In this document: piece after piece, positions 1-64,000 of the stretch
How positions within the stretch are numbered: the stretch's first letter is position 1
How the letters are laid out: every line of letters begins with the position of its first letter
Source of the DNA: Deltaproteobacteria bacterium
Lineage (GTDB): Bacteria; Desulfobacterota; RBG-13-43-22
NCBI GenBank assembly: GCA_016219225.1
Contig: JACRBX010000048.1
Span: 11,952 to 75,951, forward strand
Length of the DNA stretch: 64,000 nucleotides
Direction: 5' to 3'
Program-made: the position numbers and the translations under genes
Notes under the pieces: generated by a model
Databases searched by the model: none
What the model was told of the DNA's origin: nothing
The model's input: the letters and a program-made list of their open reading frames with translations, nothing else

Positions 1-1891
1 CATCAAAAGCATCGAGGAATACCAAAAAATCTATAACTGGTCGGCGGAGAATACCGAGGAATTCTGGGCCAGGATGGCCGGGGAGCACCTGACCTGGTAC
101 AGAAAGTGGGACAAGGTCTGGGACTGGGATTTTTATAAACCCTCTGTCCAGTTTTTTGTGGGCGGCAAATTAAACGCCTCCTACAACTGCCTGGACCGGC
201 ACCTGGGTTCCCCGCTGCGCAACAAGGCGGCCCTCATCTGGGAAGGGGACCTGGGGGACTACAAGACCTATACCTACCAGCAGCTCTATACCGAGGTGAA
301 CCGCTTCGCCAACGTGCTGAAGAAAAACGGGATCACCAAAGGCGACCGGGTGACCATTTACCTGCCCATGATCCCGGAACTGCCGATCGCCATGCTGGCC
401 TGCGCCCGGATCGGGGCCATCCACAGTATCGTCTTCGGAGGCTTCAGCCCTTCTTCCCTCAGGGACCGGATCCAGGACTGCCAGTCGACCCTGGTGATCA
501 CCGCCGACAACGGCCTGCGGGGAAACAAACTGGTGCCCTTGAAAACCAACGCCGACGAGGCCCTCAAGGAGTGCCCTTTCGTCGGGAAGGTCATCGTGGT
601 CAACCGGGCCGGGAAGACCGAAATGCAGACCGGCCGGGATCTTTGGTGGCACGAACAGATGAAGGCCCCGGATATCGGCAATTACTGCGAACCGGAGGTG
701 ATGGACGCCGAGGACCCCCTGTTCATTCTCTATACCTCCGGCTCCACCGGCAAACCCAAAGGGGTGCTGCACACCACCGGCGGCTATCTGCTCTATACCA
801 ACCTGACCTTTAAGTGGATCTTCGACTATCACGAGGAGCTGACCCATTTCTGTACGGCCGATATCGGCTGGGTGACCGGGCACAGCTACATCGTCTACGG
901 GCCCTTATCGGCCGGGGCCACCAGTCTGATGTACGAAGGCATCCCGACTTATCCCAATGCCGGCCGGTTCTGGGATATTGTAGACAAACACCAGGTCAAC
1001 ATCATCTATACGGCCCCCACAGCCATCCGGGCCCTGATGCGGGAGGGGACGGACTGGGTCACCAGGCATGATCTGTCTTCGCTGCGATTGCTGGGTACGG
1101 TAGGTGAGCCCATCAACCCCGAGGCCTGGATGTGGTATTACAAATATGTCGGGAAGGAGAAGCTGCCCATCGTAGACACCTGGTGGCAGACCGAGACCGG
1201 CGGGATACTGATCACCCCCCTGCCCGGGGCCATGACCCTCAAACCCGGTTCGGCCGCCGGGCCTTTTCCTGGCATATTCCCCAAGGTGATCAAAGAAGAC
1301 GGCTCGGCGGCCAAGGCCAATGAGGGGGGATATCTGATTATCGAAAAGCCCTGGCCCGGTATGCTGCGGGGCACTTACGGCGATCCGGAAAACAAGCGGA
1401 TCAAGGAAGTCTACTTTTCCCGGTTCCCCGGGATGTATATGACCGGTGACGGGGCCAGGGTGGACCAGGACGGTGACTACTGGCTCCTGGGCCGGATCGA
1501 CGACGTCATCAACATTTCCGGACACCGTCTGGGAACGGCGGAAGTCGAGTCGGCCCTGGTCAGTCACCAGTCGGTGGCCGAATCGGCCGTGGTCGGCTTT
1601 CCCCACGAGATCAAGGGTGAGGGCATTTATGTCTTTGTAACCTTGAAAGAGGGCTTTGTCCCTACGGATGAATTGAAGAAGACCCTGGTGGCCCATGTCC
1701 GCAAGGTGATCGGACCCATTGCCTCACCGGACAAACTGCAGTTTACTTCGGGGTTACCCAAAACCCGTTCGGGAAAGATCATGCGCCGGATCCTGCGCAA
1801 GATCGCCCAGGGCGACGTGGAGGAGCTGGGCGACGTCTCGACCCTGGCCGATCCGAGCGTAGTAGGGAGCCTGGTTAAAGAGAGATTATAG
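1..1891 (+). CDS. acs: Acetyl-CoA synthetase (AMP-forming), 5' end cut by window edge
   Basis: The reading frame is open from position 2 ([29 protein letters not shown]...), matching the Acs N-terminal region. AMP-binding motif [12 protein letters not shown] and C-terminal [11 protein letters not shown] are present; stop at 1889-1891. Confidence 0.9.
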
Positions 1892-1892
1892 A

Positions 1893-2060
1893 AAAAAGCG
1901 AATGTCGAATATCGAATACTGAATAATAAATGTCGAAGGAAGGAAAATACAACCCACTTCATGATTTGAAATTCGATGTTCGATTTTTAATATTCGTTTT
2001 TTCGTTCTAAACTCTCATGCCTCCAGAGGCACCACGAAGCATGAAAATTTCTTTCGCCAG
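1893..2060. repeat. Intergenic repeat tract: 7-mer CGAATAT-type tandem array plus the core module TCATGCC..GGCACCACGAAGCATGAAAAT (2015-2048)
   Basis: Direct reading: tcgaatatcgaatactgaataataaatgtcgaagg followed by catgcctccagaggcaccacgaagcatgaaaat. The same module recurs at 17716, 18111, 22305, 32263 and 38599. Confidence 0.7.
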
Positions 2061-2186
2061 ACATCGATTTTAAGGGTTTTTTTACTTACTTTGAGCTTTC
2101 AGCTTTGAGCTATTTTCGCAATAAAATACCCGGGGGCCCGCTAAGGAAAAGCGGCGCCTCGCCAGGTCTTCATCAGTGGAGGGACC

Positions 2187-2381
2187 ATGCCTGACAGTTC
2201 GCAGATCCAGAAAACGCGGAAAAAATCGCCATTTAAAAAGACCCCACCGGAATCCCGGCAGGAGCCCCTTTCTCAGGAAAAACAGAGAAAGCTCAAAGAA
2301 TTGGATGATTATATCGAAAGTGTCCTCCAGGAGGCCGGTGAAGATTTCTTAGATCGTTTCAAACAGGTCGAAGGGGAATAG
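2187..2381 (+). CDS. Pup/UBact-like small protein modifier candidate (64 aa, C-terminus ...FKQVEGE)
   Basis: SD GGAGGGACC precedes the ATG. Disordered basic N-terminus, then an acidic helix LKELDDYIESVLQEAGEDFLDRFKQVEGE that resembles the Pup ligase-binding region and ends in Glu. The stop is 2 nt before the PafA-like gene. Confidence 0.55.
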   Translation: MPDSSQIQKTRKKSPFKKTPPESRQEPLSQEKQRKLKELDDYIESVLQEAGEDFLDRFKQVEGE

Positions 2382-2382
2382 G

Positions 2383-3858
2383 TTGCGTCACAGGATCTTC
2401 GGAACCGAAAACGAATATGCCCCTTTTGACCATAACCAGACGGCAACGCCCCAGGTCCCGCTATCCAACAGGGGTTGGCCCGAGGATCAAGGGGAATTGG
2501 CCGCCGGCCTGATCGAAGGCCTTCAGGGGTGCCAATACCCTCGGGCCGGAGAATTTTTGGGCAACGGTGGCCGATTGTACCTGGATCGGGGCGGGCACCC
2601 GGAATACGCTACCCCGGAGTGCCGCACGGTAAAAGACCTGGTGGCTCATGAAAAGGCCGGGGACGTCCTTATCCAGGCACTGGTGGAGAAGGTGCGCTCC
2701 CAACAACCCCACAACCGCCTCCATGTATACAAGAACAATTGCGATTCTTATGGCCACACCTATGGCGGCCATGAGAATTACCTGGTCACTTCCCTGGCCA
2801 TGAAGCATCTCGATCGTCTCGTCCCTTTCCTGGTTACCCGCCAGATCTATACCGGTACGGGCAAGATCATGACTTCCCCGCTCTGCAGCCTTCCGGCCTT
2901 CCAAATCAGCCAGCGGGCCGATTTTTTCGACGCAACCTTTTCCGACCGGACCTCCGAGACCCGGGGCATCATCAACATCCGTAAACGCGAAATAGCCCGG
3001 CCCGGAGAAAACCAGCGCCTGCATATCATCGTGGGCGACAGCAACATGTCCCAACCGGCCCTGGCCCTCAAAATAGGAACCACGGCCCTGATATTGCGGC
3101 TGTTGGAAGAAGAGGCCCTGGGCGAGGTCTTGGCCCTGGGCGCACCGGCCCAGGCCATCAAAGCGATCTCCCGTTCTTTGAAGGCCCCGGTGGCCATCCG
3201 GCGTCAAGGGCGGACCTTGCAGTACACGGCTTTAGAGGTCCAATCCCTGTATTTGGAAAAAGCCCTTCGATTCTGTGCCCGTCCGGGCACCGACCCCGAA
3301 GAGATCCGCTGGCTGGGCCTCTGGGAATATGTTTTGAAGGCCCTTAAATTTTTGGAAATCTCTCAGTCCGAGATGCTTCTTATCAACGACCCGGGAGAAT
3401 TGAAAAGAAAAATCGACTGGGTACTTAAACTCTGGCTCCTCAGCCGCTCCCGGTCCAAGGGTGCCGATGATCGGCAATTGAAACTCCTGGATCTGATATA
3501 CCACGACCTGGACCCTGCCTCCGGGCTCTTTGAACGTTGTCAGGCCCTGGGGCTGGTAGACCGGCTTGTGGACGAGGAGCGCATCCGACAGGCCCGGCGC
3601 AATCCTCCTGCGGACACCCGGGCCAGGCTGCGGGGCCTGATCATACAAAAAGCTTTTCATCAAAACGTGGACGTCCAGGTGGAGAACTGGGAAAGCATCC
3701 AGGTCCGGGCCCATCATCGTCGGGCCGGGATAAACCACCCTTTCCGCAACCTTACCACCGCGATGAACAAACTGGGGATCCGTCTGGATGACCCCTTCCA
3801 GGGAGAAAATCCCCAGGCCCTGGAGGAACTGGAACAATTTATTTTGGCCTGGGGCTGA
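2383..3858 (+). CDS. Pup-ligase/deamidase family protein (PafA/Dop-like, carboxylate-amine ligase)
   Basis: Motifs shared with PafA/Dop: N-terminal RIFGTENEY, GGRLYLDRGGHPEYATPEC, GGHENYL, LVPFLVTRQI, RLHIIVGDSNMS, DTRARLRG. No long Dop-loop insertion is apparent. Confidence 0.85.
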   Translation: MRHRIFGTENEYAPFDHNQTATPQVPLSNRGWPEDQGELAAGLIEGLQGCQYPRAGEFLGNGGRLYLDRGGHPEYATPECRTVKDLVAHEKAGDVLIQALVEKVRSQQPHNRLHVYKNNCDSYGHTYGGHENYLVTSLAMKHLDRLVPFLVTRQIYTGTGKIMTSPLCSLPAFQISQRADFFDATFSDRTSETRGIINIRKREIARPGENQRLHIIVGDSNMSQPALALKIGTTALILRLLEEEALGEVLALGAPAQAIKAISRSLKAPVAIRRQGRTLQYTALEVQSLYLEKALRFCARPGTDPEEIRWLGLWEYVLKALKFLEISQSEMLLINDPGELKRKIDWVLKLWLLSRSRSKGADDRQLKLLDLIYHDLDPASGLFERCQALGLVDRLVDEERIRQARRNPPADTRARLRGLIIQKAFHQNVDVQVENWESIQVRAHHRRAGINHPFRNLTTAMNKLGIRLDDPFQGENPQALEELEQFILAWG

Positions 3859-3864
3859 TAGACT

Positions 3865-4581
3865 ATGGATGGTCCGGATAAAAAAATCGTAAATATCAAT
3901 AGAGACCTCGAACGCAGCCGGGTGCGTCACGTCGTGATCGGCCAGTATATGCTGCACGAGGTCCAGCACCATTCCTTGCAGCACACCGGTTCTCCTTCCC
4001 TGATCCCCAAGGCCCACAGCCCGATGGATATATACAAGTGCCTGCATCAGGGGGAATTCGGCGTGGGCCACAGCCTGGATTATCCCAAACGGTTCCGGCA
4101 GCGTCTGGTCCGGGAAACGATGGAAGACGAGCCGGAAGAAGGCGCCCAGGAACCGGCCTTGGAAGACATCTCGGCCGAAGGCCGGGTACTGCGGGTGAAC
4201 CTGCGCGCTTTTAGAGGCCTTTTTAATCACGAAATAGACAAGCGTATCGACCAATTGGCCCAGGTCTGTTTTGAATCCGCGGAAACCGCCCGAGGGAGTG
4301 AGACCCGTTTCAGGGAAACGCTGGCTTTTTTTAAGGACCTCAATCAGGCCAATGAATTGAGGATCGGAAGGCAGTCCTTCGCCTTTCCCGGAGAAATGGT
4401 CGATCGATTCCTGCTCGAGGTCCATGATTTAACCCGACGTCTGGGGCAGGTCCCGATCTTCGGTCATTCGCCGGACTACCGCCGGCTCAATCATCCGGCC
4501 TACCGGGTAGTAGATCGGACGGTCCTGGAAAAATCGCCTTTGGCCGGACTTTTGAAAAAGACGCCGGAACCGACCAGGTAA
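3865..4581 (+). CDS. Hypothetical protein (238 aa), co-operonic with Pup-ligase homologue
   Basis: Begins 7 nt after the PafA-like stop; codon usage is coding-like. The overlapping minus-strand ORF 3232-4425 is antisense to the PafA-like gene and is taken as spurious. Confidence 0.5.
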   Translation: MDGPDKKIVNINRDLERSRVRHVVIGQYMLHEVQHHSLQHTGSPSLIPKAHSPMDIYKCLHQGEFGVGHSLDYPKRFRQRLVRETMEDEPEEGAQEPALEDISAEGRVLRVNLRAFRGLFNHEIDKRIDQLAQVCFESAETARGSETRFRETLAFFKDLNQANELRIGRQSFAFPGEMVDRFLLEVHDLTRRLGQVPIFGHSPDYRRLNHPAYRVVDRTVLEKSPLAGLLKKTPEPTR

Positions 4582-4594
4582 CGGAGGAAGATCC

Positions 4595-4906
4595 ATGGAT
4601 ATCAAAACCGCGGCGGCGGAGTTTCACGGGGCCTGTCTGGCGATTCTGGATCAACCAGAACTCCCAGCAGAATTAGCCTACCGGATGCAGCGGATCATAG
4701 ACCGCTTCCTGCCGGTGGCGGATAAGATGTATCTCAAGACGGTAAAAGGCTTCCAAACCGTTTTGCAGTGCACCCAGCAGGCCAGGACCATTACAGATCA
4801 CCTGCCAGCCGGCCGGTACCTTTTCTATCGGCAGGTTACGGATCTGGAAAATACCCTGGAGGAACTCCTCAAGGCGGCCTACGCATTTCGCATCAAGGCC
4901 GGCTGA
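4595..4906 (+). CDS. Hypothetical protein (103 aa)
   Basis: ORF 14 nt after the previous stop on the same strand; no recognisable motif. Confidence 0.45.
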   Translation: MDIKTAAAEFHGACLAILDQPELPAELAYRMQRIIDRFLPVADKMYLKTVKGFQTVLQCTQQARTITDHLPAGRYLFYRQVTDLENTLEELLKAAYAFRIKAG

Positions 4907-5067
4907 AATGAACCTGCCTTGGATTGTGGAGTTCGGAGTTCAAAGGAGTTTTCGATTGAAGAGTTAAGATCTAAGATATACGGATTTGATTTTGACTTCC
5001 TTCGACATTCATCATTCGTTATTCGATATTCGATATTCGCCTGTTTTATAAGGGTTCAAGAGAAAAT

Positions 5068-6900
5068 ATGGAAAATTCAAGCACTTCCTTCCAGGCCCTT
5101 TTACTGCAACCTCCCCCGGGAGATTTGACCGGCCCTTATCCGGCCCTGGGCTATTTGAAATCCTACGCCGCTCACCAGGGATTTTGCGTGAAAGTCAAAG
5201 ATCTGGGGATCGAAGCCCTGGATCATTTAACCCGGCCAGACCGGATCGCCCCCCTTCTCGACCAGGCCCGATCCATGCTTGGAGGGCTCAAGGCCCAAAA
5301 AGCCTTGGATGCCTCGGCACAGCAGCATTACCGCTTTTTATTGGCCGCCCTGGCGGCCGGACGACCGCCTCAATGGTTCTCCACCAACCTGGAAATTTTC
5401 CGGGACCCCGACCGGTTTTATGACTATCGGGAATATCAGAAGGCCCGGCTGGCCTTGAATGCCTTTTTCGGTCTGCTCAGCGCCGTCCATTTTCCCACCG
5501 TTCTGACTGCCGCCGAGTATCCCACGGCCGGCAGTCTCAAGACCTGGCCGGCTATCCTGGAACATTGCCAGGCCAGGGTCAACCCTTATGTGCATTACTA
5601 CGAAGAGGTCCTCTTCCCCCTGTTAGCCGCCCATCCGCCGGCCCTGGTAGGCATCTCCATGGTCTTTGCCAACCAGTCGGTCCAGGCCCTGGTCCTGGGC
5701 CGCCTGATCAAGAGGCACTTCCCCCAGATCCAGGTGACCATGGGAGGCGCCTATCTTTCCCAATGGGTCATGCTCCTGGAAGGTGCCCGGCTGGAAGAAT
5801 TTTTTCAGTGCACCGATTCCATCGTTATCGGGGAAGGAGAAAAACCCTTTGCCCGGCTGCTGGGAAAAATTAGCAACGGCCAGGGGCTGGAGGCGGTCCC
5901 AAATTTAGTCTATCGCCAGCGGTCAACGGGGAGGATCCATCGGTCGGCCGCTTTTGAATATACGGATATCGCTCACCAGCCTCCCCCTGATTTTTCCGAT
6001 CTCGACCTGGCCGCCTATTTGAGTCCCCAGCCTGTTATCCCCTACTGCATCAGCCGGGGTTGTTATTGGGGGAAATGTGTCTTTTGCCAGAACCGCTACG
6101 GGGACCGGCAAGTTCGCCGCTATCAGGTGGTTCCCGTAGATAAAGCCATCGAAGAACTATCGGCCTTGGCGGACCGATACGGCTCGAACCATTTTAATTT
6201 CAGTAACGACGTGATCGATCCGAAATATCTGAAGCGGTTCAGTCAGGCGGTCGAATCCTCCGGCCGGAAGTTTGTCTGGAATACGGATTTACGGGCGGAG
6301 AAGGCCTATACCAGGGATGTCTGCCGACTGATGGCCAGGGCCGGGTTAAACGCTGTGGCCATCGGGTTTGAAAGCGGCTGCCAGAAGGTCCTGGAAGCCA
6401 TGGATAAAGGCAATCGGGTGCCTACCACCCGGCAGGTCTTGAAAAATTTATACCAGGCCGGGGTGGCCACCCAGGCCATGGGCTTTTTTGGATTCCCCGG
6501 AGAAACGGAAGCAGACGGAGAAAAGACCGTTCGGTTTTTGGAGGAAAACATCGCCTGTATTTCTTATTATGTTATGGGTCTTCTGCTGGTGCTTCCCGGC
6601 TCCAGGATGTACGAAGACCCCCGGCGGTTCGGGGTAACCGCTCTCCGATACGAAGGCAATTCCCTGATGACCCCGGAGCCGGTCTGGAAATCAGATATCC
6701 GTATGTCCATGGCCGCGGTCAATCGTCTCTATCAGCGGTTGAGCCGGCTGGAAGCCCTTTATCTCCTGGATGACTATCCCTACGTGGGAGGCTTATCCAC
6801 CAATCATGGTTTTCTTTATTTTAAGTCCGGACCGGACATCCTCAAGGTCCTGCGAAAGCAGGAAAAGGAAGGAACCCATCAACAGATGCTGGTTGCTTGA
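5068..6900 (+). CDS. B12-binding domain radical SAM protein (cluster motif CYWGKCVFC = CX4CX2C)
   Basis: N-terminal Rossmann-like B12-binding region (ALVGISMVFANQ...VTMGGAYLS), then SRGCYWGKCVFCQN and a radical SAM barrel. 610 aa. Confidence 0.8.
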   Translation: MENSSTSFQALLLQPPPGDLTGPYPALGYLKSYAAHQGFCVKVKDLGIEALDHLTRPDRIAPLLDQARSMLGGLKAQKALDASAQQHYRFLLAALAAGRPPQWFSTNLEIFRDPDRFYDYREYQKARLALNAFFGLLSAVHFPTVLTAAEYPTAGSLKTWPAILEHCQARVNPYVHYYEEVLFPLLAAHPPALVGISMVFANQSVQALVLGRLIKRHFPQIQVTMGGAYLSQWVMLLEGARLEEFFQCTDSIVIGEGEKPFARLLGKISNGQGLEAVPNLVYRQRSTGRIHRSAAFEYTDIAHQPPPDFSDLDLAAYLSPQPVIPYCISRGCYWGKCVFCQNRYGDRQVRRYQVVPVDKAIEELSALADRYGSNHFNFSNDVIDPKYLKRFSQAVESSGRKFVWNTDLRAEKAYTRDVCRLMARAGLNAVAIGFESGCQKVLEAMDKGNRVPTTRQVLKNLYQAGVATQAMGFFGFPGETEADGEKTVRFLEENIACISYYVMGLLLVLPGSRMYEDPRRFGVTALRYEGNSLMTPEPVWKSDIRMSMAAVNRLYQRLSRLEALYLLDDYPYVGGLSTNHGFLYFKSGPDILKVLRKQEKEGTHQQMLVA

Positions 6901-6950
6901 TATTGGGGTAGAGATTTTATCCAGCATCCCGCATCCAGCATCCAGCCCTT

Positions 6951-8975
6951 CTAATGCTCGCTGCTGAGGTGAGGCAGGTGACCATAGCCGGTTTGAATCT
7001 TGTACAGGATACGCAGGAGTTCAGCGCAGGCAATGGGTTTGCGCACCACCCGATCGACCCCGCAACGGGACAGTTCGGCCGGATCAAGCTTTTTATCCAC
7101 ACCGGTATAGAGCAGAAAAGGGGTTTTCGGACGTCCGGTCTGTCTGGCGTAATCCAGGGCGGCCCGCCCGAGTTCCAGTCCATTCATCCCGTCCATGCCA
7201 AAATCACACAGGATCACATCATAACGGTCCCCATAAATAGAGGCCAGACCTTTCTCGGCTGTACCGGCGGTCGTAAGATCGACCGGGGAATCTTCAAAGA
7301 ACATCTCCATCATCTTGAGAATATTCTTTTCGTCGTCGATGAGTAAAAATTTTATTTTTGTTTCGTTTGAGGTTCGTTCGCCGGGGATATTTTCCTTCTC
7401 TTCTATGGCCGGAGCCTGGGACCGGGGCAGGATGATGGTAAAAGTGGCCCCTTTCCCCGGACCGCTGTTAACAACCATGTCCCCCTGGTGTTTCTTAATG
7501 ATGCCATAACTGGAAGAAAGGCCCAGACCGCTGCTCTTTTCCCCTTTGGTTGTAAAAAAGGGCTGGAAAAGACGTTGCCGGTTTTCTTCTAAAATCCCTT
7601 CCCCCGTATCGCTGATCGACAAAAGAACATGTTCCGGTCGGTTCTCGGGAGAGATCGTCAGGACACCCCCTTTCGGCATGGCCTCCAGGGCGTTTTTGAT
7701 AAGGTTCACCAGAACTTCGTACAGTTCGGACGGATTACCCCTGACCCGGCCTCCCAAAGGCCGGATATAGTTCAGACGATATTTGCCCGGGTTGGCCGGA
7801 TTGGCCCAGAGTGAAGAGGTGAGCTGCACGGCTTCGGATACCAGGTCACCCAGATCGAACACCTTGGCCTCTTCGATTTTATCGGTCTTGGCTGCGGTAA
7901 ATTCCTTGATCCGCCGGACAATATCGGCTCCTCGATGGCAGGCTTCCATCATGGTCAGAATGGCCTCGCGGCTTTTTCGGATTTCTCCGGAAGCCAGCTT
8001 GTTCAGGGCCGCTTCGCCGCCCCCCAGGATCATTTGAAGAAGGTTATTGAAATTGTGGGCCACGCCGCTGGCCATTTCCCCAACGGCCGACAACCGTTCG
8101 CTTCGAATCAGTTTTTCTTCCATCCGTTTCCGGGCGCTCAAATCCCGGGCAACGCTCAGCACCGCCGGTTTGCGTTGAAAATCGATAAGCCGCGAATGAA
8201 ATTCATAGGGGATGATCTCACCGGATTGGGTAATTGTTTCGAGTTCAAATTGAACCGTTTCTCCGGAGCGGACTTTTTCGCCCATACGCCGCAAAACCTT
8301 TAATTGCGTCGGCCGGACAATGTCGGTAAAGGTCAGGTTAAGCAACTGCTGGCGGGTGTATTGCAGCCGGAGGCAGGCCACGTCGTTGACCTCCAGAAAG
8401 GCTCCCTGGGAATGACTGATAAAGACCGGATCGATGACGTTATCAAACAGTTCCTTATAGCGCAGCAGCCCTTCGTTTTTTTTACGTTCGGTGATATCCC
8501 GGGCCAGGGCTACAAAACATTTTTTCTCCTGAACCTCCACAACCATGCCGGTGACTTCGGCATCGACCAGATCCCCGTCCCTTTTGCGAAAGCTTCTTTC
8601 TTGAATGTGAACAACGCCCTCGGCCACTGCCTTGCGAATATTCTCGATGACCCCTTCGGCACCCGGGGCGAGAATATGTTCGATCCCCATGGTCAGGAGC
8701 TCGGCCCGGGAATAGCCCAACCATCGCAGGGTAAAAGGATTGCAGTCCAAGATGCCGTGGCTCTCCATATCCAGGATATAGATGGCCTCTGGGGCATTTT
8801 CTATAATGGCCCGGAAGTTGGCTTCCGAAGTACTGACCTTTTCCAGGACTTGATTGAATTCAGCGGTGGCTTCCTTGAGCAGGTTGGTCAGGATGTCCGA
8901 CTTACGCTCAGATTGCTCCAGAAGCTCTTCCAACTCCTGGATCCGTTGTTCGAGGCTTTGGATCCTTTCCATCAT
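6951..8975 (-). CDS. Hybrid sensor histidine kinase (coiled-coil, PAS, HisKA/HATPase, C-terminal receiver)
   Basis: H-box SGVAHNFNNLLQ, ATPase motifs DTGEGI...GLGLS, and a C-terminal receiver domain LLIDDE...DVILCDFGMDGMNGLEL. Confidence 0.85.
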   Translation of the reverse strand: MMERIQSLEQRIQELEELLEQSERKSDILTNLLKEATAEFNQVLEKVSTSEANFRAIIENAPEAIYILDMESHGILDCNPFTLRWLGYSRAELLTMGIEHILAPGAEGVIENIRKAVAEGVVHIQERSFRKRDGDLVDAEVTGMVVEVQEKKCFVALARDITERKKNEGLLRYKELFDNVIDPVFISHSQGAFLEVNDVACLRLQYTRQQLLNLTFTDIVRPTQLKVLRRMGEKVRSGETVQFELETITQSGEIIPYEFHSRLIDFQRKPAVLSVARDLSARKRMEEKLIRSERLSAVGEMASGVAHNFNNLLQMILGGGEAALNKLASGEIRKSREAILTMMEACHRGADIVRRIKEFTAAKTDKIEEAKVFDLGDLVSEAVQLTSSLWANPANPGKYRLNYIRPLGGRVRGNPSELYEVLVNLIKNALEAMPKGGVLTISPENRPEHVLLSISDTGEGILEENRQRLFQPFFTTKGEKSSGLGLSSSYGIIKKHQGDMVVNSGPGKGATFTIILPRSQAPAIEEKENIPGERTSNETKIKFLLIDDEKNILKMMEMFFEDSPVDLTTAGTAEKGLASIYGDRYDVILCDFGMDGMNGLELGRAALDYARQTGRPKTPFLLYTGVDKKLDPAELSRCGVDRVVRKPIACAELLRILYKIQTGYGHLPHLSSEH

Positions 8976-10135
8976 CCAATTTCAAGAAGACTCAAGGTAA
9001 TCGTTTCGTTATGGAAATAATTCGGCCCTCCGGCCGAGATCCGGCAGTATTCACCGTAGGTATAAAATCCGATGATGGGAACCGACAGACCGATTTCAGT
9101 CCGAACTCTTTGGATTTCTTCTTCGGTCCGGCGACCCAGAACGATCTTCCGGGCCATGCAGGAATAGCAGAAGGCTATAGACGGGGAATGGCCGCTCAAG
9201 GCGGATTTGGCCAGACCGGTGGCCTGATCGGCGGCCTCCAGGATGGAGGAGACATCACCACAGGTCAGATGGACCAGGGCCCCTTCGGTGATCTCCCCGG
9301 CAAAAGTAATGGAACGCTCCTCCCGGTTGACGGCCATTGTGGCCCGGATCAGATGGTAGTCCTCCTGGCCATCTTCCCCGCACCGTTCCAGAAGACCGAG
9401 CGGATATTCTACCCCAATGACCGGCAGCTTTTCGGCATGACGCCCCAGAAAGCGTTCGTAGACGTTCAAAGCCGGTTCACCATTCAATTCGTAGAGCACA
9501 TTACCCCGGGAACGGGTAACCCGTTTGGCCAGCCCGATCGGCGACCAGCCGCTGCGTACCCCTGTTCCAAGACGGAAATCCCCATAAAAGGCGATGCCGC
9601 AAAGGGTATCCGTGTAGACCTGATCGCCGGCAAATTGCAGGGTCTTCAGAAATTTGCCGTTGTCCCCGGCGGTTCCTCCGGCGATGGGGATATGCCCGCC
9701 CAGGACAGAGGTGATACCCTTTAAGATGGCGCAGCCGTCTCCGGTCAGTCCGTCTGAAAAAATCTGTATATACCGGGGTGGTTTGGAGAAGGCCCCGGCC
9801 AGCCGCCGGCCAGCCCCTTCGCTGTCCTGACCGAGCCCCTGTACCGTGGCGATTTCAAAATCGATCTGATCGGTGGCGATACCCCCCAGGACGACCGAAT
9901 TGGTGCTCAAGCCGTCTCCCGAGATCTCACCGTCAGTGGTACAACCCACCAGATTCTGACTGCCCAGGCTTTCCCCGATACCCTTAAGCAATTCCGGAAT
10001 CCCTGAAGACGGCGCAGAGAATAACCAACAAGCCTTGGGGGTTTGCCCCAGCTCCCTTTCCAGGGTCTGGCCCAGTCGATGGCCCAGGTGCCGGGAAGGT
10101 GACTCGTTGGATCGGATGGTTGCTGCCTTAAACAT
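8972..10135 (-). CDS. FIST domain sensory protein
   Basis: About 387 aa with an architecture typical of FIST N- and C-domains; its stop overlaps the kinase start (ATGA). Confidence 0.7.
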   Translation of the reverse strand: MFKAATIRSNESPSRHLGHRLGQTLERELGQTPKACWLFSAPSSGIPELLKGIGESLGSQNLVGCTTDGEISGDGLSTNSVVLGGIATDQIDFEIATVQGLGQDSEGAGRRLAGAFSKPPRYIQIFSDGLTGDGCAILKGITSVLGGHIPIAGGTAGDNGKFLKTLQFAGDQVYTDTLCGIAFYGDFRLGTGVRSGWSPIGLAKRVTRSRGNVLYELNGEPALNVYERFLGRHAEKLPVIGVEYPLGLLERCGEDGQEDYHLIRATMAVNREERSITFAGEITEGALVHLTCGDVSSILEAADQATGLAKSALSGHSPSIAFCYSCMARKIVLGRRTEEEIQRVRTEIGLSVPIIGFYTYGEYCRISAGGPNYFHNETITLSLLEIG

Positions 10136-10187
10136 TACGATTCCCCTATTCCATGTTCCCTTTTCCGGTCTATGCCCTGCTCTTGCC

Positions 10188-10796
10188 TTACCCGAACAGG
10201 ACCTGAAGCCGCACCAGTCCCTGACCTTCGGACCAGTCCCGCAAAGATAACTCTGGCGGATCCAAAGGCTGCTGATTCATCTCAGCCCCTGTGCAGCTCT
10301 GCCAGCCCTCCTCCGCCAGCCGATTAAAAAGGTCTTTCATCTGCTGGAGGGAGATCAGTATCCCCCGGTTTAAAAAACAGGGACCCAGGTCTTTGATCAA
10401 CAGGTTGAACAACTTAATGGTCAGAAGGCCCCCCGGATGACTGATCCGGTCCGGGATTTCCTGATAGGTAATGGTGTTACGAAAACAGGCCAGCAGGCCG
10501 CCCGTGCGCATGGTGGCTCCCACCAGCCCCGGCAGGGCCGCGGAAAGGGCCAGGGTATCCCCATTTTTGACTACGGCTGCTCCCATTTCGTCCACCGGCT
10601 TTCCATTTAGAAAAAGGGTCTGGATCTTATTGCCTATCTGCCTGGGGCTGAGCCCGTAAACTTCACAGAGAATATCCCGGATGGTCTGGCTTTGTTCGAT
10701 AAACACACCGAACCCCTGCTGCAAGATAGGAAAGAAAGGGATCATCTGCCCGGTTTTGATAAATAGGCGAATATCGGCCATCTCAGGGGCCTTCAT
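10188..10796 (-). CDS. Hypothetical protein (202 aa) upstream of FIST-HK
   Basis: ORF on the same strand 52 nt upstream of the FIST gene; no clear family. Confidence 0.45.
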   Translation of the reverse strand: MKAPEMADIRLFIKTGQMIPFFPILQQGFGVFIEQSQTIRDILCEVYGLSPRQIGNKIQTLFLNGKPVDEMGAAVVKNGDTLALSAALPGLVGATMRTGGLLACFRNTITYQEIPDRISHPGGLLTIKLFNLLIKDLGPCFLNRGILISLQQMKDLFNRLAEEGWQSCTGAEMNQQPLDPPELSLRDWSEGQGLVRLQVLFG

Positions 10797-10949
10797 GGTT
10801 CATCTCCTTATTCGATATTTTTATTTTTCGCTGGTGTGCCACAGGAGGTATGGATATTTGATAATAATAGGTTAATCCTGGTCGGAAATCAAGAATTTTA
10901 AGGGCCGGTGCCAGGTCTGGCCCCGGCCCTCCGAAACCGGTCGAATCCT

Positions 10950-10995
10950 TCTCCCATTTTATAAAACCGGAGAGCCCCGATCAAAGGGGCTCCCC
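10950..10995 (-). terminator. Putative intrinsic terminator downstream of the aor gene
   Basis: Hairpin ggagagcccc-gatcaaa-ggggctcccc lies 3' of the aor stop and is followed on the minus strand by a T-rich stretch. Confidence 0.35.
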
Positions 10996-11021
10996 GATAA
11001 ACGGACCCGGAGGAAAAAGGT

Positions 11022-12764
11022 CTACCAGTTGAAAACAGTATCCAGATCTTCGTCTTTGACCTGAAAAGTCACATTGTGGGGCGGAAGCATCTCGGTCTTG
11101 AAAAATCGGGGTAGCCGGTCGTGTTCGGAAGTAAACCCGGCCTTCTTGTTGAACTCTCTTTCGCCCTTCAGAATCGACTTGCCCAATTCTCCGACATCAT
11201 TGGCCGTCAGGTTCAACCCATAAAAGGCATTGATCATGTCGATCAGGGCCTGAAAGGTCTCCGGCTGATCCAGGACGGCAAAGGCAATGAAAAGGCACAT
11301 CCCCGTGGCATCGACAGCCGCTGTGGCAATTTGCAGATTCCGGGAAAGTTCGATCTGCCCTTCAGGCTTGAGGGGGTCAACCGTACCCCCCACCCCCAGG
11401 ATATTGGTGGCCACGGCATATCCGGCCGTATGGTCAGCCCCCATGGGACTGGTGGCATAGGTCACCCCGATCCCTTGGACCCCCCGGGGGTCATAGGCCG
11501 GCATTGCCTGACCCTTGACAACCGGCACCCGTTCAACACCGAAGACTTTACCGGTAACGGCCGCGCCGTTGCCCAGGATCCTCCCCAGATGCGTCCCCTG
11601 CCCCACTTCATTGAGCAACTGGATGGCGGCCGCGGCATCCCCAAAGGGTACCAGGCCGGCCTCCATGGCCACTCCGATGGTGGCGCCCATTTCGATGGTG
11701 TCCAGACCGAAATCGTCGTCCATCCGGTCCAACCGGGCGATGACATCGATATCGCTGATCCCGCAGTTGCCCCCGTGGGCCCAGACCGTTTCATACTCGG
11801 GCTGCTTGGTTAAAAAGGCCCCGTCTTTGTCATAGAAGGTGCCGGAGCAGCGGATGATGCAGCCCCGATGGCAGGGGTGGGTGGCGCTTCCCTTGCCCCC
11901 CCGTTGTTCTTCCAGGGCGGCCAGAGTCTCGCCGCTGATCATGGAACAATTATCAAAGCGACCCCACATGAAGTTTTTGGTCGGATAGGCACCGGCTTCA
12001 TTGAGGACGTTGGTCAGCACATTGGTACCATAGGCCGGGAGGCCTTCTCCGGTGACCGGATGCTTCTTCAGACCGGCCACGAAAACCTGGTTGGCTTCTT
12101 TGAATTTTTCGGGATCTTTGGGCGGCCGCATATTCAGGCCGCTGTCATCGAGCACAATGGCCTTGACGCCCTTGGAACCCATGACCGCACCCACGCCGCC
12201 GCGGCCGGCGTGACGGGTAGGTCTCAGTTCCATATCGGTGACCGCCACGGAGGCCGCACTCATTTTCCGCTCACCGGCCGGACCGATGGAGATGACGGTA
12301 ATCTTGTCACCATATTGCCCTTTCATCCGGTCCACCAGGTCATAGTTGCCGAGATAACGCAGCCCGTTGTCCGCATTGACTTGGACACCGTCCTTGTTGA
12401 TATAGATGTGATACAGGGTATCGTCCGCCGGTTTTCCCTCCAACACAATGGCCGCATAGCCCAGCCTGGCCAGTACCTGTGCGCCCTGTCCCCCGGCGTT
12501 GGCTTCTTTGATCCCGCCGGTCAGGGGGCTCTTGCACCCGACGGACAACCGGCCGGACATGGCGGCCGTCGTTCCGCTCAACAGGCCCGGGGCGATGACC
12601 AGCTTGTTTTCCGCGCCCAGAGGATGACAGAGCGGCGGCACCTCCTTGGCTATGACAGCCGATGTCATGGCCCGTCCGCCTGCCCCGGCGTAATCCCCCA
12701 GGGATGAAACAGTCGTTTGGGGTTCACCATCCGGTCCCATAATGATTCTTAAGATTTTGTCCAT
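11022..12764 (-). CDS. aor: Aldehyde:ferredoxin oxidoreductase (tungsten-containing AOR family)
   Basis: 580 aa; N-terminal domain with MGPDGEP...GLLSGT and a C-terminal AOR domain. Confidence 0.8.
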   Translation of the reverse strand: MDKILRIIMGPDGEPQTTVSSLGDYAGAGGRAMTSAVIAKEVPPLCHPLGAENKLVIAPGLLSGTTAAMSGRLSVGCKSPLTGGIKEANAGGQGAQVLARLGYAAIVLEGKPADDTLYHIYINKDGVQVNADNGLRYLGNYDLVDRMKGQYGDKITVISIGPAGERKMSAASVAVTDMELRPTRHAGRGGVGAVMGSKGVKAIVLDDSGLNMRPPKDPEKFKEANQVFVAGLKKHPVTGEGLPAYGTNVLTNVLNEAGAYPTKNFMWGRFDNCSMISGETLAALEEQRGGKGSATHPCHRGCIIRCSGTFYDKDGAFLTKQPEYETVWAHGGNCGISDIDVIARLDRMDDDFGLDTIEMGATIGVAMEAGLVPFGDAAAAIQLLNEVGQGTHLGRILGNGAAVTGKVFGVERVPVVKGQAMPAYDPRGVQGIGVTYATSPMGADHTAGYAVATNILGVGGTVDPLKPEGQIELSRNLQIATAAVDATGMCLFIAFAVLDQPETFQALIDMINAFYGLNLTANDVGELGKSILKGEREFNKKAGFTSEHDRLPRFFKTEMLPPHNVTFQVKDEDLDTVFNW

Positions 12765-12811
12765 ACGTTCTTCTCCTTTCTGAGTAGTTACTGGTTGGGA
12801 CTTCTGTTTTT

Positions 12812-14011
12812 TTAGAGCTCTTCCTGCTGAACCATCTCCGAGGCCTTACATTGCGCCTCTTCCCATACCTTTTTTATTGGCACATGCTGTTCCCGGGCGA
12901 TCCGTTTACAATCCTCATACTCCGGGGCGATGTTGACGGCCCGGTTATCGAACCGGGCCACTTTGCACTGGACCCGCCCGAAGCGGGTGCTGACCTCCTG
13001 GATCTTTCGGTTGAGCCGCAGACGCTGATCCAGACGCCAGCGCAGTCCGATGGTCGTGGTCTCCCGAAAAATAAAATCGGCCAGACCGGGCAGTTGTTCG
13101 AGACGGCAGAGGATGGTCACCAGGACCCCGGTGCGGTTTTTTTTCATCTGCACCGAAGTGAAAAAAATATCCAGGGCGCCCTGTTGTAAAACCCTTTCAA
13201 TCAAAAAATCATAGAACTGCGGGTTCATGTCATCGATGGTCGTTTCAATAACCGCCGTTTGTTCCACTTCGTATTGGGTCAACCCCTGGGCCGTTTGTCC
13301 GATAAAAAGACGCAACAGGTTGGCCAGGGAGCGATCGGCGGTTCCTGCGCCCTGTCCGACCTTTTCCACGGTCATGGCCGGCATGGGCCCGAATTCGGTC
13401 GCCAGGGTGGTCAAAATTGCGGCCCCGGTCGGGGTAAGCAATTCCCCTTGAACCCCGGTAGCATAAACCGGCTTCCCGATGATCAACTCAGCCGTGGCCG
13501 GGGCCGGCACCGGCAGAAGGCCATGAGCGCATTCCACGGTTCCTGTTCCCACATGGAGTGGCGAGCAATGGATCTTCTCGATCCCCAGTCCCCGTATACC
13601 GATAGCCGCACCGACCACATCAATGATGGCGTCCATGGCGCCTACCTCGTGAAAATGGATGGAAGCCACCTCCGTCTGGTGCACTTTGGCCTCGGCCTCG
13701 GCCAGACGGCTAAAGATCTTCAGACTGTCGTCTTTAATAGCCTGATCCAGACGGCTTTCTTCAATGATCGCCCGAATGTCTTCCAGGTGTCGATGATGAT
13801 GATGGTGATGATCCTGGTCGATAGTCACCAGGGCCTGGCTGCCGGACAACCCTTTTTTAACGACCTTCACGACCTTAAGGTCGTAGTGGGACAACGACAG
13901 CTTGGACAGTTCATTTTGTAGATACTCCAGGGGCAATCCCGCATCCAGGAGGGCCCCCAGAATCATATCGCCGCTGGCTCCGGAAAAACAATCAAAATAA
14001 GCGATCTTCAT
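12812..14011 (-). CDS. larC: Nickel-pincer cofactor biosynthesis protein LarC (DUF111 nickel insertase)
   Basis: N-terminus MKIAYFDCFSGASGDM is typical of LarC; a His-rich linker (DHHHHHHRH) is present; 399 aa. Confidence 0.8.
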   Translation of the reverse strand: MKIAYFDCFSGASGDMILGALLDAGLPLEYLQNELSKLSLSHYDLKVVKVVKKGLSGSQALVTIDQDHHHHHHRHLEDIRAIIEESRLDQAIKDDSLKIFSRLAEAEAKVHQTEVASIHFHEVGAMDAIIDVVGAAIGIRGLGIEKIHCSPLHVGTGTVECAHGLLPVPAPATAELIIGKPVYATGVQGELLTPTGAAILTTLATEFGPMPAMTVEKVGQGAGTADRSLANLLRLFIGQTAQGLTQYEVEQTAVIETTIDDMNPQFYDFLIERVLQQGALDIFFTSVQMKKNRTGVLVTILCRLEQLPGLADFIFRETTTIGLRWRLDQRLRLNRKIQEVSTRFGRVQCKVARFDNRAVNIAPEYEDCKRIAREQHVPIKKVWEEAQCKASEMVQQEEL

Positions 14012-14876
14012 TTTCCATTTTCTCCTTTCTGTTCAGGAGGCTTCCATCCGGGTCCAGGGTTGTTAACCGGGAAAGATCGTTATGGCCGACAGGAGGTTCA
14101 AGAGGTTTTTGCTCTTGGCCGGCCGCGAGCTGATTAATGAGGCTGGCTTGATATCCTGCTCCGAAACCGTTGTCGATATTCACCACAGAGACCCCCGAGG
14201 CGCAACTGTTCAGCATGGAAAGCAGGGCGGCCACCCCCCCAAAACTGGCCCCGTAACCCACGCTGGTCGGAACCCCGATCACCGGACAGGAAACCAGCCC
14301 GCCGACAACGCTGGCCAAAGCCCCTTCCATCCCGGCGATGACGATAGCCACCTTGGCCTTGAATAAATCTTCGCAGGAATTCAGAAGGCGGTGCAGGCCG
14401 GCCACCCCCACGTCGTACAGGCGGTCGACCCGGTTGCCGAGGGTTTCGGCCGTAATGGCCGCTTCTTCGGCTACGGGAATATCGGAAGTGCCGGCACAAA
14501 CCACGGCAATCCGGCCGGATTTTATAACCGGCCTGGGCTTGACGACCACAATGCGGCCCATGGGGTGAAATTGACAGTCGGTGGTGATTTCCAAGATAGC
14601 CTCATGGACCAGGCGGTCGGCGCGGGTGGCCAGGATGTTGCCGTGGTGTTTGGCCATCCTCTCCACTATTCCCTGAATCTGCTCCAGGGTTTTACCTTGA
14701 CAATAGATGACTTCCGGGACACCATTGCGCAGACAGCGATGGTGATCCACCTTGGCATAACCCAGATCTTCGAAAGGCAATTTTTTTAAACGCTCCAGAC
14801 CGGTATCGACACTTACCCGCCCCCCCTGGATATTTTCCAATAGATCTTTCAGTTGCTGTCTGTTCATCTTTTCCAA
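13992..14876 (-). CDS. larB: Nickel-pincer cofactor biosynthesis protein LarB (PurE-like carboxylase/hydrolase)
   Basis: Motifs VVCAGTSDIPVAEEA, DVGVAGLHRLL, IAGMEGALASVVGGLV, IGVPTSVGYGA and LNSCASGVSVVNIDNGFGAG match LarB. Confidence 0.8.
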   Translation of the reverse strand: MEKMNRQQLKDLLENIQGGRVSVDTGLERLKKLPFEDLGYAKVDHHRCLRNGVPEVIYCQGKTLEQIQGIVERMAKHHGNILATRADRLVHEAILEITTDCQFHPMGRIVVVKPRPVIKSGRIAVVCAGTSDIPVAEEAAITAETLGNRVDRLYDVGVAGLHRLLNSCEDLFKAKVAIVIAGMEGALASVVGGLVSCPVIGVPTSVGYGASFGGVAALLSMLNSCASGVSVVNIDNGFGAGYQASLINQLAAGQEQKPLEPPVGHNDLSRLTTLDPDGSLLNRKEKMENEDRLF

Positions 14877-16411
14877 TTCCTGTTTCCGTTTTTCGAAAAA
14901 CGGGCTTTAGCGGTAAAAGGGTTCTGCCAGGGATCCGGCGGTTCAAGGCGAAAGAGGATTACCCGGCCAAAAACGATCCGGTAGAGCCGAAAACTTTTCT
15001 GTTTGATACATCCCCAAAAAACGCCGCTCTGGTAAAAAGCCTGCTCGGATAAAAAGAAGAAAGCAAAAAACGGAAACCCGAGCCTCGGTTTCTTGCGCAG
15101 GTATTCTACCAGGGTCGGGAAGACTATCAAGGCCGTCCCAATCAGCGCCCAATCGCTGAAGGCCCATAATAAAACAAGGATAAGCAGCAGGTAATAGCGG
15201 ATCAGATGATAAGTCAGAAAAAAAATCAAGTGGAAATGGCCTCTGACTACGGCCTCAAAAACCAGACCCCAGCCCGGAATTTGATCCATTTTCCCGCCTA
15301 AACGAATCCGTCGGTAAATAGTCTCGGCTGCCAGGATTCCGATGGCTGGGACCAGCCAGTAAACCGAGCGCGTCCAAAGGGCCGTCAGAACCGCCAGAAA
15401 GAGGCCCAGTCCGCCGGCCTGCCAGGGAAATCGCTTGGAAATCTTGGGGTACCGTTCATACAAGAGGGCCTCGGAGGTACCATAATCGAACCGGCGCCGG
15501 TACCCGGCCATAAAACGGTTGCGGTGTTTATGCCGGACAACGCCTTTGGGAACATAGGTCAGATGATGTCCTGCAGCCATCAGTTTCCAGCATAAATCCA
15601 CGTCCTCGCCCACTCTCAGATCTGCATCCAGCCCGCCGTGCCGATTAAGGGCCTCTTTGCGGACGAGCAAGTTACAGGTGGGGACATAAAAAGGGGAGTG
15701 CTCCCCTTGACCCATGATCGGACGGGGTCCCATATCCAGAGCCGAGCAGACTGCTTCATAACGGTCCATCCGGCTTTCCCGAAAAAAGCCCTCCACCCGC
15801 CCGCCCACCAGGACCAGCCGAGGGTCTTGAAAATAGGGGACCAGATCCTCCAACCACCCCGGATCGGCCAGACAATCGCTATCGATAAAGGCGATGATTT
15901 CTCCCCGGGCCGCGGCCGTGCCGGCATTGCGGGCCGCTGCCGGCCCTTGATTACGGGAAAGGGTAATCAACTGGACCCCGAAGCCTTTAACCACCGCCGC
16001 GCTATCATCCTTTGAAGCGTCATCCACCACGATGATTTCCAGTTTGGACCGGGGATAGCGGAGGGCGGACAACGATTCGAGGCAGGCCGCGATCTCGGCC
16101 GCCCGGTTATAGACCGGAATGATGATAGTGACGAAGGGATAAAAAGGTGCTGGAGAGGGGGCCCATTCCAGAAGGCCGGCCTGATGGAGCCTATCCAGAA
16201 AAGCCCTTTCGGCCGGCCGATTAACGAGGTCTTGATTCTGATCCTGCAAGATACCCTGCTCCAATTTCTTTAGCATCTCAAAGGCCGGGCCATTGACTTT
16301 GATGAGCCTCAACGGATTTTCCTGAATAACCATTCCCCCTTCGGCCGCCGGTTGGAGTCGCACCCCGGACTTCAGGGAATAAGTGCCTTGAAAAGCTGAG
16401 CCGCTCATCAT
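14864..16411 (-). CDS. mftF: Mycofactocin-system-type family 2 glycosyltransferase (MftF-like) with a C-terminal membrane region
   Basis: GT2 core IIIPVYNRAAEI...VVDDASKDDS...IDSDC...GGRV. The start ATG at 16411 overlaps the mftC TGA (ATGATGA), and the gene's 3' end overlaps the larB start by 13 nt. Confidence 0.7.
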   Translation of the reverse strand: MMSGSAFQGTYSLKSGVRLQPAAEGGMVIQENPLRLIKVNGPAFEMLKKLEQGILQDQNQDLVNRPAERAFLDRLHQAGLLEWAPSPAPFYPFVTIIIPVYNRAAEIAACLESLSALRYPRSKLEIIVVDDASKDDSAAVVKGFGVQLITLSRNQGPAAARNAGTAAARGEIIAFIDSDCLADPGWLEDLVPYFQDPRLVLVGGRVEGFFRESRMDRYEAVCSALDMGPRPIMGQGEHSPFYVPTCNLLVRKEALNRHGGLDADLRVGEDVDLCWKLMAAGHHLTYVPKGVVRHKHRNRFMAGYRRRFDYGTSEALLYERYPKISKRFPWQAGGLGLFLAVLTALWTRSVYWLVPAIGILAAETIYRRIRLGGKMDQIPGWGLVFEAVVRGHFHLIFFLTYHLIRYYLLLILVLLWAFSDWALIGTALIVFPTLVEYLRKKPRLGFPFFAFFFLSEQAFYQSGVFWGCIKQKSFRLYRIVFGRVILFRLEPPDPWQNPFTAKARFSKNGNRNWKR

Positions 16412-17439
16412 CCTGTCCCGGCCATCAGAGGTTTGATCTGGACACAGTTCACCAGACATCCGGGGTCCGGCAATCCCAGCCTTCTTTGGGTGTGGTAGGC
16501 AATGGCCGGACAGCCTCCGTGGCACAGGTCGAAGCGGTAACAGCTTTCACAGGATTGTATTTCCAGTCCACGAAAAGACTGAAACACGGCAGAGGTCTCC
16601 CAAATGAAACCGAAGTCTTCCTCCGGCAGCCTTCCGGCCAGAAACTCCAGCTCCTGTAAAAAGGCACAGGGGTAAACCTGGCCCTCGGGAGACAGACAAC
16701 AGGTGAGCTTGCCGGCCCCGCACATGTTTAATCCTAAAGAGCGCCGTTCTTCAGAGGTGACCGAAAAAAAGGAATCTCCGGTGGAAACAGCCAGGTGACG
16801 GCCCAGCCAAAGAGAGAAATCGGCCATTTGCTCAGGGGTGACATTCAGCCCGGACCAGAACCGTTTTCCTCGGCCGGAAGGTCTGAACCGCGAGACCCGC
16901 AGCTTAGCCCCGTAAGCGGCTGCCAGGCCGACCAGCTTGTCTAATTCCGGAAAACTGTATCGGGTCAGGACCGTGTTGATGCTGACCTCGATGTCTCGTC
17001 GGCGTAAACAGTCCAGGGCCTTGAGCACCCGCTGGAAACTCCCCGGACCCCGAACAGCATCATTGGAAGAGGCCGTGGCCCCATCCAGACTGACCTGGAT
17101 ATAGACCAGCCGATGATCCAATCTCCGGGCCGTCTCTTCGTCGATCAAGGTGCCGTTGGTACTGATGCAGGTGACTATCCCTTTTTGATGGGCATAATCC
17201 ATTAAGTCCAAAAAATCCGGGCGCAGGAATGGTTCCCCGCCCCCGATATTCACTTGAAAAACCTTGAGTCCGGCCAACTGATCGATGATTCCGAACCCCT
17301 GGTCCGTGGAAAGCTCGCCCGGTTGTTTTTGCCCGGAATCGGAAAGACAGTGCAGACAACTCAAATTACAGGCATAAGTCACCTCCCAGGTGACGTTTAC
17401 CGGGGCCGAAAGGCCCATCTCAACAAACCGATTCCCCAT
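16408..17439 (-). CDS. mftC: Mycofactocin maturase radical SAM/SPASM enzyme MftC
   Basis: CNLSCLHC cluster motif; FQVNIGGGEPFLRPDF, VQVSLDGATASSNDAVRGPGSF, LRVSRFRPSGRG, GLNMCGAG and C-terminal SPASM cysteines align closely with MftC. Confidence 0.9.
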   Translation of the reverse strand: MGNRFVEMGLSAPVNVTWEVTYACNLSCLHCLSDSGQKQPGELSTDQGFGIIDQLAGLKVFQVNIGGGEPFLRPDFLDLMDYAHQKGIVTCISTNGTLIDEETARRLDHRLVYIQVSLDGATASSNDAVRGPGSFQRVLKALDCLRRRDIEVSINTVLTRYSFPELDKLVGLAAAYGAKLRVSRFRPSGRGKRFWSGLNVTPEQMADFSLWLGRHLAVSTGDSFFSVTSEERRSLGLNMCGAGKLTCCLSPEGQVYPCAFLQELEFLAGRLPEEDFGFIWETSAVFQSFRGLEIQSCESCYRFDLCHGGCPAIAYHTQRRLGLPDPGCLVNCVQIKPLMAGTG

Positions 17440-17701
17440 GAATGAGACCTTTTTCTTCCAGAAGTTGTATCAGTTGCCTTAGCTGCCGGTCGATCCATTC
17501 CCGGGGCCGGGTGCTTCCGGCCTGCAGCGCTTCCGCCCAGTCATTGATCCGCGTTCTCCCCTCAAAAAGACCTTCGTCGAGAAACTCTCCGCTGGCCAGA
17601 AAATAAAGCCGGGGCCCCCGGTAGTTATAAAAAAGAAGGCCGAATTTTTCCCGGCGCACCTGAACCCCGACCTCTAAATGATAAATCCGATTGGATTCCA
17701 T
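17420..17701 (-). CDS. mftB: Mycofactocin chaperone MftB (PqqD-family RRE protein)
   Basis: 93 aa; the motif EKFGLLFYNYRGPRLYFLAS matches the MftB FGALxYHxxxRRLxFL signature. Confidence 0.8.
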   Translation of the reverse strand: MESNRIYHLEVGVQVRREKFGLLFYNYRGPRLYFLASGEFLDEGLFEGRTRINDWAEALQAGSTRPREWIDRQLRQLIQLLEEKGLIHGESVC

Positions 17702-17715
17702 ATTAAATCCTCAAA

Positions 17716-17746
17716 GCCCCAGGGGGCACCACGAAACATGAAAAAG
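17716..17746. repeat. Intergenic repeat module copy (GGCACCACGAAACATGAAAAA) between mftA and mftB, with 8-mer tandem tail to 17940
   Basis: agccccagggggcaccacgaaacatgaaaaagg, followed by gattcaagg and ggaatcct arrays. Confidence 0.7.
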
Positions 17747-17942
17747 GATTCAAGGGGTCCAGGGGCCAAGGATTCAAGTGAAAGGCGTGGAATTTAAAAC
17801 CCTGCGATTCCCCGGAGGGGAACCTTTTCTATAGCTCGACGAATCGGCTCCCAAAAGGGGGCCTCTTCGGAAGCTCGGCAGAGCCGAGCGGGTCGAGCGG
17901 CTGAACCCTCGAATCCTGGAATCCTGGAACCCTATTTTCGAA

Positions 17943-18077
17943 CTAATATATCCCGCAAATGCCGTCTACGGCCAGTTCTTCAAGAACAAAATCCTCGAGG
18001 ATCTTCGGCTGTTCCTGAATCTGCTCATCGGCCCTGATTTCTATGGTTTTGTTTTCCATTTCCAGTACTGAGATCAT
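17943..18077 (-). CDS. mftA: Mycofactocin precursor peptide MftA (44 aa, ends VDGICGIY)
   Basis: C-terminus EELAVDGICGIY versus canonical IDGMCGVY. Start chosen at MISV... because GGAGAAATACC precedes that ATG; the longer tracked ORF is treated as an upstream extension. Confidence 0.75.
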   Translation of the reverse strand: MISVLEMENKTIEIRADEQIQEQPKILEDFVLEELAVDGICGIY

Positions 18078-18110
18078 GGTATTTCTCCTTTGCTGTTTTC
18101 GTATTAAACC

Positions 18111-18155
18111 GCCATGCCCCGCCTTTTGGGGCATGGCACCACGAAGCATGAAAAT
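18111..18155. repeat. Intergenic repeat module copy (hairpin gccatgcccc..ggggcatggc + ACCACGAAGCATGAAAAT) with a partial second copy and GAACTCC 7-mer array to 18285
   Basis: Direct reading; located between the SDR gene and mftA. Confidence 0.7.
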
Positions 18156-18291
18156 AGGCTCCTTGGAAGACGGATGCTATTTTCGAACTAAACCGTCATG
18201 CCCCTGGACGCCAAGAAGCATAAAAAAATTTTCTCCGAACTCCGAACTCTAAACTCCTAACTCCGAACGACGAACACCGAACGGCATTTTC

Positions 18292-19101
18292 TTACGGCGC
18301 CTTGGCTGTCCAGCCGCCATCAACGGTAATCATGTTGCCGGTGATGCAGCGGGCTTCGTCGGTCACCAGCCAGCGTACAGCCCGGCCGATATCCTCGGGG
18401 GAGACCTCGGGGTCTTTGATCATGTGGCCGGCAAAAAATTGTTGCTTGGCCTCTTCCCCCTCCAGTCCGAAGTAAGCGGCTATTCCTTGCATCATGGGGG
18501 TCCAGACCGTGCCGGGACAGACCACATTGCAGCGGATATTGTGATCGGCCACCTCCATGGCTATTGATTTATTGAGACCGATGATCCCGTGTTTGGCCGC
18601 ACAATAATGGCCGCCCATGCCAAAGCCGCGCTGGCCGCCCACTGAAGAAATGCTGACCACGTTGCCACTATGCTGCTCAATCATATGGGGGAGAACATAC
18701 CGGCAGCATAAAAAGGTTCCCTTCAGATGGGTGTCCAGGACCTCGTCCCAGATTTCTTCGTCCATTTCGGCTATAGCCACCATGGAGGTGTTGCCGGCAT
18801 TATTGACCAGGATGTCGATCCGGCCGAAGACCTCCATCACCTGTTCCACCATGGCTTCCACGTCGCCCCTCTGCCGGACATCACACTTGAGTCCCATGGC
18901 CCGGCGCCCCATAGCCTGGAGGCCGGCCACAGCCTCGTTCATTGATTCTTCAGTGGACATATCGTAGGGGATGGTATCCATGTTGGCACAGATGTCGGCC
19001 ACGGCGATATGGGCCCCTTCTTCGGCCAGACAGCGGGCAATCGCCAAACCGTTGCCCCTGGCTCCTCCGGTGACGATGGCCACCTTACCTTCCAGTTTCA
19101 T
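18292..19101 (-). CDS. Mycofactocin-coupled short-chain dehydrogenase/reductase (SDR subfamily)
   Basis: N-terminus KVAIVTGGARGNGLAIARCLAEEGAHIAVADIC matches the mycofactocin-associated SDR signature (TGAARGQG...DIC); immediately upstream of mftA. Confidence 0.7.
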   Translation of the reverse strand: MKLEGKVAIVTGGARGNGLAIARCLAEEGAHIAVADICANMDTIPYDMSTEESMNEAVAGLQAMGRRAMGLKCDVRQRGDVEAMVEQVMEVFGRIDILVNNAGNTSMVAIAEMDEEIWDEVLDTHLKGTFLCCRYVLPHMIEQHSGNVVSISSVGGQRGFGMGGHYCAAKHGIIGLNKSIAMEVADHNIRCNVVCPGTVWTPMMQGIAAYFGLEGEEAKQQFFAGHMIKDPEVSPEDIGRAVRWLVTDEARCITGNMITVDGGWTAKAP

Positions 19102-19161
19102 GCATTGGCTCCTTTCATTGCATTCAGCAGTTTATATCATCCAAATTCCAAATTATCCGGT

Positions 19162-19473
19162 TTAAAATTTTTGCAGCAGTTCCTGGAGCATGCGGATATC
19201 CTCGGAGGCCACACTGGCGCCATACTCAGCCACCTGAAAATCCAGCTCCTGCTGCAAGGAAGACAAAATCATCAAGGCATCCAGGTAATAGACCAGCTGC
19301 GGATTATGTTTAAAATCATCCTGATACCGTTCTAACAGGCTGTTGACCTCCAGCGCTTTCAACCGGTCGAAATAAGTCGCCTGATCGATCCGGTCCCGCA
19401 GGAAGCCGTCCATGAGATCGATGGCCTGATGGGCCGCCTTAACCACAGGTTCATGAATCGGATGGGGCATCAT
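19162..19473 (-). CDS. Hypothetical protein (103 aa)
   Basis: ORF overlapping the next gene by 4 nt. Confidence 0.4.
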   Translation of the reverse strand: MMPHPIHEPVVKAAHQAIDLMDGFLRDRIDQATYFDRLKALEVNSLLERYQDDFKHNPQLVYYLDALMILSSLQQELDFQVAEYGASVASEDIRMLQELLQKF

Positions 19474-19799
19474 ATAGGCCTTTCGGGTGAAGATTCAAGT
19501 CCATAACGGGCCAGGCTGGCCTCAGCCCTGGGGGTGATGATAAAACGGATGACGGGGCCGCTATCCGGTCGATCCACCCGCTCCCGCTCGACCAGCCCCA
19601 GGCGAAGCAGCGTCATTAACCGGTTCTTCACCCCCTGGGAGGAGATATTCAGGATCCGGCCGAAGGTATGGCAGTGAAACTCCCCAGGTTTGCGGTGGTG
19701 GCAGGTGCCGGTACAATAAGTGCCGCCTTCTTTTTTCAAAATATTCAGGATCTCGATCAAATCTGCACTTAATGGCGGCCCGGCCATGGCCATATTCAT
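19470..19799 (-). CDS. Putative Cys/His-containing winged-helix DNA-binding protein
   Basis: HTH-like segment RILNISSQGVKNRLMTLLRLGLVERE and a CTGTCHHRKPGEFHCH motif. Confidence 0.4.
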   Translation of the reverse strand: MNMAMAGPPLSADLIEILNILKKEGGTYCTGTCHHRKPGEFHCHTFGRILNISSQGVKNRLMTLLRLGLVERERVDRPDSGPVIRFIITPRAEASLARYGLESSPERPI

Positions 19800-20158
19800 C
19801 AGGTCATCCGGACTACAAACGTTTTGGTCTTATGGATCAATTGGTCCAACTCAGCGGTGAGATCTTTGGTGATCTCCAGAGACTTCGCCTCGTCACCAGC
19901 GGTCATGCTGTCCTTCAGCTCCAAGGCCTTTTCCTTCATGTCCCAGGCGGTTTCCCCGGCCTTAACGGTTTTCAGGTAGGCCATTTTAATTATTTTTTCA
20001 AGTTCAGCACTCCGTTCCCCTAATTGAGAGGTGATCAGCAAAGCGGCTTCCTGGGATAATCCCTGGGAGTTGGCTTGAATGGCCTGGAATACCTCCAGCA
20101 TTTCACGAGTCAAGGTAGGGCCTTTACCCACCACGTTCGGTCTGCTCTTTTCCGTCAT
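19799..20158 (-). CDS. Hypothetical protein (119 aa)
   Basis: ORF directly abutting the adjacent genes on the same strand. Confidence 0.4.
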   Translation of the reverse strand: MTEKSRPNVVGKGPTLTREMLEVFQAIQANSQGLSQEAALLITSQLGERSAELEKIIKMAYLKTVKAGETAWDMKEKALELKDSMTAGDEAKSLEITKDLTAELDQLIHKTKTFVVRMT

Positions 20159-20161
20159 TGA

Positions 20162-21088
20162 TTAACTGCTCCTTTCCATGGCTTCTTGATAGCCTTGTAA
20201 CTTTGGCTTATGATGATCACGACCCATTTCCCAGGGCCGCTCTGACACCACTACTTTTTCACGTGGCGGCAATTGCAAAAGCAGCCGGTCGGCAATCCCC
20301 ATCATGGCTTTGGCCGACAAAGACTCCGGATTTTTATAGACAATGGGTATACCGCTGTCGGCCGCTTCGGAATATTGTCCATCCAGAGGGATCCCCCCTA
20401 AAAAAGGGATTTCGAAAGTTTTGGCCAGCCGCTCGCCGCGGTCTTTTCCAAAAAAGTGTTCGATCCGTCCACAATCCGGACATTGGTAGTGGTTCATATT
20501 TTCAATGAGTCCCAGAATGGGCGCCTTCAATTCCCGGGCGGCATTAATGGCCTTGCTGCAGACAATGGTGGAGATCTCCTGGGGTGTGGTGACCACGATC
20601 ATGCCGTCCAGGTCCGGTATGGACTTCATGATGGTGATCGGTTCATCCCCTGTCCCCGGCGGCAGGTCCACGAATAAAAAATCCATTTCATACCACTTGA
20701 TGGAACTCAAAAACTGCCTGAGCACCCGGGCCTTATATTGTCCACGCCACATGATGGGGGTCATCTCTGTCGGCCAGATCAAGGCCACAGACATAACCTT
20801 CAACCCCTGGGCGGTTATGACCGGATCGATTCCGTGAGAGCCGTGCAGGATATCCCGCATCTCAGTCCGGATGCCGACCATCTTGGGAACGCTCGGACCA
20901 TGGACGTCGGCATCGAAAATCCCCACGACCAGATCTTTCTTGCGAACGGCGGCTGCCAGGTTGACCGTCACACTGGTCTTGCCCACGCCGCCTTTTCCGC
21001 TGATAATGGCGATTTTATAATTGACCTTGGCCATGGCATCGCGAATAGGGCCATGGTGATGATGCGGCTGGTGATCCATTGAATCCAT
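20162..21088 (-). CDS. apbC: Mrp/NBP35 (ApbC) family Fe-S cluster carrier ATPase
   Basis: Walker A IAIISGKGGVGKTSV, a CPDCG motif and an N-terminal His-rich stretch. Confidence 0.85.
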   Translation of the reverse strand: MDSMDHQPHHHHGPIRDAMAKVNYKIAIISGKGGVGKTSVTVNLAAAVRKKDLVVGIFDADVHGPSVPKMVGIRTEMRDILHGSHGIDPVITAQGLKVMSVALIWPTEMTPIMWRGQYKARVLRQFLSSIKWYEMDFLFVDLPPGTGDEPITIMKSIPDLDGMIVVTTPQEISTIVCSKAINAARELKAPILGLIENMNHYQCPDCGRIEHFFGKDRGERLAKTFEIPFLGGIPLDGQYSEAADSGIPIVYKNPESLSAKAMMGIADRLLLQLPPREKVVVSERPWEMGRDHHKPKLQGYQEAMERSS

Positions 21089-21184
21089 CAGGTTAACCTC
21101 TCCTTCGAGTGATATTTCTTAAATTCAAAACGCGCAATAGGCGCTTAAATTGCCATTCAAATAGGTTTGGCTGGTGTTTATCCG

Positions 21185-22294
21185 CTATCCTGCGGAAAAA
21201 AATTCAAAAGTCCGGCTTCCGAGTCCTGATTGCTCGGCGTAGGCCAGCAGGTGTTCGGGGGTCTGGCCGGTGATGGCCTTAATTTTATCTTCCCCCTTGT
21301 CCAGGACCTTCAGGTCCTGGGCGATGGATCCTGGTATTCCCGGACTCCGAAGGATCATCTGGGTCGTGGCCCAATCGACAGCCACGGGATCACTGGATGC
21401 GATAATGCCGAGATCCGGCACGAACGGGATATCGGAAAAAGGGAATTCATCGGGCTGGGGGGTGACGGAACTCAGAAAATTGATAAAGAAGGCCTTCCCC
21501 CGCAGTTGGCTGAGGACCGTCTGGGCCGCCTCGATGACACATTCCTGAAAGATTGGCAAGCCCTCCGGCTGGATATGAATCGCCCGGCTTGGACAGCTTA
21601 CAAAACACCCCAGACAACGGTTGCAGACCCGGGGGTCGAATGTTACCCGGCCGGGTTCACCGGCCATGGCCTTGGTGGGACAAAAGGACAGACAAATGCC
21701 GCAGTGATCACATTTTTCGGCCTCGTACTCGATTTGCAGACAGGCATGGACCTTGAGTTTTCCGGAAGCGGTCAGAAAGCCCAGTCCGAGGTTGTAAAGG
21801 GCGCCGGCAATCCCGAGCAGCGGATGGGCGGTAATGTGTGAAACAACGATCAGATTACCGGTGTCGGTTAGCAAGCTGCCGATGTCGATACCGGCTAAAT
21901 GCCGGCCATCGGCCGGCCAGAATTTACCTTCTTCGTTGGTATAGCCCCCTGATTGCAGCAATTGGTTATGAAAGGTCTCTCCGCTGCTGAACCCCTGCAG
22001 TAAAGCCCCATCAACCCAACTGTAGCCATCAAAGCGCGAGCCCTTATAAAGGCTGCAACCGTCGGTCAACAGGGGCTTGGCACCCTGGGACCGGGTTTTT
22101 TCAAACAAGGTGCTGAAGATGACCGGCGGAAGATAATGACCGTAGCCCATTTCGCTTAGATTAAACTTAATGGCCAGGCTGATCTCCGGGACCACCAGGG
22201 AGGCCAATTCTTCCAGGCTCAGCAGGGTGTCGATCTTGCTGATGAGATTTTTTTCACAGGTTTCTGATCGGCCTTTAATCCAGTAGACATTCAT
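21185..22294 (-). CDS. DUF362 domain protein with 2x[4Fe-4S] ferredoxin domain
   Basis: CDHCGICLSFCP and CNRCLGCFVSCP motifs embedded in a DUF362-like fold; 369 aa. Confidence 0.7.
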   Translation of the reverse strand: MNVYWIKGRSETCEKNLISKIDTLLSLEELASLVVPEISLAIKFNLSEMGYGHYLPPVIFSTLFEKTRSQGAKPLLTDGCSLYKGSRFDGYSWVDGALLQGFSSGETFHNQLLQSGGYTNEEGKFWPADGRHLAGIDIGSLLTDTGNLIVVSHITAHPLLGIAGALYNLGLGFLTASGKLKVHACLQIEYEAEKCDHCGICLSFCPTKAMAGEPGRVTFDPRVCNRCLGCFVSCPSRAIHIQPEGLPIFQECVIEAAQTVLSQLRGKAFFINFLSSVTPQPDEFPFSDIPFVPDLGIIASSDPVAVDWATTQMILRSPGIPGSIAQDLKVLDKGEDKIKAITGQTPEHLLAYAEQSGLGSRTFEFFSAG

Positions 22295-22304
22295 ACTAAG
22301 CCCT

Positions 22305-22375
22305 CATGCCCTTTTAAGGCACCATAAAGAATGAAAATGGTTTTCTCCGAACTCCGAACTCTTAACTCCGAACTT
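22305..22375. repeat. Intergenic repeat module copy (tcatgccc..GGCACCATAAAGAATGAAAAT) plus GAACTCC 7-mer array
   Basis: Begins 10 nt upstream of the DUF362 start codon; its reverse complement supplies GAGGG as a likely SD. Confidence 0.65.
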
Positions 22376-22467
22376 TATTGTTGTACTGAAATTTTTCTGA
22401 AAAGGGTTTCATCCCCGGGGATGCGGACAGGGTCTGAACCCCGCCCGCATCCCTTATCACCTAAAGA

Positions 22468-23826
22468 TTAGATGGTTGGGTCAAAATTTTTCCAATCCCC
22501 GAGCCACTTGTCGAGGGGTTCGCGGTTGAAGGGAAACTCCCGGGCGATGTGATGGTTCTTGAATACATGCCGCATGGGCGTAACGGTCATCGGAATCTTG
22601 CGGATCTGCCACTTGGCGATATTCTCCGGATTGAGCTCCGGTTCATATTCGATCAATTCGTAATTCATGGTCCCCATGCCGATCTTCTCGGCCGCCTTGA
22701 GCTGAATTCGAGGCGTAAAGGCGTTGACCGCTTTAAATTTGTCTTCGCCCGGTTTGAGTCCCAGTTCCTCGGCCCTGGAGTTGGGGCCGATGGGGGCCTT
22801 GTCGATCATGTCGCAGACGGCCGAATCGATGGCCACCGGGTCTTTGGAGGCGAACACCCCCACATCCGGCGCCACATAGGTGCCGTTCCAGGGGAAGCAG
22901 TCACACTCCGGGGCAATGTCGAAGGCATAGGCCATGTAACCGATCTTGCCCGGTTTAAAGGTTTTGATACAGCCCAGGGCCGCGTCCGACATGGCGATTT
23001 GGGCCAGCGGGAAATAATCATCCCGAAAACCGATACCTTCCATCCCGGTAAACATACAGGTCACCTGGCAGGAATAGCACAGGCAGCACTTGGCATAGTC
23101 GATCACCACCCCATCGGGTTTGACGGTGATGGCCTCATCCGGGCAACTGTCTTCGCACATCTTGCTGAAGGGACACTCGGTGCCCTTACAGGAAGTCCGG
23201 TTGACCTTGGGATAGCCGATGGCTTCTTCCGGATCGCCCCAAAAGGCCAGGTGCGTCTGGTACTTGCCCCGTTTGGACTGGGCCCCGATGCCGAAGTTTT
23301 TGATGCATCCGCCATAGGCGGTAATGGGATGTCCCTTGGCGTGGGCCAGGTTAATGATGGCATCCGCTTCGTAGATCCCGCGGCCGATATAGGTCTCTTT
23401 TAAGATGTTGCCTTCGGGCAGTTCCACCCGGAGGTCGTCTTCACCGAAAAAACCATCGGAGATGATGAAAGGCGCGCCCAGGCTGGCCCAGTTCAAACCA
23501 TGACGATTGGCGCCTTCCTGTTCCAACTGCCCGGTGCAGCGGTTGTTATAGAGATGATAGGTCAGCGTGGTGGTGTCGGTGACAAAGGGCCGACCGCCGC
23601 AGGCCTTCACTTCTTCCACGATGGCGGCCACAAATTCCGGTCGCAGACAGGCGGTTCGATTCCATTCGCCGCAATGAACCTTTACCGCGACGCTGTCGTC
23701 CTTTTCAATGCACTGGTCAAGGCCGGCGGCATAAAAAAGATCCTTGGCCTTGCAGATGGTGCTTTCCGTCCAGTTCGTCGCGCCGGAGGCCGCGAACCAG
23801 ACCTTGGAGGATTTATTTTTGGACAT
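22468..23826 (-). CDS. DUF362 domain protein with 4Fe-4S ferredoxin domain (paralogue)
   Basis: CKGTECPFSKMCEDSCP and CCLCYSCQVTC motifs; 452 aa. Confidence 0.7.
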   Translation of the reverse strand: MSKNKSSKVWFAASGATNWTESTICKAKDLFYAAGLDQCIEKDDSVAVKVHCGEWNRTACLRPEFVAAIVEEVKACGGRPFVTDTTTLTYHLYNNRCTGQLEQEGANRHGLNWASLGAPFIISDGFFGEDDLRVELPEGNILKETYIGRGIYEADAIINLAHAKGHPITAYGGCIKNFGIGAQSKRGKYQTHLAFWGDPEEAIGYPKVNRTSCKGTECPFSKMCEDSCPDEAITVKPDGVVIDYAKCCLCYSCQVTCMFTGMEGIGFRDDYFPLAQIAMSDAALGCIKTFKPGKIGYMAYAFDIAPECDCFPWNGTYVAPDVGVFASKDPVAIDSAVCDMIDKAPIGPNSRAEELGLKPGEDKFKAVNAFTPRIQLKAAEKIGMGTMNYELIEYEPELNPENIAKWQIRKIPMTVTPMRHVFKNHHIAREFPFNREPLDKWLGDWKNFDPTI

Positions 23827-24074
23827 TACTGATCTCCTTTCTTACTTGCAAAGTAGTGGATGGTCATATTTTCCAGATTAAAAAGTTTCCGATAGATCGA
23901 GCCGGATGGAAGGTCGTACCAACCCCCTTTCGGTGTTTTAGACTTGATAAATCGATGCCGTTCTCCGGATCCCCGGAATACCCGCTGAGGACTTCGATCG
24001 TTCGCATCGTTTCATCGGTCCGGATTTATCTCTGCAAGAAATAAGGTCAGCAGACATTATATGGCGGGGACAAA

Positions 24075-24089
24075 GCAAGTATCGTGCCT
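24075..24089 (-). promoter_or_regulatory. Sigma-54 (-24/-12) promoter candidate directed at the DUF362 gene
   Basis: Minus strand reads AGGCACG-ATAC-TTGCT, matching TGGCACG-N4-TTGCW with correct GG/GC spacing; lies between the NtrC-type regulator gene and the DUF362 gene. Confidence 0.5.
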
Positions 24090-24395
24090 GCCTGTCCCAT
24101 GGTTAAAACGAGGGACCGGCGGACATCCTGTTTTATAATTGATTTTATATAGATAAAAAATTACCCCCCTGAACCTGAGGAGGGGAGGCCGGGGCCGGTA
24201 AAGGGAAAGGAACCGGAGGGAGCCGAGAAAAAAGCCCCCGCCCGGAGGGGGAAGAACAACATCCAACTATTTGAATTTATAATTTTTTATTATTTTTTAC
24301 CCCCATGGGGTTAAATGGGACAAAAGGCCACAATACAATTTGATAAACGCTCTTCGGTTTCGCTGAAGGCTGAAAGCTGATTGCTGACCGCTCTT

Positions 24396-25730
24396 TTACG
24401 AAAATATCTTATAGGTTTTGATTTTTTTGTAGAGGGTCTTGCGGTTGATTCCCAGGACTTCGGAGGCCCTGGTCTGGTTGCCTTCTGTTTCGGCCAGAAC
24501 GTTCATGATGTGTTCTTTTTCCATATCCTCCAGGGTCTTGGGCTGACGTGAGGTATCATAATGCCTGGCCTTCACCTGGGCCGGAAAATCCTCGGCCCGG
24601 ATCATTGAGTCGGCCAATAAAGCGGCCTTGCCGATGACGGCCTTCAACTCCCGAATATTCCCAGGCCAGGGATAATCGGCCAAGACCCCCAGGGCCTCTT
24701 TGGAAATATCCATTTTCTGTCCGTCTTTAACATAATGGCCTAAAAAATATTTGGCCAGGATGGCAATATCTTCAGGCCTTTCCCGCAGCGGAGGGATCGG
24801 TATCACAAATTCGGTCATGCGGTAGAACAGATCGCTTCGCAGGTCTCCCTTGCGGATGGCTTCCTGCAGATCCAGATTGGTGGCCAGGATGATGCGGGTG
24901 TCGATGTGTTGTTCTTTCACCTCACCAATCCTCCGGAACCGGCGGGTCTCTAAAAAGCGCAGAAATTTTTTCTGCAGCTCCATGTCGATGTTGCCGATTT
25001 CATCCAGAAAAAGAGAGCCGGCGTGGCTTTTTTCCACCAGCCCCAGCTTGGCTTCGGTGGCCCCGGAGAAAGCCCCTTTACGGTGGCCGTAGAGCTCGCT
25101 TTCAGCCAGATTATGAGAAAGGAGCCCGCAATCCACCGTCACAAAAGGCCCGTCCTGGCGCAGACTTTGTTGATGGATCTGGAAGGCCAGCACGTCTTTC
25201 CCGACACCGGTTTCCCCTTGGAGCATAACGGTGTAATCGGTTTTGGCCACCCGGGCGATCAGGTCGTAGACCTTTTCCATGCCCGGGCTCGGACAAAGGA
25301 CGATAGGCGGGGTTTCCGAAGGCCTTTCCCCGGTCCATTCCGGTTTGGACAGAGATTTTTCCCGAACCTCCTGGACGGCTTTTTTGACGATGGAAAGCAA
25401 TTCATCGAGTTTGAACGGCTTGGTCAGGTAATCCCGGGCCCCTAACTTAAGGGAATCCACGGCTGTTTGAATATCTCCGTAAGCCGTGATCATGATCACT
25501 TCAGGAGCGGGATCCTTTTTTTTCAACCTCCGGAGGACTTCGATACCGTTCATTCTCGGCAGCCGGATATCCAGCAAGACCACATCAAAAGAATTTTCCT
25601 CGAATAATTTCAGCCCCTCTTCTCCGCTTCCGGCCGTGGTGACCTTGAAGCCTTCCAGGGAAAATTCATTCCTGATCAGATGCCGGATATTCGGCTCGTC
25701 ATCGATGGCCAGAATTTTTCCCTGATCCAT
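24396..25730 (-). CDS. Sigma-54-dependent response regulator (NtrC family)
   Basis: Receiver ILAIDDE...VLLDIRLP, AAA+ domain GETGVGKDVLA and GAFSGA, C-terminal HTH. Confidence 0.9.
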   Translation of the reverse strand: MDQGKILAIDDEPNIRHLIRNEFSLEGFKVTTAGSGEEGLKLFEENSFDVVLLDIRLPRMNGIEVLRRLKKKDPAPEVIMITAYGDIQTAVDSLKLGARDYLTKPFKLDELLSIVKKAVQEVREKSLSKPEWTGERPSETPPIVLCPSPGMEKVYDLIARVAKTDYTVMLQGETGVGKDVLAFQIHQQSLRQDGPFVTVDCGLLSHNLAESELYGHRKGAFSGATEAKLGLVEKSHAGSLFLDEIGNIDMELQKKFLRFLETRRFRRIGEVKEQHIDTRIILATNLDLQEAIRKGDLRSDLFYRMTEFVIPIPPLRERPEDIAILAKYFLGHYVKDGQKMDISKEALGVLADYPWPGNIRELKAVIGKAALLADSMIRAEDFPAQVKARHYDTSRQPKTLEDMEKEHIMNVLAETEGNQTRASEVLGINRKTLYKKIKTYKIFS

Positions 25731-25764
25731 GACTTAATCTCTCCTTGAAAATTTAACCAGTCTC

Positions 25765-26955
25765 TCAGGACAGGCTCGCCGGGAAACGGATGGTAAAGAC
25801 GTATCCCCTGCCTTCCTGAGCGGTATAATAGAAATCACCTTGGTGGTTTTTTATGATGTTGTAACATAATGAAAAATCGACTCCGGAGTCTATCTGCCGG
25901 CTGGGACAGGAAGGTTCATCCCCCGGTTCGGATGGTCCGGGTACCGAAAGACGCCCTGTGCTTGAAATCTGGATCTCAATGCTGTTTCCTTCGTTTCTGG
26001 CCGACAGGATGATCTCTCCGCCGTTTTCCATGGTTCTGAAGCCGTAATTCAGGAGATTTAAAAATACATGTTTCAACTGGGATTCGTTTCCCAGGACCTC
26101 TTTGAGGCCGGCAACCAGGTTATCCTTAAGGATGATTTGGATAGCGCTGTCCTTGGCATGCTGCCGAATGAGGGCCACCGTATCGTTGATGATATCGCCG
26201 ATCCCCACCACCTCGTAATCGTCGCTGGAGATTCGGCTGAATTCCTGCAGATTCCGGACGATATCATTACAGCGATAGGCTTCGTGATTGATAATTTCCA
26301 GATACTCCTTGAAATATTCCCTCGTTTTAGGGTCTCCCCATTCCGGAAGGCTGGCCAGCCGCTTGAGTAGTCCTTCCGAAAAACCGGCAATGGAAGCCAG
26401 GGGATTGTTGATCTCATGGGCGATACCGGCCGCTAAAAAGCCTACGGCGGCCAGTCGGTCGGCTTGAATCAGTTTAAATTCGGTGTTTTTTCTTTCCGTG
26501 ATGTCCCGCCGGTGGAGGAGAATTTCATTCAAGTGACCGTAGGGATTCTTGATAGGGGAAGTGGTCCATTCATAATAGCGTCCGGAAAAAACCCCCTTGG
26601 TGATGAGGACTTCCCCGTGGAAAATCTCTTCGGTCTCCAGGGTGCGCAGAGCCGGGCATTCTTTGCAGGTCCGGCTTTTTCCGTAATAGATCCGGTAACA
26701 TTTTTCACCGATGACCTTGGGAAACCGGTTCCTTTGTACCTGATTGGCAAAGACAATGTTCAGGTCCCGATCCAATATGGTCAGCCAGTCGCTCATGCTG
26801 TTGAAAATGGCTTCCAGTTGATTATGCCGTCGCGCCAGCTCGATATTCAGATCTTCCAGTTCCCGGATTTTGGAACGGACTTCCTTGAAGTAACCGATTT
26901 TGGAAAAACCGATACCCTTCAGGTCGACATGAATCGGTTTTGATTCTGGGCTCAT
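25765..26955 (-). CDS. PAS-domain sensor histidine kinase
   Basis: PAS region, then H-box AHEINNPLASIAGF and an ATPase domain. Start placed at the internal Met (MSPESKP) to avoid overlap with the ADH gene end. Confidence 0.75.
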   Translation of the reverse strand: MSPESKPIHVDLKGIGFSKIGYFKEVRSKIRELEDLNIELARRHNQLEAIFNSMSDWLTILDRDLNIVFANQVQRNRFPKVIGEKCYRIYYGKSRTCKECPALRTLETEEIFHGEVLITKGVFSGRYYEWTTSPIKNPYGHLNEILLHRRDITERKNTEFKLIQADRLAAVGFLAAGIAHEINNPLASIAGFSEGLLKRLASLPEWGDPKTREYFKEYLEIINHEAYRCNDIVRNLQEFSRISSDDYEVVGIGDIINDTVALIRQHAKDSAIQIILKDNLVAGLKEVLGNESQLKHVFLNLLNYGFRTMENGGEIILSARNEGNSIEIQISSTGRLSVPGPSEPGDEPSCPSRQIDSGVDFSLCYNIIKNHQGDFYYTAQEGRGYVFTIRFPASLS

Positions 26956-26966
26956 GGCATCCCCGT

Positions 26967-28127
26967 TTACCATACCTCTCGATAAATTTTCTCGATTTCG
27001 GCCACGGAATAGTGGTAGGGATTGGTCAGCATGCACACTTCTTCCTTGGCCATTTGAGCCAGCGTGGGAATATCTTCTTTTTTTACACCGAGTTGGGAAA
27101 GCCTGTCCGGCAGGCCGAGCTCTTCGATCAGCCGGCTGATTTTCTCCGGCACCTCTGAGGCCAGATCCTTGACGTCCATCCCCCTGGATTTTACCCCCAT
27201 GGCCCTGGCTACATTGGCGAACTTATCCTGGGCATGTTCCATATTCTGGCGGACCACGACGGGAAGCAGGATCGAATTAATCAAGCCGTGGTGCAGGTCG
27301 TACATGCCGCCCAGAGGATGAGCCAGGGCGTGCACCGCACCCAGGATGGCATTGGAAAAAGCAATTCCGGCCTCCAGGCTGGCTACGGTCATACCGCTTA
27401 AGGCGTTGAGATCCCGGGTTTGGGCGGCTCGGACCAGATTGCCGGAGGCCAGCTTAACCGCGTGAATAGAGTGGGGATCGGTCAACGGCCAGGAAAGGGA
27501 GGATACATAAGCTTCGATGGCATGGGTCAGGGCGTCCATACCGGTGCTGGCAATGAGCTCTTCGGGCAGGGTAAGCAGGAACCGGGGATCGATAATGGAA
27601 ATATCCGGCATGATGGCCCGGCTGAGAATGGTCATTTTCATGCTCCGACGGGTATCGGTAACGATGGCAAACTGGCTGACATCCGCACCGGTACCGGCCG
27701 TGGTGGGCAGACAGACCATGGGAGGAACCGGCTGGGTGATGAGGTTGCACCCTTCGTAGTCGTAAATCCGGCCGTTGTTGGAGGCCAGGATGCCGATGCC
27801 TTTGGCCGTATCAATGGGGCTGCCGCCGCCCAGGGCTACAATCACATCGCATTTTTTCTTCAGATAGAGATCGACGCCTATTTCGACCTGGAAATCCCGC
27901 GGGTTGCTTACCACGTTGTCATAAAGAACGTATTTCAAATCCTCTTTTTCAAGGTATTTGATGGTCTCATCCAGCCATCCGGCCTTTATCACCCCCGGAT
28001 CAGTGACCAGAAGAACCCGCTCACCTCCCAGGCGCCTGGCGCACTCCCCGACTACGGACAGCGATCCGGCGCCGTGGATGATCTCCGGAACTTCAAATTT
28101 AAGCAAACAGTCGTCAAGGTTGGGCAT
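26967..28127 (-). CDS. Iron-containing (type III) alcohol dehydrogenase
   Basis: GGGSPIDTAKG nucleotide loop and conserved His metal ligands (ALTHAIEAY, AVHALAHPLGG). Confidence 0.85.
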   Translation of the reverse strand: MPNLDDCLLKFEVPEIIHGAGSLSVVGECARRLGGERVLLVTDPGVIKAGWLDETIKYLEKEDLKYVLYDNVVSNPRDFQVEIGVDLYLKKKCDVIVALGGGSPIDTAKGIGILASNNGRIYDYEGCNLITQPVPPMVCLPTTAGTGADVSQFAIVTDTRRSMKMTILSRAIMPDISIIDPRFLLTLPEELIASTGMDALTHAIEAYVSSLSWPLTDPHSIHAVKLASGNLVRAAQTRDLNALSGMTVASLEAGIAFSNAILGAVHALAHPLGGMYDLHHGLINSILLPVVVRQNMEHAQDKFANVARAMGVKSRGMDVKDLASEVPEKISRLIEELGLPDRLSQLGVKKEDIPTLAQMAKEEVCMLTNPYHYSVAEIEKIYREVW

Positions 28128-28542
28128 TGAATAAATCCTGATTGAATGAGGACGCTGATTTTCGCCGATACCCGCAGATAACTATTCTTTATATTCAAAA
28201 TCTTGGCAATCTGCGTCCAAGAAGGAATTTCCTATACTATTGAATTAGGAAATTTCAATACAATTCAGCCAATTGGTTTTCATCCGGAAACTCAAAATTC
28301 CCGGCTGAAGCTTGGCTCACAGGCTTTTAGAAGGAGGTTGTCGTATGGTTGGGCCGCCTGTGATTAGACGAATTGATTCAATTCTTAGTATTTTTCAAAA
28401 AAGGAGTCAAGGATTATATTTTGTCAGGCACTGCTTCGAGGTGCCAAGGGTGCTCTTCTCGACGGCTATGACCGGAGGCGGGACAGGTTGCAAGAGGGCC
28501 TGACCCGCCAGGGGGCCGGGCACTCTTGCTCTTAAGGAGAGT

Positions 28543-30219
28543 TTACTTCGGAGAAATCTTATAGACGGCGTTTTCCACATCGCTGGTTACATAAATGGCC
28601 CCGGAGTCGGAGACTGCGACGCCGGTCAGCATATAGGCCGGCATGAATCCGGACGGAACAGGAAGGCCGACAGCCAGATTGATGACCAAGGGTTTCGCCT
28701 CTCCGGTGGCCGGATCAATCTGGATGAGTTGTCTGGTTCCGGTATCAACCACCAGTATCTTGCCGTCCGGTTTCACGGCGATCCCCTTAGGGGCCGAAAG
28801 TCCCGAAGCAATGACCTTCTTGCTTCCGGTTTTAAGATCGATTTTGGTAACCCGGCCGGCCCCGAACTCGGTGACATACACGGCCCCAGGTCCGGCTTTG
28901 GCCAGATAGGTCGGAACGGCCAGGTCTTTGGCGATCGGGGTCCGCTGTTTGCCTTCTTTGTCTGCAACCCGCAAAATACTTCCCGTACCGACCTCGGCCA
29001 CCAGGATACTCCCGTCATCCAGCATCAGGGTGCCGGTGGGGGTTTTGAATCCCCTGATAACATACAGCAGGTTATCCGTCTTACGGTCAAAGACCTGAAC
29101 GGCATTGGTGAACCAACCGGACATCAAAACAGTATCCCCGTGGATGGAAGCGGTGTTCGGGAAGGCCGCGCCCTTGTTGGGATCTTTGATCGATCCGGTA
29201 AATCCGTCAATCCTTTTATAAGTAAAATTGTCCGCCACGTAAAGGGTGTCTCCATCGGGATCCGTTGCGACGGCGATCCCTTGAGGACAGGCCAATTTCC
29301 CTTCTATGACGGTCCGGACCTTTCCTGTTTTCACATCCACCTCATAGAGACTGTTATTTCCCATATTACTGACAAACATCCGGTCTTTCGAATCGATGGC
29401 CAGGTTGTCGAGATGGGACTCCAATTGGGCGACCACCTTTTTTTTACCGGTCCTGATGTCCACCTGGACCACCTCGCCCGTGGCTGTGTCCAGGACAAAA
29501 AGATTTCCCTTGGAATCAAACTTGGCCGCTGCCGGGACCTTGAAGCCGTCGGCGACAATCTCCACTTTACCGGTTTGCACATCTACTTTGGCCACCTGTC
29601 CCTTGAACCATAGAGGCCCATAGATGTAGCCATCGGCCCCGACCCGGAAGGCATTGAGACCGCCGAGCTTTTCGGCAATTTTTCGGTTCTTCTGCCCTCC
29701 CGAGAGGTCCATCTCCCACAGGGCATCCCCCAGGAATACCTGGGATACAAAAACGCGTCCGTCTTTACTGGCCGCTATGGAGTTGGCCCCGGGCATATTA
29801 TCGGCCAGGGTGACAGTTTTTCCATCCGCACCTTTAGCAAAGACCTTTCCCAAAAAAAAGGCGTTCCAGATAACCCTTCCACCCGGTTCAAAAATGAGGT
29901 CATCGGCGCCGCCGGTGGGAGGAGGTAAAAACATCATGGTCTCGCCGGTTTCTTTATTGATGCGATAAGTTGCCAGACCGGCCACGGTGCCTCCATAAAG
30001 GGTATCCTGGCTGTCAAAGGCCAAACCGTTCAGACCGGTAAAATGGCAACCGGGAACGAGGACCTGGATCTTGTACCCTGGATCCAGAACGGTCGGCATG
30101 GTGGTGCTAAATGCTTTGACTTGTGCCGGGGCAAGAATAAGGAAACAGAAACCAATGAAAATGACCATAGATCTTACGACAAGACTCCCTGAAACCAGTT
30201 TCCAATTCTTTTTCTTCAT
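28543..30219 (-). CDS. Secreted beta-propeller repeat protein (NHL/YncE-like)
   Basis: N-terminal signal peptide, then repeated G..YV.D....V..D-type propeller blades. Confidence 0.6.
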   Translation of the reverse strand: MKKKNWKLVSGSLVVRSMVIFIGFCFLILAPAQVKAFSTTMPTVLDPGYKIQVLVPGCHFTGLNGLAFDSQDTLYGGTVAGLATYRINKETGETMMFLPPPTGGADDLIFEPGGRVIWNAFFLGKVFAKGADGKTVTLADNMPGANSIAASKDGRVFVSQVFLGDALWEMDLSGGQKNRKIAEKLGGLNAFRVGADGYIYGPLWFKGQVAKVDVQTGKVEIVADGFKVPAAAKFDSKGNLFVLDTATGEVVQVDIRTGKKKVVAQLESHLDNLAIDSKDRMFVSNMGNNSLYEVDVKTGKVRTVIEGKLACPQGIAVATDPDGDTLYVADNFTYKRIDGFTGSIKDPNKGAAFPNTASIHGDTVLMSGWFTNAVQVFDRKTDNLLYVIRGFKTPTGTLMLDDGSILVAEVGTGSILRVADKEGKQRTPIAKDLAVPTYLAKAGPGAVYVTEFGAGRVTKIDLKTGSKKVIASGLSAPKGIAVKPDGKILVVDTGTRQLIQIDPATGEAKPLVINLAVGLPVPSGFMPAYMLTGVAVSDSGAIYVTSDVENAVYKISPK

Positions 30220-30241
30220 TTCCTTTCCTCCTTTTCGTTAT

Positions 30242-30460
30242 TGATGGAATCGTAAAAAAACGCTGAAACCCGCATCACGTCATTCCGGCGAAAGCCGGAA
30301 TCCAGGGAATTCAACTATTCCTGGACCCCGGCTTTCGCCGGGGTGGCGGCCTCGGGAAATTTTTACATAGTCATCTGTATTGATGAGTTCGTAAAAAACC
30401 CTTGAGACCTCAATTGTGTCATTCCCGTAGTCATCAGTATTGTGCCTGTCTTTTGTCCAA
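30242..30460. repeat. Imperfect ~100-bp direct repeat containing a 22-bp-arm palindrome
   Basis: attgatggaatcgtaaaaaaac...gtcattcc and attgatgagttcgtaaaaaacc...gtcattcc; the first copy carries ccggcgaaagccggaatccagg...cctggaccccggctttcgccgg. Confidence 0.6.
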
Positions 30461-30466
30461 TACGTT

Positions 30467-31774
30467 TTACTTCCCGAGCATCAAATCGGGCAGAAAGGTG
30501 GCTAATTGGGGGAACAGGAAAAGCAAGGCCCCCACGACGACAAAACTGGCCAGAAAGGGAACCACGCCGGAATAGATGACATTAAAGGACTCGCCGGTGA
30601 TGTTCTTAACCACAAACACACTGATGGCCACCGGCGGGATGATCGTCCCGACCATCAGGGTAACCCCGATCATAACGCCGAACCAGATAGGGTCATAGCC
30701 GAGCTTTTGGACCGCCGGATAGAGGATCGGCGTGACCAGGATCATAAAGGCCAGGTCATCGATAAAGGACCCGCCCAGCAGGTAGAAGAGAAAAATGATG
30801 ACCATGACGAGCACCCGAGGGAAAGGGAGAGCTGCCAGCCAATCGCCGGCGGTCTGGGGGATTTGGGTGATAGCCAGAAAGTGGCCCAGAATGGCCGAGC
30901 AGGCGATGAGGATAAGGACCATCACCGCCGCCCTCAGGGACTCATCGATAGACTTGACAAATCCCTTGAAGGTCAGGCTCCTCCGGAGTAAGGCCAGGAT
31001 CAGGACCGCAATGGTTCCGATGGTCCCGGACTCGGTCGGGGTAAAGATACCGGCCATCAGACCGCCGATGACGATCCCGAAGATGATGGCCACGGAAATG
31101 AATTCCGGCAGGGAACGCATTTTTTCTCCAAAGGTGAATTTTTCTGTGCTCCTCGGACCAAGGGTCGGGTCGACCTTGCACCAGACGTAGATAATACCGA
31201 CAAAAAAGGTGCAGATAAGCAATCCGGGTATGAGGCCGGCCAGAAAAAGACGGCCGATGGATTGCTCAGTCATGATGCCATAAATAATCATGGTGATACT
31301 CGGCGGGATGAGAATGCCGATGGTGCCGACACTGGCCACAATTCCGGTGGACAACTTTCTGCTATAATTATACCGGGTCATTTCCGGGACGGCCACACTG
31401 GAAAAGGTGGCGGCCGTGGCCAGGGTCGAGCCGCACATGGCCTTAAAAAGAGTAGCGGCCACGACGGTGGCCATAGCCAGGCCGCCGGGGACGCGGCCCA
31501 CCAGTTTGTAGGCCGCTTCATAAAGCTTCTTGGCGATGCCGGCGTTAAAGGCAATCTGTCCCATGAGCATGAAGAGCGGAACGACGGTCAGGCTATAGGA
31601 GGACAGAACGTCAAAAAAATCCTGGGCCATGAGACTATAGGCGGCGTCAAAACCGGAGAGAATGGCAAAGCCGCAAATACCGACCATGGCGATTCCAAAG
31701 GCGATCTCAACCCCGGTGAGGAAGAAAAAAATCAGGAAAAGACAAGCCGAAAGGCCTAAGACATATTCATTCAT
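30467..31774 (-). CDS. dctM: TRAP transporter large permease DctM
   Basis: 435 aa polytopic membrane protein with typical DctM sequence. Confidence 0.85.
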   Translation of the reverse strand: MNEYVLGLSACLFLIFFFLTGVEIAFGIAMVGICGFAILSGFDAAYSLMAQDFFDVLSSYSLTVVPLFMLMGQIAFNAGIAKKLYEAAYKLVGRVPGGLAMATVVAATLFKAMCGSTLATAATFSSVAVPEMTRYNYSRKLSTGIVASVGTIGILIPPSITMIIYGIMTEQSIGRLFLAGLIPGLLICTFFVGIIYVWCKVDPTLGPRSTEKFTFGEKMRSLPEFISVAIIFGIVIGGLMAGIFTPTESGTIGTIAVLILALLRRSLTFKGFVKSIDESLRAAVMVLILIACSAILGHFLAITQIPQTAGDWLAALPFPRVLVMVIIFLFYLLGGSFIDDLAFMILVTPILYPAVQKLGYDPIWFGVMIGVTLMVGTIIPPVAISVFVVKNITGESFNVIYSGVVPFLASFVVVGALLFLFPQLATFLPDLMLGK

Positions 31775-32238
31775 TTTTCCCCTCCCTGGTCATAAAAAAT
31801 TTCAGCCACCGATACGAGGCACTGGGCCAGACTACTGATGGCCAGGCCAAAAACCACCGGGTAGAAAGGGAGTCTCAAGCTGAGGGTCACCGACCGGGTG
31901 TCGATAAACTTTTTCCCCATGAGGATAAAATACCAGGCCGCTATGAGAAACATGCAAAACACCAGGATTCTTGTGATGATTCGAAGGATCCTCCGTGGTC
32001 GGGGCCCAAGCTTATCAATCAGAAGATCCACATAGACCTGGGCCTTCATCTGTGATGCCCGGGGCAGGGCAAATCCGGTAACCAAAGCCCCTAAGAAAGC
32101 GACGACTTCGTAGACCCCGACGATCGGTCTCCCCACAAATCGCAGAACAATGTCCGAGAAGGTGAGCACCATCATGATGAGCAGGACTATCCCGGCAATC
32201 ACGGACAATAAGCTGGACAAACGATTGACCCATACCCG
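31771..32238 (-). CDS. dctQ: TRAP transporter small permease DctQ
   Basis: Start placed at MRVWVNRL with AGGAGG 7 nt upstream; the tracked ORF's N-terminal extension runs into the intergenic repeat. Confidence 0.7.
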   Translation of the reverse strand, partial: RVWVNRLSSLLSVIAGIVLLIMMVLTFSDIVLRFVGRPIVGVYEVVAFLGALVTGFALPRASQMKAQVYVDLLIDKLGPRPRRILRIITRILVFCMFLIAAWYFILMGKKFIDTRSVTLSLRLPFYPVVFGLAISSLAQCLVSVAEIFYDQGGEK

Positions 32239-32262
32239 CATAGGTATCCTCCTTGACTGTAT

Positions 32263-32370
32263 TAAGCCTTCATGCCCCATGGGCAAACCACAAATAATGA
32301 AATATCGAACATCGGATGTCGAAGGAAGGCAAGAACAAATTATTTCATGATTCGAAATTCGATATTCAAA
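32263..32370. repeat. Intergenic repeat module copy plus CGAATAT-type 7-mer array
   Basis: taagccttcatgccccatgggcaaaccacaaataatgaaatatcgaacatcggatgtcgaagg...ttcgaaattcgatattc. Confidence 0.65.
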
Positions 32371-32550
32371 GCGTCCAGGGGCCAGGGGTTCAAGGGGCAA
32401 GGTTTTTACACTTGCAACCTGCAACTTGAAACGTGTATCTTTCTTCTTTAACTCAACCCTGCCCCCTGATCCCCGACCCCTGAATCCTGATTCCGTTCTT
32501 CATGCGTGCAACCGCAACTTGAAACTTACAACTTGCAACTTTTTTTCTCA

Positions 32551-33579
32551 TCACGGATTAGGATTGGCTTTCAGCCAGTCCTGAAGGAATTTCAGGGATT
32601 CCTCTCCGGGCAATCCCAGCTTTTTCATGCTTTTCACATAATCATCCAGGATGGGTTTCATCTTCTGACCTGACAGGGCGACCTCTTCTTTGGAGATCTT
32701 AAAGACCTTCGCGCCTTTGGAAACCGCGAAATCGATGCCCTCCTTGTCGATATCGTCCCAGGCCAGGGCGGTTTTCTCGATCCATTCCTTACTGACCTGC
32801 TCCAAGGCCTTTTGAAATTCCGGCGGCAAAGCGGCCCACTTGGCTTTATTCATCACCACGCCCATGGCGTTGGTATAGCCGATACCGTCATTGATCTGCA
32901 CCCCCCGGAGCAGGTCGCCGAATTTCCACCCCTTCAGGCTTTCCACCGGCAGCAGGGAACCGGCGATGACGCCCCTCTGAAACCCTTCATAAGAGTCAGC
33001 CAGGGGGATGGAAACGGGTATGCCGCCCATGGCCGTAACGATCTTGGCCGTGTCACCGGCGCAGCGCACCTTGACCCCTTTCAGGTCATTGATAGAGGCC
33101 AACGGTTTCAGGGTCGCAAAATGTCCCGGGCTGGTGGTATAGAAATAAAGGATCTTGACGTCATCGTATTCCTTGGGCTTGAACTTTTCATACCAGGCGT
33201 TGAACATCCGGGTGCCCTGACGGGCGCTCTTCACCCCCAATGGAAGGTAGATGGCCTCCGTCAATGGGAAACGGCCGGCGTTATATTGCTGGGTAACCAT
33301 GCTGATATCCGCTATGCCCTTGACAGCCGCCTCATAGGCCTGATTGGCCGGGACCAGGGTGCCCCCCGGAAGATAGGTGATCTTAACCTTTCCATTGGTG
33401 CGCTTTTCCACTTCCTTGCACCACTGATCCGCCAGGACAGCCATCTTGTGGACCGGCGGGAAAAAGTTGGCATACTTGAAGCGAAATTCCTTTTCTTCAG
33501 AACGGGCCGGACTACCGGCAGCCAAAACAAAAAACATAGCCAAACTGCAAATCAAACTAACCATTCCAAGTTTTTTCAT
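32551..33579 (-). CDS. dctP: TRAP transporter substrate-binding protein DctP
   Basis: Signal peptide plus DctP-family periplasmic domain; 342 aa. Confidence 0.8.
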   Translation of the reverse strand: MKKLGMVSLICSLAMFFVLAAGSPARSEEKEFRFKYANFFPPVHKMAVLADQWCKEVEKRTNGKVKITYLPGGTLVPANQAYEAAVKGIADISMVTQQYNAGRFPLTEAIYLPLGVKSARQGTRMFNAWYEKFKPKEYDDVKILYFYTTSPGHFATLKPLASINDLKGVKVRCAGDTAKIVTAMGGIPVSIPLADSYEGFQRGVIAGSLLPVESLKGWKFGDLLRGVQINDGIGYTNAMGVVMNKAKWAALPPEFQKALEQVSKEWIEKTALAWDDIDKEGIDFAVSKGAKVFKISKEEVALSGQKMKPILDDYVKSMKKLGLPGEESLKFLQDWLKANPNP

Positions 33580-33724
33580 AATGTCCTCCCTTTATAAAAA
33601 ATCTGATTTTTCAAAACTCCCAAAATTTCTTCCGGTTTTTTTTCCTCTTCGAATAAAGCCCATCGCCTCCTTCGTCTACAAAAATGGATTGCTTTTAAAT
33701 TCCGAAATCCGAAATTGAAACGCC

Positions 33725-35377
33725 TTACCCCTTTTTTTCTTCCTCCACCAGCATCCGCCTCAGTATCTTTCCGGCGGCACTTTTAGGAAGTTCCTGTTTG
33801 AACTCAATGGCCCGGGGCCGCTTGTAGGCGGACATGTTGTCCTTGCACCAGGAAAGGATTTCCGCCTCCGTGATTTTGCCGGCATAGCCCTCCTTTAAAA
33901 TGATAAAGGCCTTGGGGGTCTCACCCCGGTAAGGGTCGTTCACTCCGATCACGGCGGCTTCTTTCACCGCCGGGTGCTTATATAGGAGGTCTTCCACCTC
34001 GGCCGGAAAAACGCTGAATCCGGAACACTTGATCATTTCCCTGGAACGGCCCAATAATTTCAGGTACCCTTCCTCGTCCATAAGCCCTATATCTCCGGTA
34101 TGAAGCCAGCCGTCTTTGAGGACTTGACTGGTCTCCTCCGGTTTGTTCCAGTAGCCCTCCATCATGGAACCCGCTTTGATAATGACCTCTCCTTCCTCGT
34201 TTGGTCCCAGCTCCTTTGTCCCGGTCTCCCGGTCAACGATCTGGAGTACATTATTAGACCCTGGAATACCCACAAAACCGGGCTTGTAGCGGAACAGGGG
34301 GGTGCAGGTGCCGCCTGAGGACATGGTTTCCGTGAGCCCATAGCCTTCACCGATGACCGTGTTAGGCATGAGGGCCTTTAATTTTTTTTGGAGCTCCACG
34401 GAGATGGGTGCCCCGCCGGTCCAGAGACACCGGAAGGAGCTGAAGTCATAATCCTCGACATTGGGCAGGTTCAGCAGGGCAATCACCATGGTGGTAGCGC
34501 CGACCCAATAGGTACACCGATACCGGGAAATGGCCTGGGCCACCACCTCCGGGACGAAGCGGGCTAAAATAACGACCCGGGCGCCGGCCGCCAGCGGGGT
34601 GCACATCAGGTTGATCTGACCCATGACATGAAAAAAGGGCGCCACCCCCAAGAAGATATCGTCTTCCCGGTGGTGGTACCAATGGAGGGACACAAAGCTC
34701 GCCGAAGCCAGGGCATAATGGCTGATCATGGCCCCTTTGGGGGTGCCGGTCGTGCCTCCGGTATACTGTAAAACCGCCAGCTCTTTTTTCAGATCGGTTA
34801 CCTGGCACAGGGGTTCATCTTTAGACTGTCTGATGAAAGTCTCAAAAGCCAGGGTATCGGGAAAAGACCGGCCGGCCAGGCCGGCTTCCGGCGGCAGAGG
34901 CAGCAGGGGCTTTTCCGGAAGATAGTCTTTGAGAGAAGTAAGGATAACCTTTTTTAGGGGCGTCCGGGACCTTACTTTTTCCACTTCCGGGTAAAGGGCG
35001 TCCAGACCGATCAGGGTCTGGGCCCCGGCGTCGTTCAGTTCGTGTTCCAGTTCGGCCTGCTTGAACATGGGGTTGACCGGGACGACGATGGCGCCGGCCC
35101 TTTGTATCCCGAAATAGGCCATAACGAACTGGGGACAGTTCTCCATATGAAGGGCCACCCGATCGCCCTTCTTGACCCCCAGATCGACCAGCCCCCAGGC
35201 TATGGCGTCAATGGTTCGATTAAGCTCCTGATAGGTGATGTCCCGGCCATAAAAGGTGAGGGCTATCCGTTCGGGTGTCAGTGCCGCCCATTCCCGTATA
35301 TATTCGGACGTGGGCTTATCCACGGTAAAGGTCTTAGGGACCCAAGAGGGCCAGACTTTGTACCATCTGTATTCCAT
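33725..35377 (-). CDS. AMP-dependent acyl-CoA synthetase/ligase
   Basis: AMP-binding motif LQYTGGTTGTPKGAM and C-terminal PKSAAGKILRR. Confidence 0.85.
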   Translation of the reverse strand: MEYRWYKVWPSWVPKTFTVDKPTSEYIREWAALTPERIALTFYGRDITYQELNRTIDAIAWGLVDLGVKKGDRVALHMENCPQFVMAYFGIQRAGAIVVPVNPMFKQAELEHELNDAGAQTLIGLDALYPEVEKVRSRTPLKKVILTSLKDYLPEKPLLPLPPEAGLAGRSFPDTLAFETFIRQSKDEPLCQVTDLKKELAVLQYTGGTTGTPKGAMISHYALASASFVSLHWYHHREDDIFLGVAPFFHVMGQINLMCTPLAAGARVVILARFVPEVVAQAISRYRCTYWVGATTMVIALLNLPNVEDYDFSSFRCLWTGGAPISVELQKKLKALMPNTVIGEGYGLTETMSSGGTCTPLFRYKPGFVGIPGSNNVLQIVDRETGTKELGPNEEGEVIIKAGSMMEGYWNKPEETSQVLKDGWLHTGDIGLMDEEGYLKLLGRSREMIKCSGFSVFPAEVEDLLYKHPAVKEAAVIGVNDPYRGETPKAFIILKEGYAGKITEAEILSWCKDNMSAYKRPRAIEFKQELPKSAAGKILRRMLVEEEKKG

Positions 35378-35391
35378 ATTCCACCTCCTGA

Positions 35392-36846
35392 TTAATTTAA
35401 AAAATAACCGATGACATTTTCACCGGCCAGCCATCCGGACACCAGGGCAAACCCGCAGGCCGCCCCGGCGGCGATCATATCGTAACTATCCCCGTACAGC
35501 CCGCCAGCATCGTTGCCGACCGCATAGAGACCGGGGATGACCTGGTCGGCATGGTCGAGGACCTCGGTTTTCTCATTGATCTTAATGCCTCCATTGGTCC
35601 CGCAAAAATCGCCAAAGCACTTGAAGGCGTAGAAGGGAGGTCTTTGAACCGGCCGTAGATACAACCGATCCTTAGCAAAGGCCTCGTCGTAACCTTTTTC
35701 ACAGAACCGGTTGTAGACCTCGACGGTTTTTTTAAAAACTGCGGGGGTGACCTCCATCTTCAAGGCCAGATCTTCGATGGTCCCGGCCACCATGATGTTC
35801 CGATTCTTTTTGGCCAGGGCTTCCTTCAATTCATCATCGAAACCGGTTAACCGGGTCCCGGGGGGCACAAACATGCCCACACCGACATCGACCCCTTTTT
35901 CCACAAAATAGTGCCGGGCCTGGTCATCAAAGATCCTGAAGACGAAGCCCCCTTTCTGGCGGGCCATGGCATTTCCGCAATAAATCGAATTATGGACAAT
36001 GGCCTCGTCGCAGAAGCGGAGACCCTGCTGGTTGATCCATAGCTCGGGCTGGCGAACGGCGGCCACGATATGTCCGGCCGGTTTTAGGCCGGGTCCGACC
36101 GGACCGCCGGAGGAAAAATTGAGCACTCCCAGGCCTTCCTTGGCTGCCCCGACGGCCCAGGCCATACGGAGACCCTCACCGTATTTCTCAAAATTCCCCA
36201 GGGGAAAAAGATTGCCCCGGAGGTCCAACCCCGTATATTTTTTGATCAGCTCCGGGTCATTGGCATAACCGCCGGTGGCAATGATCACCGCCCTGGCCGA
36301 GACCGCAGTCTGCCGGCCTTCCTGATCTTCCACCAGGACACCGGTAACCGGGCCGTCGTCCTGCCGCCTAAGCTGTTTGACGGCGGTCTGGTATTGTATG
36401 GCAACCCCTTTTTCGACGGCCCGAGAAAGCAGGACCTTGATCACAGCCGCGCCGCGTCCTTTGAAAAGGTGCCAGGTCCTGGGGGCCCCTGGCCAGAAAG
36501 AAGAGGGCTCGGTGAATTCAACACCCATCTGTTCAAGCCAGTCGATAGTAGCGGCCGATTTATCCACAAAGGCCCTGACCAGGGAAGCGTTGGCCTTCCA
36601 ATGACTATAGTCCATGATGGCTTTAAAGGCCTCGTCCCGGGTGACCCGTACATTCCGTTTCTTCTGCAGGGTGCTTTCGGCCCCGAACATGCCTTCAGGG
36701 AACCGGGTACTGCCGCCGGCCACGTTCATCTTCTCATAGACTTTGACCCTCAGATCGCTTTCTGAAAGGGCGAGGGCCGCCATGAGACCGGCCCCCCCGG
36801 CCCCGGCTATCACTACATCGCACTTTGTTTTTTCGTCATTACCCAT
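35392..36846 (-). CDS. FAD-dependent oxidoreductase (fumarate reductase/KstD-like flavoprotein)
   Basis: CDVVIAGAGGAGLMAA dinucleotide-binding motif; start set at MGNDEK with AAGGAGG 9 nt upstream. Confidence 0.7.
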   Translation of the reverse strand: MGNDEKTKCDVVIAGAGGAGLMAALALSESDLRVKVYEKMNVAGGSTRFPEGMFGAESTLQKKRNVRVTRDEAFKAIMDYSHWKANASLVRAFVDKSAATIDWLEQMGVEFTEPSSFWPGAPRTWHLFKGRGAAVIKVLLSRAVEKGVAIQYQTAVKQLRRQDDGPVTGVLVEDQEGRQTAVSARAVIIATGGYANDPELIKKYTGLDLRGNLFPLGNFEKYGEGLRMAWAVGAAKEGLGVLNFSSGGPVGPGLKPAGHIVAAVRQPELWINQQGLRFCDEAIVHNSIYCGNAMARQKGGFVFRIFDDQARHYFVEKGVDVGVGMFVPPGTRLTGFDDELKEALAKKNRNIMVAGTIEDLALKMEVTPAVFKKTVEVYNRFCEKGYDEAFAKDRLYLRPVQRPPFYAFKCFGDFCGTNGGIKINEKTEVLDHADQVIPGLYAVGNDAGGLYGDSYDMIAAGAACGFALVSGWLAGENVIGYFLN

Positions 36847-36912
36847 GTTCATCATCCTCCTTGGCCTATTGCCGGCAGGAGTGCTTCGGGCCTTCATAAA
36901 GAGAAACTTCCC

Positions 36913-38403
36913 TTATAGCTTGGGAGGAAAGGCCGGAAGTTCATCGAATAAAGGGTGTCCTTCCCGGTTCTCCACCCTGGCCGCCCGCTTAGCCGCGGCT
37001 TTGTAGCGGGGAAAATCGGCCAACTGCAATATGGACATCTTCTGGGCCTCGAGCGAACCCTCGGCATGAATGGTCAGCACATCTTCATAGGAAGAAGTCA
37101 GGTCCCTGACCAGCTTGACCATGCGCAGCCGTTCTTCCGTGGGGACACCGGCCTTGCCACCCAGATATTTGTCCAGAAGGTCATGAGTCTCGGGATTGAA
37201 AAAGTCTTTGGCCGAGGGACAGGTGGCCACGATCCCGCCGGCGATGTCCTGGATATATTTGGTGGCTTCATGCCAGTTATTGGCGAACTGATATTTGCAG
37301 ATATTGGCGATCATCGGATTGGGGTAAACAAAATCCGAATCCTCCTCCTTAATGCAATGTTCCACTGCCGCCCGGCCCAGGGTCTCGATCATCTCCGTAT
37401 ACATGACCAGCCAGGTGAGTTTTTCACGGATGTGGGATACCTTTTCAATGCCGTTGTACTCGGCCATCAGGGCCGCGGCACCGGTAAAAAGCTCCAGCTC
37501 CATGGCCTTGTAGGTCTCGGCGCTTAGACGATGGAAATTGGCGAACATATAGGCCACCTGACCGGCAAATTCCCATTCGCCTTTCAGAAAGAGGCGCTCG
37601 TTAGGGATAAAGACATCATCAAAAATGATGGTGGCGTCATTGATAAAGACGCTGCCGGCAATGTGGTGATCGAATAAACTCACCCCTTCGCTCACCTCCG
37701 GCTCGGCCGAAATAAGGGTGATGCCTTTGGCATTGAGGGGTGCCCCGAAGGCGAGGGCATAAGCCTTGTCATCCTCTTTCATGGCCCGGCAGGGGGCGAT
37801 CAACACTTCATTGCATAAGGGGGCCTGGCTGATATGGGTCTTGGCTCCGCGGACGATGACGCCGTCTTCCCGTTCTTCGACGATCCGCAGATAATAGTCC
37901 TGATGTCCTTTCTGCTGTGAGGGGCGCAGACTCCGATCGCCCTTGACATCGGTCAAACCCATGGCAAAGGATAGATCGTTTTTTTGCAGATGCCGGCGGT
38001 AGGCCTCCACATTGGCGGCGTAATGGGTGCCATATTTTTTATCGATCCTGCGGCTGACTACGGTCACCGAATTCAGGCCGTCCTTGGCCACGAACTTGGC
38101 CCCGGAGGGTTTTCCGAAACTAACCCTGGCCCAAAGTTTGACCATCTCCCGGAGCCGGAAAAGGTCCTCTTGGGTCCGCTGAGGCATGAGGGCGAAACTG
38201 ACCCTTTCGCCGTCTTCATCCAATTCCGTGAGAAGGTCCTGGTACCTGGGGTCCTGATTGAGGACATAATCCATGGCCACCCAATCGCGGCAGATCTTCA
38301 GAATCGGGTGTTCGGTCACATCGGGAATTTTTTCGCCGTTTAAGTACATGACCCGGCCGTCTTTCAGGCTGTTGATGTATTCTTGTGGTGTTTTAAGTGC
38401 CAT
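36913..38403 (-). CDS. 4-hydroxybutyryl-CoA dehydratase/vinylacetyl-CoA isomerase (AbfD)/HpaB-family flavoenzyme
   Basis: Family-typical length and sequence; start set at MALKTPQEY with AGGAGA upstream. Confidence 0.7.
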   Translation of the reverse strand: MALKTPQEYINSLKDGRVMYLNGEKIPDVTEHPILKICRDWVAMDYVLNQDPRYQDLLTELDEDGERVSFALMPQRTQEDLFRLREMVKLWARVSFGKPSGAKFVAKDGLNSVTVVSRRIDKKYGTHYAANVEAYRRHLQKNDLSFAMGLTDVKGDRSLRPSQQKGHQDYYLRIVEEREDGVIVRGAKTHISQAPLCNEVLIAPCRAMKEDDKAYALAFGAPLNAKGITLISAEPEVSEGVSLFDHHIAGSVFINDATIIFDDVFIPNERLFLKGEWEFAGQVAYMFANFHRLSAETYKAMELELFTGAAALMAEYNGIEKVSHIREKLTWLVMYTEMIETLGRAAVEHCIKEEDSDFVYPNPMIANICKYQFANNWHEATKYIQDIAGGIVATCPSAKDFFNPETHDLLDKYLGGKAGVPTEERLRMVKLVRDLTSSYEDVLTIHAEGSLEAQKMSILQLADFPRYKAAAKRAARVENREGHPLFDELPAFPPKL

Positions 38404-38598
38404 TTTTATTCTCCTTTGAATTTTATAGTTAATCAGTTGTGAACGATTTGGAAAAAGTTGAAAAATGCCCTGCCGGGTTTCCCCTTCAGGCCCAACCGGT
38501 CCTTCGAAGGGCCTTTTAGAGACCCTGCCCATATCAACTACTGAACGGTCAGTCTATCATTTAGGCAAAAAAAACAGTGCCCCTATTGCTTTGTTCTT

Positions 38599-38700
38599 CT
38601 AAGCCCTCATCCCCTAGGGGCACCACGAATCAAATAATGAATGTCGAAGTAAGGTTGGTTTTGAACCCGCAACCCATAACTCGTAACCCGTAACGCTATC
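38599..38700. repeat. Intergenic repeat module copy plus TAACTCG 7-mer array
   Basis: ctaagccctcatcccctaggggcaccacgaatcaaataatgaatgtcgaagtaagg ... cataactcgtaacccgtaacg. Confidence 0.65.
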
Positions 38701-38715
38701 TTCGTATTCCCCCCT

Positions 38716-40035
38716 CTACCCCCCGGCTAACAATTTCCGGGGCAGCCAGGTGGCCAGCTCCGGAATCAGGATAACGATAATCAGACACAAGGCCTGGATG
38801 CCCACAAAGGGTATGACCGAGCGGATAATATCCCCCATGGAAATATGAGGTGGCACAATGGCTTTCATATAGAAAAGATTGAAGCCAAAGGGTGGGGTCA
38901 GATAAGCCATTTCCATGTTGACGATAAACAGCAGGCCGAACCAGACAGGATCGAAGCCCAGGGTCTTGATTACCGGGACGAAGACCGGCGTACAGATCAT
39001 GATGATCCCTCCCGGATCCAGCAACATCCCGAGGATGAAGAGCACCACCTGCATGCCGATTAGGATCATATACTTTGAAACCGGCAGGGTGGCGATCAAT
39101 CCCTGAATGAAGTCCACGGCCCCGATGGCCGTATAGAGGGAGGTGAAGGCAGTGCCCCCGATAATGATCCAGACCACCATACTGCTGAGCCGCAGAGTGG
39201 CGTAACTCGATTCCTTGATCACGCTCCAGGTGAGGCTACGGGATACGGCGGCGCAGAGTATGGCCCCCAGGGCGCCCAGGGCCGCAGCCTCAGTGGGAGT
39301 GGCGACTCCTTTGAAGATGGACCCCAGGACCAGGGCGATGAGGACCAGGGGCAGAACCACGGCCCGCAGGGATTCGAATTTTTCCTTCCAGGTGGCCCTT
39401 TTATCTTTGGGAAGGGCCGGTCCCAGATCTTTCTGAAAAAAACAGCGGATCAGGATATAGAAGATGAACATCAGACCCAGCAGGATCCCCGGGACAATAC
39501 CGCTGGCGAAGAGGGCGCCGATGGATTCCCCGGAAAAGAGGCCGTAGAGGATAAAAGGGATACTGGGCGGGATCAGGACCCCCAGTGCCCCGCCGGCGCT
39601 GATGCAGCCGATGGAAATGTCTTTGTTGTAGCCCCGCTGCAGCATGGAAGGCAGGGCGATGAGCCCCATGCTCACTGTGGCCGCCCCGCTGACCCCGACC
39701 ATGGCGGCGAAGATCATACAGATGATCACCGTCCCCACAGCCAGTCCGCCCCGAACCCCGCCGAACCAGCGATACATCATTTCATAGAGGGCTTTGGCCA
39801 ACCCGGACTGTTCGAGGACTACGCCCATGAAGATAAAAAGGGGGATAGCGATGAGGATAAAATTCTGCATGACCCCGAAGGAATTGGACGAGATCTGCAT
39901 CAGTCCCTGCGACCCCCAGAGCAGGTAGGAAAAGATGACCGCTGCCCCGCCCATGACCATTACCAGGGACGCGCCGGTGGCCAAAAAAAGGAGCAGCCCG
40001 GCGAACAAAAGCGTTGTGATCAGTCCGAGGTCCAT
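38716..40035 (-). CDS. dctM: TRAP transporter large permease DctM (second system)
   Basis: 439 aa polytopic DctM-family sequence. Confidence 0.85.
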   Translation of the reverse strand: MDLGLITTLLFAGLLLFLATGASLVMVMGGAAVIFSYLLWGSQGLMQISSNSFGVMQNFILIAIPLFIFMGVVLEQSGLAKALYEMMYRWFGGVRGGLAVGTVIICMIFAAMVGVSGAATVSMGLIALPSMLQRGYNKDISIGCISAGGALGVLIPPSIPFILYGLFSGESIGALFASGIVPGILLGLMFIFYILIRCFFQKDLGPALPKDKRATWKEKFESLRAVVLPLVLIALVLGSIFKGVATPTEAAALGALGAILCAAVSRSLTWSVIKESSYATLRLSSMVVWIIIGGTAFTSLYTAIGAVDFIQGLIATLPVSKYMILIGMQVVLFILGMLLDPGGIIMICTPVFVPVIKTLGFDPVWFGLLFIVNMEMAYLTPPFGFNLFYMKAIVPPHISMGDIIRSVIPFVGIQALCLIIVILIPELATWLPRKLLAGG

Positions 40036-40039
40036 GGGA

Positions 40040-40624
40040 CTACCCCTTTCTACCTATAGAACTAAGGGTTTGGCAATCGCGGATGAATTTGGCGATGGCC
40101 TGTAAGAGGAACAATAAGGCCCCCAGGGGGAGCATGATCCGGAAGGGATAGAGCGGCGGTCCCCATTGCGTGGAATCATGCTCCAGGGTGACCAGCGACC
40201 GCCAGGCCCCTTCTCCCCCTTTCCAGAGCAGGATGCCCAGGAACGGGACGGTCAGCATGAAAAAAGTGATAATGTCCAATATGGCCCTTCCCCGCACGGA
40301 AAAGCGGTTGTAAAAGATGTCCATGTTGACGTGTTTATTTTCCTTGGCCGTGTAGGCTCCGCCCAGGATGATGAAGGTGCCGAACAGCATGGCCGACATT
40401 TCCTGTGCCCAGACGGTCGGCCGTCCGAAAAAATAACGCATGACTACGTCGTAACTCACCATCAGGGCCAGTACCACGATCAATAGTCCGGCCATTTTCC
40501 CCACCGACTCGCTGAGCCAATCGATGCCGGTCAGCAGGCCGCCCCCGCTCTTTGGTGGACGGGGAACGGTCTGGGTCTCCGGCGCGACACCAGGCAGGGA
40601 GGTTCCTTTTTCTTCCCTGTTCAT
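40040..40624 (-). CDS. dctQ: TRAP transporter small permease DctQ (second system)
   Basis: 4-TM small subunit located between the dctM and dctP genes. Confidence 0.7.
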   Translation of the reverse strand: MNREEKGTSLPGVAPETQTVPRPPKSGGGLLTGIDWLSESVGKMAGLLIVVLALMVSYDVVMRYFFGRPTVWAQEMSAMLFGTFIILGGAYTAKENKHVNMDIFYNRFSVRGRAILDIITFFMLTVPFLGILLWKGGEGAWRSLVTLEHDSTQWGPPLYPFRIMLPLGALLFLLQAIAKFIRDCQTLSSIGRKG

Positions 40625-40638
40625 GCCTCGCCTCCTGA

Positions 40639-41655
40639 TCAGCGGCCTTTTTCTTTCCGCAATTCCTTAAGCAGGTTGATCGCCTTGGCGGACAGGGCAT
40701 CCTTCTTGGCCATCTCCATCTCCATGCCCTCGCTCACCTTATCCATTTTTTTCTGCTCGGCCTCGGGCAGGTTGACGAATTGGACCTTCCATTTTTTGGC
40801 CATTTCCTCTTTGGCGGTTTTGGTCAGGGCCCGGGAACTGTTAAAGCCGGCCATACCGCATTTCTGCAAGGCCGATTCCAGGGCAGCCCGTTGTTCCGGT
40901 TTCAGTTTTTTCCAGAGGTCCAGGTTGATCATGATGTTGTTCCAGGAGCCGATGATCGGTTCCGGTTCCATGTAGTTTTTCAAGACTTCCTGAAATTTCA
41001 TTTCGTACATGGGGCCCGCGTCGCCCCAATGGGCGCCGTCAACCACGCCTGTGGCCAGTGCGGTATACAACTCCCCGGCGGCCACAACCGTCGTGGAGGC
41101 CCCCAACTTGCCCAGGAAATCGGCCATGACCCCCATGGCCCGTAGTTTCATTCCTTTCAGGTCCTCCACCTTGTTGACCGGTTTTTTGGTCATCAGGCCC
41201 ACCGAAAAGGGTTCGTAAGGGATGATGTAGACGTTGTGCTTGGCATAGCCTTCACGCAGGAGGTTTATGAACCCCTTCTTGAACATGAATTCCCGGACTT
41301 CGTCAAAGTTTATGAAGGAATAAGGCAACCCCTGACCGACTTCGCTCACCGGGATGGCCTTGTACCAGAAGCCTTCCGGATAAAGGGCCATATCCAGGGT
41401 CCCTTTGCCGACGGCGTCCATCATCTCCTTCACCGGGACTATCGAGCCCGCTGGAAAGATGGAGACCTCCAGGGTCCCCTTGGAGGCCGCGGCCACATCC
41501 TGGGCAAAGGTGCCCATGGACCTTTTGGTCTGGGTAGGGATCAGGTGGGTCTGCATCCGGATTTTCACTTTGGGTTCTTCAGCGGCCTGGCTGTAACTCC
41601 CCGTAGCCAGCGCTACCACCATTACCAGGGCCAGTAAAATCTTTCTAGACGTCAT
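40639..41655 (-). CDS. dctP: TRAP transporter substrate-binding protein DctP (second system)
   Basis: Start placed at MTSRKILLAL with GGAGGAAGG upstream; signal peptide plus DctP domain. Confidence 0.8.
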   Translation of the reverse strand: MTSRKILLALVMVVALATGSYSQAAEEPKVKIRMQTHLIPTQTKRSMGTFAQDVAAASKGTLEVSIFPAGSIVPVKEMMDAVGKGTLDMALYPEGFWYKAIPVSEVGQGLPYSFINFDEVREFMFKKGFINLLREGYAKHNVYIIPYEPFSVGLMTKKPVNKVEDLKGMKLRAMGVMADFLGKLGASTTVVAAGELYTALATGVVDGAHWGDAGPMYEMKFQEVLKNYMEPEPIIGSWNNIMINLDLWKKLKPEQRAALESALQKCGMAGFNSSRALTKTAKEEMAKKWKVQFVNLPEAEQKKMDKVSEGMEMEMAKKDALSAKAINLLKELRKEKGR

Positions 41656-41824
41656 CTTCCTTCCTCCTTGATAAATAATTAAATTGCTATTCTGAAAATT
41701 TAGTGCAAACTTTTTAAACGGCGAGGCCATCTGCCTCTGGCCGGACCATCCCAGAGACCTGATCCAATATCCTCGACCGGAACCCTGTGGACTGAACGAT
41801 CAGTCGAGATTAACCTCAAAAAAT

Positions 41825-42433
41825 TTAAGGCCCTTTTTGAGTCAGGCCTTTCAAAATAAAATCTCGAACCGTTTTTACAAAGGCCCGTGCATCCAGCGAT
41901 TCCCCCTTCACCAGCCATTGGACCAGCATCCCGGTATGACAGGCTATGACGGCATGGGCATAAAGGGCTGAATCCACATCCCGGTTCACCGAGCCGTCCC
42001 GTTTCCCGGCTTCCAGCATGCCCTCAACAATGATATCGAACTTCCCATAAACCGCCTTGGCCACCTTCTCGGCCTCGGTATGGGTGCCGGATATCTCATT
42101 TAAAAGGGTGTTGAAGGCCAGGCACAGGTCCCGGTTATCCCGGGCAAATTCTGTTGAGTACTTATGAAAAAGGCGATACCTGACGGTGAAATCTCCTTTA
42201 CAGCCTCGTACCGTTTCGCTTAATTTGTCCAACAATTCGGTTTCAAATTTTCGAAAAATAGTGATCAGGATTTCTTCCTTGCTCTTGAAGTACCAGTAAA
42301 GGGTACCTCTTCCGATGCCAGCCGCTTCGGTGATCTCTTTTACCGACGTTCCCCGAAAACCATTGGCCAGGAAAAGTCGTGTACTTTCACGGATTATTGC
42401 TTCTTTGACGTCGCTGGTTTTAGGTTCGTGCAA
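41825..42433 (-). CDS. TetR/AcrR family transcriptional regulator
   Basis: N-terminal HTH FRGTSVKEITEAAGIGRGTLYWYF. Confidence 0.8.
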   Translation of the reverse strand: MHEPKTSDVKEAIIRESTRLFLANGFRGTSVKEITEAAGIGRGTLYWYFKSKEEILITIFRKFETELLDKLSETVRGCKGDFTVRYRLFHKYSTEFARDNRDLCLAFNTLLNEISGTHTEAEKVAKAVYGKFDIIVEGMLEAGKRDGSVNRDVDSALYAHAVIACHTGMLVQWLVKGESLDARAFVKTVRDFILKGLTQKGP

Positions 42434-42591
42434 GTTCTTTGCCTATTCTTTATTGACCGTTCAGTCCATGATTTATTCCCTTTAATATATCGAAAAAAGG
42501 ATGTCAAGAAAAAAAATTCCCTTTCAAAAAAAATCCGGGGAGAATAAAGGGGCCCATGAGGGCTTAACGGGAAACAGACTATCCGACCGAT

Positions 42592-43053
42592 TCAGATCAT
42601 CTTTTGACTGTTCTGGATCAATCTTCTGACGTTAGTCAGGAGATCCTGTTTTTCCTCAGGAGAAAAGCCTTTCAACATCATTTTCAAACACTGGTCGCGC
42701 TCTTTTTCGATCTTTTTCAGGGTTTCTTTTCCCTTAGCGGTGATTTCGAGCAGAGTGACCCGCTCGTCTTTAATGTCCGATTTTTTGAGGATAAAGCCGT
42801 TTTTTTCCAGCCTCTTGGCTATGCCGGTCATATTGGCACCCGGGACGAGCATGATGCGGCTCACCTCGGTGATCCGGCTTTGTCCATCGGTTGAGGCATC
42901 CAAAACCCTCAGGACATTGTATTGGGGGAAGGAGAGGTCCTGGTTCCTGAAAATGGTCGATATGGCCCTTTTAAAGATCTCGGCCGCTCGGACCACGGCC
43001 ATCAGGACCTTCTCGTCCCCGCTTAAATCGCTTCGATAGTTGACAACTCTCAC
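42592..43053 (-). CDS. MarR family transcriptional regulator
   Basis: 153 aa winged-helix MarR-type sequence. Confidence 0.75.
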   Translation of the reverse strand: MRVVNYRSDLSGDEKVLMAVVRAAEIFKRAISTIFRNQDLSFPQYNVLRVLDASTDGQSRITEVSRIMLVPGANMTGIAKRLEKNGFILKKSDIKDERVTLLEITAKGKETLKKIEKERDQCLKMMLKGFSPEEKQDLLTNVRRLIQNSQKMI

Positions 43054-43077
43054 AAATAATCCTCTAACCCTTACAAT

Positions 43078-45351
43078 CTATTTTTCTTTCCGCAGACCCT
43101 GTAAAATCTTCTCCGGCGTTATGGGCAAATCCAGACACCGGTAACCGGTGGCATGATAGACCGCATCGGAAATGGCCGGAGCGGTGGGGGAGGCCAGGCC
43201 TTCTCCGCATTCTTTGGCCCCCATGGGGCCTTCCGGTTCGTAGGTGTCCACGTGAACCACTTCACTGGGGGGCATATCCAGGGCGTTAGGCATCTTATAG
43301 TCCAGGAAGTTGTTGTTCAGGGTCTTGCCCCCGTCCATGACAAACTGCTCGGAAAGGGCATAGCCCAGACCCATCTGGATGGATCCGGCCAACTGTCCCT
43401 CCACGGCCCGGGGGTTGATCACCGTGCCGCAGTCATGGGCCGTCCACATCTTTTTCACTTCCACCAGACCGGTCTCCTGATCGACTTCGACCTGGGCCAC
43501 CTGGGCCCCGAAGCCGAAGGCCGGAGTGACCAGCCCCTTGTCCCGGGGGGTATAGGAACCCCTGGCCACCAGGGGCTCCCCCCGGTTGGCCTTCTGCACC
43601 ATGGCCACCGCCTCCCCGAAAGATAACCCTTTATCCGGCCGGCCCTTGGCCTGGACCCGGTTGTTCAGGCACTCAAATTCATAGATGACATTTAAATTGA
43701 ACCGGGCCGAGACGGCCCCGAACAACTGGGCCTTGATCTTTTTGGCCGCATCGATCACCGCGTTTCCGGCCATCAGGGTCACCCGGCTACCCCAGGAGCC
43801 CAGGTCGGCCTGGGGGGTCATGGCGGTATCGGCCGAGGTAATCCGGATGTCCTCCATCCGCAGTCCCAGCTCTTCGGCCAGGATCTGTTTGAGGGCCGTA
43901 TCCGATCCCTGACCAATGTCGGAGGCCATGGTCAGCAGGTGGACGGTGCCGTCGGTAAAGGCCCGGACTTCGGCAGCCGAAAAGGGATATTGGGTATTGA
44001 ACCAGTTAAAGACCCCTCCGGAAATAAAGCTGTAGCAGCCGATACCGATCCCCTGCCCCGGTTTGAGATTTTTCCGTTTTTCCTTCCAGCCGCTCATCTT
44101 GGCCACGGTCTTGATGGAATCGATAAAGCCGCAACTGGAAATGGTGGCCACGTCCGGGATCTTATCTCCGCTCACCTGGGCGTTTTTGATCCGCAGATCC
44201 ACCGGGTCGATCCCCAATTCCTCGGCCGCACTATTCATCTGGATCTCGGTGGCGTAAAGCGACTGGGGAGCACCGAAACCGCGCATGGCGCTGGCCGGGG
44301 GCTTATTGGTGTAAACGTGTTCCCCGTGAAACCGGTAGTTGGGATAGCGGTAGAGCATGGCCCCGAAATTGCCGCACAGGAAAGTGGCCGTGGGTCCCAT
44401 GGCATTATAGGCCCCGCCGTCTAATTGAATTTTCAGGTCTTTGGCCATCAGGGTCCCATCTTTCTTGAAGCCGACCCTGGAATGGAGCTTCATGGGGTGT
44501 CTGCGGCGTCCGGCCAGAAATTCTTCTTCCCGGCTGAGGGTGAACTTGACGGGCTTGCCGGTTTTTTTGGCCATCAGGGCGGCACAGAATTCCCAGGTCC
44601 TGAGTTCCATCTTGCCGCCGAAGCCGCCGCCGACAAAGGGTTTGATCACCCGGATATCATTTTCCCGCATACCCAGGGCCGAGGCCAGAAGACACTGGAC
44701 GATATAAGGAACCTGGGTCGAGGTCCAGAGGGTAATCCGGCCGTCCTGATCAGCCTGAGCCAGGGCCGAGCAGGGCTCCAGATAGGCATGACTGACCGCA
44801 TGGACCGTAAAGGTGTCCTCCCGGATATAATCCGATTCCGCAAAGCCCTTTTCCACATCGCCGTATTGGATCTTCCGGTTGACGCTGACATTATTGGAGC
44901 AATAGTCATGAATGACCGGGGCCCCCGCTCCTCTGGCTGCGTCCACGTCAAAGACGGCCGGCAATTCTCCGTATTCCACGATAATTTTTTCCAGGGCTTC
45001 CTGAGCCGTGTCCGGGTCTATGGCGGCCACTGCGGCCACTTCATCCCCGATAAAACGCACCTTGTCCACGGCCAGGGGGTATTCGTCCTGGGTTTCCGGA
45101 AATAGCCTCCAGTTGCCGTATTTGATCTTGGGCGTATCCTCGCAGGTCAGTACGCACTTGACCCCCAGCATGGCCTTGGCCTTACTGGTATCGATATATT
45201 TGATCTGGGCATGGGCCAGGGGACTTCGGAGTATCCGGCCGTAAAGCATCCCCGGCAGTTTCAGGTCGTCCGTATATTGGGCCCTGCCTCTGGCTTTGGC
45301 CTCGGCATCGTTCCTGGGCACCTCTTTTCCGATAATATTGAATTGTTCCAT
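43078..45351 (-). CDS. Molybdenum hydroxylase family large (molybdopterin-binding) subunit
   Basis: 757 aa belonging to the xanthine dehydrogenase/aldehyde oxidase/4-hydroxybenzoyl-CoA reductase alpha-subunit family. Confidence 0.85.
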   Translation of the reverse strand: MEQFNIIGKEVPRNDAEAKARGRAQYTDDLKLPGMLYGRILRSPLAHAQIKYIDTSKAKAMLGVKCVLTCEDTPKIKYGNWRLFPETQDEYPLAVDKVRFIGDEVAAVAAIDPDTAQEALEKIIVEYGELPAVFDVDAARGAGAPVIHDYCSNNVSVNRKIQYGDVEKGFAESDYIREDTFTVHAVSHAYLEPCSALAQADQDGRITLWTSTQVPYIVQCLLASALGMRENDIRVIKPFVGGGFGGKMELRTWEFCAALMAKKTGKPVKFTLSREEEFLAGRRRHPMKLHSRVGFKKDGTLMAKDLKIQLDGGAYNAMGPTATFLCGNFGAMLYRYPNYRFHGEHVYTNKPPASAMRGFGAPQSLYATEIQMNSAAEELGIDPVDLRIKNAQVSGDKIPDVATISSCGFIDSIKTVAKMSGWKEKRKNLKPGQGIGIGCYSFISGGVFNWFNTQYPFSAAEVRAFTDGTVHLLTMASDIGQGSDTALKQILAEELGLRMEDIRITSADTAMTPQADLGSWGSRVTLMAGNAVIDAAKKIKAQLFGAVSARFNLNVIYEFECLNNRVQAKGRPDKGLSFGEAVAMVQKANRGEPLVARGSYTPRDKGLVTPAFGFGAQVAQVEVDQETGLVEVKKMWTAHDCGTVINPRAVEGQLAGSIQMGLGYALSEQFVMDGGKTLNNNFLDYKMPNALDMPPSEVVHVDTYEPEGPMGAKECGEGLASPTAPAISDAVYHATGYRCLDLPITPEKILQGLRKEK

Positions 45352-45372
45352 GTTCCTTCCTTTCCCCTTAGG

Positions 45373-46248
45373 CTAACGTTTCCTGGCCCGTTTTTGGGCT
45401 TCTAATAAGGCTCGACGGGTCAATACGGCGACCATCATTTTCCGATAGGCCGCGCTGGCCCGAACATCAGAGATGGGCTTGGCTTCTTCGACGGCCTGTT
45501 TACCGGCCTTTTCGATGAGTTCCGGTGTCCACTGCTGCCCTTGTACCAGCCCTTCCGTCTTTTTCGCCCGCAACGGGATAGGGCCCACGGCACCCAGGAC
45601 AATCCGGGCCTCGCGGCAGGTTTCCCCGTCAAAAATAGCCATAACCCCAACGCAAACGGCTGCGATGTCCACCTTGCCCCGGGCCGAGACGTGCTGGTAG
45701 GCCGTTCCGGAATGGGGGGGAGGAATTGGAACAAAGATACCGGTCATGATTTCATCCGGCGCCAGGGCGGTAAGTCTCGGTCCTTTAAAAAACTGATCCA
45801 AAGGCAGGCGCCTTTCTCCCTTCGGGCCGGCCAGGAGGGCTTCCCCCTTCATGGCGATCAGGGTCGGGGCGTTATCGGCCGAGGGAGCGGCATTGCAAAG
45901 GTTTCCGCCCACGGTCCCCATATTGCGAATCTGCACATTGGCCGTTTCCAGCGCGGCGTAGGCCACAGCCGGATAATGCTTTTTGATGTCCGGATGGTCG
46001 GCCACCTCGGACAGCTTGGCGGTTGCCCCGATGGTCAATCCTACCTTGGGTTGGTAGCGAATCGCCTTAAGGGCCTCAATGCCCTCCAGGGCGATAATCG
46101 CCTGGGGTTTTAAAAGGCCGGCTTTCATTCGGATGAGCAGATCCGTTCCGCCGGCTAACAACCGGGCCCCCTCTCCTTTTTCGGTTAAAAGGCGCAGGGC
46201 CTCTTCCAGGGTTTGGGGTGCAAAGTAATCGAATTTAGGCAATCTCAT
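45373..46248 (-). CDS. Molybdenum hydroxylase FAD-binding medium subunit (CoxM-like)
   Basis: LLAGGTDL and GTVGGNL motifs. Confidence 0.8.
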   Translation of the reverse strand: MRLPKFDYFAPQTLEEALRLLTEKGEGARLLAGGTDLLIRMKAGLLKPQAIIALEGIEALKAIRYQPKVGLTIGATAKLSEVADHPDIKKHYPAVAYAALETANVQIRNMGTVGGNLCNAAPSADNAPTLIAMKGEALLAGPKGERRLPLDQFFKGPRLTALAPDEIMTGIFVPIPPPHSGTAYQHVSARGKVDIAAVCVGVMAIFDGETCREARIVLGAVGPIPLRAKKTEGLVQGQQWTPELIEKAGKQAVEEAKPISDVRASAAYRKMMVAVLTRRALLEAQKRARKR

Positions 46249-46742
46249 GACTCCACCTCTTTTGTTTGACTGTCCTTCATTTTTTCCCCCGCCACCGAGA
46301 TGGCCTCCACAATCTGGTTGTAGCCCGTGCAGCGGCAGAGGTGTCCGGAAAGACCTTCCCTGATTTCTTTTTCACTGGGTGTTGGGTTCTGGTTTAACAG
46401 ATATAACCCGGACATTTCCATCCCGGCGGTGCAGAATCCGCACTGGATGGCCCCGGTTTGAATAAAGGCCTCCTGAATCGGATGCAGCTCTTCACCCGAA
46501 GGGGCCAGGCCTTCCACGGTTTTGATGGACTTGCCGTCCACGGACACGGCCAATGTCAGGCAGGAACTGACGGTCCGGCCGTCCACCAGGACCGTGCAAG
46601 CCCCGCAATCGCCGGTGCCGCAGCCAAGTTTTGTGCCGGTCAAGTTCAGGTCTTCCCGAAGCACCTCATTCAGAGTCTGCCTGGGATCCACCGACAGCGA
46701 ATAGTCATCCCCATTCACATTAATGTTGATTTGGTGTTTCAT
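46245..46742 (-). CDS. Molybdenum hydroxylase [2Fe-2S] small subunit (CoxS-like)
   Basis: CGTGDCGAC and CGFCTAGM cluster motifs. Confidence 0.85.
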   Translation of the reverse strand: MKHQININVNGDDYSLSVDPRQTLNEVLREDLNLTGTKLGCGTGDCGACTVLVDGRTVSSCLTLAVSVDGKSIKTVEGLAPSGEELHPIQEAFIQTGAIQCGFCTAGMEMSGLYLLNQNPTPSEKEIREGLSGHLCRCTGYNQIVEAISVAGEKMKDSQTKEVES

Positions 46743-46897
46743 AAACCCTCCATACCATTTCCTTCTAATAATTTATGTTCTGGGTATACCTTAATACGAT
46801 CCTAAGTTATTTAAAACCCTTTTTTCTTTTTCTCTCCGGAATTCCTCACGGATTACCTGGCTGAGGCGCTTTCGATCGGATGGCCAAAGCTATTCCC

Positions 46898-48052
46898 CTA
46901 TGAAGAAAACCCCAGTCCGCGGCTGATAATCAGCTTCATGATTTCACTGGTGCCGGCGAAAATCGACAGGCAGCGCACATCGCGATACAATTTACAGACC
47001 CGGTATTCTTCCATGTAGCCGTAACCGCCGTGGATCTGGACCGCCTGATAGGCGATCCGGTTTACCATTTCACCGAGCCAGTATTTGGCCATGGAAACCC
47101 TCTGGACGATATTTTTGCCTCGAAGGTGGTCCCTGATGAGGCTGTCCAGGAAGGTGCGGCCCAGTTCGACCTCGGTGGCCATGTCGGCCAGGCGGAAGGC
47201 ATTATACTGGAAATTGCCGATCGGCTTTCCAAAGGCCTCACGCACTTTGGCATAATGGAGCGCCTCTTTCAGGGCCTCTTCGGCCAGGACCATACACTTG
47301 ATGGATACTTCCAGCCGCTCCTGCTGCAGCTTGGCCATCATGTATTTAAACCCCTGCCCTTCCTCTCCCAGCAGGTTGCCGACCGGTACCCGGCAGTCTT
47401 CGAAAAAGAGCTCGGCCGTGTCCTGCATGTGATAGCCCATTTTAGACAGTTTCCGGCCCCGATGAAATCCGGGGGCGTCCTTGTCCACCAGGATCAGGCT
47501 GATACCCCGGTGGCCGGCCTCGGGGTCCGTTTTAACGGCTACCACAATCAGGTCCGAAAAATAACCGTTGGTAATAAATGTTTTCTGTCCGTTGATGACA
47601 TAGGAGTCCCCGTCTCGCACGGCCCGGGTGCGAATGGCGGCCAGATCGGAGCCGGCGTTGGGCTCGGTCAGCCCGATGGCCGTCACCACTTCCCCGGTGG
47701 TGCACCCGGGTAGCCAGCGCTTTTTCATTTCGGGAGAGGCAAAGGAATAGATATAAGGCGTTGCGACATCGCTGTGGAGGGGCACCTCCACCCCGAAGGC
47801 GTTCCCGCGCAGCAGCTCCTCGTTAATGATGACCGAATATTCGAATCCCAAACCCAATCCCCCGTATTCCTCGGGAAGCCAGGGACACAAATAACCTTCT
47901 TCCCCCATCCTTCGCCAGATATGCCGGGGTACGGCGCACTGGGCCTCCCATTCAGGGACGTTGGGCGTAATCTCCCGGGCCACAAACTTGCGAAAGGCAT
48001 CACGGAAAATCTGATGTTCCTCACTGTTATAGATGGTTTCGTCCATATCCAT
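46898..48052 (-). CDS. Acyl-CoA dehydrogenase
   Basis: 384 aa ACAD fold, with GLTEPNAGSD and QIHGGYGY motifs. Confidence 0.9.
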   Translation of the reverse strand: MDMDETIYNSEEHQIFRDAFRKFVAREITPNVPEWEAQCAVPRHIWRRMGEEGYLCPWLPEEYGGLGLGFEYSVIINEELLRGNAFGVEVPLHSDVATPYIYSFASPEMKKRWLPGCTTGEVVTAIGLTEPNAGSDLAAIRTRAVRDGDSYVINGQKTFITNGYFSDLIVVAVKTDPEAGHRGISLILVDKDAPGFHRGRKLSKMGYHMQDTAELFFEDCRVPVGNLLGEEGQGFKYMMAKLQQERLEVSIKCMVLAEEALKEALHYAKVREAFGKPIGNFQYNAFRLADMATEVELGRTFLDSLIRDHLRGKNIVQRVSMAKYWLGEMVNRIAYQAVQIHGGYGYMEEYRVCKLYRDVRCLSIFAGTSEIMKLIISRGLGFSS

Positions 48053-48075
48053 TCTCCTTACTATTCCTTATTTCC

Positions 48076-49659
48076 TCAGACCGTTTTCGGCGACCCGTAA
48101 CGGTTCCTGAGCACCCGATGAAGGATTTTGCCCGTAGCCGTTCGGGGCATCTCTTCATCGCTTATAAAGTCGATGCTCTTTGGCCGCTTGTATCCGGCGA
48201 TCTTCCCCCGGGCAAAATCGATAATCTCCCGGGCTAAGGCCTCTCCGGTCTCGTAGCCCTCATGAAGCACCACCAGGGCCTTGATGGCCTCCCCCCATTT
48301 TTTATCCGGCAGGCCGATAACGGCCACGTCCTTAACCGCCTCATGCAACCGGAGTATCCCTTCCACCTCGGAAGGATAAACGTTTTCGCCCCCGGTGATG
48401 ATCATATTGGCCTTCCGGTCGACCAGGGTGAGGTACCCCTCCTCGTCCCGTCTGGCCATGTCCCCGGCGGAAAACCACTGGCCTTCAAAGACCTCCCGGG
48501 TCTTTTCTGGATCTTTCCAATATTCCTTAAAGACACAAGGTTCCCGGGTAAATAATTCTCCTACTTCCCCATCCGGAACCTCCCGGCGGTTTTCATCCAG
48601 GAGCCGGAAGCGATCCACTCCGAAAATTTCCCGGCCGATGGAACCGAGTTTCCGCAATTGATCTTCCGGCCGGAGCAGAGTCCCGAGTCCTCCTTCCGTG
48701 CTGCCATAAGCCTCCCAGAGTTCGGCATTTTTGAAATAATCCATAATGGCCAGTTTGAGCGCTTTATCGGCCGGAGCCGAGGAGATCAGCAGTTGCCGAA
48801 TGGAGGTGACATCAGCGTTTTGTTTAACGGGTTCCGGCAAATCCAGGATCATCCGGTAATGGGTGGGAACCAGAGAGGTATAGGTGATCCGATATTGATC
48901 AATGGTCCTGAGCAGATCTTCCGGATCAAAACTTATCCTATTGTAGACAAAGACCGGTGCCGTCACCAGGGTATAGGGGAAGGAGTATTGCAGGGAATTG
49001 ACGTGACACATGGGCATGACCAGCATCACCTTATCCGTAGGCCGGACCCCCATATTGATATTGCTCAACAGATAATGGGCTATATGGCTCTCATGGGTCC
49101 GGACTACTCCTTTGGGCCGGCCGGTTGTGCCCGAGGTATATATGATGTTCCAGACATCATCGCCCTGCACCAGGCCTTCCGGCTCTTCCGGCGAAGACTT
49201 GGACAGAAGCTCTTCATAACCGGTATAGCCTTCCGGCACCGGCCCTTCGCCTAAATAGATATAAGCGTCATTAGGAACCCGGAGCTTGTCCCTGATGCGG
49301 TTGATCCGGTCCACAAATGGGGCTTCGACGATAAGTCCCCGGCATTCCGAATGATTGACGATATATTCGATTTCAGGCCCTTCCAAACGAAACATGACCG
49401 GCACCACCACCTGGCCGCCCTTGGCGCAACCGGCATAGATATCCATCCACTCCCCGCGGTTGTAGGCCAAAACGGCAAAGGTATCTTTATAACCCACACC
49501 CAATCCTTTAAGACCATTGGCCAGACGGTTGGAGCGTTCGCTCCATTCTTGAAAGGTGAATTCCCGGTTGCTGTCCTGCCAGCCCAATTTCTCCGGATAG
49601 TTGAGGGCATTCATCTTTAAAATCGTACCGACGGTGATCCACCGGCTACTGCTCATCAT
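48076..49659 (-). CDS. AMP-dependent acyl-CoA synthetase/ligase
   Basis: YTSGTTGRPKGV motif. The tracked TTG-initiated N-terminus translates the GAAATCC repeat, so the start is moved to MMSSSRW. Confidence 0.8.
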   Translation of the reverse strand: MMSSSRWITVGTILKMNALNYPEKLGWQDSNREFTFQEWSERSNRLANGLKGLGVGYKDTFAVLAYNRGEWMDIYAGCAKGGQVVVPVMFRLEGPEIEYIVNHSECRGLIVEAPFVDRINRIRDKLRVPNDAYIYLGEGPVPEGYTGYEELLSKSSPEEPEGLVQGDDVWNIIYTSGTTGRPKGVVRTHESHIAHYLLSNINMGVRPTDKVMLVMPMCHVNSLQYSFPYTLVTAPVFVYNRISFDPEDLLRTIDQYRITYTSLVPTHYRMILDLPEPVKQNADVTSIRQLLISSAPADKALKLAIMDYFKNAELWEAYGSTEGGLGTLLRPEDQLRKLGSIGREIFGVDRFRLLDENRREVPDGEVGELFTREPCVFKEYWKDPEKTREVFEGQWFSAGDMARRDEEGYLTLVDRKANMIITGGENVYPSEVEGILRLHEAVKDVAVIGLPDKKWGEAIKALVVLHEGYETGEALAREIIDFARGKIAGYKRPKSIDFISDEEMPRTATGKILHRVLRNRYGSPKTV

Positions 49660-49699
49660 AAAAACAGCTCCCATAGAGTTGCAGGTTGCAACTCTATTT

Positions 49700-49745
49700 G
49701 GGTTTCTTTTAAATTCCGAAATCCGAAATCCGAAATCCAAATTCT
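49700..49745. repeat. GAAATCC heptamer tandem array
   Basis: aaattccgaaatccgaaatccgaaatccaaattc. Confidence 0.7.
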
Positions 49746-50682
49746 ATTTTCGAAGATACTTGTCCTCCATGGCCTTGACCAGATTCGTCATGGTACTATA
49801 ATAAGGGGTTGGGATACCCAACTCCCGGGCGTATTCCACGACTTTTCCGCCCAGAAAATCGATTTCCGTGGGGGTCTTATGGGCGACGTCATAGCACATG
49901 GAATCCTTGTGGACCCCTACCTTTTCGAGATAGGCCACGGCCTGTTTCAAGTAATCTTCGCCCAGGTCGTACCCCTTGGCCTTGGCCACGGCCAGCACTT
50001 CCCTAAAACAGCCCTCGGCGATCTCCCGGGTGGGTGGAAAATCCAGGGCTTCTTTGATGGTTTTGTCGGTTACGGCGCAGATAGAGGCCATGGTGCATTT
50101 CATGATCATCTTTTTCCAGACATACAGTTTGATGTCTTCCACGAACTCTGTATCCAAACCACCGGCGGTAAATAATTCCGCCAGGCGCCGCCCCGGTTCC
50201 CTGTCCCCGGGCAGCAGGCTGCCGAGATGATTTGGCTTGTTAAAAAAGGCCATTTCGATCTCCCCCGGCCCTTTTAAGGACACCCCATAATTCAAGGACA
50301 TGCGGAAGGCACTCTCGGCACCGAACCGCTCGCCGATCAAATCTTCCGTCCCCAGGCCGTTATGGGTGCTGATGATCTTGGTTCCCTTCTGAAATACCGC
50401 CTTCAGATCCTCCAACACCCGGGGTAGATGAAAAGTTTTTGTGGCCACAAAAATGACATTCGGACTGAAGCTTTTCAGCATCCCGATCTGTTCGAAAAAA
50501 TGGTGGACCGGGACCTGGTAGGTCACCGCCCCTGAAATTTTGAGGCCTTTTTTTCTTATGGTTTCCCCAAGTTCAGGATTAGGATCTACCAGCATGGTTT
50601 CAGGATCCTGTTTGAGCAGGGCAGCGGCCAAAACAGCCCCCGTTGCCCCAATCCCCACAACGGCTATTCTAAGATTGTCCAT
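49744..50682 (-). CDS. 2-dehydropantoate 2-reductase (PanE/ApbA) family oxidoreductase
   Basis: N-terminus IAVVGIGATGAVLAA; start set at MDNLRI with GAGGTG upstream. Confidence 0.7.
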   Translation of the reverse strand: MDNLRIAVVGIGATGAVLAAALLKQDPETMLVDPNPELGETIRKKGLKISGAVTYQVPVHHFFEQIGMLKSFSPNVIFVATKTFHLPRVLEDLKAVFQKGTKIISTHNGLGTEDLIGERFGAESAFRMSLNYGVSLKGPGEIEMAFFNKPNHLGSLLPGDREPGRRLAELFTAGGLDTEFVEDIKLYVWKKMIMKCTMASICAVTDKTIKEALDFPPTREIAEGCFREVLAVAKAKGYDLGEDYLKQAVAYLEKVGVHKDSMCYDVAHKTPTEIDFLGGKVVEYARELGIPTPYYSTMTNLVKAMEDKYLRK

Positions 50683-50699
50683 GGTACACCTCACTACAG

Positions 50700-50795
50700 A
50701 AAAAAAGGATTCAAGGGGTCGAGGGGCCCAGGATTCAAGTGAAAGGCATGGAATTAAACCCTTGAATCCTTGAATCCTGGAATCCTTGACCCCTA
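50700..50795. repeat. 8-mer tandem array (GATTCAAGG/TTGAATCC family)
   Basis: ggattcaaggggtcgaggggcccaggattcaagtgaaagg...cttgaatccttgaatcctggaatccttgacccc; a near-copy lies at 17740-17940. Confidence 0.7.
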
Positions 50796-52397
50796 TTACT
50801 TTGGCAGATCCTCCGGGGATTCCCAGTCCTTCATGTGGTGCATCCAGGGGGCCCTTTCCACGAAAACGTCATGGGCCAAAGGAACCGGCGGATGGGACTT
50901 CCATTTGGGGTCGAATTCGTTTTTCACCTTGAGCAGGAACTCGTGGTAATTCGGTCCATATTTCGGTCCGGTGAGATAAAGAGGCTGATGGGGACCGAGC
51001 AAAGAGGTGTAATAACGGTTTTTGATGTTCATCTTGGATGTGTCCACGTAGAACTGGTCCACGGCGTTGGTATCATCGTCGGGATCCCAGTAAACCAGAA
51101 ATTCAGAATAGCCCTGGTGGCCCAGTTCGAAGCTCTGGAACCAGCCGGGATCGCCGTAGTCGGGCATCAGAGGCGGGGTGTATTTCTTCTTCAACTCGGC
51201 ATAGGACGGGCCGTGGTCCGGGGACTGGGACAATGTTTCAATGACATAGTCTACTGAGACATAGCCCCCGCACATAAGCCACATACCGGCCGAATCGGCG
51301 TTTTTGATCCAGGACTCATCGGAGGGTTTGGTCCGCCGGGCCTGGCCACCCACCTCATTCATGATGTCCATCAGGACCCGTTCATCATACTCCATCTGTT
51401 CCTCCGAGGTGTAGCCGATCAGAAGGACCCGGACGATAAAAAAGTTGGCTACGGTTTCCTCGTTTTCCTTGCCCCAAAGGTCCCAGAATTCTTCCTTGGA
51501 CTCGGCCTTGGCAATGGCCCGCCAGAAGAGAGGCACTTTAGTAACGGCGCCACCGATCTCGGCATGGCCGATTTCCCTCATGGCCTTTACCTGGGCCTCT
51601 TTGGAAGACACGATGAAATTGATCCACTTGACCCGTTTTTCCGGCAAGGCCAGGGCGGTATTGGGCGAAATACCCGTGGGCTCCAGACGTTCGGGTTGAA
51701 AGGGCAAAGTCTTGATAGCCATGCGGGTGACGATCCCCAGGCAACCCCTCAACCCCGTATAGCCGCGCAGCAGCCCTCTCAAGTCCGGCCCTGGGCCTTC
51801 ACCCCAAAAGGGGTCATCGCCTTCGGCCAGAGAACCCATTTTGAGGAGTTCGCCGTCCGGCATGACAATCTCGGTTCCCAAGATCCGCCGGTGAGGCAGC
51901 CCGATTCGATGGCTTAAGGGCGACCAGCCGTCGCCGATCAGATTGGCAATGGCCGAGGCCTGGGCCCCGCCGCCCCCGATGACCACATAGGCCCCATGTT
52001 TCATGCAGACCTCCTGGATGGGCGAATAGATCATCCCGGGGCCTACCTCTACGTAAAAGTGCTTTTCGTCGAGCACAAAATCGTTCATACGCTTGAGATC
52101 GATCAGCAGGGCATCCTCCACATGGGGATGCGAGCGAGGTCCGTAAAATCCCGTACTGTAGGGTACGTAAGGAATGTCATTACGATAGCAGACCTTGACG
52201 ATCCTCTGGACTTCCGCCGTTGTTTTGGGCAGGATGACACAGCCCGGGATCGTGGTCATGACCCGCTCATATCCCAGACCGGTCTCGTAACCCCCTGGGC
52301 CGCTTCGATAGCCCTCACAGATTACCGGGTCGTTGGAGAGGTACTCAGAACCGACAATGGCTTCCAGGGCTTTATAAATTTCTTTGGCAATGGCCAT
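50796..52397 (-). CDS. FAD-linked oxidase (PCMH-type FAD-binding, GlcD-like)
   Basis: 533 aa with an N-terminal FAD-binding domain. Confidence 0.7.
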   Translation of the reverse strand: MAIAKEIYKALEAIVGSEYLSNDPVICEGYRSGPGGYETGLGYERVMTTIPGCVILPKTTAEVQRIVKVCYRNDIPYVPYSTGFYGPRSHPHVEDALLIDLKRMNDFVLDEKHFYVEVGPGMIYSPIQEVCMKHGAYVVIGGGGAQASAIANLIGDGWSPLSHRIGLPHRRILGTEIVMPDGELLKMGSLAEGDDPFWGEGPGPDLRGLLRGYTGLRGCLGIVTRMAIKTLPFQPERLEPTGISPNTALALPEKRVKWINFIVSSKEAQVKAMREIGHAEIGGAVTKVPLFWRAIAKAESKEEFWDLWGKENEETVANFFIVRVLLIGYTSEEQMEYDERVLMDIMNEVGGQARRTKPSDESWIKNADSAGMWLMCGGYVSVDYVIETLSQSPDHGPSYAELKKKYTPPLMPDYGDPGWFQSFELGHQGYSEFLVYWDPDDDTNAVDQFYVDTSKMNIKNRYYTSLLGPHQPLYLTGPKYGPNYHEFLLKVKNEFDPKWKSHPPVPLAHDVFVERAPWMHHMKDWESPEDLPK

Positions 52398-52569
52398 ATT
52401 AAACCTCCTTTTGATTCAAAAATGGATTGGGCTATAGGCTATAGGCAATGGGCTAAAAGATTCTCTTGATCCTTCTTTCCCTCTCGCCTCGTGCCTCATG
52501 CCTGATTTTCTTTCTTGGGCTTTCAGCTTTGAGATCTTCTCGCCGAACGCTAAACGCCGAACAGTATTT

Positions 52570-53892
52570 TCATCCAATCGCTGCGCAGATCACTTCCGAG
52601 ATGTCCAGGACCTGGACATCGTTGCCGCCGGCTTTAACGGCCTGGGCGAAATTATTCTTGCACCAGGGGCAGGCGGTGACCAGCGTCTCGGCCCCCACAT
52701 CCCGGACCTCTTCCAGACGCTGGTTTGCGGTCCACTGGGCAAAATCCGGAAAGGCCTCCTGTGCCCCACGACCGGCCCCGCAGCAGAAGGCATTTTCCCG
52801 GGTCCTGGGCATTTCCACCAGGTTTACTCCGGGGATGGCCTTGAGGAGGTCTCTGGGCTGAGCATAGATCCCTTTGTCTCCCCGCCGGCGTTTAAGCCTC
52901 GGTTCCACGCAACCCATCCAGCCCCGCTTGCCTTCATAGGGGGTCCAGGGGTCGCTCAAGCGGCTGAGACTGCAGGCATCATGATAGGTCACACGGGTCG
53001 AAAGGGGCTTTTTCATTTTCAACAAGCCATTTTTAACCTTCTCGTCCGCATATTCCACCAGGTGGACCACCTTGAAGCCCAGGTCATCGGTGGAGATATT
53101 AAGCAGTTTCGGATAATCGACCTTCCACATACGGTACCCCTCGGCGCAGCTTAAGAGCAGGGTCTTGGCCCCGGTCTTCCGGACTTCCTCGACATTGCGC
53201 TGGGCCAGGGCCTTGGCCTGGTCGTAAAGGCCTACGGAAAAAATGGTGTTGCCACAGCACCATTCATCGGGCATAAGCATGAAATCCGTACCGGCCGCCT
53301 TGAGGATCCTGGCCGTGGACCGGGCGATTTCTTTGTTCCGGTATGAGGCCGTACAGCCTACAAAATAAAGGACCTCGGCCTTTTCGGCCGGGGTGATCCC
53401 CTCGGAGATCCATTCGGTCCGTTTTCCGTGAGGCGCTCCATAGAGGTTGTGCATCTGGGCGATATTTTCGGCGATCTTCTTGTGGGCCGGCATGGGTCCC
53501 ACGCCGTCCTGGACCGCCTTGACCCTCAGAGATTCCAGGGTAAGCCCGATTTCCAGGTCCAGGTTCCGTTTGCAGCCCACGTCGCAGGCCCCGCACAGAG
53601 TACAGGCATACATAACCTCCAGGGCCTTTTCATTCCAGCCCAGGACCCCTTCGGCCATGGCATGGCCGATGCGCATTTTCCCGTAGGCCCCGTAAGCGTC
53701 AAACTCATACTTGGCCGCGCTGGGACAGCGGGTCATGTGCTTCGTATCGGGCATGTAGGTATGATCCACCCAGGTGCAGCCTTTGCATTTGATGCAGCGG
53801 CTCATGTCATAAACAAAATTCTGGATATCGGTGATATCCAGTTTAAATTCTTCTTTGGGTTTGTAATATCGAAAAGGCATTTCATTAGCCAT
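52570..53892 (-). CDS. (Fe-S)-binding oxidoreductase with CCG domains (GlcF/heterodisulfide-reductase-like)
   Basis: CIKCKGCTWVDH and CTLCGACDVGC ferredoxin motifs plus two CCG-like cysteine clusters; start at MANEMPF with GGGAGGGAG upstream. Confidence 0.8.
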   Translation of the reverse strand: MANEMPFRYYKPKEEFKLDITDIQNFVYDMSRCIKCKGCTWVDHTYMPDTKHMTRCPSAAKYEFDAYGAYGKMRIGHAMAEGVLGWNEKALEVMYACTLCGACDVGCKRNLDLEIGLTLESLRVKAVQDGVGPMPAHKKIAENIAQMHNLYGAPHGKRTEWISEGITPAEKAEVLYFVGCTASYRNKEIARSTARILKAAGTDFMLMPDEWCCGNTIFSVGLYDQAKALAQRNVEEVRKTGAKTLLLSCAEGYRMWKVDYPKLLNISTDDLGFKVVHLVEYADEKVKNGLLKMKKPLSTRVTYHDACSLSRLSDPWTPYEGKRGWMGCVEPRLKRRRGDKGIYAQPRDLLKAIPGVNLVEMPRTRENAFCCGAGRGAQEAFPDFAQWTANQRLEEVRDVGAETLVTACPWCKNNFAQAVKAGGNDVQVLDISEVICAAIG

Positions 53893-53906
53893 GATTTCTC
53901 CCTCCC

Positions 53907-55364
53907 CTAAAAACACAGATTTGAAGGATTCATAATATTGTTCGGGTCAAAAACCTTCTTCAACCGCTTGAGATGAGCGGTATAGGAAGCGGCCCGTTCA
54001 TAAACGATGGGCGCCAGGTCCCCGTAAGGCCGGGTAAAGACGGCCCCCATATTGAGGCAGGCCGTGGCCGCCTCCTGGTAAAGGGCGCGCATAGCAGCCT
54101 TTTCGGCTTCATTTTCCGGATCATAGAAGAAGGTGAACTCCGGCCGGCAGGCCCGGTTATGTTCTATGGGCTGAATGTAGATCCCGATATCTCCGGGAGC
54201 ATATCCATGACCGGCACTGATGGCTGCCAGCTTGTCTACGAATTGCCGGGCCTTTTCCGGCCGGGTGTGGAAAAAGAGCATCTGGGCGGCCCCTTTGACC
54301 TGGTTCTTCCAAAAAGGCCGGTCGGCCGGCCAGGGGTTCCGGAGGATTGTCAGGAGCTTTTCCGGCACCCCGGGGAAACCGGGCAGGGTCTCCCCCAGCC
54401 TCAGGTTGGGGAATTCGTTTTTCAGGACCCCGGCCAGGAAGTTTTCTTCATAGGCGATCTTTTCTTCGGGTCGTCTTTTGAGCCCGCTGATCACCAGAAT
54501 CAGGGTCCAGGGGGGCAGAGCGGCTTTTAATTTTTCAAAGTCCCCGGGCCAATTCTCGGCCAGGATGGCGGCCAGATCCACATTATTCAAGATCAGGACC
54601 TCCTGACCGATCCGGCGCGGCAGGATCCGATACAGAAAATTAATGGCATAATCAAGGTCTTGAACCGGTGCGAAGAGGATCTTGTCCATCCTGGGGATGG
54701 ATTCGATCTTCAGATTCGTCCAGGTCACCACTCCCATGGTCCCCTGGGCGCATTGGAAAAAGCGGTAAAAATCCAGACCCGGCCCCGAGGGATTCCCCCC
54801 CTTGGAGGGAGAGTCGGGATAGCCGTTGACGCTGGCCGAGCCCATCCGAAAGATCTCACCGGTGGGCCAGACCACTTCCATGGCTTCCAGGGGTTCGCCG
54901 TAATCATACACCTGGTTGGTGGGCTCTTCGCGCTCCAGGAAGTCGGTCAGCACGGAGCGTTCGGCCGGAGGGGTTAAAGGCATCAAAACCCGGAAGCCCT
55001 CCTTTTGCAAGGCCCTGGTCATCTGTTCCCAGGTGACGCCGGCTTCGAACCTGACCCGTCGGTTGTCCGGGTCGATTTCCAGGATCCGGTTCATCCTGGA
55101 CATATCCAGGACCAGCCCCCCCTCCTTCGGAATAGTGGCCCCGTAGAAATGGACCTTGGAACTGCAAGGCACCACGGGGATGCTGTTCTCGTTGCAGCAT
55201 TTGATAACCTCGGAGACTTCCTCGGAACTCCCCGGTTTGGCCAGATAATTGGCGGCCCCGGCCGGGGTGTAACTGAAATCGGTCTCATAGGTTAACAACT
55301 GAACAGGGTCATCGGAGAAATTTTCAGTTCCAACGACTTGGGATAATTTCGTTTTAATGTCCAC
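53907..55364 (-). CDS. FAD-linked oxidase (GlcD/D-lactate dehydrogenase-like)
   Basis: 485 aa with an FAD-binding PCMH domain. Confidence 0.7.
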   Translation of the reverse strand: MDIKTKLSQVVGTENFSDDPVQLLTYETDFSYTPAGAANYLAKPGSSEEVSEVIKCCNENSIPVVPCSSKVHFYGATIPKEGGLVLDMSRMNRILEIDPDNRRVRFEAGVTWEQMTRALQKEGFRVLMPLTPPAERSVLTDFLEREEPTNQVYDYGEPLEAMEVVWPTGEIFRMGSASVNGYPDSPSKGGNPSGPGLDFYRFFQCAQGTMGVVTWTNLKIESIPRMDKILFAPVQDLDYAINFLYRILPRRIGQEVLILNNVDLAAILAENWPGDFEKLKAALPPWTLILVISGLKRRPEEKIAYEENFLAGVLKNEFPNLRLGETLPGFPGVPEKLLTILRNPWPADRPFWKNQVKGAAQMLFFHTRPEKARQFVDKLAAISAGHGYAPGDIGIYIQPIEHNRACRPEFTFFYDPENEAEKAAMRALYQEAATACLNMGAVFTRPYGDLAPIVYERAASYTAHLKRLKKVFDPNNIMNPSNLCF

Positions 55365-55579
55365 TTTTAACCTCCATGTTTTTATTAATGTTCAAAACAT
55401 AAATAGTATAAGTTTTGATAGTCAATATGTTTAGTATTTTTTCATACCCCAGTCCCAACCCCTTGTCAAGCTTTTTTTTACCCGTTCTGCCACTAAGACA
55501 CGAAGGCGCAAAGAAGGGATATAGAGAATTATTATTTAACCTTTGTGGCTTTGTGACTTGGTGGCTGAACTATTACTTT

Positions 55580-57220
55580 TTACCACGGATCGACGAAAGA
55601 GTGTCCGGTCCCCTTCCTGCCTTCAGCCGGGACGGATCTCAAGCCTTCCAGAAGCCAGCGGCGGGTCTCGGCCGGATCAATTACGGCATCGATTTCGAGA
55701 TGGGAGGCCATATTGATGGCCTTTCCCCTCTCATAGAGTTGGGCAACCAATTTTTCGTAGAGCGCTTCACGCTCCTTGGGATTTTCAATAGCCGCAAGCT
55801 CTTTCTTGTATCCGGCTTTAACCGCGCCTTCCAGCCCCATGCCCCCGAATTCTCCGGTCGGCCAGGCCACCGTGAAGAACGATTCATGAAAGCCCCCCCT
55901 GGCCATAGCCATGGCTCCCAGACCGTATCCCCGGCGTAAAACAACCGTAAAGTACGGTATGGTTAGATGAGCGCCGACAACAAACATACGGCAAACATGG
56001 CGAACCTGGGCCCGTTTCTCGATCTCCGGCCCCACCATGAATCCCGGGGTGTCGCACAAAGACAGTATCGGCAGGCCATGGGCATTGCAAAGCTGCATCA
56101 GGCGCACGGCTTTGTCGGCATCTTCGGCTTCGATAGCTCCGCCCATATGCTTGCAGTTGTTGGCGATCAGACCGAAAGGTCTTCCTTCGATGCGGATCAG
56201 GCCCGTAACCATTCCGGGTCCGAATTGGGGCCGAAGCTCCAGAAACGATCCCGTATCGGCAAGCGTTTTAATCACGGTCCGCACTTCATAAACCCGGCGC
56301 CGGTTTTCCGGCAGCAAGCCCCGCAGAATACCCTGGTCGGCGGCCTCCCAGGGGGAAGTCGTTCCCTGGAAATAAGAAAGATATTGCCTGGCCGCGGCCA
56401 CCATCTCCTGATCATCCGCCACAGCGATATCGACTACGCCGTTTTTGGTCTGCACCTCAATGGGGCCAACCTCCTCCGGTCTGAAAACCCCGAGTCCGCC
56501 GCCTTCAATCATCACCGGTCCGCCCATACCGATATTGGAATTCCTGGTGGCAATAATCACATCGCAGCAGCCGAGCAGGGCTGCATTGCCTGCAAAACAG
56601 GGTCCTGATACGAGGCCTATCATCGGAACCCGGCCGCTGAGTCTGGCGAACAAGGCGAAGGTCGATAAATCCAGCCCTGCCACTACGACCCCGTCGGCAT
56701 CAACATCGCCCGGCCTTCCACCGCCGCCTTCCCCGAAAAAAATCAGGGGCAGGCGCTGCTCATAGGCCAGCTTCAGTATACGATCCTTCTTTTTGTGGTT
56801 AAAATAACCCTGGGTGCCGGCCAGAACGGTATAATCATAGGCCATCACCAGACAGCGGGCCTGGTCATCTCCGCATTGGGAGCCGTTTACCGACCCGATG
56901 CCTGTGATCAGGCCGTCGGCCGGGGTCTTGCTGATGAGGTCTTCCATGGAACGCCGCCCCCGTTGGGCGGCGATGGCGAGTGCGCCGTATTCAATGAAAC
57001 GTCCCGGGTCGCAGAGGTCCTCTATGTTGGCGCGGACCGTGCGCTGGTTTTTTTGCCGCCGCCGGGCCACCGCCTCGGGGCGATTTGCATCAAGGCCGAA
57101 AGAATGGCGCTGGATCACCTCGGCCAGTTCAGGACGTATCGGATGCCGGTCGGTTTTTTTATCAATGGGCGGGCCACTCTTTCCGGCCATCGCTTCTTCT
57201 TTATCTTTAGATGTTTTCAT
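55580..57220 (-). CDS. Acyl-CoA carboxylase carboxyltransferase subunit (PccB/MmdA-like)
   Basis: Both halves of the carboxyltransferase domain are present; start set at MKTSKDK with AGGTG upstream. Confidence 0.8.
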   Translation of the reverse strand: MKTSKDKEEAMAGKSGPPIDKKTDRHPIRPELAEVIQRHSFGLDANRPEAVARRRQKNQRTVRANIEDLCDPGRFIEYGALAIAAQRGRRSMEDLISKTPADGLITGIGSVNGSQCGDDQARCLVMAYDYTVLAGTQGYFNHKKKDRILKLAYEQRLPLIFFGEGGGGRPGDVDADGVVVAGLDLSTFALFARLSGRVPMIGLVSGPCFAGNAALLGCCDVIIATRNSNIGMGGPVMIEGGGLGVFRPEEVGPIEVQTKNGVVDIAVADDQEMVAAARQYLSYFQGTTSPWEAADQGILRGLLPENRRRVYEVRTVIKTLADTGSFLELRPQFGPGMVTGLIRIEGRPFGLIANNCKHMGGAIEAEDADKAVRLMQLCNAHGLPILSLCDTPGFMVGPEIEKRAQVRHVCRMFVVGAHLTIPYFTVVLRRGYGLGAMAMARGGFHESFFTVAWPTGEFGGMGLEGAVKAGYKKELAAIENPKEREALYEKLVAQLYERGKAINMASHLEIDAVIDPAETRRWLLEGLRSVPAEGRKGTGHSFVDPW

Positions 57221-57354
57221 GGGCTGCACCTTTCCCTTAATTCCCTCCGGAGTTTTTCCCGCAAAAGGCAGGAACGGAATTTTAAAAATCTATACCAAGA
57301 AATCCACAAAGTCAAAATGTTTGGACCCGGCGTTTAAAGACAAGAAGCACTGTT

Positions 57355-57545
57355 TCGGGTTGCGAGTTACGAGTTACGGCCCCCCTCCCTCACCTTCCCC
57401 ATCGAGGGGGAGGCCAGGGGTAGGGCACTATGTATCATGAAAAAAGCTTTTGCCGACCCCTGCTCCCCGATCCCGGTCTTCATACTTGCATCTTGCAACT
57501 TGAAACTTGCAACTTCATCTGACTGACCCCTGATCCCCGCCCCCC
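57355..57545. repeat. Cluster of 7-mer arrays (CGAGTTA, CAACTTG, TGATCCCC)
   Basis: gcgagttacgagttacgg; cttgcatcttgcaacttgaaacttgcaacttc; tgacccctgatccccgccccccgatcccc. Confidence 0.65.
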
Positions 57546-57990
57546 GATCCCCGAAGAATCTTATCGGTCAGTTTTTCCGTCTTTCCTGTTCCATGACCCC
57601 TCCTTTGGGGAGAGGAAGCCCAAAAAAAAATCCCCGGCCGGGCATCTGCCGGTCGGGGAACCATTTTTGAACCCCCTCACCGGTCTTTACCTCGAAGACG
57701 TTTTCGTGAGGAGATCCAGGCAGGTTTCCTGACTCAGGGATTATTCTCCCCCTGCCCTTCCCATTCCACCCTCAGCCATCCTCGGGTGAAACAGTGGTTA
57801 TTGCAGGGATTGTACCCCTTTACAGTGGCGGGACCGCGCCGGTCTTTCACCGGCTTCCCTATTGACGTCCTTCTTAAGGACACCTGGATCTAACGCTATT
57901 TAATTAATCAGAATCATCGAGGCTTGTCAATTCCCTTTTTCAGCCTCCCTTTTTCCTTTTGTCTTTCTGTCCCTTCCTAAAAAGGAGCCT

Positions 57991-58021
57991 GTAGGGTGGG
58001 GGCAGCGAAGCGTAACCCACC
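57991..58021. repeat. 31-bp palindromic motif copy 1 (gtagggtggg-N15-aacccacc)
   Basis: Near-identical copies lie at 61986-62016 (inverted) and 62084-62115 (direct). Confidence 0.7.
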
Positions 58022-58176
58022 ACAAAAACAAGGTATTCACTTCATTTTTATATCAGTGGGTGAAACGAAGTTCCACCTGTCTTACAGGAGATCCGTCTCA
58101 GATAAATTTATCTTGAAATAAACTCTGTTATGTATTATTTTTAAATAAAATTTAGTCTAAAGGAGGTGAGGATACC

Positions 58177-58338
58177 ATGTGTTGCCATACCAAAGAGAAA
58201 CATGAACACGAGCATGAGCATACCGAGGAGGCTCATACCCACGATGGGCATGAACACAAGCATGAACCGCAAAAGCATGCCCATGAGCATCGTCATGATG
58301 ACGACCATCATGACCACCAGCATCAGTGCTGCCATTAA
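58177..58338 (+). CDS. Histidine-rich micro-protein (53 aa, MCCH...CCH), putative metal-binding
   Basis: Absent from the ORF track (below 60 aa). Strong SD AAGGAGGTGA lies 7 nt before the ATG. Product MCCHTKEKHEHEHEHTEEAHTHDGHEHKHEPQKHAHEHRHDDDHHDHQHQCCH; a hairpin plus T-tract follows the stop. Confidence 0.6.
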   Translation: MCCHTKEKHEHEHEHTEEAHTHDGHEHKHEPQKHAHEHRHDDDHHDHQHQCCH

Positions 58339-58365
58339 AGGGAAGCCACAACTTTAGTTACAAAA

Positions 58366-58428
58366 GAAGCCACGAAGGCAATCACCTGGTCTGAAGATCG
58401 GGAGGTTTTCGTGGCTTCCCTTTTTTAG
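58366..58428 (+). terminator. Intrinsic terminator after the His-rich ORF, with an alternative 5' pairing partner
   Basis: gaagccacgaa...ttcgtggcttc followed by ccttttttag. An upstream gggaagccac (58341-58350) can also pair with the same 3' arm. Confidence 0.55.
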
Positions 58429-58477
58429 AGAGGGATTACGTTGATGTACCTTTTCAAGAACAAGGATTCTTTTTTTA

Positions 58478-58508
58478 TTGACATCTGAGGAGAAACTGTC
58501 GTATTAAT
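58478..58508 (+). promoter_or_regulatory. Sigma-70-type promoter candidate for the TonB-dependent receptor operon
   Basis: TTGACA, 18-nt spacer, TATTAAT. Confidence 0.45.
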
Positions 58509-58567
58509 TTGTTTCAGGAAGGCTACGAAGGCCATTCCTTGTTTGATTAAAAGCAAGTATCTTAGTT

Positions 58568-58625
58568 AAGGCCACGAAGGCCAGGGCTGAAAAACAGCCG
58601 GGTTTTCTTGGCCTTTTTTATTTCA
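58568..58625 (+). promoter_or_regulatory. Leader hairpin plus U-tract (attenuator/riboswitch-like) in the receptor 5' leader
   Basis: aaggccacgaaggccagggctgaaaaacagccgggttttcttggccttttttatt. The GCYACGAAGGC motif is repeated three times (58369, 58524, 58571), which allows alternative pairings. Confidence 0.4.
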
Positions 58626-58862
58626 GGGGAAAGGACTTTACGCTGATCAAGCGTGCGTTTTAAGTGACATACAAGGAGGTGTTGGAGGAGATGAAACTCC
58701 AATGCCTATAAGGAAATGGGTAAAGATAAGAAGCCGGCAGGGCCACAACCTTTGGCCAGGGGCGCCCTGCCGGCAGGAGTAACGTCGTACCGAACAAACG
58801 CCCCCCTTTTTAGTTAATACCAGAAAGGGGGTGAAAAAACAAAAAGAAAAAGGAGGAAATCT

Positions 58863-61172
58863 ATGAGGTGGTTCCTTACTGTTTTTATGAGCCTTCTTCT
58901 GAGTTGGATTATTAATATGCCATTGTCGCAGGCCGAAGAGATAATGGAAAAGCCCGGACAGGAAGAAACCAAACTTGAGCTTGAGGAGATTGTCGTCACC
59001 CCCACCGGCAGGATATCGAATGAAGCCTTGGTCAACATCCCCGCCGTAGTCGAATCCTTAACCCCCGAAGGTATTGAGCGGATCAATGCCATTGATACCT
59101 CGGATGTCTTCAAGTACCTGCCCGGTTCCTATTTACGTAAACTTGCCCCGGGCTCCACCAACAGGCCTTTGATCATCCGGGGCAATGCCTCGTTTCTGAC
59201 CGCCCGGACCCTGGTGCTGGCCGACGGAATCCGGATCAGCGATTTTCTGGCCGCCGGAAACAGCAACGGACCCAAATGGCAGATGGTGGCACCCGAGGAG
59301 ATCGAGCGGGTGGATGTCATTTACGGCCCCTATTCGGCGGCCCTCAGCGGCAATTCGCTTTCCGGTACGGCTATGATCACCACCCGCTTTCCTCAAAAGA
59401 GGGAAATCCGGGCCGATGCCAATACCTTCTATCAGAACTTCCAGGAATACCATACCAATCTGGACCTCCGGGGATACACGGCCAACGTCTCCTATGGAGA
59501 TAAAATCGGGGGGCTTTCTTTCCTGGCCTGGTATGACCGGCTTGAGACGGACGTCCAGCCAACCACCTACATTACCAGGCAGGCCTCGGCCGGAGGTGTC
59601 TCCGGGGGCAGTGCAGTCACCGGATGGGTATCCGATTCGGATCCCAAGGGAGCGAAAAGATACATTCTGGGAAGCTACGGGAAGCAGGAACTGGTGAACA
59701 ACACCCTTAAGGTCAAAATGGCCTATGATTTAACCTCCGAGCAACAGATCCGTTTTATCTGGGCTTTTTGGGACAGCCGGCAACAAAACGGCGCACCAGA
59801 AACCTATTTGCGGGACGCCCAGGGAAGGCCGGTCTACTCAGGACCGGTGGTCATAAACGGTAAGAGTTATAATCTGGCTGCCAACACCTTCACCTACCAA
59901 AAGGCAGAAAAACAGGACTTTCTCTATGCCCTCACTTATGGGCTCAACTCGGCAACCGGTCTGAAACTGTCGGTCTCCACCAGCTTCTATAATCTGGCCA
60001 AAGACATCACCCGTCAATCGGGCGTAAGCCCTACGGTGTCCGAAAGCGGAGGAGCGGGCAAGGTAACGGATAATGACAATGGCTGGAATACGGCCGATCT
60101 GAAAGGTTCATACGATCTTAAATGGCTTGGTGTGCATACCCTTGGGACCGGTTACCACTTCGACCGTTATTATGTAGACTCGTCGACCTGGAACGCCTCG
60201 GATTGGGATAGGGACATCCGGACCAGTCTCAGTCAAAGGGATCAAGGGAAAACGGAGACCCATGGTTTTTTTCTGGAAGACACCTGGAACCTCGACAAAC
60301 AATGGTCCGTCTATCTGGGAGGCCGGTATGAATGGTGGAAGGGATTCGACGGGGCCAAATCGACCGACGGACTTACCGGACGCATCACAACCGGTCTGGC
60401 CGATAAAAACGAAAAGGGGTTTTCCCCGAAATTCTCAACCACCTTTAAACCATCGGAGGACTGGCGGCTCCGTTTTTCCCTCGGATTGGCCAATCGATAC
60501 CCCACAGTCGGGGAACTCTATTACGGGGGGATTACCTCCCAGGGAATGATCAACAACGGCAATCCTGATCTGAAGCCGGAGAAGATCTTCGCCAAGGATT
60601 TCACCATTACCCGCGCCCTTGGCAGTCTGGGGGATACCCGTCTGACCTTTTTCGAAGATGACGTCAAGGACGCCATTAACAACCAAACCAGCTTCTATAC
60701 CAATTGGACCAACTACCAGAACGTCGATGAGGTCAGGACCAGAGGGATCGAGTTGGCTGTAAATCTGCAAAGATTCCTGATCCCCGGTCTGGGATTATTT
60801 ACCAATGTCGCCTGGACCGAGTCGGAGATTCTGAGGAACGACAATGTCCCGGCCAGCGTCGGTAAGACCTTCCCCCGGGTGCCGAAATGGCGGCTGAAAT
60901 GCGTTCTGGACTATGCCCCTTCGGAACGCTGGTTTGTGACCTTCAGCGGGCATTATGCCAGCAAACAGTTCGGAACGCTGGACAACAGCGATACCAACGA
61001 CGGATATGGTGCAATCGATCGTTTCCTGGTTTTTGACACCAAGTTTTCCTATAAACTGCACAAGAATCTGACGGCCGCCGTCGGGGTCGACAACCTCACC
61101 AACGTATTATATCACGTTTCCCACCCCTATCCGAGAAGGACCTTTTTTGCCAATTTGAAATTTAATTTTTAA
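58863..61172 (+). CDS. TonB-dependent outer-membrane receptor
   Basis: Signal peptide, plug domain, a 22-strand-barrel-like region and a terminal aromatic residue (...LKFNF); 769 aa. Confidence 0.9.
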   Translation: MRWFLTVFMSLLLSWIINMPLSQAEEIMEKPGQEETKLELEEIVVTPTGRISNEALVNIPAVVESLTPEGIERINAIDTSDVFKYLPGSYLRKLAPGSTNRPLIIRGNASFLTARTLVLADGIRISDFLAAGNSNGPKWQMVAPEEIERVDVIYGPYSAALSGNSLSGTAMITTRFPQKREIRADANTFYQNFQEYHTNLDLRGYTANVSYGDKIGGLSFLAWYDRLETDVQPTTYITRQASAGGVSGGSAVTGWVSDSDPKGAKRYILGSYGKQELVNNTLKVKMAYDLTSEQQIRFIWAFWDSRQQNGAPETYLRDAQGRPVYSGPVVINGKSYNLAANTFTYQKAEKQDFLYALTYGLNSATGLKLSVSTSFYNLAKDITRQSGVSPTVSESGGAGKVTDNDNGWNTADLKGSYDLKWLGVHTLGTGYHFDRYYVDSSTWNASDWDRDIRTSLSQRDQGKTETHGFFLEDTWNLDKQWSVYLGGRYEWWKGFDGAKSTDGLTGRITTGLADKNEKGFSPKFSTTFKPSEDWRLRFSLGLANRYPTVGELYYGGITSQGMINNGNPDLKPEKIFAKDFTITRALGSLGDTRLTFFEDDVKDAINNQTSFYTNWTNYQNVDEVRTRGIELAVNLQRFLIPGLGLFTNVAWTESEILRNDNVPASVGKTFPRVPKWRLKCVLDYAPSERWFVTFSGHYASKQFGTLDNSDTNDGYGAIDRFLVFDTKFSYKLHKNLTAAVGVDNLTNVLYHVSHPYPRRTFFANLKFNF

Positions 61173-61182
61173 AGGAGATCCA

Positions 61183-61980
61183 ATGAAAAAGATGATAGAC
61201 CAAAAATCGTTCCGGATGTTTTTTATTGTTTTTCTGTTTTCGATGGTCCCTGTGGGGTTAAGCCAGGCACATGACACCTGGATCAATATGCAGAACTACC
61301 GGCTCAACCAATCCGATCCGGCAGTACTTAGTGTGACCAATGCCCACAGCTTCGTGATCCCCGGCAAGGAGTTGCTGCCGTCAGGCCAGGTGGACACAGT
61401 CTTGTTTTTAAGCCCTGATGGTAAGGAAATCCCTTCCATACCGGAAGGAAACGAGAAATATAAATCCAACCTTCCCCTCAAGACCGATGGGTCCTATATG
61501 GCGGTCGTTAAAAAAAAGGTCTTGTTTTCCAGCAAGACCGTGGATGGCTACCAACGGGGAAAGAATAAAAGAGACCTGAAGGACGTCATCGAGTGCAGCC
61601 ATTCGGAGAAATATGCCAAGGCCCTTTTCACGGTTGGGGTTGCGGCAGGGGACGTTTACTCAAAGGTCCTGGGCCATCCGATGGAAATAGTTCCCTTGCA
61701 GGATCCAGGCAAACTCAAAGCAGGCGATCTATTGATGGTCAAGATCCTCATTCGGGGAAATCCGGCCAGGAACACCCTTTATGGGACCTATGCCGGATTT
61801 TCCACTGAGCCCAACACCTTTGCCTATACCACTTCGACGGATAAAGAGGGGGTCGCCAGGATCAGGCTCCTTAAAGAGGGCCTATGGCTGCTGATCGCCC
61901 GGCAGGATTTTGCTTACCCGGATCCGACGGTCTGCGACAAACAATCCTATGCGGCTTCCCTGACTTTCCAGGTCAGGTAG
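61183..61980 (+). CDS. DUF4198 (CbiK/NikK-like) periplasmic Ni/Co uptake component
   Basis: Signal peptide, then a mature N-terminus AHDTWIN. This family is typically linked to TonB-dependent Ni/Co transporters. Confidence 0.7.
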   Translation: MKKMIDQKSFRMFFIVFLFSMVPVGLSQAHDTWINMQNYRLNQSDPAVLSVTNAHSFVIPGKELLPSGQVDTVLFLSPDGKEIPSIPEGNEKYKSNLPLKTDGSYMAVVKKKVLFSSKTVDGYQRGKNKRDLKDVIECSHSEKYAKALFTVGVAAGDVYSKVLGHPMEIVPLQDPGKLKAGDLLMVKILIRGNPARNTLYGTYAGFSTEPNTFAYTTSTDKEGVARIRLLKEGLWLLIARQDFAYPDPTVCDKQSYAASLTFQVR

Positions 61981-61985
61981 CAATT

Positions 61986-62115
61986 GGTGGGTTACGCTTC
62001 GCTGCACCCACCCTACGGGAATATTGCCATAGGATCGAAAAAAACTTTGTCCAGGTGGATTGCCCCATCGCCTAACCCAAAATGTAGGGTGGGTGGAGTG
62101 ATAGCGGAACCCACC
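61986..62115. repeat. ~130-bp palindrome made of two inverted copies of the 31-bp gtagggtggg...aacccacc motif
   Basis: ggtgggttacgcttcgctgcacccaccctac ... gtagggtgggtggagtgatagcggaacccacc, flanked by caattgg/ccaattaat. Confidence 0.7.
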
Positions 62116-62135
62116 AATTAATAAGGAAATTCCAT

Positions 62136-62642
62136 ATGAGAAAACCCAATTTTTTTTATTACAACCAGACCTGTAGGGCCGGGGTCATCCAAACCGGCCT
62201 GCTGGTCATGATTATCGGGATAGTAGCCGGACTCAGCCCTCCGGCCACGGCCCACACCATTCAATATCAGGTCGAAAACAAAGGGATCAGCGTCAGGATT
62301 TTTTCCGGACCGGATAAGCCGATAAGTTATTCCGCCTATGAAATCTTCGGCCCTTCCGATAAAATTCCCCACCAGAAAGGCCGGACGGATAAAAACGGTT
62401 TTGTCTCCTTTCTGCCCGACCGGCAGGGGAAATGGGTGGTCCAGGTTCAGGAAGATTCCGATCACGGCCCCCACGGAGCCCGGATCACGATCGAAGTCAA
62501 TCAAAACCTTTTCATGAAATCCTTTAAAAAACCTCTGGTCGCCCAATATACCAAAGGCCTTGTCGGCGTCAGCTTTATCCTGGCCATTTTCGGGATTTGG
62601 GCCTTATTGAAATCGAAAAGGAGAAAAAATGGATTGGCTTAA
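62136..62642 (+). CDS. Membrane-anchored periplasmic transthyretin/CarboxypepD_reg-like protein
   Basis: Signal peptide (cleavage near ATA-HT), a TDKNGFVSF motif and a C-terminal TM helix ([16 protein letters not shown]). Confidence 0.55.
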
Positions 62643-63063
62643 AATGGCCGTAGATTACGGTATCATTGGATTTTTAATTATTCTCAGCATGATTGCCATT
62701 GGGATCGCCATTGAAAGGTTTTTCGTTTTCAGGCAGATCCGGATCGAGGGTTTTCCGGACCAAAAGACCCTCGAGCTGGAACTCACCCGAAAGCTCCATC
62801 TCATCGCCACGATCGGCAGCAACGCCCCCTATATCGGTCTTCTGGGTACGGTCCTGGGTATCATGCTTACTTTTTATACCATCGGGCAGGAGGGCTTTAT
62901 GGATACGGGCAAGATCATGGTCGGCCTGGCCCTGGCCCTGAAAGCCACGGCCGTCGGTCTTCTGGTAGCCATTCCTTCCGTATCGTTATACAATTTTCTG
63001 CTTAGAAAAATTAAGGTTTTGCTGATGTCTTGGGAGATTGAACATGGAAGAAAAGTCCTTTGA
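62629..63063 (+). CDS. exbB: ExbB/TolQ/MotA family proton-channel protein (short form)
   Basis: 144 aa with 3 TM segments and an ExbB-like signature ([10 protein letters not shown]). Confidence 0.7.
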
Positions 63064-63424
63064 TTATATCAATGTCATCCCCTTAGTGGATGTCATGCTG
63101 GTCCTCCTGACCATTACCCTGACCACCTCTTCCTTTATAGCCAGCGGGATGATCCCCATGGATCTGCCTAAGGCCCATCGAAGCCAGGGAGAAATACTGA
63201 AGACCCAGACGGTGGAAATCGATAAGGCAGGAAAAATTTATCTGAATACCAAACCGGTATCTCTGGAAGGGTTGAAAACCAGCCTGGCCTCCATGAACAA
63301 AAAAGTCCCGGTCCTGATTCGGGCCGATCGGCAGCTCATCCTGCAGACCTTTGTCAGTGTCCTGGATGTGGTCAAGGGTCTGGAATTTTCCAGGGTGAGT
63401 CTGCAGACCGAGGAGGTAAAATGA
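63038..63424 (+). CDS. exbD: ExbD/TolR biopolymer transport protein
   Basis: 128 aa with a single N-terminal TM ([14 protein letters not shown]) and a periplasmic domain. Confidence 0.8.
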
Positions 63425-64000
63425 GAGTCCAGGTCAAAGCCTTCCAGATCTCCTTTTTGTTTCATAGCATCCTGTTGGTCGCCGCCCTGGGTCTAAGCAC
63501 CCAAATGGGAGTGTCAATAAAGATAATGGTCCTGGACTTCAACTTGTACAAACCGGAACCTTTAGTCAAAACAGTCGCCTCGCCCCCCACGGCTCCCCTC
63601 CCCCGGAAAAAAGAGATGAAAACCAACCAGGCTCAAAGCTTAACGAAAAATGAACCCCTTGAGCAGGTTAAAAAACCCGAAGCAGCCCCACCCGTGGACA
63701 TTCCACCAGTGGTGAACCCCCCGGAAGTCCAAAGTACGGAAAGCCCGTCCCTGGGTCTAAGAATGGTTGTCGGCACAAAGTCCGCCCAGGAGGGCGTCGC
63801 GGGTACTCCTGGTCGGGTGAGGGACGGGACCGGAACCGGCCTGGGGACAGGCCAAGTTACAGGCGGCGGAGAAAATCCAGGTTCGGATGGCAAGACCGAG
63901 GCAGCCAAAGCCCGATATCTTAAAGAACACTTCGCCTATATCCGGGATAAAATTCTTAATAATATCAGCTACCCGACACTGGCGCGCCGTATGGGCTGGC
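63421..64000 (+). CDS. tonB: TonB energy transducer, 3' end beyond window
   Basis: N-terminal TM, a Pro-rich spacer (PPTAPLPRKKE...PPVDIPPVVNPPEV) and the start of the C-terminal domain; the ORF is still open at the window end. Confidence 0.7.
   Translation, partial: MRVQVKAFQISFLFHSILLVAALGLSTQMGVSIKIMVLDFNLYKPEPLVKTVASPPTAPLPRKKEMKTNQAQSLTKNEPLEQVKKPEAAPPVDIPPVVNPPEVQSTESPSLGLRMVVGTKSAQEGVAGTPGRVRDGTGTGLGTGQVTGGGENPGSDGKTEAAKARYLKEHFAYIRDKILNNISYPTLARRMGW

Follow-up and report, generated by a model that had tools for sequence, protein, structure and literature searches.

Two conserved elements matching no catalogued RNA family in the leader of a TonB-dependent receptor gene from a metal-uptake cluster

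The DNA upstream of a TonB-dependent receptor gene in the 64-kb stretch analysed here (the window) carries two conserved RNA elements, E1 and E2, neither of which matches a catalogued family. We consider it somewhat probable that this region controls a TonB-dependent cluster for the uptake of divalent metals, in which E1 would act as an attenuator and E2 as a translational operator, in series. The metal-sensing RNAs known so far act mostly by turning exporters on or by controlling Mg and Mn transporters, and protein repressors such as NikR, Zur and Fur are usually held to regulate the TonB-dependent uptake of Ni, Co or Zn. The cluster described here is found in two phyla, Nitrospirota and Desulfobacterota, and has the same terminator hairpin before its operons and a second conserved leader before its receptor gene, with no linked repressor gene. 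If read-through of the terminator depends on metal, this would be a new attenuation system, whose 13-nt recognition sequence would ease the isolation of the binding factor, and E1 would be a sequence marker for the metal-acquisition regulon in uncultured anaerobes.

The metal-uptake cluster and its relatives

In the window the cluster opens with a small His-rich gene of 53 codons from the open reading frame list (58177..58338, + strand; MCCH...CCH, 20 His). The regulated gene, encoding the TonB-dependent receptor (58863..61172, + strand; 769 aa, ATG at 58863), is followed on its 3' side by genes for a DUF4198 protein, a 168-aa protein weakly resembling NikL, ExbB and ExbD, in that order. The neighbours in the cluster comprise DUF4198, the weakly NikL-like protein, His-rich proteins, a CobN-like protein, CbiK and HypC; in Neisseria, a DUF4198 protein is a periplasmic zinc-capture protein (PMC12663993). 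The His-rich protein matched no Pfam or NCBIfam family. It has 53-residue orthologues with the same ends in the related locus L001 (10449-10610), and 53-residue genes stand at the matching place in L023, L026 and L027 with the same C-terminal coding sequence and flank. No DNA-binding regulator domain was detected in any called gene of 12 related loci. A cultured strain, Desulfobacter curvatus DSM 3379, also has a homologue of the receptor (locus L007).

Three copies of a motif and the layout of the leader

The window contains exactly three copies of the motif GCYACGAAGGC, all on the + strand (58369, 58522 and 58571), against 0.03 expected by chance; none of 100 shuffles reached three. The preliminary description had reported it as a thrice-repeated motif; the features it listed are all present, at most a few bases from the positions given. 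The number of copies is indeed above chance, but the copies are not equivalent: two of them form 5' arms of E1 terminators, and the other caps a separate small hairpin.

The first copy (58369-58379) lies in E1a (about 58365..58425, + strand; model R1, 53.7 bits, E 1.3e-9), a hairpin with a U-tract that forms the terminator of the His-rich gene. Its stem, GAAGCCACGAA/TTCGTGGCTTC, is followed by CC and T6 (58366-58426 in all), its predicted fold reaches -31.1 kcal/mol and its inner hairpin is capped by UGAA; the same E1 element follows the His-rich gene in L001, L023, L026 and L027. Starting 2 nt past the stop codon of this gene is a further segment, arm A (AAAGGGAAGCCAC; 58337..58349, + strand), which the 3' arm of E1a (58411-58423) has as a second possible partner. 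The two are 100% complementary over 13 nt, and their pairing excludes the E1a stem; in the minimum-energy fold that includes arm A, this arm pairs with the 3' arm and frees a GCC-ACGAA-GGC mini hairpin. Arm A is retained in the same four loci although the spacer diverges. Mutually exclusive hairpins, as in the preliminary description, are predicted here by complementarity and folding, and covariation does not discriminate between these alternatives and the long helix.

Downstream of E1a, a promoter-like site was read from the sequence (58478..58507, + strand), consisting of TTGACA (58478-58483), 18 nt and TATTAA (58502-58507). Its -10 hexamer is weak, and the promoter scan did not list the site because the last -10 base is A rather than T. 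In L021, which of the relatives sharing this layout is the closest, TTGACA is found at the corresponding position; its distance from the E1 that follows is similar in L021, L011, L006, L001, L026, L027, L022, L014 and L033. The sigma-70 promoter proposed earlier is retained as a predicted one. The second motif copy (58522-58532) belongs to H0, a small 5'-proximal hairpin in predicted folds (CAGGAAGGCU-ACGAA-GGCCAUUCCUUG; 58517..58545, + strand), which lacks both a matching 3' arm and a U-tract.

The third copy (58571-58581) lies in E1b, the E1-family terminator or attenuator of the receptor leader (58567..58622, + strand; model R1, 53.0 bits, E 1.9e-9), composed of the 5' arm AAGGCCACGAAGGCC, the inner hairpin GGCUG-AAAAA-CAGCC, the 3' arm GGUUUUCUUGGCCUU and the tract U6AUUU. 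Its predicted energy is -29.3 kcal/mol, it is terminator-like in the scan, and AAGGCCA is duplicated within it, at 58568 and 58577, just as the preliminary description had it. E1b sits 60 nt past the -10 hexamer. The leader transcript is expected to begin about 55 nt upstream of it, and the receptor ATG follows 240 nt later; L021 has E1 at the same position. The spacer that follows (58623..58727, + strand) contains two local hairpins, one at 58639-58655 and the other roughly at 58681-58705, as well as a possible upstream open reading frame of 6 codons (58691-58711); it is not conserved in L021, which has only about 45 unrelated nt there. As a whole, the stretch 58510-58880 folds at -131.3 kcal/mol against -105.0 +/- 5.5 for shuffles (z = -4.74), and together with the conservation in relatives this upholds the earlier claim of a structured leader upstream of the receptor gene.

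E1 is a conserved terminator hairpin with one nearly invariant arm

In all, 28 copies of E1 were recovered from the window and 15 distinct related loci of Nitrospirota and Desulfobacterota. Nearly all lie inside TonB-dependent metal-uptake clusters and on the gene strand. Those with E <= 1e-5 are all on the strand of the cluster genes, with a T-run after every copy, and the strong matches across 264 kb and the later loci are likewise all on the gene strand and within clusters. The related loci were collected via the receptor protein, so that the restriction to clusters is free of this bias only in the 64-kb window, where there are only two E1 copies, both within this 260-nt stretch.

E1 is a long intrinsic terminator hairpin, and the motif GCCACGAAGGC forms its 5' arm. 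All 22 aligned copies combine a predicted stability of -20 to -37 kcal/mol with a T-run. The 5' arm AAGCCACGAAGGC is nearly invariant whereas the 3' arm drifts via G-U wobble: the summed column entropy is 2.26 bits for the former and 7.39 bits for the latter, and the mismatch cells of the helix comprise 30 G-U against 9 A-C. This one-arm conservation, with the excess of G-U over A-C, indicates selection on one RNA strand of E1. The long helix P1 is 92.5% paired, none of 500 shuffles reached either its covariation score or its paired fraction, and sliding the partner by one column lowers pairing to 43-52%. Compensatory changes are seen in CCAGGAAG/CUUCCUGG of L006, in GCCAUGAA/UUCAUGGC of L022, L027 and L033, and in ACC.../...GGU of L021; on comparison across relatives, the helix therefore covaries. 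The inner hairpin differs in sequence in nearly every lineage while its presence is constant, the spacing between the arms ranges from 24 to 36 nt, and the internal loops vary in length and sequence, with no conserved junction.

The placement of E1 is that of an attenuator, between a predicted promoter and a start codon. In the relatives, predicted promoters resembling TTGACA-17-TATAAT lie upstream, and E1 starts 10-15 nt past the -10 hexamer (L001:485, L026:7410, L027:197, L022:1080); in five cases the end of E1 and the ribosome-binding site or start codon that follows are only 10-18 nt apart (L027:433, L033:3854, L001:937, L022:1249, L014:377). From this placement it would follow that such genes are transcribed only by read-through of E1. 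L033 has two copies in tandem. Five copies lie at operon ends, where a plain terminator would suffice, and E1 after an operon-end His-rich gene faces convergent or unrelated genes. Attenuation by the His-rich open reading frame in the manner of the His operon was rejected as a general mechanism, as this gene sits at the operon end in most loci.

A hairpin capped by NGAA or NNGAA lies at most 110 nt upstream of 16 of the 28 E1 copies, against a background of 0.057 per 110 nt, and 10 of the other 12 copies have an NGAA-capped inner hairpin instead. Hairpins capped by NGAA are common in general (about 0.5 per kb); a window-wide enrichment of CC-N(1-2)-GAAGG or of such hairpins was dropped as an idea, neither being enriched overall. 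Folding of the nascent RNA predicts that the GCC-ACGAA-GGC mini hairpin forms before the 3' arm is made; it has only 3-4 base pairs and cannot be told from the long helix by covariation.

E2 adjoins the ribosome-binding site of the receptor gene

The second element, E2 (58728..58862, + strand; model R2, 97.8 bits, E about 1e-23), runs up to the receptor start codon. Its helix P1 joins GCCGGCAGGGC (58733-58743) with GCCCTGCCGGC (58764-58774), which are 100% complementary around the core GGCAGGG/CCCUGCC, and encloses the conserved loop AACCUUUGGCC (58747-58757). After a linker, GGAGUAACG...AAACG, comes P3, CGCCCCCCUUUUU/AGAAAGGGGGUG (58799-58811 with 58822-58833), where the inverted repeat CCCCCTTT/AAAGGGGG pairs 58802-58814 with 58819-58831. 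The 3' hairpin of the element, CCCCCUUU/AAAGGGGGUGA, is followed by an A-rich linker and the ribosome-binding site GGAGG (58852-58856), all on the + strand. The two further GC-rich hairpins before the Shine-Dalgarno sequence in the preliminary description are these two, and they turn out to be conserved before 11 receptor genes.

Each of the 11 copies of E2 stands immediately 5' of a receptor start codon; the relatives are L001 (two copies, the second before a paralogous receptor gene), L005, L021, L022, L023, L025, L026, L027 and L033. These copies score 84-127 bits, and everything else in 366 kb scores 13 bits or less. E2 is 92.8% paired; seven of the nine P1 pairs are invariant, and in the element only two pairs change on both sides. 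Its covariation score was equalled in 13 of 500 shuffles, the main helix being nearly invariant. Comparison of the leaders establishes conservation of sequence in 11 copies but almost no covariation in the main helix, and an RNA structure for E2 is no more than plausible. Base pairing explains neither the conserved linker nor the conserved loop ACCUUUGG..GGA; the spacing between the P1 arms is 17-22 nt, and long conserved non-palindromic stretches adjoin the ribosome-binding site. In an alternative pairing, CCCCCUUUUU could meet AAAAAGGAGG at the ribosome-binding site, which is free in the minimum-energy folds. The loop CCUUUGG might form a pseudoknot with the flank of the ribosome-binding site or with AAAGGGGG, and in the second L001 copy CCUG could pair with CAGG. 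A G-quadruplex was considered for E2 and rejected, as the window copy has too few G-runs.

Comparison with catalogued RNA families

With gathering and with permissive thresholds (up to E <= 10), no Rfam 15 family was found in the leader (58339-58862), where matches to unrelated eukaryotic and sRNA models are at chance level (E 0.5-9), and in six orthologous loci nothing in Rfam 15 matched E1 or E2 at E <= 1. The preliminary description had likened the leader to an attenuator or riboswitch, perhaps responsive to metal or cobalamin, while seeing no match to the B12-box consensus. The last point holds: neither a B12 box nor a match to the cobalamin riboswitch model (RF00174, clan CL00101) is present in the leader even at E <= 10. 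The leader is therefore not a cobalamin riboswitch of the catalogued kind. The sole RF00174 match (115 bits) is an aptamer at 57702-57902 on the minus strand, 440 nt upstream of the leader; it serves a divergent transcript and, being on the opposite strand, cannot act on the receptor gene. A cobalamin aptamer neighbours the cluster in L002 as well. The NiCo riboswitch model likewise has no match in the leader at E <= 10. What remains of the likeness is an attenuator-type terminator and a conserved leader, but not a catalogued riboswitch.

A BLAST search with the leader found no match in collections of plasmids and phages, and literature searches on the motif string, on DUF4198 with riboswitch and on TonB with nickel and riboswitch candidates found nothing relevant. 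A genome-wide repeat (REP, uptake sequence, MITE or mobile element) was rejected on copy number, strand bias and one-arm conservation.

A model of conditional read-through and its closest parallels

The gene layout leads us to infer that read-through of E1 is conditional, that is, regulated. E1b would stop most leader transcripts about 55 nt past their start. The emerging 5' arm of E1 would first fold as the mini hairpin, the form that would be recognised, and this would then adjoin a second NGAA-capped hairpin, either H0 upstream or the inner hairpin of E1. When metal is scarce, a trans-acting factor, probably a protein binding the 5' arm, would recognise the hairpin pair or the arm sequence and keep the 5' arm off the 3' arm, allowing the polymerase to read through. 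Transcripts that pass E1 would carry E2, which probably sets how well the receptor message is translated or how stable it is; the C/U-rich strand of E2 could pair either with AAAGGGGG or with the ribosome-binding site. The signal would probably be the supply of Ni, Co or Zn.

The proposed logic of E1 is that of ANTAR- or BglG-type antitermination with a different RNA motif. ANTAR target RNAs have two 3-bp stems with hexanucleotide loops, bearing A at position 1 and G at position 4 (PMC3369931). Like the ANTAR leaders (targets of EutV, NasR and AmiR), the present ones would have two small, similarly looped hairpins whose distance varies, with one hairpin overlapping the terminator on its 5' side; the E1 mini hairpin is itself the 5' arm of the terminator helix. 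A protein on the hairpin pair prevents termination there (PMC3369931) and is proposed to do so here. As with ANTAR targets (PMC3369931), the element recurs in several operons of a single pathway, at times as tandem copies. The differences are that the E1-associated loops have 4-5 nt (NGAA, ACGAA, AUGAA) instead of the ANTAR stems and hexaloops, and that in E1 the loop of the terminator may itself contain the second hairpin. Genes for ANTAR proteins were not seen in the neighbourhoods, and no Rfam model matched. With the RAT elements of BglG and SacY, E1 shares a recognition sequence that overlaps the 5' arm of the terminator and the pattern of one arm conserved in sequence and the other in pairing. 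RAT is about 29 nt long, has its own consensus and belongs to sugar-PTS operons; E1, in contrast, has no sequence similarity to it, and no gene for a PRD protein is found here. The cobalamin leaders of TonB-dependent receptors (btuB type) are also long and structured and combine a terminator with control at the ribosome-binding site, differing in the B12 box and model match that are missing here. The NiCo (czcD) riboswitch, a four-way junction that turns exporters on, is comparable as a cis-acting RNA tied to genes of Ni/Co homeostasis; the leader studied here precedes uptake genes and would instead have to switch them off when metal is plentiful.

A more far-reaching proposal, which we put forward only tentatively and hold to be doubtful, is that E1 and E2 are two undescribed classes of metal-homeostasis RNA that run a whole Ni/Co/Zn regulon without a DNA-binding repressor in anaerobic Nitrospirota and Desulfobacterota. 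E1 would then be a terminator-embedded switch of about 60 nt, or the target of new metal-responsive antiterminators that recognise paired NGAA-capped hairpins, and E2 the first riboswitch-like shut-off of a metal-uptake receptor.

Alternative explanations

It is unlikely, though worth weighing, that E1, E2 or both are true riboswitches, binding a metal (Ni, Co, Zn), a metallophore or a corrinoid with no protein involved; the ligand would stabilise the E1 terminator and shift the C/U-rich strand of E2 onto the ribosome-binding site, turning uptake off. Both elements are conserved, cluster-specific 5' leaders on the gene strand, and no linked regulator gene is seen among the related loci. The promoter-proximal E1 copies have no other upstream RNA, which would place a sensor within about 60 nt, and tandem copies are known from some riboswitches. 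E2 keeps ACCUUUGG..GGA and its linker beyond the needs of base pairing, and its C/U-rich strand has alternative partners. Against this, the conserved bases of E1 lie in a helix arm and its internal loops are variable, leaving no evident pocket, and the helix needs no ligand for its stability (-20 to -37 kcal/mol); the core helix of E2 lacks covariation, the ribosome-binding site is free in the minimum-energy folds, and no riboswitch model matches.

Less probable still is that E1 is only a terminator cassette, constitutive or leaky, or else supplies the 3' ends of small stable RNAs, and that it was copied within a horizontally spread metal-uptake island and conserved through descent or RNA stability. 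Five copies are indeed ordinary operon-end terminators after the His-rich gene, all are strong hairpins with U-tracts, the promoter-proximal ones would yield RNAs of about 65-70 nt, and the occurrence of the cluster in two phyla suggests horizontal transfer. However, the 13-nt 5' arm is nearly invariant where the inner hairpin and flanks have fully diverged, in loci whose receptor proteins share only 57-66% identity with that of the window; an unregulated strong terminator downstream of a promoter and 10-18 nt before a start codon would silence the gene; and the NGAA-capped hairpins co-occur with E1 far above chance.

That the inverted repeats GCCACGAA...TTCGTGGC, GGCAGGG...CCCTGCC or both are DNA operators of a metal-responsive repressor, with incidental RNA hairpins, is very improbable: both E2 arms are invariant, as in a palindrome recognised by a protein, and E1 follows closely on promoters, a place suited to a roadblock repressor, but the arm spacing varies in both elements, only one E1 arm is conserved and G-U mismatches predominate on the gene strand, the orientation of E1 always follows the gene with the T-run always after the hairpin, and E2 keeps its long non-palindromic stretches beside the ribosome-binding site.

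For the trans-acting factor of the attenuation model that we prefer, DUF8180 was considered as a linked candidate and set aside, being absent from the window. It is a small protein, often encoded after E1, for which only a weak similarity to designed di-iron helical bundles was found.

Organization of the receptor leader

The region 58177-58865 opens with the 53-codon gene of a His-rich protein (58177-58338). Two long hairpins, each followed by a T-run, lie at 58365-58425 (E1a) and 58567-58622 (E1b); between them are a promoter-like site, TTGACA-18-TATTAA (58478-58507), and a small hairpin (H0, 58517-58545). After E1b come some 105 nt that contain two local hairpins, then a GC-rich hairpin (58733-58774), a CCCCCUUU/AAAGGGGG hairpin (58799-58833), and an A-rich stretch leading to GGAGG (58852-58856) and the ATG (58863) of a TonB-dependent receptor of 769 aa. 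The preliminary description of a structured leader is borne out by a fold 4.7 standard deviations better than those of shuffled sequences. The thrice-repeated GCYACGAAGGC motif that it reported has exactly three occurrences in the 64 kb, at 58369, 58522 and 58571, with 0.03 expected by chance. A possible 6-codon upstream ORF (MKLQCL, 58691-58711) lies 12 nt past a perfect AAGGAGGTG, a repeat of the His-rich gene's own ribosome-binding site; the ORF is not kept in L021, one of the related loci.

E1, a conserved family of terminator hairpins

Related loci (L001, L002 and so on; a number after the colon is the position of an E1 copy) were gathered by receptor-protein searches of genomes and metagenomes and by look-ups of close homologues. 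They amount to 36 partly redundant loci from the Nitrospirota (Nitrospira and Thermodesulfovibrionales MAGs) and Desulfobacterota (Syntrophobacteraceae, Desulfobacteraceae, Desulfospira and Syntrophaceae), with the nearest named receptor relatives in a Thermodesulfovibrionales MAG (72% identity) and a Nitrospira MAG (69%). The repeated motif proved to form the 5' arm of E1, a conserved hairpin in which AAGCCACGAAGGC is followed by an internal loop that varies, then by an inner hairpin, (G)YUUUCGUGGCUU and, last, a U-run. A covariance model trained on 11 copies recovered 28 in the window and related loci: the sole two in the 64 kb, four in L001, three in L027, two each in L002, L010, L022, L023, L026 and L033, and one each in L003, L006, L011, L012, L014, L021 and L030. 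All strong matches lie on the strand of the cluster genes, and all copies fold into the same two-helix shape (-20 to -37 kcal/mol).

The E1 helix is 92.5% paired, and none of 500 shuffles matched its covariation score or paired fraction; moving the partner by one column lowers pairing to 43-52%. Compensatory changes include CCAGGAAG/CUUCCUGG, GCCAUGAA/UUCAUGGC and ACC/GGU. We considered the alternative that the conserved repeats are DNA operators. The summed column entropy is 2.26 bits in the 5' arm versus 7.39 bits in the 3' arm, and the non-canonical cells comprise 30 G-U and 9 A-C; this one-armed skew, together with the predominance of G-U over A-C, indicates that selection acts on gene-strand RNA, and on the 5' arm sequence beyond the needs of pairing. 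An inverted repeat at 55497-55549 (GACACGAAGGC ... CCTTTGTGGC), in the gap that separates two metabolic genes of the minus strand, resembles a degenerate E1; it falls below the reporting threshold of the model and may be a relic.

Placement of E1 and the paired hairpins

Five E1 copies form the terminator after the 53-aa His-rich gene, and the remainder lie in 5' leaders. Right past the stop codon, these five have a conserved additional arm, AAAGGGAAGCCAY, able to pair with the same E1 3' arm. The hairpin begins 10-15 nt past the end of a TTGACA-17-(G)ATAAT-like promoter at L001:485, L026:7410, L027:197 and L022:1080, and at L027:433, L033:3854, L001:937, L022:1249 and L014:377 the end of the U-run is 10-18 nt upstream of the ribosome-binding site or start codon, leaving no space for a further promoter. 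L033 has a tandem E1 pair behind a single promoter, and L021, whose receptor is 79% identical to that of the window, reproduces the exact window order of TTGACA promoter, small hairpin, E1, the leader element E2 and receptor. That E1 is a terminator cassette and nothing more was also considered; from this layout, with a strong terminator standing between a promoter and its gene, we infer that read-through would be conditional.

The motif copy at 58522 has no 3' partner and forms the small hairpin GGCU-ACGAA-GGCC. The E1 5' arm alone can fold likewise into GCC-ACGAA-GGC, which is predicted to form before the 3' arm exists. Hairpins with a stem of 4 bp or more and an NGAA or NNGAA cap occur at most 110 nt upstream of 16 of the 28 E1 copies (background 0.057 per 110 nt), and four copies with AUGAA in the arm have UGAA as the upstream loop. 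Of the remaining 12, ten, among them every one of the nine copies at operon ends or close to promoters, have an inner hairpin with an AGAA, UGAA or GGAA cap; L012 and L010:1848 have neither this nor the upstream hairpin. NGAA-capped hairpins in general are not rare, so the claim of paired hairpins rests on their association with E1. The logic of two alike hairpins, one overlapping a terminator, is that of ANTAR-type antitermination, but the E1 hairpins are not the ANTAR motif, since that motif requires hexaloops in which position 1 is A and position 4 is G (PMC3369931).

The E2 leader element

The two GC-rich hairpins preceding the receptor gene are parts of a single element, E2 (58728-58862), which reads GGGGCAGGG, loop NNAACCUUUGGNNGGANN, CCCUGCCCC, GGAGGGAAACG...ACG, CCCCCUUU...AAAGGGGGUGA, an A/G-rich linker, GGAGG and AUG. 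It lies directly 5' of the receptor start in the window, L001, L005, L021, L022, L023, L025, L026, L027 and L033, with an additional copy 5' of a second, paralogous receptor in L001, and is absent from the E1-bearing Desulfobacterota loci L002, L003, L006 and L010-L012. Its copies score 84-127 bits with a covariance model, and all else in 366 kb at most 13 bits. Covariation support is weak because seven of the nine main-helix pairs never vary (13 of 500 shuffles reach the score), and the E2 RNA structure is a good hypothesis. The C/U-rich strand has AAAGGGGG or the ribosome-binding site as alternative partners; in minimum-energy folds the latter is unpaired. Past E1 in three Desulfobacterota loci without E2 (L006 ~5705-5750, L012 ~2728-2775, L014 ~470-520), a common leader hairpin, GAAGGCNGU..UUAACCG....CUGCCUUC followed by CCCCCGNAUGGAAGG, may be a third leader motif of the same receptor family.

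Known RNA families

The earlier suggestion of a cobalamin or NiCo riboswitch fails as a claim of family membership, since Rfam 15 gave no family match to the leader even at E <= 10, nor to six orthologous loci at E <= 1. The single match in the window is a full-length cobalamin aptamer on the minus strand (57702-57902, 115 bits), which is followed on that strand by its own terminator (57659-57631 and U9) and points away from the receptor. The next gene of any size on that strand encodes a carboxyl transferase (55580-57229); its start is about 390 nt further along, and a promoter-like site intervenes. In L002, a second cobalamin riboswitch (2432-2617, 107 bits) precedes the gene of a CbiK-like cobaltochelatase with a signal peptide (3045-3995). 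Two E1 copies and the receptor come shortly after that gene, an arrangement that hints at a cobalt or corrinoid connection of the metal-uptake cluster.

Gene neighbourhood

The constant neighbourhood comprises the receptor, one or two DUF4198 proteins, a protein of about 150-170 aa, the 53-aa His-rich protein, TonB, ExbB and ExbD; frequent additions are a methyltransferase, DUF8180, longer His-rich proteins, and a CobN-like gene or second receptor. The 168-aa protein of the window weakly resembles NikL (E 2.6e-7, under the curated cut-off), and a DUF4198 protein of Neisseria is a periplasmic zinc-capture protein (PMC12663993). These likenesses mark the cluster as a divalent-metal uptake system, with Ni, Co or Zn as candidate metals. 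A CobN-like chelatase with DUF2162, ExbB and DUF2149 genes adjoins the receptor in L021 (2564-6595), and a HypC hydrogenase-maturation gene is close to the cluster in L033 (13121-13405); both are consistent with a Ni/Co context.

The 53-residue protein has about 20 His and Cys-Cys pairs at each end (MCCH...CCH), and matches no Pfam or NCBIfam family; its likeness to the small Ni-storage proteins of Helicobacter is one of composition only. L001 encodes a protein of equal length and ends (10449-10610), 53-residue genes occupy the corresponding position in L023 (8007-8168), L026 (7022-7183) and L027 (8205-8366), and these clusters also encode longer His-rich proteins (76-105 aa). A perfect 14-bp palindrome at 58100-58113, AGATAAATTTATCT, resembles a Fur-family box and overlaps the -35 hexamer of the promoter predicted for the His-rich gene (58113-58141).

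Proposed mechanism

Attenuation and control through leaders are familiar forms of regulation. In the best-supported reading, E1 would act as a transcription attenuator, recognized through its 5' arm by a trans-acting factor, E2 would be an operator for the receptor cistron acting on translation or stability, and the signal would be the supply of the metal transported. Direct sensing of a ligand by the RNA was considered as an alternative. No candidate factor was found among the called neighbour genes, none of which has a DNA-binding or known RNA-binding regulator domain. E1 and E2 found no mention in the literature searched, and the leader resembles no plasmid or phage record. What is new is a sequence-specific terminator family that one metal-uptake cluster, found in two phyla, carries both in its leaders and at its operon ends, and the E2 leader, like E1 outside Rfam 15.

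The DUF8180 protein was rejected as the factor: it is often encoded 3' of an E1 copy (L001 5622-5822, L022 1312-1512, L023 324-524, L027 1602-1802, L033 10450-10650), yet not in the window. It is a helical protein of 66 aa with a conserved W..HN.EHA motif, and the only proteins that it resembles, and these weakly, are designed di-iron four-helix bundles (E 0.075).
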